IMG/VR virus record: IMGVR_UViG_2917403263_000004
Location: 1 to 37,272 of that record
Reading direction: 5' to 3' (one strand)
Origin: a virus
Lineage: Duplodnaviria > Heunggongvirae > Uroviricota > Caudoviricetes
Length of the DNA stretch: 37,272 bases
Shown here: piece by piece, positions 1 to 37,272 of the stretch
How positions within the stretch are numbered: the stretch's first letter is position 1
Layout: every line of letters begins with the position of its first letter
Notes under the pieces: generated by a model
Seen by the model: only the letters and a program-made list of their open reading frames with translations
Told to the model about the DNA's origin: nothing
The model's database searches: none
Translations under genes and position numbers: made by a program

Positions 1-144
1 TTACTGTCTACATTGTAAGAACGCCGCAAACTCCGCTCCCCAGAAGCTCATCCGTATCTCGCAGAGCGAACCCTGCAACATCCAGATGATGAGGATTGCC
101 GTCACGCATAGTGTGGTGATGGCGATTAGCGATTTTTGCGACAT
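1..144 (-). CDS. Hok/Gef-family type I toxin (small membrane peptide, 47 aa)
   Basis: Manual translation of minus strand 144..1: MSQKSLIAITTLCVTAILIIWMLQGSLCEIRMSFWGAEFAAFLQCRQ. N-terminal hydrophobic helix followed by SLCEIR...EFAAF, resembling the Hok/HokA/Gef signature. AAGGAG lies 8 nt upstream of the ATG. The stop codon is the first 3 nt of the window. Below the ORF-track length cutoff. Confidence 0.6.
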   Translation of the reverse strand: MSQKSLIAITTLCVTAILIIWMLQGSLCEIRMSFWGAEFAAFLQCRQ

Positions 145-247
145 AGCACTTGCTCCTTTTTCGGAGAGGCGCTAACCTACGACTTGCGAAGGTTGTATGG
201 CTAGGGCCTCGGGTTAACGTTAAAGTTGACTCGGGGCCTTTCCACAT
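8..247 (-). CDS. mok-like overlapping reading frame (modulator of hok translation)
   Basis: 79-aa ORF in the track that overlaps the hok-like ORF almost completely in another frame and starts about 100 nt upstream, as mok does in hok/sok loci. No sequence-level confirmation. Confidence 0.35.
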   Translation of the reverse strand: MWKGPESTLTLTRGPSHTTFASRRLAPLRKRSKCYVAKIANRHHHTMRDGNPHHLDVAGFALRDTDELLGSGVCGVLTM

Positions 248-408
248 CCGGCCTTCAGGTATTCCCTCCAGCCATCAGCCGAAAGGCACCCGCGCGAATT
301 CTAGCCTGGTTTTTTCCCTTGTTTCAATCCGTTGAGACTTATCAGCCTTCTGATGTAAAATTCCCGACCGCAGACATTATTCAGTCACGCATTTGATACA
401 TGCTTCCG

Positions 409-432
409 CCGGCGTTCGCGCCGGTTTTTTTT
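409..432 (+). terminator. Rho-independent terminator (possible Sok-like antisense RNA terminator or hok mRNA 5' structure)
   Basis: CCGGCG-TTCG-CGCCGG hairpin (6-bp GC stem, UUCG loop) followed by T8 on the plus strand. No plus-strand CDS lies upstream. It sits about 160 nt upstream of the mok-like start. Confidence 0.5.
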
Positions 433-909
433 CGTCCTGTTGCTGCGTAGATCGTCATGTGCGATCGAGGCGCGGTATTGATCCTTTTTTCAGTTTAATT
501 CTGGCTCTTGATTTTGTGCAGGCCGCGCCGCGTCTGGCTTCTTTGTTTGATGGTTGTTTGATGTGATCCCTTCGCGATCGTGTCCTGTCTCACGTAAAGT
601 ATGAAAACTCTTTTAATATCAGCCTGTTTTCTTTCTCCTGCCATTTATGGGATCGTAAAAACCTCTCTGAAAACTGCAAAAAATTTCAAAGCGTGAAATT
701 TCAGATCCTCGCTTTTCCCTCAGTCGCTGCGCGGGCTGGCGGTCATTTTTGCACGGCAGAAAACTGAAAAAGTGTTTCGACACGAAACCCGCGGGTTGGA
801 GGGGGTAGCGCGGTTTACGTCACCTCACGCTTTACGTCACACCGTTTACGCGGTATGTGCATACAGCGCCAGAATGGTATGCAGAACGCATTAATCAGGT
901 GGTGGATAT

Positions 910-935
910 GAAAACGCACGGTCGAAGCCGTGCGT
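910..935 (-). terminator. Putative terminator at the end of the late tail operon
   Basis: Hairpin ACGCACGG-tcgaag-CCGTGCGT followed on the minus strand by TTTTCAT, about 40 nt downstream of the last late gene (stop at 975). Confidence 0.45.
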
Positions 936-974
936 TGTGTGGTGGGGCGTTTATGTGGCTTTTATGTCGGGTTA

Positions 975-2672
975 TCAGGCGATAAGGTCGCCGTATTTTT
1001 CACGCAGACTCGTGGCCTGTTGGGCATCTGCGGCAAGTTCGCCGCTGTTCATCGGTGCGCCAGTGTTGCTGTGGGTGTGGTTTGCTGTATGTGTGGCCAG
1101 CAATTGAATCAGGTCCAGAATATCAGTCAGCAACGTCAGCAGGTTAAGCCCGGACTTTTCCCGCGAGCCGCTGCGACCAATAAACACTGTCGGGGCGGTA
1201 AACTCCAGACCGCCGTCCGCCCTGCATGTTCTGCGGCCTCCCACGTTTTCAGTCAGGTCGTGCTCAATCGTTGACGTTGCGCCTTTAAGTTTAGTCAGCA
1301 AATCCTGCGCCACCATCTGGATGTGTTCGCCGGCTGCGATCGCGTAATTGCCGGTAGTAAGGTGTTCTGTCTGGCCTGTCATCAGCTTGCTGGTACCAAG
1401 AACACTGGTTATGTCGTTTGCCTGGACTGTTGTTGTTCTGGTTGTTGTTGTGCGTTCTTCCTGGTCGCTGTTAATGGTTCGCCTGGCAGAATGCTCCCTG
1501 ATTTGCTGGTCGGTTTCCCTGTGCCAGCTTCCGTCAGTCGTGACACGCTGAAACACTTCTGCGCGCTGTTGCTGCAACTGTTCGCCGGGCTTTACATCAG
1601 GCAGGTTATGTCCGGCAGGTAAGATTTGCCTGATGACAGGTTTATCCGGGCGGCCTTCAATACTGGATATTTCCACGATGGTGCCTGCCGGTGGGTAGGC
1701 AAAACATCCCGCCTCGCTACCAGCCATCGGGACAGGGAGCGGTACTGCCGGGTAAACAGGCGTATCGCTTTTGTCGTTGCCGTTCTCATCAAGCAGCTGC
1801 ACGTCCACGGCGTAGCGTGGGCGGAAACTGTCGGCTACATCGCCCAGGGTGGCGGATTCCGTTGGTGCGACGACCCGCGCCAGTCTGGTGTGTAGTGTAC
1901 CGCTGGCCAGTTCCGGAAACTGCGTTTCCATCTGTCTGCGCAATGGTGATTTGGAAACAGGGCTACCCGTGGCGGTGAGGCGCTCCCATGTCAGTGTCAT
2001 TTTCTCGTTGTTGAGGGCTACACGGGTAATACGCCCGGCCGGAAGATTCACACCCGGCCGCACGGTTTCCATGAACATGATGTCGATGCTGTTTCCGCCG
2101 CTTTGCCCGAGTGTGTACTGTTGCGGAATATCGGGCATGGTAATGCTGGCAAACCGTGAATCAGCTGCGTTTCCCACAAATACAGAACCGTCCGGCATGG
2201 GGTGCCAGACGTAATCGCTGATACTGAATGAGCGCCCCAGCTGGCTGAGTAACTGCGTCCCGCTGCCGCTGTGGGTGATGTAGGGAGTTGGTGTGCTGAC
2301 ATAATCCGCATCTGGCGTGATAAAAACGATACCGCTTTGTCGCCCCAGATTATCGAGCACATCCCGCAACGTCGGGTGTTGCATGGAGCAGGGGAAATCA
2401 AAATCCAGCACAGCAGCTGCTTCACGGATAAAAAGGCGACGTGAGCCATTTTCGGCCGGTTGATCGCGTTCTATGTAGCCAGAGAAATAGCGCCAGGCCT
2501 CACCATTACGGCCGAGATCGATTTGCACCATTGCGCCGGCAAGGCTTTTTTCTGGTGACAGATTGTTAACAGAAACGAAGCCGCGACCGGCAGCATTCAG
2601 GGTGAGAGCAAGGCTGATATCGGCAATTTCCACCTGTTCGCCATTGATCATGCAGCGTTGTATCAATTTCAT
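975..2672 (-). CDS. Putative baseplate hub protein (gpD / Mu gp44-like N-terminus with long C-terminal extension)
   Basis: 565 aa, last gene of the tail operon. ATGA start/stop overlap with the upstream gene. The N-terminal pattern (VQIDLGRNGEAWRYFSGYIERDQ ... QHPTLRDVLDNLGRQSGIVF) resembles the gpD/late-control-D family, recalled from memory. Weak assignment. Confidence 0.45.
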   Translation of the reverse strand: MKLIQRCMINGEQVEIADISLALTLNAAGRGFVSVNNLSPEKSLAGAMVQIDLGRNGEAWRYFSGYIERDQPAENGSRRLFIREAAAVLDFDFPCSMQHPTLRDVLDNLGRQSGIVFITPDADYVSTPTPYITHSGSGTQLLSQLGRSFSISDYVWHPMPDGSVFVGNAADSRFASITMPDIPQQYTLGQSGGNSIDIMFMETVRPGVNLPAGRITRVALNNEKMTLTWERLTATGSPVSKSPLRRQMETQFPELASGTLHTRLARVVAPTESATLGDVADSFRPRYAVDVQLLDENGNDKSDTPVYPAVPLPVPMAGSEAGCFAYPPAGTIVEISSIEGRPDKPVIRQILPAGHNLPDVKPGEQLQQQRAEVFQRVTTDGSWHRETDQQIREHSARRTINSDQEERTTTTRTTTVQANDITSVLGTSKLMTGQTEHLTTGNYAIAAGEHIQMVAQDLLTKLKGATSTIEHDLTENVGGRRTCRADGGLEFTAPTVFIGRSGSREKSGLNLLTLLTDILDLIQLLATHTANHTHSNTGAPMNSGELAADAQQATSLREKYGDLIA

Positions 2673-3244
2673 GTTTTCCCTTCCTCTTTCGCGCTTCCGA
2701 TGCCAACAGCATCCAGACCAGAGCCAACGGCATCATTGATTTTTTTCCAGAATGAACTTTGCGTATTCATGCCTTTGTCTGGCACCTGTTCGCTGCCGTT
2801 CTGTGTTTGCTGTTTTGCAATTGTTTTCTGTGAGCCGCTACGTGCAGATGCTTTCTCTGGTACGCTTAATTTTTCTCTGAGGGTAAAGGTGACCTGCCAG
2901 TGCATCTTGCCCTGTTGTTCCGTGGCATCGATGCCGCCGGAAAAAACACCCTGTCGCATATTAATCGCCTTAGCGGTAGCGTTGGCGATGCGGTATGTTT
3001 TTTTGGCCCCGTTACCTTCAGTTGCTTCGGCAAGCTGAAAAATACGGGTCAGAATGGCCTCATCGTTAAAATCAATGACACCTGACACGCGCAGTTCTTT
3101 TGCCTTGTTTCCCTGCTGAGCGCTTGTGGTGCTGGTTGACTGCCCGGACATGTCTTTATCCGGTAGTTGCATGGTGGCACTGACGGTGATGTTGCGCAGC
3201 AGAATGGCCTCTCCGTCAAGCGCAAGAACAATTATCTGGGTCAT
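2669..3244 (-). CDS. Tail-operon protein of unknown function (possibly gpU-like)
   Basis: 191 aa. Translationally coupled: ATGA overlap with the downstream gene and a 29-nt overlap with the upstream gene. Position between the fibre cassettes and the hub-like gene. No confident motif. Confidence 0.4.
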   Translation of the reverse strand: MTQIIVLALDGEAILLRNITVSATMQLPDKDMSGQSTSTTSAQQGNKAKELRVSGVIDFNDEAILTRIFQLAEATEGNGAKKTYRIANATAKAINMRQGVFSGGIDATEQQGKMHWQVTFTLREKLSVPEKASARSGSQKTIAKQQTQNGSEQVPDKGMNTQSSFWKKINDAVGSGLDAVGIGSAKEEGKT

Positions 3245-3929
3245 GTAGTGCTTCCCTTAGTGATGAGAGTTCATCGCCGACAAACAGCATCACGGCGGTA
3301 AAAACCCACTCCGGGTGTGGAATGTTTTTTTGTATCAGTGCCGCAGTCTGATTAAGTGTTCCCTTGTTGCAAAAACGCCACACCGGACAGAATTGTTGTC
3401 TGAGTGCTGTCTCTCGCCCGGCAATTTCCTGCAAAATTTTATCTCTCGCTTCCCTGAACTGATGAAGTGACGATGACAATGTTTCCGGTGATGTGGCTGC
3501 TGGGGTGGCTGCCTGCGCAATGGTTGCCGCCAGTGTCATGCCACGGGTTGTCTGTGTTGACAGCGTTATCGGCTCCGGAAGTGATGTTGCCGGCCTGGCG
3601 GGGAGTTGCATTCTGCTGATGGCCAGCGAAAGCTGGCTGGAGATCATGCGGGACATTCGCCCCACCTCCGGCAACGGAAATGCACCTGAAAATTGCCTGG
3701 CGAGTGATAAAAATTCGTCAGCGGACGGGGCGCAGAGTAACAGCGCCACAACGTCCTTTTCTGTGCTTTCTGTCAGGTACGGTAAAAGTGCGGATACCGC
3801 ATTGTCCGGACTGAGATAACGCCCGGATGGTGTAATGTTTCCCGTATTTTCTGACCACGGATGAAGGCAGACCACTGAACAGCTGATGTTCATGGCTGCC
3901 GGGCGCAGAATGGCCTTTTCCCATTTCAT
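3216..3929 (-). CDS. Hypothetical tail-operon protein
   Basis: 237 aa. ATG at 3929 overlaps the stop of the upstream tail-fibre assembly gene (ATGA). Low-complexity Ala/Thr/Pro/Ser-rich middle region. No recognisable family. Confidence 0.4.
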   Translation of the reverse strand: MKWEKAILRPAAMNISCSVVCLHPWSENTGNITPSGRYLSPDNAVSALLPYLTESTEKDVVALLLCAPSADEFLSLARQFSGAFPLPEVGRMSRMISSQLSLAISRMQLPARPATSLPEPITLSTQTTRGMTLAATIAQAATPAATSPETLSSSLHQFREARDKILQEIAGRETALRQQFCPVWRFCNKGTLNQTAALIQKNIPHPEWVFTAVMLFVGDELSSLREALHDPDNCSCA

Positions 3930-4498
3930 TCTGCCTTGCCCACCTGAAATGCGCGAATTTCTGCGAGATTATTCAGTTTAGTCAGTGTGTTTTTCATCTC
4001 CCGCTGGCGCAGATAAATCTCATTGTTGCGGGTAACCTGTGCCTGAACCATTGCCGTCAGCAGTTCGTCCAGTTGCTGCACGGAGAGTTTCACCTGGCGG
4101 TTGTTCGCGTCGTTCCATGTCATAACGCTTCGTGCCGTGTCAGATTTTGCCAGCATCACCACCGGAGACAATCTGTCCACTGAAACAGGGCCGGCATCCC
4201 AGATTCGCTTTTTCCATTCGAATGTGAACGACCGCGCTTCCTGTTCTGTGCGCCATGCTTCAATTTCCCGACGCTTGGCTGTTTTTGCTGCTTCCAGTAT
4301 TTCCGGTGTCACAGTGAACGGAGCTATCTCCCCCCATTTACCGCTTTGCAGTTCCTGCCAGATTTTCTGGCCTGTTGGCGCCGTATCATCTGCCGTCGCT
4401 GTATACGGCAGTGCTTCGCCCATTCCCTCGAGCAGTACGTCACAGTCAATTGCACCACTTTCGATATAACGGGCGTTTTCGATTTTTTTTATTTTCAT
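3926..4498 (-). CDS. Tail fibre assembly / chaperone protein (cassette 2)
   Basis: 190 aa immediately downstream of tail fibre 2. Size and position are typical of Tfa/gpG-type fibre chaperones. AGGTGAT RBS. Confidence 0.55.
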   Translation of the reverse strand: MKIKKIENARYIESGAIDCDVLLEGMGEALPYTATADDTAPTGQKIWQELQSGKWGEIAPFTVTPEILEAAKTAKRREIEAWRTEQEARSFTFEWKKRIWDAGPVSVDRLSPVVMLAKSDTARSVMTWNDANNRQVKLSVQQLDELLTAMVQAQVTRNNEIYLRQREMKNTLTKLNNLAEIRAFQVGKAE

Positions 4499-4548
4499 AA
4501 ATCACCTATGCTGTACGTATAAACAAACCAATCATGACACCGAACGTA

Positions 4549-6555
4549 TCAGCCGATCCCATCATGTCGCCAGACAATGCCCGGTACCGTTCCCGGCAAA
4601 CCTGCTCCTGAATCACGAAAATAAGCAGATACGTTGCCGTCGTATACGCCGGCCACGTTACTGGTGAAATGGCCCTTAAATTCAACCGCGCTAAGACGCG
4701 AGCCAGGGTAATAATAACCCCGCATTATCCGGCGATTCTGGTCTGAAGAGTCACTTCCTCTGTATGCGGCCAGCACCAGACTGCCTGTGCCGTACCAGGC
4801 GTCTGTGGCTCCCGGAGCAATGCCTGACAGAAGATCGATAACGTTCTGAGTGGTAAATTTCAGTGATTCCCAGCCGATGAGATAGCCATTTCCACTTGTC
4901 CAGTAGCGGTTGTGATAAATATTGCCGTTAATGCCATAGAAAGTAATGACCTTTACTGTATGACGCGGGTTCGGCACTCCATACTCTGACTCAACCCAGC
5001 GAATACGAACCATTCCTTTGAACAGCACGTCCGGTATAATTTTATTGCTGCCGTCAACAAGATATTCTCCCGGTTCTGCCTTCCTTACCCACGCAAGAAA
5101 ATCATTTTCTGAGTTAAACCTGATGACCTCGTCAGGGAGAAAGATATGACCAAAGCCGAACGCGCCAGGTATAGCCAGGCGGTCTGCCGTGCGGTCATGA
5201 ATGTCACCCTGCGGCTCCAGTGTGGCAGCTTTTCCAAGCTCAAGGATCGTGTGCATGTCTGCCAGTGTTTCCTGCATCAGCAGAGTGCGCGCCATTTCTG
5301 ACAGTGTGGAAAGCGAAGCATTCCCTTCCGTATCAAAGCACAATAATTTGTCTGCCCGCGCTTTCAAATTGCTGATGGCGGTTAACACGTCACTGAGAGG
5401 TTGCTTGCCTGCCAGCGCGTTGGTGACTGTTGTTGCAAAGTTCGGGTCATTGCCCAGCGCCGCCGCCAGTTCGTTCAGCGTGTCCAGGGCTTCGGGAGAT
5501 GAATCCACCAGTGCAGCGAGCAGTTTGCGGACAAACGCCGCATTTGCGATTTCTGTCCCCGTGGCATCATCAGGCGGTGTCGGGGTTTTCGGAGCGCCGG
5601 TAAAGACCGGACTGTACAGGGTGGCTCTGGCGTTGATTAACGTTAAGAAGTACGCCTCATTTGTCTTCAGGTTATCCCAGCCAGTCAGATAACCACCGCT
5701 GAGAGGCCAGTAACGGTTGTAATAAACATCTCCGTTAACGGTGTATAAAATAATGGCTTTTGCCATATGTTGCGGTTCTGGTGGATTGCGGTTCGCCTCC
5801 AGAAACCGGATATTAATTACACCACAGTAGCCACCGGGTAACACACCATTGGCCCCCTGTACAGAATACTCTCCGGGCGTTGCCTGCTTGACCCATGCTA
5901 GGAGGTCTTTTTCTGTATCAAACCGGATAAGCTCGCCTGGCAGAAACATGTGACCAAAACCAAATGCGCCCGGTATCGCCAGCCGGCCTTCCGTGCGGTC
6001 GTAAATATCACTCTGCGGCTCCATTGTGGCGGCATTTTTCAGTCCCAGATTATCACGGGATTCCTGTTGCGCCTCTTCACCTTCTGCCGCAATTTCTGAC
6101 AGGTGGTTAGCCGTTTTCAGCATTGTTTTCAGTTCCGGATAAATATCCATCTGCCAGCTCTGTGGGGGAACCGTGATTTGTGCAGCCTGAGCCATACCAC
6201 TGTAAGTGATTGCAAAATTACGAAGAAGAGTTTCCCCCACATGTTTGTGGTGAACAGGAGTTTTTATTACACCGCATAGCGTGCCACTTGCCTGGTGAAC
6301 AAGACAAATCCAGTCATAACTGAATTCGGCGTCTTCAGTGACTGCACCGCTACATACAATGCTGTTTGGGGTCAGTTGTCCGTAGGTGAGTTTGTTTACG
6401 GTATAAGTAATTTTTTCCGGTGGAATAATATTATCTTCCGGGCTGGGGTCGCGATTCATTAGTGCAAATACGATGGCATCCGGCCGGGCAGGTAAATTGC
6501 CGGCAATGCATTTTGCAATCCATTTTTCAAATGCTTTCGTTAATAATGCGCTCAT
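4549..6555 (-). CDS. Tail fibre protein 2 (receptor-binding fibre with internal tandem domain repeat)
   Basis: 668 aa. N-terminal about 150 aa homologous to the N-terminus of fibre 1 (PARPD..VFA, EF.Y.WI.L, G.LC motifs). Contains the classic fibre motif DTLNELAAALGNDPNFATTVTNALAGKQP. Two diverged copies of a domain of about 130 aa (aa 165-297 and 433-566). Confidence 0.7.
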   Translation of the reverse strand: MSALLTKAFEKWIAKCIAGNLPARPDAIVFALMNRDPSPEDNIIPPEKITYTVNKLTYGQLTPNSIVCSGAVTEDAEFSYDWICLVHQASGTLCGVIKTPVHHKHVGETLLRNFAITYSGMAQAAQITVPPQSWQMDIYPELKTMLKTANHLSEIAAEGEEAQQESRDNLGLKNAATMEPQSDIYDRTEGRLAIPGAFGFGHMFLPGELIRFDTEKDLLAWVKQATPGEYSVQGANGVLPGGYCGVINIRFLEANRNPPEPQHMAKAIILYTVNGDVYYNRYWPLSGGYLTGWDNLKTNEAYFLTLINARATLYSPVFTGAPKTPTPPDDATGTEIANAAFVRKLLAALVDSSPEALDTLNELAAALGNDPNFATTVTNALAGKQPLSDVLTAISNLKARADKLLCFDTEGNASLSTLSEMARTLLMQETLADMHTILELGKAATLEPQGDIHDRTADRLAIPGAFGFGHIFLPDEVIRFNSENDFLAWVRKAEPGEYLVDGSNKIIPDVLFKGMVRIRWVESEYGVPNPRHTVKVITFYGINGNIYHNRYWTSGNGYLIGWESLKFTTQNVIDLLSGIAPGATDAWYGTGSLVLAAYRGSDSSDQNRRIMRGYYYPGSRLSAVEFKGHFTSNVAGVYDGNVSAYFRDSGAGLPGTVPGIVWRHDGIG

Positions 6556-7112
6556 TATTCTTTATTCTCATTAATAGTTTGCGACAGCTCCGGCCACGCG
6601 ATCGCGGCATACGCTGTTTTATCCGTAATCAGGCTAAAATCCATCACCTGCAATTCCTTTGCGTAAATACGATATGCTCTCAGCTTTTCTTTATCTTCGT
6701 CGCTGATTAACCCCAGCAACAGGTCTTTTTCCCAGTCAGCAGTTAACCGGCTTACATCCTTGAGCTTCCTCACTCGCTCATCTTCTGCCTTTTTACCGTA
6801 ATCAAATATGAATTTACCATCCCGGTAAAACCAGTAACCCGATATATCAATTCGTCGGTTAGCTGTGTTATCTGTCACTTCAATCACGCTCCTGTTTCTG
6901 GGGTTAATTGACGCAACATCTTTGCCAACCCAGGTAACTTTTCCTGTATCCAGATATTCGACTTTTAATGTGTCAGGTGAAAAATCTTTCTGAATCTCAT
7001 ACCAGTTTTCACCAGATTCTGCATACAACCACTCGACGCCATATCTTTTAGTTAACTCATATTGTTCGGCTGTTTTCGGATTGCCCGACGTAATATTTTT
7101 TAAGTGCAACAT
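6555..7112 (-). CDS. Tail fibre assembly protein (cassette 1)
   Basis: 185 aa directly after fibre 1. C-terminal region (LRAYRIYAKELQVMDFS...AWPEL) resembles the conserved Tfa C-terminus. Its stop overlaps the fibre 2 start (TAATG). Confidence 0.6.
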   Translation of the reverse strand: MLHLKNITSGNPKTAEQYELTKRYGVEWLYAESGENWYEIQKDFSPDTLKVEYLDTGKVTWVGKDVASINPRNRSVIEVTDNTANRRIDISGYWFYRDGKFIFDYGKKAEDERVRKLKDVSRLTADWEKDLLLGLISDEDKEKLRAYRIYAKELQVMDFSLITDKTAYAAIAWPELSQTINENKE

Positions 7113-7114
7113 AA

Positions 7115-8773
7115 TTACATACTCGCTACGTTATACCAGGTTCCATTAATCAGTTTCTGAAGGGGGCGGATAAACCACCCGTCGGCAGAGTTATCCCAGT
7201 CTCCGTAGCAGTAGCCACCCACACTGACATAACCCGGGGGAGCCAGGTTTGAGCCTGTACTGCCCATCTGTTGATAACCGCCAAGACGCATATCCTGTAC
7301 TCCCATTTTATTTTGCAGGTAAGATGACAGCCATCCTCCCCATGTGCTGCCGTACACGTTACCGTCAGCCGCAAGCCTTGCAGAGCCGTTGCCTGACTGT
7401 AATTCACCTGTTGCGACACTATTTCCATGCACCAGTGAACCGCCACCGGTGGTCACTTTGTGTGACATGGCAATATCACCAGTCCGCAGGTTAATTGAGA
7501 AAGGACGCAGAGGGCCAATATTGCCATTTTCACCCTGTCCTTCCGTGGTGGGGATAAGATGAAGGCTGTCTTCTGAGCGACGAAAAATCAGACCAAAGGC
7601 GCCATCGAAAATCCTCAGCGCATTAACGTCACGAATTTTCAGTTCCCCGGTCATGGTATCGCCACCTCGCTGAACGGCGCCTTCTGCCTTATCAACGGTG
7701 GGCTTTAGTCCGACGTTTTCAATAAACAGTGGTTTGTCGGGGATGTCGCTGCCGTTGCGATTTTTCGCAAGGCGGGCATTTGCGTTATCCATTGCGATTT
7801 TTACCGCTTTTGACGTGGCGGCACGGTCTTCTGCATCACTGTCAGTGGCGTTACTGTACTGAGCGAATCCTTTTTCGTTCAGTGTGGCATCCGGGTGCCT
7901 GCGGGATTTTTCGTGTTCTGCCAGTGCATTGCTTTGTTCTTCGTCGGGTGTCTCCGGACGTAAATCCTGTGAGCCGTCTGCTGTCAGTTTTGCAAGCGGT
8001 GCAACAAAATGCCGAAAGCCATTCCCGTCTGTGTAGGATGCATGTTCCGGGCGGGCGCTGAATGTGAAAACCGTATTCCATTCGCCAGTAACAAATCCCT
8101 GCCAGCTTGCATCAATCCAGATGGTGTCCCCGACCGTTGCGCGCAGGCTGTAAGGTTCGCGCAGACTGACGCGCAAACCTCCCACATAACCAATCCCCGC
8201 GGCAACAATGGCGGTGCCGTTCTGATAGCTCACCTGAAAACCGTCCTCCAGAAAAGCGGCTTCACCGTAGTGATCAAACGCCAGCAGTCTGCGGGCTTCA
8301 TCCATTCCCGCCAGGCGGGCAGTGAAATCAATCTGCCAGACATCAGCACTGACATCGATATGCATCGCTGCTGCCGCACCGTCAAACTCCATGGAAAACG
8401 TGCGGATCAGATTGTTTCCCTGTACACCGTTCGCGGTTTTAATTTTTTGCTGGCAGGGGGTGTGCGCAATCATACAGAGCACGCCGCTTTCTTCGTTCAG
8501 CAGGCCAATCCAGTTGTATTCGAAGTCGCCGATTGTGGTATCCAGAATGATGGAAAATGCGGTTGCATTCGGTGACAGGAGACCGTACTGGGTGACCGGT
8601 GCGCGATACTGGATCAGGGTTTCATCAGGGAGCGTTTCGTCGCGGGGGATCTCTGCAGACTCATCCAGTCCCGGAATATATGCAAAAACAAATGTATCCG
8701 GGCGCGCAGGTTTCCCGCTGATGATCTGATTTGCGCACCAGTGTTCGTATTGTTCAGTAATAATCGTACTCAT
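7115..8773 (-). CDS. Tail fibre protein 1
   Basis: 552 aa. Contains AEHEKSRRHPDATLNEKGFAQYSNATDSDAEDRAATSKAVK, matching the conserved P2 gpH / T4 gp37-type fibre motif (AEHEQSRRHPDASLTAKGF...). ATGA overlap with the upstream baseplate gene. Confidence 0.75.
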   Translation of the reverse strand: MSTIITEQYEHWCANQIISGKPARPDTFVFAYIPGLDESAEIPRDETLPDETLIQYRAPVTQYGLLSPNATAFSIILDTTIGDFEYNWIGLLNEESGVLCMIAHTPCQQKIKTANGVQGNNLIRTFSMEFDGAAAAMHIDVSADVWQIDFTARLAGMDEARRLLAFDHYGEAAFLEDGFQVSYQNGTAIVAAGIGYVGGLRVSLREPYSLRATVGDTIWIDASWQGFVTGEWNTVFTFSARPEHASYTDGNGFRHFVAPLAKLTADGSQDLRPETPDEEQSNALAEHEKSRRHPDATLNEKGFAQYSNATDSDAEDRAATSKAVKIAMDNANARLAKNRNGSDIPDKPLFIENVGLKPTVDKAEGAVQRGGDTMTGELKIRDVNALRIFDGAFGLIFRRSEDSLHLIPTTEGQGENGNIGPLRPFSINLRTGDIAMSHKVTTGGGSLVHGNSVATGELQSGNGSARLAADGNVYGSTWGGWLSSYLQNKMGVQDMRLGGYQQMGSTGSNLAPPGYVSVGGYCYGDWDNSADGWFIRPLQKLINGTWYNVASM

Positions 8774-9405
8774 GCGTTATTTGCCTGTAATGTGTAATGC
8801 TCCACGGACAGGCCGTAATGTCCTGCCTGTAGTGAAGCGGTTAACCAGATGGTGTCCTTTCTCACCGTTGCTTCTGCTGTGTGGTACCGGTAGTGACCAT
8901 CAAACGTGCCGGCTGTCAGTCGGGCGGTGGTTGCATTGATCACCTGAAAGAAATAGCGCCTGCAGGTACGGCCATACTGGCGCACGAGCTGCATCATCAG
9001 CGCGTTGCTTTCACTCAGCTGGGTGTCATTAATGCGCAGTAAAATAACGTCCCAGTCATGTTGCAGTTGTCGCTCCAGTGTTTTAACGTCTCCCACGCCA
9101 AGACGTTTAAAGATGCGCTCGAAGCCGGCGCGTTCGCCTGAGTCCTGAGCGTTGATAAATGCGTGTTTTACCCTCAGGCGAAATAACGAAACCGGCTCCC
9201 CCTTAAATCGGGTGATGTTGCGCTGGTATGCCAGCAGGTTAAGTAAAGGCTCTGCGCAGGTGTCGACATCAATCTGCTGTAGTGGCCACGTCAGCCAGCT
9301 CCAGACCTTTTCCCAGTAGCGATGCGATGAATGTGCAAGCGTCAACGGCTCACCTTTATTCATCCAGGTGGGAAGTGGAAATTCGGGTATCTCCGGAAGT
9401 TTCAC
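8770..9405 (-). CDS. Baseplate protein (P2 gpI / Mu gp48-like, tail-fibre attachment)
   Basis: The track ORF (8770..9555) overlaps the J-like gene by 150 nt. The likely start is GTG at 9405, preceded by GGAGGTG and overlapping the J-like stop (GTGA). An alternative ATG lies at 9363. Position between the J-like and fibre genes as in P2/Mu. Confidence 0.5.
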   Translation of the reverse strand: MKLPEIPEFPLPTWMNKGEPLTLAHSSHRYWEKVWSWLTWPLQQIDVDTCAEPLLNLLAYQRNITRFKGEPVSLFRLRVKHAFINAQDSGERAGFERIFKRLGVGDVKTLERQLQHDWDVILLRINDTQLSESNALMMQLVRQYGRTCRRYFFQVINATTARLTAGTFDGHYRYHTAEATVRKDTIWLTASLQAGHYGLSVEHYTLQANNA

Positions 9406-10589
9406 GCGCCCACCTCCACAGCAAGCGATTCCAGACGGGGAACGGCCAGATCGCTGAGAATATCCGGAAGGGAAAACGTAACCGACTCCACCTGTGGAAA
9501 GACCTGGTGGATCTCTTCGCCCAGTCTGGACATGCTGAAACGGCTGTACGGCCATGTTTTCTGAACGTCATAATCGCTGTTTTCGCGAAATGCACAGCGA
9601 ACCAGATTTTCCACATTGTGCAATAGTGTCTGAATCTCCTCATCGCTGAGGTTCAGCGTTGCATACAACCAGAGTGTCACGGTCAGGGTGTGGCGTGTTT
9701 CAGGCATGGAAAAACAGCGCAGATCGTCACCGTGTCCGTGATGACCTTCATCGTTAATGAATGCGTTTACTGCATCAACGAACGGTTCGGATGCGATGCC
9801 GGTATCCAGCAGAATGTAAGCATTCGCTGTGCCGGGGCCGCGTGGTGCATCATGCAGAAAATAGATGCGGTCGGCACTGATGCCGGCAACACCGGCAATT
9901 AATCCACGGTAAACAGCATCGGTGTGATAAGCGCCGGCAAGATTAAACTGATTGCGCACACGATCACGCAGCTCGTCGTCGCTTTCTTCGTTGGCCCCCG
10001 GCGAGGTCAGCCAGTTTTCATCGTTCTCAACGCCGGCAATGCCGTCAATTGCCACCGGAAGGATGCGGTAATACCCCGGTGCGAGGTTAAAGCCGGCCCC
10101 GGCCTGTTCCGCAGAAACATCGATGTTCATGCTGAGTGTTCCTGCCGGAATAACCGTATCCCTGACAACGGTCAGCGTATAAATCACGCCGTTAATACGC
10201 TCTGTCTGGATCTGTGTACCTGCCGGCACAGTAACTGTGCGATCAATATCGTCTTTTGTGAAACGAATAACGCCGGATGCGTGCGTGGCGGCCTTGCGCT
10301 GCAGGTTCACTGCCCAGGCAAAAACATCAACGAATACACCACTGGCATCGGCCAGAAACAGGTTTTTCATCACCACATTAACCAGCGCGTCTTTCAGCCA
10401 CATCACGGGCTTTGAGGTGATGGCTGTAATCAGTCGCCAGAACGGCGACATGCGGGATGTGTTGGTGATAAGCCCTTCGTTTTTAACGATGGCTTCAAAT
10501 TCAGCGCGTACCTGTTCTTCGGTTACCGGCATGCCGTTATCAGCCAGAATGCGCTCGTAATCTGCGGTGGGTTTACCGTTAATCATCAA
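9402..10589 (-). CDS. Baseplate J-like protein (P2 gpJ / Mu gp47 family)
   Basis: 395 aa. Size, position and overall sequence character are consistent with the Baseplate_J family. Flanked by W-like and I-like genes. Confidence 0.7.
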   Translation of the reverse strand: MMINGKPTADYERILADNGMPVTEEQVRAEFEAIVKNEGLITNTSRMSPFWRLITAITSKPVMWLKDALVNVVMKNLFLADASGVFVDVFAWAVNLQRKAATHASGVIRFTKDDIDRTVTVPAGTQIQTERINGVIYTLTVVRDTVIPAGTLSMNIDVSAEQAGAGFNLAPGYYRILPVAIDGIAGVENDENWLTSPGANEESDDELRDRVRNQFNLAGAYHTDAVYRGLIAGVAGISADRIYFLHDAPRGPGTANAYILLDTGIASEPFVDAVNAFINDEGHHGHGDDLRCFSMPETRHTLTVTLWLYATLNLSDEEIQTLLHNVENLVRCAFRENSDYDVQKTWPYSRFSMSRLGEEIHQVFPQVESVTFSLPDILSDLAVPRLESLAVEVGA

Positions 10590-10929
10590 GGGATACCGTA
10601 AAAGTCAGGGGTTCAAAAAAATCTTCTGTATGGGCGTTAATCAGCAGGCGACCGGAAAGAGGTGATTCCTCCGTTACACTGACGGTGCCCGGCGTGATGC
10701 GTTCATCATCCTCAATCAACAGTGTCATCTGCATCATGATGTCGGCGCGAAGTGTCTGGCTTTTTTCTGCCAGCAGACGTGTGGCCAGTCCGCTTTCAAT
10801 GATGGCGTGCTGGCAGTCCTGGGCGATACTTTCCCTGTTGTTGCACAGCACTGGTTCGGCGGCGCTGTTCAGCGTGAAGTTGCGACCGGTGATGAGCAAA
10901 TCGATGTAAAGAGGCTGGTCAGTAAGCAT
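10579..10929 (-). CDS. Baseplate wedge protein (gpW / gp25-like)
   Basis: Start taken at internal ATG 10929 (GGAG RBS; 11-nt overlap with the tape measure stop) rather than the track start 11067. About 116 aa, with a C-terminal pattern resembling P2 gpW. Confidence 0.5.
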   Translation of the reverse strand: MLTDQPLYIDLLITGRNFTLNSAAEPVLCNNRESIAQDCQHAIIESGLATRLLAEKSQTLRADIMMQMTLLIEDDERITPGTVSVTEESPLSGRLLINAHTEDFFEPLTFTVSLDD

Positions 10930-13015
10930 GTAGCTCCATCCATTCGTTAAGACGGGCAGGGGATGCGTCCTGCACGTTGACATTGACCACGCGGCGGGAG
11001 TTGTCGATTGTGGTCTGGTTTTCGCTGTTGTTCCGCATCTCTGCCGCAATGCCGCCCGGTCCTGCACTGATGGCTTTTCCGCCGGTTAATACGGAGCCTT
11101 CGCCGCTCCCTGCGCTTTCTGGCGTGTCGATGTTAACGCCGGGGATCATGTTGAGTTTGTCCACAATCCAGCCCCATGAATCACTGAAGGACTGTTTCAC
11201 CAGCTCCCAGAGGTTGCTGAAAATCTTCAGTATGCCGCCGGCGATATTCTTCAGGGCGTCCAGTGGTGAATGCGTGGAAAAATAGTTAACCAGTGCATTC
11301 CAGCCATCCCGGATTGCGCCCCATGCCTTGTCGAAGCATGTCCCCATACTGCCAACCATTCCCGCCACCCACTGAAAGGCGGCGGTGTCCATCAGTGCGG
11401 CCTTGATTTCATCCCAGCGGGTGATCAGGAAATAAATGCCCACACCCAGCGCAGCCAGTGCCAGGATGATTAACGTAATTGGGCTGAAAAGTAGTTGAGT
11501 GGCAACAGCTGCACCGCTGGTAACGGCGGTATAAATTTTCATGGCCACCGCAGTGGCCCCCAGAGCAATGGAGTAAAGCCAGAGTCCGGCACGCTGTAGT
11601 TTCAGCAGCGCCAGCTGAATTTTTGCTTTGATGTTGTATGTTCCCATTACAAGGGTCATGGCCAGATACAGCGCCCTGACCGTTCGGGCGACGGCACAGA
11701 ATGCCCACATGGTGGCAGTCAGCATGCGTTTCAGCAGAATAAGGATTTTCAGAGGCGCAGTAGCTGCCAGCCAGACCAGCCGGAGCCCGGTCCAGACAAA
11801 CTTTGCTGCGCCCACCACAATGTTTGTCACGGCCCCCACGGCAGCAATGCCCAGCAGTGCACCGGTCAACAGGCCAATGGCGCGGGTGATATTGGGGTAC
11901 AGGCGTAACCAGGCAACAAAGGATTTACCGCCTTCGTTGCTTTTCTGGATGAACGGGTACAGAACGGGCAACAGCTGTGTGCCGATTTCAATACGAATGC
12001 CGTTAATAATTGCGGCGGCCTGTTCCCACGGGTCGGCCATGGCCTGCGCCATTTCGACAGCCTTATCCATGCCTTTGATATTGCCCAGCGTGGCGATATT
12101 CTTTTCCAGTCCGCCAATGTCTGCATTGAGCAATTTAATCATGGCCACGGCCTCATCAGAGCCAAATGCGCTTTTCAGCAAATCGGAGTCAGCCACTTTT
12201 GACAGATCACCAAATTTGCCTCTGATAAGTTTCATGATCTCGACAACACTTTTCATCGTGCCGTCTTTATTCACGAAATTAAGCCCCAGCTTTTTCTGGG
12301 CGCTGCCTACAGCGGCCAGAAATGATTTGTACTTTGTCCCGGCCTCACTGCCGCTCATGGTAGCCTGCAACTGCCCCAGCACGGCGAACTGTTCAGCCGC
12401 ATCAATACCGGCTGCTTTTGCACTGGCACCCAGCGTGGTGAACGCTGCCGACATGTTATCGCCGGTTGTTTTAAACATCTGCACGGCGGTGGCGGTTTGT
12501 CCGGCAACCTGCTCAACCCATTTGCTTTTTCCCATGGCATCAGCCTGGTCTTTAAAAATGCCGTACATGGTGCCCATGTAGGCGGTAATTGTCTGGCTGC
12601 TGGATTTGGTTGCCGCAGCCACTGTTGCTGATGCGGTGGTGAAACGGGAGAGTTCATCGTCAGTTAATCCGGCGATGGCTGACTGGATATCATAAGAAGC
12701 ACGTACAAAATCCTGCGCCGCGCCGCCGTATTCCATAGTGAAATCAACGGCGGCCCGACTGAGTTTACGCAACCCGGATTCCGCGACGCCCAGTGACTTC
12801 ACCTCACCGAGCGCCCGGTCCATTTCAATAGCCGGCATCAGTGCGCCTTTCACGGCGGCACCCACGCCCCAGAGTGCAGCGCCACCGGTGGCGATATTGC
12901 GGAAGGCTCCCCGGCTTGTTGCGGCGAATCCCTGAACCTGTCGGCCCGCCGCACGTAACGGTCTTGTCAGGCGGTCTGTCAGTTCAAGAAGTAATTCAAG
13001 ACGCTGCTGTGACAT
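10919..13015 (-). CDS. Tail tape measure protein
   Basis: 698 aa, Ala/Gly-rich with long predicted helices and a central hydrophobic block (LLTGALLGIAAVGAVTNIVVGAAKFVWTGL...). Lies immediately downstream of the frameshifted chaperone pair. Confidence 0.8.
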   Translation of the reverse strand: MSQQRLELLLELTDRLTRPLRAAGRQVQGFAATSRGAFRNIATGGAALWGVGAAVKGALMPAIEMDRALGEVKSLGVAESGLRKLSRAAVDFTMEYGGAAQDFVRASYDIQSAIAGLTDDELSRFTTASATVAAATKSSSQTITAYMGTMYGIFKDQADAMGKSKWVEQVAGQTATAVQMFKTTGDNMSAAFTTLGASAKAAGIDAAEQFAVLGQLQATMSGSEAGTKYKSFLAAVGSAQKKLGLNFVNKDGTMKSVVEIMKLIRGKFGDLSKVADSDLLKSAFGSDEAVAMIKLLNADIGGLEKNIATLGNIKGMDKAVEMAQAMADPWEQAAAIINGIRIEIGTQLLPVLYPFIQKSNEGGKSFVAWLRLYPNITRAIGLLTGALLGIAAVGAVTNIVVGAAKFVWTGLRLVWLAATAPLKILILLKRMLTATMWAFCAVARTVRALYLAMTLVMGTYNIKAKIQLALLKLQRAGLWLYSIALGATAVAMKIYTAVTSGAAVATQLLFSPITLIILALAALGVGIYFLITRWDEIKAALMDTAAFQWVAGMVGSMGTCFDKAWGAIRDGWNALVNYFSTHSPLDALKNIAGGILKIFSNLWELVKQSFSDSWGWIVDKLNMIPGVNIDTPESAGSGEGSVLTGGKAISAGPGGIAAEMRNNSENQTTIDNSRRVVNVNVQDASPARLNEWMELHAY

Positions 13016-13212
13016 TACGATCCTTTAAAAGCGCGAATAATGCCGTTATTGACGGCGATACCCATATTTCCCCAGTAGTGGTTATCCAGCCAGACGGCGG
13101 CAGCCAGTGACTGCGGCGAATCATCTTCGCCGGGCAGCCAGTGGCGGCGCAGGATTAGCATCCGGGTCAGGTCATTGCGATCAATGGCCCCCAGATGGCT
13201 TTTTATTTTTTT
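13015..13212 (-). other. Programmed -1 frameshift extension of the tail chaperone (G-T / E+E'-like fusion product)
   Basis: Slippery run A7 at 13206..13212 at the end of the chaperone ORF. The -1 frame stays open for about 65 codons (KKIKSHLGAIDRNDLTRMLILRRHWLPGEDDSPQSLAAAVWLDNHYWGNMGIAVNNGIIRAFKGS) and stops at TAA overlapping the tape measure ATG (TAATG). Confidence 0.5.
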
Positions 13213-13496
13213 ACGGTGATTTCCACTTCCGGTACGAACTCGTTATTCACGGCCGTTGCCAGGCTTGCCGGCATTCCTGGCTTTTCCAGCAACTGATTCA
13301 GCAGATCGCGGTGGTCTTTAATCACGATGCGGCGCAGGTAGTTTTTCAGTGGCGCGATTTTGTTATCCGGCATGAAGTCGTTCTGCAGGTCGTTGTAGGC
13401 TTTAACTGTCGGGATAAACGTCAGTTCATGCTCGCCCACCTGTAAAGTGATGGTGTTTTCTGCAGTGGTTTGGGTGTTTTTATCGTTCATCATCAT
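13203..13496 (-). CDS. Tail assembly chaperone (G / gpE-like, frame 0 product)
   Basis: 97 aa, acidic, directly upstream of the tape measure gene. Ends in GTA AAA AAA TAA. Confidence 0.6.
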   Translation of the reverse strand: MMMNDKNTQTTAENTITLQVGEHELTFIPTVKAYNDLQNDFMPDNKIAPLKNYLRRIVIKDHRDLLNQLLEKPGMPASLATAVNNEFVPEVEITVKK

Positions 13497-13582
13497 TTCC
13501 TGTTAATGTCAAGAATAAGAGGGCTTAATAAGACCATCAGGAGGCTTATTAAGACTGTCGGTGGCCTTATCCCGTATCGGAA

Positions 13583-13924
13583 TCAGCGCACGCCGTTGTG
13601 CTCAAGGCTGAAATGATTGCCATCCGGGCGGTTTTTAAAACGACCGCCCCATGCACCGCCAAGGGATTCCCAGTACTCGCCCAGTTCGCGGTAGGCCTCT
13701 GTGCGGGTCTGATATTCACCGTTAATAAACAGATTAAAATCCACTGCCAGCCGCTGGCAGTGCAGGCTGTTGGCAGTGCCGGATCCCTTTTGCGCATTGA
13801 GTTTTGCCTGCTCCGGCGTGCGGTACGCTTCACCGAATGTCAGGCCATAACCGCGCTGATGGGCAAACTGGATGAGTTTGCCGACCATGACGGTAAATTG
13901 TTGTTGCTTATCGGAGAGTTTCAT
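13583..13924 (-). CDS. Endolysin, peptidase M15 family (zinc D-Ala-D-Ala carboxypeptidase-like)
   Basis: 113 aa with SLHCQRLAVDFN and DGNHFSLEH, the H..D and H..H metal-binding motifs of M15 peptidases. Follows the holin. Confidence 0.7.
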   Translation of the reverse strand: MKLSDKQQQFTVMVGKLIQFAHQRGYGLTFGEAYRTPEQAKLNAQKGSGTANSLHCQRLAVDFNLFINGEYQTRTEAYRELGEYWESLGGAWGGRFKNRPDGNHFSLEHNGVR

Positions 13925-14025
13925 TTTTGCTCCTTACGGGGTTGCTGAGGTTTGCGCAGCCAGTGCCACAGCACCCGGATAATTTTCCAGGCGGCAGCGG
14001 CTTTTTGTTCCCTGCGGGACAGCAT
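13921..14025 (-). CDS. Small basic ORF (34 aa) between holin and endolysin
   Basis: Manual translation MLSRREQKAAAAWKIIRVLWHWLRKPQQPRKEQK. AGAGGAG lies 8 nt upstream. Its stop overlaps the endolysin ATG (ATGA). Not in the ORF track because of length. Confidence 0.3.
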   Translation of the reverse strand: MLSRREQKAAAAWKIIRVLWHWLRKPQQPRKEQK

Positions 14026-14030
14026 CGCTG

Positions 14031-14327
14031 TTACTCCTCTTTGTTTTCTTTCTCGCCCAGCTTCCGGCGCATATGGCGCAGGAAAATTTCAACAATCTGG
14101 TAGCCGGCTACGCCCATTGCGGTGCCAGCGCCGGCAATAGCCAGCGGGTCAAGATTCGGATAACGAACCAGCAGGGCTGCAGCAGAAACACCCAATGCGC
14201 TACCCAGCAGGGTTCGCCCCACAAACAACCGCAATGTAATCGGCTCCGCGCCAGCCAGCACCCGGCTGGCGGCGGCAATGCCGCCAAGAATGCCCAGGGT
14301 GATGATGGTGCGTTCATGCTCCTGCAT
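14031..14327 (-). CDS. Holin
   Basis: 98 aa with two hydrophobic segments (IITLGILGGIAAASRVLAG, TLLGSALGVSAAALLV) and a charged C-terminus (RHMRRKLGEKENKEE). Immediately upstream of the endolysin. Confidence 0.6.
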   Translation of the reverse strand: MQEHERTIITLGILGGIAAASRVLAGAEPITLRLFVGRTLLGSALGVSAAALLVRYPNLDPLAIAGAGTAMGVAGYQIVEIFLRHMRRKLGEKENKEE

Positions 14328-14330
14328 GGT

Positions 14331-14786
14331 TCACCCCATCAGCCCGCGCACGTCGTTCTCTGAGAGAACGGGCACGCCGTTGATACGCACAAAATCGGGG
14401 CTGGCCACCACGTACTTGATTTTGTGCGTGGTCAGGTCTGCACTCCCGGTGTCAATGCTTAACAACCCGGAGAGCATCAGCTCGCAACCGAAGGCTTCGA
14501 CGCGGATTTCCTCGGTACCGGTGTTGGCGTAGAACACAAAATCCATTGGCGGCAGATCGCGCCATGATCCTGCCTGAGCGGCCACTTCCCCTAGCTGGTT
14601 AAAACTGCGGGTGCTCATTTCAATTTCACCTTCGGCACTGACGGGGCCGCGCAGTTTGCCGTCAGGGATGCCACGGGTTTTGGCAACGGCGCTTTCATCA
14701 CTGATGTCCAGCGAGATGTTATTCACATGGATATCCGTTCCACCGATAAAGGTGTCAAACGCCATGCCGTTAATGCGGGTGGTCAT
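14331..14786 (-). CDS. Putative tail tube protein
   Basis: 151 aa directly downstream of the sheath-like gene (4-nt overlap). Size and position fit a tube protein. No strong motif. Confidence 0.5.
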   Translation of the reverse strand: MTTRINGMAFDTFIGGTDIHVNNISLDISDESAVAKTRGIPDGKLRGPVSAEGEIEMSTRSFNQLGEVAAQAGSWRDLPPMDFVFYANTGTEEIRVEAFGCELMLSGLLSIDTGSADLTTHKIKYVVASPDFVRINGVPVLSENDVRGLMG

Positions 14787-15931
14787 GCACTTTCCTCCAG
14801 AGATTTATCCAGCTGAATGCCCACCTTGATGGTTTTGGGGCAAGCGTAAGGGCGAACAACAATGCTGATACTGACCGTCTTTTCGTCCTGCCAGGTGATG
14901 GCCACATCGCCTTTTTGTGGCGATTTCACTTCGCCCGGAAAGGTGACACCGTTAATCTGCTTGGATTTCGCCATGGTACGCAGCGGGCGGGCAAACAACG
15001 TTTCATGTGCGGCAATGCTGCCCGGTGTGCTGTTCAGTGAACGATCGGCAATTTTGGGGATGGCCATCAGTCGCACGCGGCGCGCCACCTTATCTGCAAT
15101 GCGGACATGCTCAATGACGTTGTAGTCCCCGCCTTCCACCTCAAGTGTCACACCATCAGCCCAGTAAAGGCCGTCATAGTCGGCATACCACATGGGCACG
15201 CTGTAGCGGGCGGTAGCCAGTGCCTGCAGGGTGGCGAGATCAATTGCCTGTCCTGCGCTGTCCTTCGGACGTTCTGTGGTTTTCAGTGCAGACAGAGCCC
15301 CGGTTGCCACGCGTGCGGGACTGTCAGCAATGGTGACGGCGTTGTTACACAGGCGACCGGCAAGAACGCCCGGTTCAAATCCAAAAATCTCCGGAACCAG
15401 CATGACCTGCGGGGCTGCAATACCTTTCTGTAGCGTGGTCAGTTCGGCGACGTATTCCGCCCAGGTTTTACTGCCGTCGTTGGCGGTGATGGTCAGGATG
15501 AACCAGATGCGGCGCTGATATTTATTAATGATGGTCTGACGTAACGCCTGTATGGCGTTGATGTCATCCTTCGTGCTGACCGGTTCAGTGATCACCACGC
15601 CTTCAACTGAAATGGTTTCCTGAGCGGCCAGCACGGCGTTTTGCCATGCCTGGCAGGCCGGCGTTGCTTCTTTGCCTTTGCCTGCGTCCGGCAGAACGGC
15701 GACATAAAAAAAGGCATTCTGTCCAGCATTGGTCAGAGCGGACTGAAGGAAATTTTTCAACGGGCTCGCGTTCGTTCCCAGCAACTCATCCAGATCGCTG
15801 TTGGCGTTAACCGGCAGAACTTTGCCTTTGTTGTTTTGTGCGCTACCCACAAACAACAGTGTATTTTCCACGCCGTCCGGCGAGCTACTGAACGTGTTGT
15901 ACTGTTCAATCGTGACAGATGGCCAGGTCAT
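14783..15931 (-). CDS. Putative tail sheath protein
   Basis: Start taken at internal ATG 15931 (CAGGAG RBS, 8-nt spacer) rather than the track start 16015, giving 382 aa. Followed by the tube-like gene. Confidence 0.5.
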   Translation of the reverse strand: MTWPSVTIEQYNTFSSSPDGVENTLLFVGSAQNNKGKVLPVNANSDLDELLGTNASPLKNFLQSALTNAGQNAFFYVAVLPDAGKGKEATPACQAWQNAVLAAQETISVEGVVITEPVSTKDDINAIQALRQTIINKYQRRIWFILTITANDGSKTWAEYVAELTTLQKGIAAPQVMLVPEIFGFEPGVLAGRLCNNAVTIADSPARVATGALSALKTTERPKDSAGQAIDLATLQALATARYSVPMWYADYDGLYWADGVTLEVEGGDYNVIEHVRIADKVARRVRLMAIPKIADRSLNSTPGSIAAHETLFARPLRTMAKSKQINGVTFPGEVKSPQKGDVAITWQDEKTVSISIVVRPYACPKTIKVGIQLDKSLEESA

Positions 15932-15950
15932 AATTTGTCTCCTGATTTTG

Positions 15951-16664
15951 TTATCTCGTGCCGCCGTAATGCAGGCTACGCAACTGCGCTTCCAGAATGC
16001 GGGTAAATTCAGCATCGCTGGCTCCCAGAAATGCGCGGGAGGGGATTTTTATTTCCCATACACGTTTTTTCTGCTCGCCTTTCAGAATGCTGATCACCAG
16101 TCCGGCCTGCGCCATACTCATGTTTTCCATAATCCATTTCAGGGAGGGCTTTCTGCGTCCCCTGCGTCCGGTTTTTTTGCTGACTGCGCCGACGGGGGCG
16201 CGAAAGCCCAGAGAAAGAAGCCGCTCCGCCTGCCGTCGTGTGGCGGGTCGGGTGCGCATGGTTTCGTTGTTCCGGCGTTTTGTGGCGCGACCTTTGATGG
16301 TTGCACCGTGCTGTTGCACCCACGCGACCGCCCCGCCATGAGAGCCGGTGTTGTAGCCCCCTTTTTTGAAGAAAAGGCGGACACTTTTCCCGTTACTGTC
16401 AACCCTGATGGCCAGCAGTTTTGGCAGTCCCAGCAGCATTTTGTTTTTATACTTACCGCTGGCTTTATCTGGTCTTTTTCGTGGTGCCCAGGCTGCCCCT
16501 TCCGGTGTTCTCTGTGCTTTCACATTGCGTCGTGCAGCTGGCATCAGGCCGTATTTCGCAATACGAACCAGCAGCTTTCTGGCCTTTACCGGCGGAAGTT
16601 CTGCCGCTCTGATGGCGCGATGAACCTGCCGGAGCTGTGATTCATTAATCGCAGGGCGCGTCAT
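15951..16664 (-). CDS. Virion morphogenesis / tail completion protein (gpS-like)
   Basis: 237 aa with an Arg/Lys-rich middle region. Position between gpR-like and sheath genes. Family assignment from general resemblance only. Confidence 0.45.
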   Translation of the reverse strand: MTRPAINESQLRQVHRAIRAAELPPVKARKLLVRIAKYGLMPAARRNVKAQRTPEGAAWAPRKRPDKASGKYKNKMLLGLPKLLAIRVDSNGKSVRLFFKKGGYNTGSHGGAVAWVQQHGATIKGRATKRRNNETMRTRPATRRQAERLLSLGFRAPVGAVSKKTGRRGRRKPSLKWIMENMSMAQAGLVISILKGEQKKRVWEIKIPSRAFLGASDAEFTRILEAQLRSLHYGGTR

Positions 16665-17134
16665 GGCATCACCTGACAGTGAAGCTGATGTGCCTGAGCC
16701 ACCCAGATTTCAGGTTTTTCCAGCCGGTAACGTTTTCCGCCTCTGGGGATGGGGCCGTTTTCATCCTCAATCAGGGTGATGGGATCAACCAGCGGCAGAC
16801 TGATTTCCAGCCATGCCACTTCATTTTCATCATCCACTTCGACGTCCACGGCTGGCGCATCCGGTGTCAGGCGCTGTCGCAGGTCGCCGCCGTTGTCTGC
16901 CAGCCAGGCTTCAACCAGAGAAAACACCAAATCCGGATCGAGCTGACGATAGGGCCATGCGTCCCATCGCAGAAAAGCCGTATATTTTCTGGCCTGCGTA
17001 CATAACTGCCCGTGCCCCAGCGACTTTGTGAGCGGAACGAGCGTGATATCATCCATGTCACTGGTGAACGGAATGCGTGCGCGTGCCGGCAGATTGTTTT
17101 CAATGAATGCCGTCAGGCTTGCGAGTTGCGTCAT
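16661..17134 (-). CDS. Putative tail completion protein (gpR-like)
   Basis: 157 aa. ATGA-type overlap with the downstream gene. Located right after the head-completion gene, as R is in P2-like phages. Confidence 0.4.
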   Translation of the reverse strand: MTQLASLTAFIENNLPARARIPFTSDMDDITLVPLTKSLGHGQLCTQARKYTAFLRWDAWPYRQLDPDLVFSLVEAWLADNGGDLRQRLTPDAPAVDVEVDDENEVAWLEISLPLVDPITLIEDENGPIPRGGKRYRLEKPEIWVAQAHQLHCQVMP

Positions 17135-17143
17135 ACCGTTTCC

Positions 17144-17638
17144 TTAATCAATCAGCGCGACAGAGGCGCGCGGTCTGCCCAGCAGCGCACGCACCGCCAT
17201 GGCCGCTTCAGCCAGCAACGTCCGGCGGCTCTCGCTGGCTTCTGATGATGGCTGCGCTTCGCGCCGCCCCACACTGGCAGATTCCGGCAAAAGATCGGCC
17301 TTTGCGCGCGCATACACAGCCTTGGTGTACAGTGCTGTAATGTGGTTCTGCATCCGTTCTGATTGTGCATCCGTATTGCGCGGCTCTGGTTGCAACACGG
17401 TGTAACCCGGAATATCAGCAGCCCGGATGTGGCCCTGTTCCTGCCAGTATTCACGGCGCGCAGCCAGTTCAGTGTTAATCTCTGTTACCGCGCAAAGCAG
17501 CGCCGTCAGCACCGTTTCGTGTGACGTGACGGCGGGGATGCTGCGGCTCTTTTCAAAATCGCCGGCATTAATATCCGGCCAGAATCCATCGTTCTGAATA
17601 ATGGCCTGCTGATAGTGAATGCTTTTCCCGTCAAACAT
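17144..17638 (-). CDS. Head completion/stabilisation protein (gpL-like)
   Basis: Start taken at ATG 17638 (GGAGTG RBS); the track ORF starts at a GTG at 17701. Contains GFWPDI, typical of gpL. About 164 aa (P2 gpL is 169 aa). Confidence 0.6.
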   Translation of the reverse strand: MFDGKSIHYQQAIIQNDGFWPDINAGDFEKSRSIPAVTSHETVLTALLCAVTEINTELAARREYWQEQGHIRAADIPGYTVLQPEPRNTDAQSERMQNHITALYTKAVYARAKADLLPESASVGRREAQPSSEASESRRTLLAEAAMAVRALLGRPRASVALID

Positions 17639-17736
17639 GCTCACTCCGAGGAAAGGCGGGCTGACCGGTTTCCGCAGTGTGCTGATGGCTTTTGCCGGCA
17701 CACCTCCACCGCGCCCGCCCGGTTGTTGGGAGTCGT

Positions 17737-18447
17737 TTACGTTCCCTGCAATGCGCGCAGTCTTGCGGCAATGCGCTGGCGCAGGGTTTTCACCTGAATT
17801 TTTGGATGCAGCCAGGCAGCCTGCTCCAGATACTGGTCGGCCTGTTGCAGTATCCCCGGATCACTAATTGCACTGGCCAGTGGTTTGCCGTCATCGCTAC
17901 GCAGCAGCTGGACGCCTGCAAAGCGCCAGTAGCGGGCAGCAAGGCGTTCATTCACACGCCATTTGTCGCGGATTTTTTCAAACACCTGCTGAAAATACGG
18001 TGCGATACTGTTCCCGCGTTCGGCTTCTGTTTCTGCCCATTCGAGAATGAAATGGGCCACAAACGTTGGCAGCTCACTTTTGAAGTTCTCCGGCGTTTTC
18101 TGCCCCTGCTCAATGGCAATGTCAGCCCACTGCAGCGCCAGCTCAAACTGCCCGGTATCAAACAGCCAGATGATGCAGTACACCAGAACGGGATTCTGAT
18201 AGACGCGTTCCCCCTCCAGATAAGCCTGTGCGTGTGGCAGCCAGCGGGGCAGCAGCGTGTTCCGTTTGAATTCCAGCTTGTCAGACAGCAGCTCCATGTT
18301 GTGCAGTTGTCTGATGTCGTTATCCAGTGCCAGCAGCTTAATGTGCTGACTTTCTGTGCTGACGGTGCGCCCGTCTGTTCTGGTCATGAGCGCCGCACGG
18401 CGCTCATCCATCTGTCGGGCTCGTTGTCGCTGCATTGGCGTTGGCAT
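17737..18447 (-). CDS. Terminase small (endonuclease) subunit (gpM-like)
   Basis: About 236 aa. Position between the capsid and head-completion genes as in P2 (O-N-M-L). Start set at ATG 18447 with a GGAG RBS. Confidence 0.6.
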   Translation of the reverse strand: MPTPMQRQRARQMDERRAALMTRTDGRTVSTESQHIKLLALDNDIRQLHNMELLSDKLEFKRNTLLPRWLPHAQAYLEGERVYQNPVLVYCIIWLFDTGQFELALQWADIAIEQGQKTPENFKSELPTFVAHFILEWAETEAERGNSIAPYFQQVFEKIRDKWRVNERLAARYWRFAGVQLLRSDDGKPLASAISDPGILQQADQYLEQAAWLHPKIQVKTLRQRIAARLRALQGT

Positions 18448-18464
18448 ACCGCGCACTCCGTTTA

Positions 18465-19478
18465 TCAGGCGATGGTGACCGCAGACTCATCCACGGCAGC
18501 ATATAAATCCGGATCGCCCAGGGCGTACCCCTCATAACGCCAGTATGAGTTTTCGAACTGTTTGCGATCGCCCACATCTTCCGCTTTACGACGGCGGGAA
18601 CCCTTCAGCGTCAGGATCTGCAGATTTGGCAGCACGGTCACCACCATACGCTTGCCCGGCATAAACGGCGGAATGATGGCCTTGCGGCCCGCAATGTTCT
18701 TCGTCAGCAACTGTGCGGCCACTTTTTCGGTAGGCTTGTCCTCTTTGTTGTAGAGGCGCAGCTCCTCGGCGGCCACAAGGTCAGCGCCGACCAGCACGGT
18801 GAGGCGTGGATCGTTGTGATACTGCGCCGGGATGTAAGTGCGGATCAGGTCAGATGCCATGGCATCCAGTCCCACGTAATCGCCGCCTTCACCCAGGGTA
18901 ACGGCGTCTGTCAGAATACGGGAGGTATTTCCAGGCTGTTCTCCCCACTCACGGGCGATTTCATGCCAGCCGATGTTGACGTCCTCGCCGTTCGGATGGC
19001 TTTCAGGATCGGAGTTTTCCGCTGCTGTTTTACCGTTAAAGCCAATGCGCAGCATATCCAGCGCAAAGTTGGTAACGGCGGCGGAGTTCATCAGGTTGAA
19101 AAATTCCTGCGGGCTGCCGGCATTCGCCCAGATGGCGAGTTGTTCCCAGGTGATCACGCAGCAGGAATCAGTTTCAACGAGTTTAAATTCGTTGCCTTTG
19201 ATGCCTGAACCTTTGGCGAAACGACCGCTTTTCACGCGACCGGTGCGCAGCGTGGATTCGCCAACGGTGACGACCTGTCCCTGCGGGTGCGGAACGTCCA
19301 TGCAGGTGATGAAACTCAGAAACTCGGTGCTTTCCAGTAGTGCTTTACGCAGGGCAATGCTGCGCGGTTCGGTCAGGGAAAAAGTGCGATCACCTGAGAC
19401 AGCGCAGTCACTGAATGTTTTTTGCAGTTCGCTGAGGTACTGATTAACCAGCTTTTGTGCTTCTGGTGTCATGTTCAT
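18465..19478 (-). CDS. Major capsid protein (P2 gpN family)
   Basis: 337 aa. Size and position after the scaffold gene match the P2 gpN family. Confidence 0.8.
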   Translation of the reverse strand: MNMTPEAQKLVNQYLSELQKTFSDCAVSGDRTFSLTEPRSIALRKALLESTEFLSFITCMDVPHPQGQVVTVGESTLRTGRVKSGRFAKGSGIKGNEFKLVETDSCCVITWEQLAIWANAGSPQEFFNLMNSAAVTNFALDMLRIGFNGKTAAENSDPESHPNGEDVNIGWHEIAREWGEQPGNTSRILTDAVTLGEGGDYVGLDAMASDLIRTYIPAQYHNDPRLTVLVGADLVAAEELRLYNKEDKPTEKVAAQLLTKNIAGRKAIIPPFMPGKRMVVTVLPNLQILTLKGSRRRKAEDVGDRKQFENSYWRYEGYALGDPDLYAAVDESAVTIA

Positions 19479-19492
19479 TGCGTTCTCTCCGG

Positions 19493-20383
19493 TTACACCA
19501 GGTTAAAAGTTTCGCCACCGGCCGGATTGTTACCCGGCAGCTTTGTGGCATCCTTGCTGAGTTCAGCAAATGCGGTTTCCATACTGGTGACTTTCTCCGC
19601 GATGGCGTTCACCGTGGAGAACAGCTTTTCACCCTGCTCGGTGGTCAGCGTGAAGGTTTTGTCGTCCTTGTTGTTCTGTTCTGCGTTGTCCTGCCCCTGA
19701 TCGCCAGTGCTGCCTTCCGGCTTGTTATCACCGGTATTTTTCGGGGCATCCTTCGCGCTGAACTGCGCGACGTTTTCTTCCAGTTTGTCCAGGCGTTCGC
19801 CGGTTTTGTTGATGGCGTCCATCAACTGACCGAACTGCTTTTCGTTCATATCGTTTTCCTGTTTGTTGCGTCCCATGGAGAAAAGGTCGGAAAAGAAACT
19901 GCGTTTGGCCTGCTCGTCGTCAGACTGCAGCGTGAAATTCAGTTCTTCTGCATTCCCCATGTGAATGGAATCTCCCTGCGAAAATTGCAGGCGGGTGGTG
20001 TTGATGCTGGCCGGTGTGTCAGTCACAGCGATACCGGATACAAAGAATTTGCCCGTGCCCAGATAGTTTTCCCGCACCTCAATAGAGGTAAAAAGCTTCT
20101 GCCCGGCCTTATTGGCTTCAATCAGGAAGCGATTTGGGATCAGGCGTGCTTTAAGCTGCACCTTGTCACCAAATTTTTCGACTTTCAGGGCATCAACAAG
20201 GCCGTAGTTATTGGTGAAGGCACGCCATCCGGAATCAGCGTGATATGGCCAGAGCATGGCGGCTCGCTCGTCCGGGTTATAAACCTCGGCGGCATCTGTC
20301 AGCCACTTCGGATCAATTTCCCGACCGTCGATGGTGGGGCCTGATGTGGCAACCACAACCCAGTCTGTTTTCTGCTTCGTCAT
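19493..20383 (-). CDS. Capsid scaffolding protein (gpO-like)
   Basis: 296 aa with an acidic/low-complexity C-terminal half (KDAPKNTGDNKPEGSTGDQGQDNAEQNNKDDK). Transcribed divergently from the terminase gene, as in the P2 O/P arrangement. Confidence 0.75.
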   Translation of the reverse strand: MTKQKTDWVVVATSGPTIDGREIDPKWLTDAAEVYNPDERAAMLWPYHADSGWRAFTNNYGLVDALKVEKFGDKVQLKARLIPNRFLIEANKAGQKLFTSIEVRENYLGTGKFFVSGIAVTDTPASINTTRLQFSQGDSIHMGNAEELNFTLQSDDEQAKRSFFSDLFSMGRNKQENDMNEKQFGQLMDAINKTGERLDKLEENVAQFSAKDAPKNTGDNKPEGSTGDQGQDNAEQNNKDDKTFTLTTEQGEKLFSTVNAIAEKVTSMETAFAELSKDATKLPGNNPAGGETFNLV

Positions 20384-20613
20384 CTGAATTAATCCGCTGA
20401 TAAAAATTAAACTGGCGTTATTTAACGGAGAAATAAAAACGTCGTCATCTGATTAATTTCCGGTACTTTCGGATATGCGCATATATCCGAAAAATACCGA
20501 AAACAGATAATCGTTAAAAAAATGCCTGCGGCAAATAATGGGATATTACGGAACGTTACGGAACGAACCGGAAAAAGATGAAAACCCATTAAAATAAATT
20601 CCACAGGTAGTTT
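20384..20613. promoter_or_regulatory. Divergent late promoter region (O leftward / P rightward) with repeat elements
   Basis: 230-bp AT-rich intergenic region. Inverted repeat TTCGGATAT-gcgcat-ATATCCGAA at 20468..20491. Tandem TTACGGAACG x2 at 20546..20565, about 48 nt upstream of the P start. Confidence 0.5.
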
Positions 20614-22401
20614 ATGGCTTATTCTGATGAAGTTATTGCCGCAGCAAAATCACTCTATCTGAAAAGGCACACCCCAAAAGAAATACAAAAGAAGCTCGGA
20701 CTGAACAGTCCGCGAATTGTTTATTATTGGGCGACAAAGTTTGAGTGGTACACACAGCTTAATACTGAAGGCGTGGAGGATGTTATCGCCCGTCGTCTCG
20801 CTGTACTGGCGGAGCGTGACCATAAAACGCCGGAAGAACACGATGAACTCGATCGCCTGATTGGCCACCACGTCAAACTGATGTCGGTCAGAAACAAGCA
20901 CACGGAGCGAATGGCTGAGATTGCACGAATGGGTGCGGACATTCCCCAGCCTGGTCGTTATGGAAAAGAAGAACGCGGAGAAAAAGGTGCAGGTAAGAAA
21001 GAGCGCCCCCGTAAAGCTAATGACGTTTCCGGACTGACTGCTGAAAGTTTTGAGCCGTTTACCAAAAAACTGTTCGCTTATCAGTTGCGCCTGCGTGAAA
21101 ACAAATTCCGCCGTGTACGCAACCTGCTTAAATCCCGCCAGATTGGGGCGACGTATTACTTCGCGTTTGAGGCGTTTGAAGATGCGGCATTAACCGGCGA
21201 CACACAGATATTTTTATCGGCATCAAAACGTCAGGCCGAAGTGTTCCGCACCTATATCGTTAAGATTGCACAAACAGAGTTTGGCATTCCCATTAAAGGC
21301 AATCCGGTTAAGTTAAGTAATCTGGCTGAACTGTATTTTCTGGCGACCAACAGTAACACAGCGCAGTCAAACAGCGGCCACCTGTATATTGATGAATACC
21401 TGTGGATCCCCGGTTTTCGCCGTCTCAATGAAGTGGCATCAGGGATGGCCACCCATAAACACTGGCGCATTACCTATTTCTCCACGCCGTCATCCAAAAC
21501 ACACCAGGGTTACCCGTTCTGGTCTGGCGATGAATGGCGCAAAGGCGATCCGAAACGAAAAGGGGTTGAGTTTCCGTCCTTTGATGAGCTGCGCGATGGT
21601 GGGCGTGAATGTCCGGATGGTCAGTGGCGCTATGTGGTTACGCTGGAAGATGCCATTGCCGGCGGCTTTAACCTTGCTGACATCAACGAGCTGCGCGAGC
21701 GATACAACGAAACAGCGTTCAATATGCTGTTTATGTGTGTGTTTGTGGATGACAAAGAGAGCGTCTTTAAATTCGATGATCTTGTGCGTTGTGGTGTTGA
21801 TGTCAGTACGTGGGAGGATTTTCACCCGGAAGATCCCATGCCATTTGGTAACCGTGAGGTTTGGGGCGGCTTTGACCCTGCGCGCTCCGGCGATAACGCC
21901 ACATTTGTTGTGCTGGCACCGCCGCTGGTTGCGGCAGAACGATTCCGCGTGCTGGAAAAACACCACTGGCGCAGCATGTCATTCCAGTTTATGGCAGAGC
22001 GTATCCGCAGCATTAAGGCACGCTATAACATGACGTTTATCGGCATTGACGTCACCGGTCTTGGCTACGGTGTCTTTGAACTGGTTCAGGGATTTGCCCG
22101 CCGTGAAACAGTGGCCATTCATTACAGCGTGGAATCCAAAAACCGTCTGGTGATGAAGATGCTGGATCTGATTTACGCCAACCGTATTGAGTGGGATGAG
22201 GAAGCCACGGATATTCCGGCATCGTTCCTGGCCATTCGTCAGGAATCCACCAACAGCGGCAATAAAGTCACTTTCACCGCCGAACGTAGCGAAGAAACCG
22301 GGCACTCTGACATCTTCTTTGCCATAGCTCATGCCGCAAGTAATGAACCCCTGAACTATAAGCACAAGCGCAAATCAACATGGATCCTGTCAGATGAGTA
22401 A
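20614..22401 (+). CDS. Terminase large (ATPase) subunit (gpP-like)
   Basis: 595 aa (P2 gpP is about 590 aa). Divergent from O and followed by the portal gene with an 8-nt overlap. Confidence 0.9.
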   Translation: MAYSDEVIAAAKSLYLKRHTPKEIQKKLGLNSPRIVYYWATKFEWYTQLNTEGVEDVIARRLAVLAERDHKTPEEHDELDRLIGHHVKLMSVRNKHTERMAEIARMGADIPQPGRYGKEERGEKGAGKKERPRKANDVSGLTAESFEPFTKKLFAYQLRLRENKFRRVRNLLKSRQIGATYYFAFEAFEDAALTGDTQIFLSASKRQAEVFRTYIVKIAQTEFGIPIKGNPVKLSNLAELYFLATNSNTAQSNSGHLYIDEYLWIPGFRRLNEVASGMATHKHWRITYFSTPSSKTHQGYPFWSGDEWRKGDPKRKGVEFPSFDELRDGGRECPDGQWRYVVTLEDAIAGGFNLADINELRERYNETAFNMLFMCVFVDDKESVFKFDDLVRCGVDVSTWEDFHPEDPMPFGNREVWGGFDPARSGDNATFVVLAPPLVAAERFRVLEKHHWRSMSFQFMAERIRSIKARYNMTFIGIDVTGLGYGVFELVQGFARRETVAIHYSVESKNRLVMKMLDLIYANRIEWDEEATDIPASFLAIRQESTNSGNKVTFTAERSEETGHSDIFFAIAHAASNEPLNYKHKRKSTWILSDE

Positions 22402-23428
22402 AAAGAAAAAATCCCCCGTGTTACACGATGGCGTGGCAAAAAAAACAGCCAGCAAAATGACGTTTATTGAATTTGGTGACCCGGAACCGGTCGCTGCATG
22501 GGGCTGTTATTACGGCTCGCTCTGGGATGGTTATAACGGCTGGTACACGCCGCCCATTGAGCGCATGGATCTCGCCATGTTGGCCAATATCGCACCGTAT
22601 CACGGCGCGGTACTGCGTGCGCGCGTCAATATGATTATGCAGGGTTTTCGTGGGGGTGGTGGTATGACACACGCCGCCATGGCGGCAGCGGTGACCAATC
22701 TGCTGATATTCGGGGATATGGGACTGCTTAAAGTGCGCAATGGTTTCGGGCGGGTGGTGCGCCTGCATACGTTGCCTTCTCTGTACCTGCGGCGTAACAA
22801 CGAGGGTGGCACGGTGATTGTGCAGGCGGCACTGGAAGATCTCGTTTACCCGCCAGGCGAAGTGGTGTTCGTGGCCATTTATGACCCGCAACAGCAGGTT
22901 TACGGTGTCCCGGATTATATTCACGGGATGGAATCTGCCATGCTGAATGTGGATGCCACCCGCTTTCGCCGCAAGTATTACAAGAACGGCGCACATCTGG
23001 GTTATATCCTGTATTCCACTGACCCGGACATGGATCCCGATCTCGAGGCGGAATTCCGTAAAAAGATAGAGGCGTCAAAAGGGGCGGGCAATTTTAAATC
23101 CATGTTTATCAATATACCTGGCGGAGACAAAGAAGGCGTTAAGGTGATCCCTATCGGGGATTCAGGTACAAAAGATGAGTTCCTGAATATAAAAACCATC
23201 AGTGCCCAGGATCAGCTCGTTGCGCACCGTTTTCCACCCGGACTTGCCGGCATCATTCCCGCAAATACGGCCGGGCTTGGTGACCCACTGAAATCCCGCG
23301 AGGCATATTACAGGGATGAGGTTATCCCGATGCGCCGCCTGATTATGGAGGGGATCAACAGCGACCCGGATATCAGACGACTGGGGGAGGTGAAATTTAT
23401 TCTTGATTTTGATGAACCCATGGAGTGA
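22394..23428 (+). CDS. Portal protein (gpQ-like)
   Basis: 344 aa (P2 gpQ is 344 aa). Follows the terminase large subunit gene. Confidence 0.85.
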   Translation: MSKKKKSPVLHDGVAKKTASKMTFIEFGDPEPVAAWGCYYGSLWDGYNGWYTPPIERMDLAMLANIAPYHGAVLRARVNMIMQGFRGGGGMTHAAMAAAVTNLLIFGDMGLLKVRNGFGRVVRLHTLPSLYLRRNNEGGTVIVQAALEDLVYPPGEVVFVAIYDPQQQVYGVPDYIHGMESAMLNVDATRFRRKYYKNGAHLGYILYSTDPDMDPDLEAEFRKKIEASKGAGNFKSMFINIPGGDKEGVKVIPIGDSGTKDEFLNIKTISAQDQLVAHRFPPGLAGIIPANTAGLGDPLKSREAYYRDEVIPMRRLIMEGINSDPDIRRLGEVKFILDFDEPME

Positions 23429-23493
23429 TGTGCGGTATGAGGAAAGAGCGGGTAAAATCGGCGGCAGTAAAACGCTGTTCCGGGAGGTGGAAA

Positions 23494-23751
23494 ATGCGCA
23501 GACAAAAAGCGCGATGTCATTGCTGTGGTGCACATGCGGTGATTGAGAAAACAGCCTGGAAAACCGATCAGTTTGCTGATGTGTATTACCGTTGCACCCG
23601 TCTCGAGTGCGGACATACCTGGGTGATGAATCTGACCTACTCGCACACACTGGTGCCCAGCGGGCTGGAGAATGGTGTGTTAAAGCTGTTGATTGAGCGG
23701 ATGCGCCCGGAAGAAAAACAAATGGCTCTGGAGTTGTTGCAGGCCGGATAG
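23494..23751 (+). CDS. Ogr/Delta-family zinc-finger late-gene activator
   Basis: 85 aa from ATG 23494 (GGGAGGTGG RBS): MRRQKARCHCCGAHAVIEK...YYRCTRLECGHTW. Cys pairs resemble the Ogr zinc finger. The track ORF begins upstream at 23425. Confidence 0.6.
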   Translation: MRRQKARCHCCGAHAVIEKTAWKTDQFADVYYRCTRLECGHTWVMNLTYSHTLVPSGLENGVLKLLIERMRPEEKQMALELLQAG

Positions 23752-23773
23752 CTGACGCGCTTCGCTTGTCCAA

Positions 23774-23820
23774 CCCGGAACGGGCGCACAAAGAATTTGC
23801 GCACCCGTTCCGGGTTTTCT
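23774..23820 (+). terminator. Rho-independent terminator after the Q-ogr unit
   Basis: Roughly 13-bp stem CCCGGAACGGGCGC...GCGCACCCGTTCCGGG followed by TTTTCTT. The convergent Rrf2-like gene stop overlaps the T-run. Confidence 0.55.
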
Positions 23821-24176
23821 TATTCAATGGCAGACAACTGATAATTTGTGTCTTCCTGCAGGCTGGTTAAAGAAATATTATCCAGTGCAGCCAGAATAAC
23901 GTGCTGTGTATATAATCCGGAACATTTCATTGCCCGGACAATATCACCAACACTGTAATTTTCTTTTGTCGGGATATATCCACCACCCGGGCCGCGTGTG
24001 GCTTTTACCAGGCTACTTTCCCGTAAATATCTGAATATTTGCTCCAGATATGACAGTGAAACGGTTTCTTTGCTTAATTGCCGGAGTGAGATTGGCTTTC
24101 CGGTGTACTGTTTCACAAATTTAATCATTACCATAACTGCAACTGATGCACGCTGGCTTCCGGAATTATCTTTCAT
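23820..24176 (-). CDS. Rrf2-family winged-helix transcriptional regulator (short form without Fe-S cysteine cluster)
   Basis: Contains SLSYLEQIFRYLRESSLVKATRGPGGGY, the Rrf2 (IscR/NsrR-like) signature. Start set at ATG 24176 (GGAAG RBS), giving 118 aa. Confidence 0.55.
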   Translation of the reverse strand: MKDNSGSQRASVAVMVMIKFVKQYTGKPISLRQLSKETVSLSYLEQIFRYLRESSLVKATRGPGGGYIPTKENYSVGDIVRAMKCSGLYTQHVILAALDNISLTSLQEDTNYQLSAIE

Positions 24177-24190
24177 CGTGATTACTTCCA

Positions 24191-24466
24191 TTAATGGCAT
24201 AAATTGATGGAGTGGGTCAGTGAATAAAGAGGCATTACATTCCATCCCTTAGAGCGCCAGCTGTCTGCAACATCTTTACTCCTTGTTATTGCTGGTATTC
24301 CGATGCCGTTATTTACATGCATCCATGCCACTGGCTCTGCTTCCAGTGATGCAAGTGCGATTAACATATTGTGATCGTCTTCATCAAGACCGAACGGGAT
24401 GTCTTCGCGCCACGATTTAAACTTTGTGATTTTACGTTGTAGCCATTCTTTGGTAATGGTGGACAT
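24191..24466 (-). CDS. Hypothetical protein (91 aa)
   Basis: ORF in an operon-like array with 3-12 nt spacing. No recognisable motif. Confidence 0.4.
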   Translation of the reverse strand: MSTITKEWLQRKITKFKSWREDIPFGLDEDDHNMLIALASLEAEPVAWMHVNNGIGIPAITRSKDVADSWRSKGWNVMPLYSLTHSINLCH

Positions 24467-24468
24467 GG

Positions 24469-24666
24469 TTACTCCTGTTTTATTGGTCTGATACTGTTCA
24501 GAAGTAAGCGTCGCCGCATATTTGGCGCGCCCCAGCGGTAGCCAGTTTTTTTGTCGTAGGATTCAGAACGTCCGACAACCCAGGATGTTTTAGTTGAATG
24601 CAATTTCAAACGCTTTTCGCCATTCCTGGTGATAACAATTCCTGTATGAGTTTTTATCGCGCTCAT
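24469..24666 (-). CDS. Hypothetical protein (65 aa)
   Basis: Basic small ORF. ATGA overlap with the upstream Ea22-like gene. Confidence 0.4.
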   Translation of the reverse strand: MSAIKTHTGIVITRNGEKRLKLHSTKTSWVVGRSESYDKKTGYRWGAPNMRRRLLLNSIRPIKQE

Positions 24667-25256
24667 TTCGCAACACCTTTGCGAAGTTGGGCGGCAATCA
24701 ATTGGAGATATAGCGCGGATGTGCGATGATATTCCGCTGCTATCGGCGCCTCTTTCTCGCTGCGCTCCGCAAGCTGGTTTAACTCCGTGATGGCTATTTC
24801 CACACCCCGTGCCCGCACTATATTCTGGAAGGCGTCGGTGGCTGGCGTATCTGGCATGAGTGGTGATTCATCAGCAGGCGAGTACTCATCAGAAATGTCG
24901 GGCTGCTCCCCATCAAATACATAGCAACTGCCCCTGATAAACAGCTTCATTGCGGCATTCTCCGCTGCCAGCTCCGTGAAATTAGCCTCCAGCTCTGCAA
25001 TGCGTTTGCTTTGGGCTTCTCGTTCATCCAACAGAGCCCGCACTACTTCAGGGTTGAAAGCTGCGATATAACGAGCGTTGTTCTCTGCGTTTTTCTGTCC
25101 GTCAAAGCCGGGCCATTTGATAACGTCTTCACATCGTTTATCACCGGGCGTATGCACCGCATACGTACCAGTACCCGTCGAAATAAATGCGACCCATTCG
25201 CCCTGTGTTGCCTGTTTTGCTAACTCACGCAGTGCCTGATAGTTGATTTCGCTCAT
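24663..25256 (-). CDS. Ead/Ea22-like protein (lambdoid early-region accessory protein family)
   Basis: N-terminus MSEINYQALRELAKQATQGEW resembles the conserved Ea22-like N-terminus found in lambdoid prophages. 197 aa. Confidence 0.5.
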   Translation of the reverse strand: MSEINYQALRELAKQATQGEWVAFISTGTGTYAVHTPGDKRCEDVIKWPGFDGQKNAENNARYIAAFNPEVVRALLDEREAQSKRIAELEANFTELAAENAAMKLFIRGSCYVFDGEQPDISDEYSPADESPLMPDTPATDAFQNIVRARGVEIAITELNQLAERSEKEAPIAAEYHRTSALYLQLIAAQLRKGVAK

Positions 25257-25319
25257 TAAGTCGGTCTCCTTGTTTATGTTCTGAGGTGGAGATCAGGGCG
25301 AACTCGCCCTGACGTTGTG

Positions 25320-25631
25320 TTATTCGGGGAATAACGCCCTGATATTTCCGGCCATCTGACTGGTTATCTGTGCGGTTGGCACTGGCTGTGACACGGGGCG
25401 TTCTGTCCTGGTTTGTGTCACGGATAACGCCTCATCGTCAGCCCATGCAGCCAGTCGGTAAGCCTCTGCTGGATTCATTTTCAGAAGTGCCAGCCCGGCC
25501 AGAAAAGCCACGCGTTGGCCGCTTTTGCGGGCTTCTGGTGTAAGGCTGTCCAGCCAGGCGCATGCTTCGCTTTCGTTCTTGACGGCCGCAGGCTTCAGAT
25601 AGAAACTTATCCGTCTGGTTGGTGTCGTCAT
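25320..25631 (-). CDS. parR: ParR-like centromere-binding adaptor protein
   Basis: 103 aa from ATG 25631 (AAGGAG RBS, 4 nt after the parM stop). RRISFYLKPAAV...GQRVAFLAGLALL...NIRALFP parallels R1 ParR (RRTIAFKLNPDV...NRAALTAGLALY...ILRSLFP, recalled from memory). Confidence 0.6.
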   Translation of the reverse strand: MTTPTRRISFYLKPAAVKNESEACAWLDSLTPEARKSGQRVAFLAGLALLKMNPAEAYRLAAWADDEALSVTQTRTERPVSQPVPTAQITSQMAGNIRALFPE

Positions 25632-25635
25632 TGGT

Positions 25636-26595
25636 TTACTCCTTGTCCATTGCGTACAGCCCATTAACCAGAGCAAACTGTGGCACCCCATCCGCGATGA
25701 AAGTCGCATTAACTCCGCAGGCTTCGCGGATAGCGGGTGCCACAATCTCCGCCCCGCCACCGACAACCATCACCCGCCCGTAACCCGAAAAACCCGCCAG
25801 CGCGCGGATCACGCGTTGTTTCAGTGTTTCCTCCTTTTCACGAATAACCGCCATCAGGCTGCCGTAATGCGCGTCATTGTGGATGTGCTGGCGCAGCCAG
25901 GCTTCATCATGGCGATGTTCGATAATGGTATTGGCGATGTGGTGACTGGTGCGCATACCGTTAGTGGCCATCACCGACAGTACGGCATCGGCCATCAGAG
26001 AAACGCCTACGTGTGGATCGCAAAACACCTGGCTGATACCTGCCAGTTGCCCCTGAACCTTTGCCACATCCAGCGTGGTTCCGCCCAAATCCACAATCAG
26101 CAGGGATTCAAACGGACTCATGTCAGCCAGTGCCTTAAAGCCAGCCGGAATGGATTCAGGCATAACCCGTACGTTACGGATAGTGAATGCTTCGCTGTTC
26201 TGGTACTCCACCGGGCGCATGACGTTCGCTTTTTTGCGGTTGATGTTGGCCATGTCCGGCTGTGCGTTTGTATCGAAATACTCGCTCAGTGGCAGGGTGA
26301 CAACCACATCCACTTCCTGTGGTGGGATGCCTGATTTGACCAGCGCGTGATGAATGGCAATGACATTCACATCACTGTACTGATATTGCGTGTCGGTCGT
26401 CTGGACAAAGCGATCGCTGACCGAATCAAAACCATAGCGCACACCATCAAGCATGTAGTTCGCGGGCTGCGTGCCACCGAACGGCGCAGACCATTCCGAC
26501 TTGAAGCTGTTCGGGCTGATGGCGTTGCGGCGTTCGCCGTTCTCAGTCCATGCCAGCTTGATGTTGGTGGAGCCGTCGTCGATACAAATTTTCAT
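25636..26595 (-). CDS. parM: ParM/StbA-family actin-like plasmid segregation ATPase
   Basis: 319 aa. N-terminus MKICIDDGSTNIKLAW...ISPNSFKSEW...QYSDVNVIAIHHALVKSGIP closely parallels R1 ParM (MLVFIDDGSTNIKLQW...ISPNSFKREW...[20 protein letters not shown], recalled from memory). Confidence 0.85.
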   Translation of the reverse strand: MKICIDDGSTNIKLAWTENGERRNAISPNSFKSEWSAPFGGTQPANYMLDGVRYGFDSVSDRFVQTTDTQYQYSDVNVIAIHHALVKSGIPPQEVDVVVTLPLSEYFDTNAQPDMANINRKKANVMRPVEYQNSEAFTIRNVRVMPESIPAGFKALADMSPFESLLIVDLGGTTLDVAKVQGQLAGISQVFCDPHVGVSLMADAVLSVMATNGMRTSHHIANTIIEHRHDEAWLRQHIHNDAHYGSLMAVIREKEETLKQRVIRALAGFSGYGRVMVVGGGAEIVAPAIREACGVNATFIADGVPQFALVNGLYAMDKE

Positions 26596-26623
26596 GTCGA
26601 TTTTCCTTATGTTGATTAATTAA

Positions 26624-26738
26624 CCGTTTACGGGATTTTTAAATCCCGCTTTCGCCTGTTTTGTGCGCGCTTCATATATCGCGGCGCGTTTTTTGCTCAT
26701 TTACGGGTTTTGTGAATCCCGTTTCTGTCTGTTTTTTG
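26624..26738. repeat. parC-like centromere: two roughly 42-bp direct repeats, each containing an 18-bp palindrome
   Basis: CCGTTTACGGGATTTTTAAATCCCGCTTTCGCCTGTTTTGTG and TCATTTACGGGTTTTGTGAATCCCGTTTCTGTCTGTTTTTTG. Palindromes at 26631..26648 and 26704..26721, 73 bp centre to centre, immediately upstream of parM. Confidence 0.55.
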
Positions 26739-26846
26739 TTTCCACTGGTCAGGCTACCCCGCAGCAGGTCTGCTTTGCGGCGGGCGCGTTCAGTGGTTTC
26801 ACTGATTCTCTGTGCGTGCTCTGCGTCACGGATGGCGCGCAGCATG

Positions 26847-29326
26847 TCAGAAAGCACGGTAACAGGGGTTTTCATGGTGTTCTGGTCCTGCTGAAGTGTG
26901 GATGCCAGGCGTGCGGCGGCTTCGGGGTCTCGATGCCCCCAGCTGTTCCAGATAGCTGGCGACCGGGTTATGGCGGATCTCCGTGCTGCTTACGCCGTGA
27001 TTACGGCTCAGGCGCTGCCAGAGCTGCGTGATTCGGCTGTCCGGGCGGGTATCCGGTTTGCGTACAATTTCAAATCCCTGCGGTGCAATGATGCTGCCGT
27101 CAACGTACAGACTGCCGCCCCGTAACAGGTGCTGCATCTGCTGTTCACCGATATGCAGGCCGAGAGATTCAGCAGACTCCCGCCATTCTTTAGCGAGTAA
27201 CTCATGGTTATCAGGCAAAGGCCACGGTGTTGGCCGTTCTTTCGGCTGTTCTGTCCCGTTGTTGTCCGTTTCCTGTACATGGGGACAGTTATTGCCACGA
27301 GTCCAAGGGGCGGCAGGGCCGCCCTGAAGGTCAAAACCATTTTCGCGGGCGCTGTCTTCCGCTTCCGGTTTACGTCTTACCAGCTTCCAGTTATCCGGGT
27401 GCGTGCACACGCGGGAAGATTCCCCGATGAGCGGCGACCAGATCCCGTAAATCTGTACACTCTGCTCGCCGTAATCGTTCAGCTCATCTGCGAGGTCGTA
27501 GGCGGTGCGAATCAGGTAGTCTTTACGTGGAACAAGTACGCCGCCCTGTTTTTCAATGTAGGAGGCAAAACACCCGGCATCGGCGGCAGCGAGTACCGCA
27601 TCCATTGCGTCATCCTTCAGCCGTTGCGGGCCTTCCGGGTTGCGTGCCATCTGGCTGGCAAGGCGGCGCAGTTCACGCCATACCTGACGGGAGGGGATGC
27701 CAAAGAACTGGAACTGGCGGACCCGATGAAGGCGCGCCCAGCCGATGGCGCGCTCCACGCTCTCGGCCATTGATTTTCCGGTTTCGTGGTCAACGCGTGG
27801 TTTGCCCGTTTTCGGATCGATTCCATCCACGGCGCGGCTGTCCAGGTTTTTTCCGATGTAGGTGGCGATGTAGCTGGTTGGCGTGCCTTTGGAGCCGTCG
27901 ACGTACTCCACCTTAAAGCGCGGAGTAATATCATTGCCCAGCTCGTGGCGGTCTTCCTGAATGGCAATATCGCGGGTGATGGCCACGATGCTGTCGATTT
28001 CTTCCGGATGAGCAAAGACCATCATATGCCAGTGCACGGTGCCGTCATGGTGAGGCTCCACCGTGCGGATGCCATACCAGCGCAGGCCGTCGCGGTTCAG
28101 TTTTTGCGGACCGCCGCAAAAAACGTGTTAACCAGGTAATCGCTGGAGTCGCGCATGGTGGCCCCGTTCCATTTGGGATTCGGATGACCGTTCTCTGTTG
28201 TGGCGTGGTATTTTGACGGGCAGGTGACAGTCAGAAACACCGCTTTGTCGCCACGGGCTTCGGCCAGAAGTTCCAGTCCCTTCATGGTGGCCATCATTTC
28301 TGCCTTACGGTGAACCGGGTTACTTACTCCCGCGTAATACACTGTCTCGAGATCAATCGTGAAGCCGTCTTCGTTTTCCAGTTCGAAGCTCTTCAGGAAG
28401 TCGCGGGTTTTCTCGCGCTGTGCGCGAAACTCGCTTAACGCGTCCTGGCTCAGATAGGGTGATGTTTTTCTGGAAACCAGACAGGCGGCGCGGAGTTGTT
28501 CTTCTCTCCACTCGCAACGTAACAGCCACAGTTTGCGTTTCCACCAGTCCGCACAGGTCAGGCGGAGGATTGCGCCCGGCAGCAGTTCCGTATCCGGATC
28601 GCTCTTGTTCAGGGCTTCGTAATGTGGCGGCATGATGTGCAGGCGTAATGCGATACGAGCCAGCATCCGGTAAGCCTTCAACATTACATCCATGGTCAGC
28701 TCGCCATCTCTGGCACCAAAGCCATCGCAGAGTGTTTCGAAGGTGCTGCTGAACATCGCCGCGGTCATGGTGGCCAGCGTCTGTATCTGGTGCTTGTTGA
28801 GCTGCGGCAGGTAAAGCAAATCGTCCAGGCGTTCGCGCCCGGCAAGGGAGCGATAACCCGGTGTCAGCCAGCGTCCGTCAGTGCGATCCAGACGTTCGAA
28901 TATTTTGCGCAGGGTTCCGCGTGCATAGCGTTCCGCCTGCCAGCTCTTTTTGCCTTTCTGGCGATCGGCTTCCTGTTTTTTGCGCAGGAAGGAGAGGTGG
29001 CGAATAAGCGGATCGCGCAGATAGGACGGCAGCAGGCGCAGCGAGGCCATGGCTTCATCCACCGCGCCGCGTGCCTGCTTTCTGGCGTCTCCTGCCAGTG
29101 TGATGGTTTTGTCCTGTTTTTCCTGTGCGTCCAGGCTTTTATTAATCAGGTTGCCCAGCGGCGTGGCGGAGAACGCCGCATCAGCCATTTCCTGGCGGCG
29201 CTCGTTCTCTACCCGGTAGGCATCCAGCCAGGAGGAAAGCGCGGATTCAGGAGCGGGGATCCCCGTTCCTTCACGCCCCACTGCGTGGCGCGGTTGTTGC
29301 CAGTCCCTGATGTACTCTGCCGTCAT
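26847..29326 (-). pseudogene. Replication initiation protein gpA (rolling-circle HUH endonuclease), split by a 1-nt frameshift
   Basis: Two track ORFs (28097..29326 and 26847..28061) in different frames. The C-terminal part carries HUH and catalytic-Tyr motifs (GTVHWHMMVFAHPEE, YIATYIGK). The frames join if one A is added to the minus-strand A5 run (plus T5 at 28101..28105): ...FFAAVRKK-LNRDGLRWYGIRTVEPHHDG. Confidence 0.7.
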
Positions 29327-29332
29327 AGTGAT

Positions 29333-29698
29333 TTACTTCGTCATGCCATTCAGGGTGTCGCGGCAGACTGTAGCCAGCCGCTGAATTTCCAGCACGGTGT
29401 CTTCTGTGTCGGCATGGCGATGTGTGATGCGGATGCTGTCGGCAATCACATCGACGATTGCAGAGGATGGGTGCTGGTAAATGCCAATAACGGACGGGGT
29501 GCCACCTTCAATGCGGTAAAGCCTGTAATTTCCCTCGTGGCTGTCAATCATGTAGCGACCATCAATAACAATCTTTCCATCAGCGAGCTGCGGTACAGGC
29601 AGGGATTTCAGGTACATGTCATAACGATCACGCACGCGAGCGGCAAGATCACGTTCTGTGTTGAGCAGGTATTCAAGAAAGTCGTTGGCGAGAATCAT
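29333..29698 (-). CDS. Hypothetical early protein (121 aa)
   Basis: ORF ending 7 nt before the gpA start. Confidence 0.45.
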   Translation of the reverse strand: MILANDFLEYLLNTERDLAARVRDRYDMYLKSLPVPQLADGKIVIDGRYMIDSHEGNYRLYRIEGGTPSVIGIYQHPSSAIVDVIADSIRITHRHADTEDTVLEIQRLATVCRDTLNGMTK

Positions 29699-29770
29699 TG
29701 CGGCAATCCTCTTGTTACAGATGTGCGAAGGCCTCCCGCCGCAAGGTGCAGGAAAGGCCCGGAACAGTAA

Positions 29771-30001
29771 TTAATGGAGTTTGTTTTGCTGCTGGATGAG
29801 CTGCTGAAGCTCGCGCAGATCATCCGCCAGATAGCTGAAAACAGAGGCGGAATAGCTGTTCGATAGTGCGTGACTGCGCTCATGCAGCATATTGATGTGC
29901 ATGATTTGCGCGACGCGTGATGCGCGGAAAAGTCTGCGGTTGATTTCAGTCTGGATGTGACGACGCTCCGCGATAGCGCGGTGCTGTTTGCGGTTTGCCA
30001 T
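29771..30001 (-). CDS. Hypothetical small basic protein (76 aa)
   Basis: First ORF after the iteron-rich non-coding region. Arg-rich N-terminus. Confidence 0.45.
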   Translation of the reverse strand: MANRKQHRAIAERRHIQTEINRRLFRASRVAQIMHINMLHERSHALSNSYSASVFSYLADDLRELQQLIQQQNKLH

Positions 30002-30011
30002 GGTGTGGCCT

Positions 30012-30235
30012 CTGTAGTTGCAAGTTTTGAAAACTCACCATCCAGAGGTTGCAATTCTGGGTGGTGAGGCGTACGGGGTTGCAACCACCGGCAACTACAG
30101 AAACCGGCCCGACCGAAGTCGGCCCCATACGCCCCACCATAATTCGTGTGCGAAAAAGACGTGGCGATACGGTACGCACAAAAAAACCGCTGGCGCGGTT
30201 GTGCGCTGTAGTTGTCAGCGGGGGTTGCAATCCCG
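30012..30235. repeat. Cluster of short repeats (CTGTAGTTG and GGTTGCAA motifs) in a 320-bp non-coding region
   Basis: CTGTAGTTG at 30012 and 30206, with the inverse GCAACTACAG at 30091..30100. GGTTGCAA at 30047, 30077 (perfect palindrome GGTTGCAACC) and 30222. Confidence 0.5.
30181..30200 (-). terminator. Putative terminator after the upstream early genes
   Basis: On the minus strand, ACCGCGCCAGCGGT hairpin followed by T7, nested inside an outer CGCACA/TGTGCG inverted repeat. Confidence 0.4.
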
Positions 30236-30321
30236 ACACCCGTTTTATGAGGTGCAGCGGAAATGTAACCTGACTGATTGCGGCATGGCAAGCGGTTTTT
30301 TTGTGTGTGCATGATGATTAC

Positions 30322-30882
30322 TCAGTTTGGTAATAGCTCGTACAGCACGGCGTCGGCGGCGGTGCGGCGACCGTAAAGAAAACGTGCTGTGCGAGTGGTG
30401 ACTTTTATTTGCAGTGTGTGATTAATGTGTTTTGCTATCATGGCGAACGTCATGTGTTGCTCATCATGTAGTTCAGTCACCAGTTCCACCAGGTGATCGC
30501 TGTATCTGGTCAGGTGGTGGAGTTCTCCACATTTTCGCAGGCTGTAACCACGTTTTTTCAGGTGCACTTGTACTGTGCGACGGGTGCATCCCATCTCGGT
30601 GGCCAGTTCCTTCGCCGTTCTGGTGCGGCGGTTTTCGATGAGAAAGGCGATCTCCTTTGCACTCAGTGTCTTTTTTTTGCGACCAATCAATCCACGGCCA
30701 CGTAAAAAACTAAGTCGGTGCATAACGGCGTCATGGGTTCGTTGAATTCGTTCAGTTATCTGGCGCGTGTTGTGCTCCGGATAAAGCGAGATAAGCATTT
30801 CATCTTCCCATTGTGCCCATGGCTTTACATGTGCCGGAGCCACGCCTGGTGTACCCATTGGTTTGAGTTTGAATTTGTGCAT
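30322..30882 (-). CDS. Putative HTH DNA-binding protein (186 aa)
   Basis: C-terminal half has a helix-turn-helix-like segment (TAKELATEMGCTRRTVQVHLKKRGYS). No family assigned. Confidence 0.5.
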   Translation of the reverse strand: MHKFKLKPMGTPGVAPAHVKPWAQWEDEMLISLYPEHNTRQITERIQRTHDAVMHRLSFLRGRGLIGRKKKTLSAKEIAFLIENRRTRTAKELATEMGCTRRTVQVHLKKRGYSLRKCGELHHLTRYSDHLVELVTELHDEQHMTFAMIAKHINHTLQIKVTTRTARFLYGRRTAADAVLYELLPN

Positions 30883-30909
30883 ATTTCTTACCCCGTTAGT
30901 GGTGGTGCT

Positions 30910-31056
30910 TTACACGGCGTATAAACCGCGGCGGTGGCACCACACTTCAAACATTCGTTTCACAATTTCGCGGCAGTAGTAACCATCGGTATCTCTCGTC
31001 AGGTCGTAGCGGTTGCCGTAACGCTGACGCATCCATCGTTCAAAGGCTTTGTGCAT
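30910..31056 (-). CDS. Small ORF (48 aa)
   Basis: Manual translation MHKAFERWMRQRYGNRYDLTRDTDGYYCREIVKRMFEVWCHRRGLYAV. AAGGGA 8 nt upstream. Fills the gap between two flanking genes. Not in the track. Confidence 0.3.
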   Translation of the reverse strand: MHKAFERWMRQRYGNRYDLTRDTDGYYCREIVKRMFEVWCHRRGLYAV

Positions 31057-31067
31057 GTTCTGGTCCC

Positions 31068-31268
31068 TTACTGGTTAAGGAAAAAGTCAAAAACGTTATC
31101 AATGCGCATCATGAGTTCGCGCTGCATCGCTTCTGGTGTTTCCGGTTCGCCAGGCGACCCCAGCGTTGCGCAGAAATCAGCGATCTCGTGTTGAATGAGT
31201 TCTTTCAGCGTCGGTAAGGAATTCATGTGTGTGCGGCGATGCCTGCGTGTGATTCGCCTTCTGCTCAT
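31068..31268 (-). CDS. Hypothetical small protein (66 aa)
   Basis: ORF with ATGA overlap to the upstream gene. Arg-rich N-terminus. Confidence 0.4.
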   Translation of the reverse strand: MSRRRITRRHRRTHMNSLPTLKELIQHEIADFCATLGSPGEPETPEAMQRELMMRIDNVFDFFLNQ

Positions 31269-31468
31269 TTGCGCTGCTCCTGTACCTGTCGGATAAGGTT
31301 TACCCGCGCCACATTAGTGGCGCAGAAGTAAGTGCCGTCAGTGAGGTAGATGTGGTGTGCATCCTTTTCCGAGCGATGTTTGTCGATAGTGGTAATCAGG
31401 CGTTCATCGACCTCGTATTCGCGCCCTCTGGAGGTAAAGCGAACGACGGGAAAATGCTTAATTGCCAT
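31265..31468 (-). CDS. Hypothetical small protein (67 aa)
   Basis: ORF in the early operon array. Confidence 0.4.
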   Translation of the reverse strand: MAIKHFPVVRFTSRGREYEVDERLITTIDKHRSEKDAHHIYLTDGTYFCATNVARVNLIRQVQEQRK

Positions 31469-31492
31469 TGCGCCCCCTTTTGTCCAGTAACC

Positions 31493-31903
31493 CTATGCGT
31501 TAAATACGGCACGTTGCGCGTCATCAATGAATACAGCTTGAGAGCGTTCTATCAGGCGGAGATTTGTCAGAAGCTCTGATTCCCTTATGGGGTGAGGAGT
31601 GATCAGGTATTTATCCTGTAATTCGGCGATAATGGTGTATCGCTGTAGCTCCGAGCCAATTGTGTAAATAAGGCGTCCGATGTTCGATAAATCCAGCCCG
31701 GCGACTGGTTGTGCTTTGAGAACCGCCAGTTCAGCACCCTGTTTTGCGATAATTTCGGCTGCTTCTGCCGTTACTCTTGCGACTATCAATGTGTGGGTTG
31801 CGACGTCCATGTGAGCATTGGCCACGGCTTTTTTCGCTACTTCGTTTTCTGTCTTTGAAATTTCTTTCAGTGCTCTGATAATACCTTCTTCTTTTGCGTG
31901 CAT
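31493..31903 (-). CDS. Hypothetical early protein (136 aa)
   Basis: ORF with ACGGAG RBS. Predicted helical. No family assigned. Confidence 0.45.
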   Translation of the reverse strand: MHAKEEGIIRALKEISKTENEVAKKAVANAHMDVATHTLIVARVTAEAAEIIAKQGAELAVLKAQPVAGLDLSNIGRLIYTIGSELQRYTIIAELQDKYLITPHPIRESELLTNLRLIERSQAVFIDDAQRAVFNA

Positions 31904-31997
31904 TTTTGTATCTCCGTTATTTACTTGTGCGAATACCTCCGCGAATGCGGATGGTTTTTACGTTTTTCTTATTTAATCTGGTGTTTTGTTTGTGCTG

Positions 31998-32099
31998 TTA
32001 CTTCCCAGTGAAAAAACGCTCAATCTTTTTCACTGAATGAATAATTCGCATAATGCCGATTGCGCAAAGCACCGAAATAATCAGGACAAGCCAGGACAT
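31998..32099 (-). CDS. Small hydrophobic peptide (33 aa)
   Basis: Manual translation MSWLVLIISVLCAIGIMRIIHSVKKIERFFTGK: one transmembrane-like helix plus a basic tail. Starts 8 nt after the upstream gene stop. Weak RBS. Confidence 0.3.
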   Translation of the reverse strand: MSWLVLIISVLCAIGIMRIIHSVKKIERFFTGK

Positions 32100-32107
32100 A
32101 AATATAC

Positions 32108-32350
32108 TCATGCAATATTCCCCAGTTTATACGGTTCAATATGCTCTCCGCATTCTGCGGCGCAGATAAGCTCTGAAAGCTCATTGAGCGCATCCAGATC
32201 ATCAGCGTAAAAAGCCACGTCATACAGACTCCGGATTGCCCTGGTCAATGAGTCACGGGCTGCACGTTCAGCATGAGCGCCTGATGCACTTAAGCGAAAA
32301 TAAAAACGCTCAAGTGCTTTGTTAATGAGAGTTTTATATTCTTTGCCCAT
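32108..32350 (-). CDS. Hypothetical protein (80 aa)
   Basis: ORF in the early operon. Confidence 0.4.
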   Translation of the reverse strand: MGKEYKTLINKALERFYFRLSASGAHAERAARDSLTRAIRSLYDVAFYADDLDALNELSELICAAECGEHIEPYKLGNIA

Positions 32351-32361
32351 CGCAACGCCTT

Positions 32362-32640
32362 TTAATCTGCTTTCTGGGTTTCTGCTTTTGAATCCATGCA
32401 GATAATTTCGATGTATGGTTCATCGCTATTAATCTGACGTGCCTTTTCAGCTTCGCTAATGACTTCGCGTACAGTCTGGTACGGAAGCTCCACGAACAGT
32501 TGTGCGCCGCTGTCCAAATAAATATGAGTGGTTGCGTTTTTTGTCTGGGCCACACCATTAATAGCTGATGCACGCAATAACAGTTCACCGCGAGAATCAA
32601 TAAAGCGGATAAATACACCTTGAGTATGGTCTTTAGTCAT
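32362..32640 (-). CDS. Hypothetical protein (about 92 aa)
   Basis: Start set at internal ATG 32640, 8 nt after the upstream stop; the track ORF extends to 32700. Confidence 0.4.
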   Translation of the reverse strand: MTKDHTQGVFIRFIDSRGELLLRASAINGVAQTKNATTHIYLDSGAQLFVELPYQTVREVISEAEKARQINSDEPYIEIICMDSKAETQKAD

Positions 32641-32650
32641 AAAGCACCTG

Positions 32651-33001
32651 TTATAAATCAGCCTGTTTAATAAAACTCTGTCCACGCAGCAGACGATCAA
32701 CCGTGCGAAGCGCTTCGTATAATGTGAAATCCTGCCCGAACTGATTGTCGCCGCTGCTCAGAGCAAAAATGCGGTTTCCGGTAAACGGATTGCGCGGGCA
32801 TTTGTGGACCACGATTCCAGCCTTCTCAATCAGCCAGGTGTGCTCTCCGATTTGTTTTACAGCGTGGTCATCCGGTGTTGCGTGTGTTTCGCTCAGGCTG
32901 TAGCGAGAGCTGCTGCGTGATGCACTGGTGGCGAAACGGTTAGCGTGGCGTTCCGCCCCGTTGCGGAAGCGTTGCTGTGAAAAATTACGTCGTTGCTTCA
33001 T
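32651..33001 (-). CDS. Hypothetical protein (about 116 aa)
   Basis: Start set at ATG 33001 (AGGAT RBS); the track ORF extends to 33049. Confidence 0.4.
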   Translation of the reverse strand: MKQRRNFSQQRFRNGAERHANRFATSASRSSSRYSLSETHATPDDHAVKQIGEHTWLIEKAGIVVHKCPRNPFTGNRIFALSSGDNQFGQDFTLYEALRTVDRLLRGQSFIKQADL

Positions 33002-33143
33002 ACAAAAATATCCTGCTGCTGTTGTTAGTTTGTGCCGGGTTTTAGCCATGCCCGGCGCATGGTTTTGTGGTATTTTTCCACCGCCCGCAGTCTTGAAGGG
33101 GCTGTAAAGGGCGCGTGTTCAACCAACCACAAAGGAATAAAAT

Positions 33144-33326
33144 ATGTCCTATGATAAAAAGGTTATTGATGCGCTAAATGCGGCAATTTCTGTATTAGAG
33201 AAAGCGCCGGTTAATCCTCCTAATAAAGGAGAGCCATCAAATACCATTCGTAAGCTTATGCACGAAGTGCGTAAGCTCACGTTGGAAAAATATCCTCAGG
33301 CAAGTACATGGACTTTCCCTGAGTGA
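33144..33326 (+). CDS. Hypothetical small protein (60 aa), opposite strand to the surrounding early genes
   Basis: AAGGA RBS 8 nt upstream of the ATG. Ends exactly where the convergent 154-aa minus-strand gene ends. Confidence 0.3.
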   Translation: MSYDKKVIDALNAAISVLEKAPVNPPNKGEPSNTIRKLMHEVRKLTLEKYPQASTWTFPE

Positions 33327-33791
33327 TTATTTAACTCCCGTGCCGGAGATTTTCTCTGGCACATTTCCGACCTCAATAACCATGTTGTCACTGCTTAAAA
33401 TTTGTCGATAAAGCTCAAAGATTTCTTTGGCGGGGAAACGGAGCGCAACGCCGTATATTGGTTCTAAAATCATTCCAATCGTTTCTTTGACACCATCTCG
33501 ACAAAAATGACCGTATTCATCATCAGGATGCAGGGTAACATTTTTCAAATCTTCGCCATTCTGAAGCTTTGATTTAAATGCCATCAGGTCAGCGAACGTT
33601 CTGTGTAATTCGTGGTAGTCAATGCTGATTTCAACCTGTGGTTTGCCCGGAAAAACCAGCAAAAGCTTCTGGTGTGGCTTTTCGTTTTTCAGGGTTTCCA
33701 GTCGTTCCAGTAGTGCTTTGTCTTCGTAGTTTGTCATTTCAAAGCCCCAGCCACAGCAATCATGCGTCTCGCTATTCTTTCGGGCGAGCAA
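33327..33791 (-). CDS. Hypothetical early protein (154 aa)
   Basis: Second gene of the early operon. No motif recognised. Confidence 0.45.
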   Translation of the reverse strand: MLARKNSETHDCCGWGFEMTNYEDKALLERLETLKNEKPHQKLLLVFPGKPQVEISIDYHELHRTFADLMAFKSKLQNGEDLKNVTLHPDDEYGHFCRDGVKETIGMILEPIYGVALRFPAKEIFELYRQILSSDNMVIEVGNVPEKISGTGVK

Positions 33792-33818
33792 AGAATACTT
33801 CGACGCTCTTGATGTTGT

Positions 33819-34346
33819 TTATGATAAATCGCTCTCGTGATCTCTGCGTTTTTCCAGTTTTGAACTTCTACCCATATAAACCCGTTTTCCGTTAACGGTC
33901 TGGCAATCTTCTTTGTCGACTGGGGCGAACTTTCTTTTCTGGCGGTCATACGTCCAGTAACTTTTCCAGTTGTGCCATTCTGGGGGTTCGCACTCTGGTA
34001 GCTCATCAGCCAACTTGTCCCACTCTTTGGCGTTAAACCACCATACGCCGTCTGAGTTTTCATCTTCTGGATTAGTGCGTGTTTTATGTCCTGGCATTTG
34101 TCCGCGAGCGACGGCAGTGCGAAGTGCCAGTTTTGTTAGCCCGACATACGCAGCGCCTTTTTCTAGGGAGCAAAGCCCGGCGATTGGTCCGTCCAGCCGC
34201 AAAGTTGCCCCCTTTTTGTAGGTGCGGCTTTGCTTGCTTTCCTGATGTTCATCATCGTTGGCGGCATCAGCGGAATCGCTAATACCGTCGCTTTTCTGGG
34301 GGTGTTGGGTGTCAGATAACTCTTTATCGGCAATGATGTCCCGCAT
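33819..34346 (-). CDS. Cox-like excisionase / early-promoter regulator with C-terminal extension
   Basis: First gene of the leftward early operon, divergent from C. HTH-like GAAYVGLTKLALRTAVARGQMPG followed by GVWWFNAKEWDKL, resembling P2 Cox (AVRRMIDKGKLP ... EYWVYLPAWNNGLK). 175 aa versus 91 aa for P2 Cox. Confidence 0.5.
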   Translation of the reverse strand: MRDIIADKELSDTQHPQKSDGISDSADAANDDEHQESKQSRTYKKGATLRLDGPIAGLCSLEKGAAYVGLTKLALRTAVARGQMPGHKTRTNPEDENSDGVWWFNAKEWDKLADELPECEPPEWHNWKSYWTYDRQKRKFAPVDKEDCQTVNGKRVYMGRSSKLEKRRDHESDLS

Positions 34347-34407
34347 TTGTTATCCTCTTGCGTTGGTGCGCTTGTCGCGCCTTATGAATGTTTGTTTGGG
34401 TTTGTTA

Positions 34408-34427
34408 ACTTCACCTTGTGGTGAAGT
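34408..34427. promoter_or_regulatory. Candidate operator in the C/cox divergent promoter region
   Basis: Perfect inverted repeat ACTTCACC-ttgt-GGTGAAGT in the 103-bp region between the cox-like start (34346) and the C start (34450). Confidence 0.45.
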
Positions 34428-34449
34428 GAGAATAGAGGATACTCATCGT

Positions 34450-34791
34450 ATGGTGAACATGTCAAGAGATTACGCCAAAAAACTAAAGGCAATCAGAAAC
34501 GCGGAAAAACTTACACAATCTCAGTTTTCGCAAGTAACAGGGGTTTCTGTAGGGACTATAGGAAATTATGAGTCTGGATATAAACCTGCGCGAATTGAGG
34601 TTGTAGAAAAAGTAATCCAAGTCGAGCGATTCGAAAAATACACTATGTGGATACTTCACGACAAAACATTTCCCGCTGCCGGGCAGGTTGCCCCGGCTCT
34701 CTCTCTTGATGGCTCTATTCAGTCGGAGGGCGATCAGGTTTCAATCGGCATTACCCAAAAATCACCCCGATCAGGCCGCAATGTTGGCTGA
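34450..34791 (+). CDS. Immunity repressor (P2 C-like)
   Basis: MVNMSRDYAKKLKAIRNAEKLTQSQFSQVTGVSVGTIGNYESG ... FEKYTMWILHDKTFPAAGQVAPALSLDG parallels P2 C (recalled: ...QQLADLTGVPYGTLSYYESG...FTKYTLWFMTNQIAPESGQIAPALAHFG). Start set at internal ATG 34450. Confidence 0.75.
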   Translation: MVNMSRDYAKKLKAIRNAEKLTQSQFSQVTGVSVGTIGNYESGYKPARIEVVEKVIQVERFEKYTMWILHDKTFPAAGQVAPALSLDGSIQSEGDQVSIGITQKSPRSGRNVG

Positions 34792-34860
34792 CTTTACACA
34801 TTGAGCGGATTACATCTCGCAAGGAGTATTTAGTTAATTTATCCGTTGGATGGGCTAATC

Positions 34861-35854
34861 ATGTCGATTAAGCAACTCAAAGACGGACGTTATCAGGTCG
34901 ATGTCAGACCGCAGGGGGCGGAAGGAAAGCGGATTCGAAAAATCTTCGCCCTGAAATCAAAGGCTCAGGAGTTTGAGAAATATGTGTTGCAGAACTTCCA
35001 TGACAAGCCATGGCAGGCTAAGCCAGCTGATCAGCGGCGATTATCAGAGCTGCTTGATGCGTGGTGGATGCTTGACGGGCGTAATCAGGCTTACGGGGAT
35101 AGCTACAGGGTCAGGCTAGAGAAGGTTATTCGTGAAATGGGAGATCCTCGTGCCAGTCATATGACGCGAAAATTTATGCTCGAGTATCGGTCAGAGAAAT
35201 TACAGGCCGGATTAATGCCGTCCAGCATTAATCGTGATTTATGCGTTCTGTCTACCATGTTCACGGTGCTGATTGAAGCTGAGGTCTTTCACAATGCGAA
35301 CCCTGTACGCGGTATACGCAAACTGAAAGTTCAGAACACGGAAATGGCCTTTCTTTCTGATGATGAGATTGAACGGCTTCTTGAGCGACTGGAGGGGGGA
35401 TGCGCGTCGTGTTGCCATTCTGTGTCTTTCTACTGGTGCCCGGTGGAGTGAAGCATCGGAACTACGTGGAGAGCATATCGTTGGCAACCGGGTGACGTTT
35501 TTTAACACCAAAAACGGAAAATCCCGCTCAGTTCCTGTGGCGGATTCGGTTGTGCCTCTGATTAAAACCCGTCGGACGGGGTTGTTGTATCAGGTTAATT
35601 ATCTGGAGTTCCGGGAGATTCTTCAGGAGGTGAAACCGGATTTGCCGAAGGGGCAGGCTACGCATGTCATGCGTCATACATTTGCCACACACTTTATGAT
35701 GAATGGTGGAAATATTGTTACGTTACAACGAATCCTTGGGCACGCCACGATTCAGCAGACAATGACGTACGCTCATTTTTCGCCGGACTTCTTACAGGAC
35801 GCGATCAACTTTAATCCGTTGGCTGAAAGTGTCCATAAACTGTCCATCGATTAG
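34861..35854 (+). pseudogene. int: P2-type tyrosine integrase, frameshifted
   Basis: N-terminus MSIKQLKDGRYQVDV and C-terminal RHTFATHFMMNGGNIVTLQRILGHATIQQTMTYAHF parallel P2 Int. The reading frame shifts +1 at the G6 run 35394..35399 (track ORFs 34846..35451 and 35360..35854); a G5 run would restore ...LERLEG-DARRVAILCLSTGARW. Confidence 0.75.
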
Positions 35855-35940
35855 TTATAATTTGTGTTGATTTGTTCCCCCTGTTTGGGCTTATTCATTG
35901 AAAAATAAGTAAATCATCAGGGGGAGCAAGAAACCTTAAA

Positions 35941-35959
35941 GCGCCTGCGGGCGCTTTTT
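35941..35959. terminator. Hairpin between convergent int and serS (probable bidirectional terminator)
   Basis: GCGCC-tgcg-GGCGC followed by TTTTT on the plus strand and preceded by AAA, about 20 nt downstream of the serS stop. Confidence 0.5.
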
Positions 35960-35979
35960 AGATTCAGAATAGTTGGATA

Positions 35980-37272
<1,293 letters not shown>

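What the first reader, a model, noticed from the sequence alone, without database searches (positions are those of the whole stretch)
35855..35979. Nested inverted repeats between int and serS as a candidate attachment-site core
Outer arms TCCCCCTG / CAGGGGGA (35876..35883 and 35918..35925) enclose inner arms CTTATT / AATAAG around an AT-rich centre, directly downstream of int. A partial match TTCCCTTGTTT occurs at 314..324 near the other end of the element. Integration next to the 3' end of serS is not a P2 site I recognise.
Basis: inference. Interest (0 to 1): 0.5.

Follow-up and report, generated by a model that had tools for sequence, protein, structure and literature searches.

The report
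Backwards P2-like prophage attachment junction
The interval is the integrase-side junction of a known type of P2-like prophage whose crossover site is the serS terminator hairpin beside the flagged repeats, not the repeats themselves, and the only unusual feature is that this prophage sits backwards in that near-palindromic site.

Summary
The repeats are real and fold strongly (z = -5.2), but they are not the attachment core. They lie in the phage arm between int and the core. 349 complete E. coli genomes carry the same int plus hairpin, always next to dmsA. Comparing lysogens with empty sites puts the core at 35938-35957. It is the 20-bp serS terminator hairpin AAAGCGCC-TGCG-GGCGCTTT.

The 314-324 similarity is chance. 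It lies inside the phage's hok locus. The second core copy is about 258 nt beyond the window's left edge, next to dmsA.

The site is not new. It is that of prophage PhiECO5 of E. coli UTI89 (PMC3448106).

What is unusual is orientation. Here int abuts serS and hok abuts dmsA, the reverse of every E. coli lysogen examined. The chromosome flanks are collinear with K-12. Both junction loops carry phage polarity, while empty sites in related Escherichia strains keep the E. coli polarity. Read backwards, the core still matches at 18 of 20 positions.

I favour a rare wrong-way Int-mediated integration. In-situ inversion is not excluded. The hairpin's own role is unresolved. It is conserved, with one compensatory pair, in a related integrase type.

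The parts
34862..35854 (+). P2-type tyrosine integrase gene. In this assembly it is broken by one extra G in the run 35394-35399 (6 G against 5 in relatives).
   Evidence: Two overlapping ORFs, 34846-35451 and 35360-35854. The alignment with L027, A36 and STEC316 shows a single inserted G. The intact 330-aa version has Int_N plus Phage_integrase domains. It is 96-97.5% identical to int in 349 E. coli genomes.
35826..35847 (+). Two direct 11-nt repeats, AAAGTGTCCAT and AAACTGTCCAT, overlapping the end of int. They are candidate Int arm-type binding sites of the P arm.
   Evidence: Direct repeat with 11-nt spacing. The reverse complement, ATGGACA, fits the published P2-type arm consensus tgTGGaCa (PMC3448106). 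The same motif pair recurs on the other arm, ATGGACGTTATATGGACAC. It also sits at the int stop in other P2-like phages.
35872..35929 (+). The nested inverted repeat of the finding. Outer 12-nt arms are 35872-35883 and 35918-35929; inner arms are 35890-35895 and 35904-35909. It is phage-borne P-arm DNA, not the core.
   Evidence: z = -5.2. It is linked to int in all lysogens and absent from empty sites. It is retained in the related type-2 integrase with one compensatory pair (CG to UA) and two one-sided G.U-preserving changes.
35938..35957 (.). Attachment core, which is the serS rho-independent terminator hairpin AAAGCGCC (35938-35945), TGCG loop (35946-35949), GGCGCTTT (35950-35957). The loop has phage polarity, inverted relative to empty sites.
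   Evidence: It is the 20-bp identity among E. coli attL, attR, empty attB and both junctions of this lineage. It is flagged as terminator-like on the serS strand.
35958..35979 (-). Chromosomal arm: the serS 3' untranslated region, joined to the phage P arm in the orientation opposite to E. coli lysogens.
   Evidence: E. coli homology starts at 35935-35938 and runs through serS. The sequence after the core, ttagattcagaa, is the reverse complement of the serS-side arm of attB.
35980..37272 (-). serS (seryl-tRNA synthetase), the chromosomal flank.
   Evidence: It is 94.7% identical to E. coli and 98.65% to Escherichia sp. E1V33.
1..144 (-). Phage-borne hok/Gef toxin gene at the other end of the prophage. 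The second core copy lies about 258-277 nt beyond window position 1, next to dmsA.
   Evidence: Hok/Gef annotation and PF01848. The same contig continues hok, two terminators, arm repeats, TTAAAGCGCC-CGCA-GGCGCTTT, dmsA.
313..324 (+). It is a chance similarity inside the hok upstream region and not part of any att site.
   Evidence: 8 matches against 3.3 expected at 2 mismatches. The region is conserved as part of hok loci elsewhere.

Best explanation
Positions 35826-35979 are the integrase-proximal junction of a PhiECO5-type P2-family prophage.

Shown:
- The junction consists of a phage P arm, the 20-bp core and the serS 3' UTR.
- The P arm holds two Int arm-type repeats at the end of int, followed by the 58-nt nested hairpin.
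- The core is the serS terminator hairpin (35938-35957).
- The nested repeat is a conserved accessory part of the P arm, not the crossover site.
- The prophage lies in the reverse orientation relative to every E. coli lysogen of this integrase type. The order here is serS-[int...hok]-dmsA; in E. coli it is serS-[hok...int]-dmsA. The chromosome flanks are collinear.
- Both junction loops have phage polarity.

Inferred mechanism:
- Int binds the arm repeats on both arms and the two stem halves of the terminator as core-type sites.
- Strands are exchanged in an overlap around the 4-nt loop. A sister integrase type shares only CCTGCGGGCG with attB, which confines the exchange to those 10 bp.
- The core read backwards still matches at 18 of 20 positions. 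Site polarity therefore rests on the two outer loop bases.
- I infer that a rare antiparallel synapse let Int integrate the phage the wrong way round. Both loops then ended up phage-type, either through mismatch correction or by passage through a loop-flipped attB.
- The hairpin itself most likely acts as a structured spacer in the P arm, as an AT-rich bendable centre flanked by a GC clamp, or as a stem-loop at the 3' end of int mRNA. This last part is the least certain.
For: Core and arms:
- E. coli attR reads ...CAGGGGGAGCAAGAAACgTTAAAGCGCCTGCGGGCGCTTTttttgtctccc, then dmsA.
- attL reads serS-ctaaAAAGCGCCTGCGGGCGCTTTAAgaagagg....
- Empty attB reads ctaaAAAGCGCCTGCGGGCGCTTTtttt.
- 349 genomes carry int plus hairpin. 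In every locus inspected it sits next to dmsA.
- The published PhiECO5 coordinates fall on these junctions.
- The arm repeats match the published P2-type consensus and occur on both arms.

Reverse orientation:
- The window is 100% identical to GCA_004745145.1 contig PDID01000003.1. That contig carries ftsK-lolA-rarA-serS-[prophage]-dmsABC.
- The dmsA-side junction is hok...cttcTTAAAGCGCC-CGCA-GGCGCTTTttttatctccc.
- The same junctions appear in two independent read-set assemblies.
- No complete E. coli genome among 5426 has an int-serS junction; the best coverage was 85%.
- Empty sites of the same lineage (L023, L036) have loop TGCG.

Exchange region and tolerance of heterology:
- Type-2 attL and attR share only CCTGCGGGCG with attB.
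- A type-1 prophage occupies the lysV-xapR terminator, with junction GCGCC|TAAAGGCGC.

General principle: overlap sequence sets the orientation of integration in tyrosine recombinases (PMC2817482).
Against: - A simple reciprocal Int exchange across a mismatched overlap predicts one phage-type and one bacterial-type loop per chromosome. Two phage-type loops are seen, so an extra step has to be assumed.
- No loop-flipped empty attB was found among about 5075 empty E. coli sites or in JGI metagenomes. The single flipped-loop hit, strain B-766, is a palindromic serS duplication and probably an assembly artefact.
- The three heterologous attR junctions seen (L039, L045, L056-type) carry the bacterial-type loop. 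The P-side junction here carries the phage-type loop.
- Only one near-clonal lineage shows the reversal, so it is a single event.
- No free phage attP sequence was found, so attP is deduced rather than observed.
- The IHF-like match in the hairpin centre has 2 mismatches.
- Covariation in the hairpin rests on two haplotype groups only.
Confidence: 0.85

Rival explanations
1. The nested inverted repeat 35872-35929 is the att core, and TTCCCTTGTTT at 314-324 is its duplicated partner at the other prophage end.
For: The repeat is real, strongly structured and lies directly after int. Dyad symmetry is typical of att cores.
Against: The repeat is absent from empty attB sites and stays with int at the dmsA side in E. 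coli. The duplicated sequence is the serS terminator. The 314-324 match is at chance level and lies inside the prophage, about 570 nt from the true junction.
Confidence: 0.02
2. The prophage first integrated in the ordinary orientation and was later inverted in place. Recombination between the quasi-palindromic cores of attL and attR caused the inversion. It could have been Int-mediated antiparallel synapsis, short-homology recombination or template switching, with exchange in the outer stem halves.
For: A single reciprocal exchange in the chromosome-proximal stem halves inverts everything between them. That directly yields two loops of phage polarity, as observed, with no extra step. attL and inverted attR share 24 bp with 2 mismatches.
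Against: Int normally exchanges strands on both sides of the overlap, which again predicts mixed loops. An excisive complex with arms in antiparallel geometry is not known to be productive (my own knowledge of lambda-type systems). 8-10 bp of perfect inverted homology is very short for RecA. None of the 349 E. coli lysogens is inverted.
Confidence: 0.3
3. The immediate ancestor of this strain carried an attB with a flipped terminator loop (CGCA). That would be a micro-inversion of the hairpin loop or two substitutions. The phage then integrated by fully homologous, ordinary Int recombination, and the flipped loop dictated the opposite orientation.
For: This gives exactly the observed junctions with no mismatch and no repair. 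Loop sequence does vary between Escherichia species: TGCG, TGTG and TTCG. The two empty sites available from this clade are 1.3-1.9% diverged in serS from the window strain, so its own ancestral attB is unknown.
Against: No flipped-loop empty site was found in about 5075 E. coli, two clade relatives or JGI metagenomes. The one apparent case is a palindromic duplication.
Confidence: 0.2
4. The nested repeat acts at the RNA level. It would be a stem-loop at the 3' end of the int transcript that protects, processes or pauses the mRNA, and its position in the P arm would be incidental.
For: It folds more stably on the int-sense strand (-28.5 against -21.1 kcal/mol). The two one-sided changes keep pairing through G.U on that strand, and one pair is compensatory. 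In type 2 the inner stem re-pairs with a different part of the conserved right half.
Against: No U-tract follows it, and it was not called terminator-like. There is no Rfam family at that position. The most conserved block, CATTGAAAAATAAGTAAATCATCA, is sequence-invariant, which suits a protein-binding DNA site as well. There are only two haplotype groups.
Confidence: 0.3
5. The reversed arrangement is an assembly artefact produced at a hairpin.
For: Hairpin-centred artefacts exist: E. coli B-766 shows a palindromic serS-serS join at this very terminator. The GenBank assembly of the window has single-base indels relative to read-set assemblies.
Against: Both junctions lie on one 154-kb contig. 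Both are reproduced in contigs of 12-16 kb from two separate read sets. The 20-bp core is shorter than the assembly k-mers, so junction-spanning k-mers must exist in the reads. A mis-join cannot also flip both loops.
Confidence: 0.03

Closest known systems
Prophage PhiECO5 of E. coli UTI89 (Nilsson and Haggard-Ljungquist 2011, PMC3448106), a P2-like prophage between serS and dmsA
   Same: The integrase, C repressor and Cox region is the same (int 96% identical). So are the P arm with the hairpin, the 20-bp core in the serS terminator, and the hok gene at the far end.
   Different: The orientation in the chromosome is opposite and both loops are flipped relative to the chromosome. The host is a cryptic Escherichia lineage near Escherichia sp. 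E1V33. The late region is HP1-like rather than in the P2 order. int is frameshifted in this assembly.
Bacteriophage P2 attP organisation: heterobivalent Int, arm-type direct repeats on both sides of a core, IHF and Cox as accessory factors
   Same: P2-type Int domains are present. Direct repeats fitting tgTGGaCa lie on both arms, one pair overlapping the int stop as in a P2-like phage record. A Cox-family gene is present.
   Different: The core is a perfect terminator palindrome rather than P2's 27-bp core (the latter from my own knowledge). The 58-nt nested hairpin in the P arm has no counterpart in the P2-like record examined. Binding of IHF or Cox was not tested.
W-phi-type P2-like prophages at the cpxP terminator
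   Same: They also use a rho-independent terminator hairpin as core, with arm repeats right after int.
   Different: Their core identity extends asymmetrically beyond the hairpin. None of about 793 E. coli lysogens carries the reversed junction.
Overlap-directed orientation in tyrosine recombinases (IntDOT experiments, PMC2817482; the lambda Int, Cre and Flp spacer rules from my own knowledge)
   Same: Orientation of integration is set by the asymmetry of the overlap. Symmetric overlaps give both orientations, and inverting the overlap inverts the insertion. Here polarity rests on two loop bases.
   Different: This is a natural lysogen rather than an engineered site. The exchange sites are inferred from junction comparisons, not mapped.

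Membership tests
P2-type prophage attachment site (attP-derived junction) | Adjacent P2-type tyrosine integrase with an N-terminal arm-binding region and a catalytic domain | tested here: met
   Int_N (E = 3.6e-28) and Phage_integrase (E = 7.3e-19) in the intact copy L027. The window copy has a +1 frameshift.
P2-type prophage attachment site (attP-derived junction) | A core sequence identical in attL and attR and present once in the empty attB | tested here: met
   AAAGCGCC-NNNN-GGCGCTTT is at both junctions and in empty sites. In this lysogen the loop is inverted relative to attB.
P2-type prophage attachment site (attP-derived junction) | At least two direct arm-type repeats on each side of the core matching tgTGGaCa | tested here: met
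   P arm: ATGGACAG and ATGGACAC (reverse complement of 35829-35847). P' arm: ATGGACG and ATGGACAC. The consensus is from PMC3448106.
P2-type prophage attachment site (attP-derived junction) | An IHF site between the arm repeats and the core | tested here: inconclusive
   The best match in the hairpin centre, TTTCAATGAATAA, has 2 mismatches to WATCAANNNNTTR. The P' arm has a 1-mismatch match. Related phages have perfect matches in their P arms; I read these by eye from the sequences printed, and no scan was run on them.
P2-type prophage attachment site (attP-derived junction) | Cox (excisionase) binding sites in attP, and demonstrated Int-dependent recombination | not testable with these tools
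   A Cox-family gene is present. The only cox-box-like strings are the TTAAAGCGC half-sites of the core. No biochemical data exist.
PhiECO5 integration module (serS-dmsA site) | The same int and P arm, and insertion at the serS terminator between serS and dmsA | tested here: met
   The published ends 911187 and 948481 fall at the terminator and 93 nt after int.
PhiECO5 integration module (serS-dmsA site) | Fixed orientation, with the hok/ogr end at serS and int at dmsA | tested here: not met
   The window has int at serS, and its contig has hok at dmsA. No int-serS junction exists in any of the 5426 complete E. coli genomes, 349 of which carry this int. Every locus inspected has int at dmsA.
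Rho-independent terminator (for the nested hairpin itself) | A GC-rich stem followed by a U-tract | tested here: not met
   The hairpin is followed by GCAAGAAACC. Only the core at 35938-35957 was called terminator-like.

The most novel reading that the evidence does not exclude
The polarity of this attachment site rests on just the two outer bases of a 4-nt terminator loop. The phage can therefore occasionally lysogenise in either orientation. In doing so it rewrites the host terminator loop to its own polarity at both junctions, so a cured cell would inherit a flipped attB that then favours reverse insertion. That would be a natural example of orientation switching at a quasi-palindromic att site for a heterobivalent integrase.
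Probability: 0.4. Interest if true: 0.45.

Novelty: new member of a known kind. Interest (0 to 1): 0.33.

Why it matters
For annotation, this fixes the real prophage boundary. The core is the serS terminator, and the other end lies outside the window. It also shows that a striking hairpin next to int need not be the crossover site.

For recombination biology, it offers a natural lysogen in which a directional integrase system has ended up backwards at a near-palindromic site. Sister cases bracket the exchange region and show tolerance to loop heterology: type-2 attP shares only 10 bp with attB, and there is a secondary site at the lysV-xapR terminator. This makes one simple question directly testable: how much overlap asymmetry is needed to enforce prophage orientation?

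The practical consequences for the host look small. The terminator is rebuilt at both junctions in either orientation.

Tried and rejected
- I looked for a free-phage attP. The three close matches in the phage collection are prophage cut-outs that still carry dmsA. Exact-pattern scans of IMG/VR for the deduced attP and for the reversed junction found nothing.
- I looked for other reversed lysogens or loop-flipped empty sites. There were none in 5426 E. coli genomes or in two JGI metagenome scans. The only flipped-loop hit, B-766, is a palindromic serS-rarA-lolA duplication and most likely an assembly artefact.
- I tested whether reversal is general for terminator-core P2-like phages. No W-phi-type lysogen at cpxP, of about 793, has the reversed junction.
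- I tried to fetch the attL of the secondary-site lysogen CP122609.1, but the record is not in the annotated collection. No other genome has that junction.
- Rfam gave no family at the hairpin.
- Literature searches for a prophage between serS and dmsA, or for prophage inversion at att sites, returned nothing specific beyond PMC3448106.
- I rejected the idea that hok is chromosomal. It is absent from empty sites and lies inside attL in E. coli.
- I rejected a larger chromosomal inversion. The flanks are collinear with K-12 and both breakpoints fall inside the 20-bp core.

Full report
**1. Observation**

- The repeat finder extends the outer arms to 12 nt: 35872-35883 TTGTTCCCCCTG and 35918-35929 CAGGGGGAGCAA, 92% complementary.
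- It confirms the inner pair CTTATT/AATAAG.
- It also reports a direct repeat, AAAGTGTCCAT/AAACTGTCCAT, at 35826-35847 overlapping the end of int, and an 8-bp stem with a 4-nt loop at 35938-35957.
- The 70-nt hairpin folds at -28.5 kcal/mol, z = -5.2 against shuffles.
- The similarity at 314-324 is not significant. There are 8 matches at up to 2 mismatches against 3.3 expected.

**2. Where the junction really is**

The serS flank is about 94.7% identical to E. coli, and that homology starts at window 35935-35938.

The int gene with everything up to 35937, hairpin included, is present at 96-97.5% identity in 349 complete E. coli genomes. In every locus inspected it lies next to dmsA, not serS.

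| Site | Sequence |
|---|---|
| E. coli attR | ...CATCAGGGGGAGCAAGAAACgTTAAAGCGCCTGCGGGCGCTTTttttgtctccc, then dmsA |
| E. coli attL (A36, C325) | serS-ctgaatctaaAAAGCGCCTGCGGGCGCTTTAAgaagagg..., then AAGTGTCCATATAACGTCCAT, two terminators, hok |
| Empty sites (K-12 and others) | ctaaAAAGCGCCTGCGGGCGCTTTtttt |

The common core is therefore the 20-bp serS terminator hairpin, window 35938-35957. The nested repeat is phage P-arm DNA.

hok is a phage-borne gene lying just inside the other junction.

The published coordinates of prophage PhiECO5 in UTI89 are 911187-948481 (PMC3448106). They fall on exactly these junctions. The site is already on record.

**3. The arms**

The 11-nt repeats at the end of int read ATGGACA on the other strand. 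This fits the published P2-type arm consensus tgTGGaCa.
- A similar pair lies 47-65 bp beyond the core on the hok side.
- Other P2-like integrases from IMG/VR, and a P2-like phage record, show the same layout. Arm repeats sit at or just after the int stop, followed by 60-100 nt of spacer and a terminator-like core.

The intact integrase has Int_N and Phage_integrase domains. The element has a P2-type capsid, terminase and GPA, a Cox-family gene, and an HP1-like tail module.

**4. The unexpected part: orientation**

In the window the core is followed by ttagattcag. This is the serS-side arm in reverse complement, not the dmsA-side arm.

The window is 100% identical to contig PDID01000003.1 of GCA_004745145.1.
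- That contig runs ftsK-lolA-rarA-serS-[int ... hok]-dmsABC.
- Its other junction reads hok, two terminators, ATGGACGTTATATGGACAC, cttcTTAAAGCGCC-CGCA-GGCGCTTTttttatctccc, dmsA.

The flanks are collinear with K-12. Only the prophage is reversed, and the breakpoints fall inside the core.

Two assemblies made from separate read sets give the same junctions. They differ from the window only by single-base indels.

None of 5426 complete E. coli genomes has an int-serS junction.

Empty sites in the same cryptic Escherichia clade carry the loop TGCG when read from serS towards dmsA, as in E. coli. These are L023 and Escherichia sp. E1V33, with serS 98.1% and 98.65% identical to the window. In the reversed lysogen both junctions carry CGCA in that direction. 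The loop therefore keeps phage polarity at both ends.

**5. Where exchange happens**

A sister integrase, type 2, has 88% amino-acid identity and the hairpin variant CTCCCCTTG...CAAGGGGAG. It occupies the same serS-dmsA site in at least 14 E. coli genomes.
- Its attR is gtgTTAAATCTCC-TGCG-GGCGCTTTTTTT.
- Its attL is AAAAAGCGCC-TGCG-GGCGGTTTTTgcatgag.

Its attP shares only CCTGCGGGCG with attB. Both strand exchanges must fall within those 10 bp, which include the loop.

A type-1 prophage at the lysV-xapR terminator has the junction TTAAAGCGCC|TAAAGGCGCTTTTTT, against a native AAAAAGCGCC-CTAAA-GGCGCTTTTTT. The enzyme can therefore use a site with the same stems and an unrelated loop.

Read backwards, the serS core differs from attP at only two positions, the outer loop bases. 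That is much less heterology.

In tyrosine recombinases the overlap sets the orientation of insertion, and symmetric overlaps give both orientations (PMC2817482).

**6. How the reversal arose (inference)**

I favour a rare Int-mediated integration from an antiparallel synapse. The weakness is that a standard exchange across a mismatched overlap leaves one loop of each type per daughter chromosome, whereas both are phage-type here.

Three routes fit the data:
- Mismatch correction of both heteroduplexes, roughly a one-in-four outcome if the direction of repair is random.
- A previously flipped attB in this strain's ancestor. None was seen among about 5075 empty E. coli sites or in metagenomes. 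The one apparent hit is a palindromic duplication in strain B-766.
- In-situ inversion of an ordinary lysogen, with exchange in the outer stem halves. This gives two flipped loops directly.

The data do not separate these routes. An assembly artefact is very unlikely (section 4).

The reversal is rare. It was found in one near-clonal lineage here, and in none of the 5426 complete E. coli genomes, 349 of which carry this integrase. As a control, W-phi-type prophages at the cpxP terminator have an asymmetric core, and none of about 793 lysogens shows a reversed junction.

**7. What the nested hairpin does**

It is conserved as a structure in both integrase types.
- In the 12-pair outer helix, one pair changes on both sides (CG to UA).
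- Two pairs change on one side while keeping pairing.
- One pair is broken in one sequence.
- In type 2 the inner stem re-forms by pairing a different left-hand sequence with the neighbouring part of the invariant right half.

It has no U-tract and was not called a terminator. No Rfam family matches it.

Its AT-rich centre matches the IHF consensus only weakly, with 2 mismatches. In related phages I read perfect IHF consensus strings by eye in the equivalent P-arm spacer; no scan was run on them.

My best reading is a structured spacer of the P arm. It may serve DNA bending in the intasome, act as a stem-loop at the 3' end of int mRNA, or both. This step is inferred from two haplotype groups only.

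**8. Verdict**

The core, the partner copy and the novelty of the site are wrong.
- The feature is a member of a known kind, the PhiECO5 module of P2-like phages.
- The one noteworthy oddity is insertion in reverse orientation at a near-palindromic terminator core.

Noticed in passing
window 35394-35399: The G-run has 6 G where a near-identical read-set assembly (L027) and E. coli relatives have 5. This splits int into two ORFs. It is either a real inactivating frameshift or a homopolymer error in the GenBank assembly.
   Followed up: partly
window ~4588 and ~433: There is an extra C at about 4588 relative to L009. It lies near the 3' end of the tail-fibre ORF 4549-6555, which is 668 aa here against 682 aa in L009; the link between the indel and the shorter ORF is my inference. 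A T-run near 433 is one base shorter than in L010.
   Followed up: partly
window 1-320: A Hok/Gef toxin gene (1-144, minus strand) with its upstream regulatory region is carried by the phage just inside the attachment site. The same position is occupied by hok in E. coli lysogens of this integrase type. The window cuts off the hok 3' region.
   Followed up: partly
window 30057-30144 and 30180-30255, minus strand: Rfam matches above gathering score to C4 antisense RNA (82 bits) and isrK (58 bits), side by side inside the prophage.
   Followed up: no
L048 (STEC2018-607), L056, L132-L134: A related 'type-2' integrase has a non-palindromic deduced attP, TTAAATCTCC-TGCG-GGCGGTTTTT, sharing only 10 bp with the serS attB. 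It is found in at least 14 E. coli genomes. STEC2018-607 has a second copy inside the yfaS/yfaT pseudogene region. Strains G1/2, G6/7 and G8 lack one base in the attL stem.
   Followed up: partly
L045 (CP122609.1) and L047 (K-12 lysV-xapR): A type-1 prophage is inserted at a secondary site, the terminator after tRNA-Lys next to xapR. That terminator has the same stems but a different 5-nt loop, and the junction keeps the bacterial loop minus one C.
   Followed up: partly
L137 (E. coli B-766, NZ_CP118014.1): serS-rarA-lolA is present as a head-to-head inverted duplication whose axis is the serS terminator hairpin, with further inverted copies beyond. Together with a frameshifted ftsK, this looks like a fold-back assembly artefact.
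   Followed up: no
L007, L016, L018, L020: The same tail-fibre and hok end of the phage, including the identical or near-identical 565-aa protein, occurs at other chromosomal sites: next to a com/methyltransferase-flk region, and next to greA. This implies exchange of integration modules between otherwise similar phages.
   Followed up: no
L039 and L032: The terminator loop differs between Escherichia lineages. It is TGTG in the E. ruysiae empty site and TTCG at the attR of a lysogen with a divergent dmsA flank.
   Followed up: no
window 145-975: About 830 nt between hok and the 565-aa gene contain no ORF of at least 80 aa in the list. By eye there is a GC-rich hairpin with a T-run near 404-430. 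The stretch is 95% conserved in E. coli A36.
   Followed up: no
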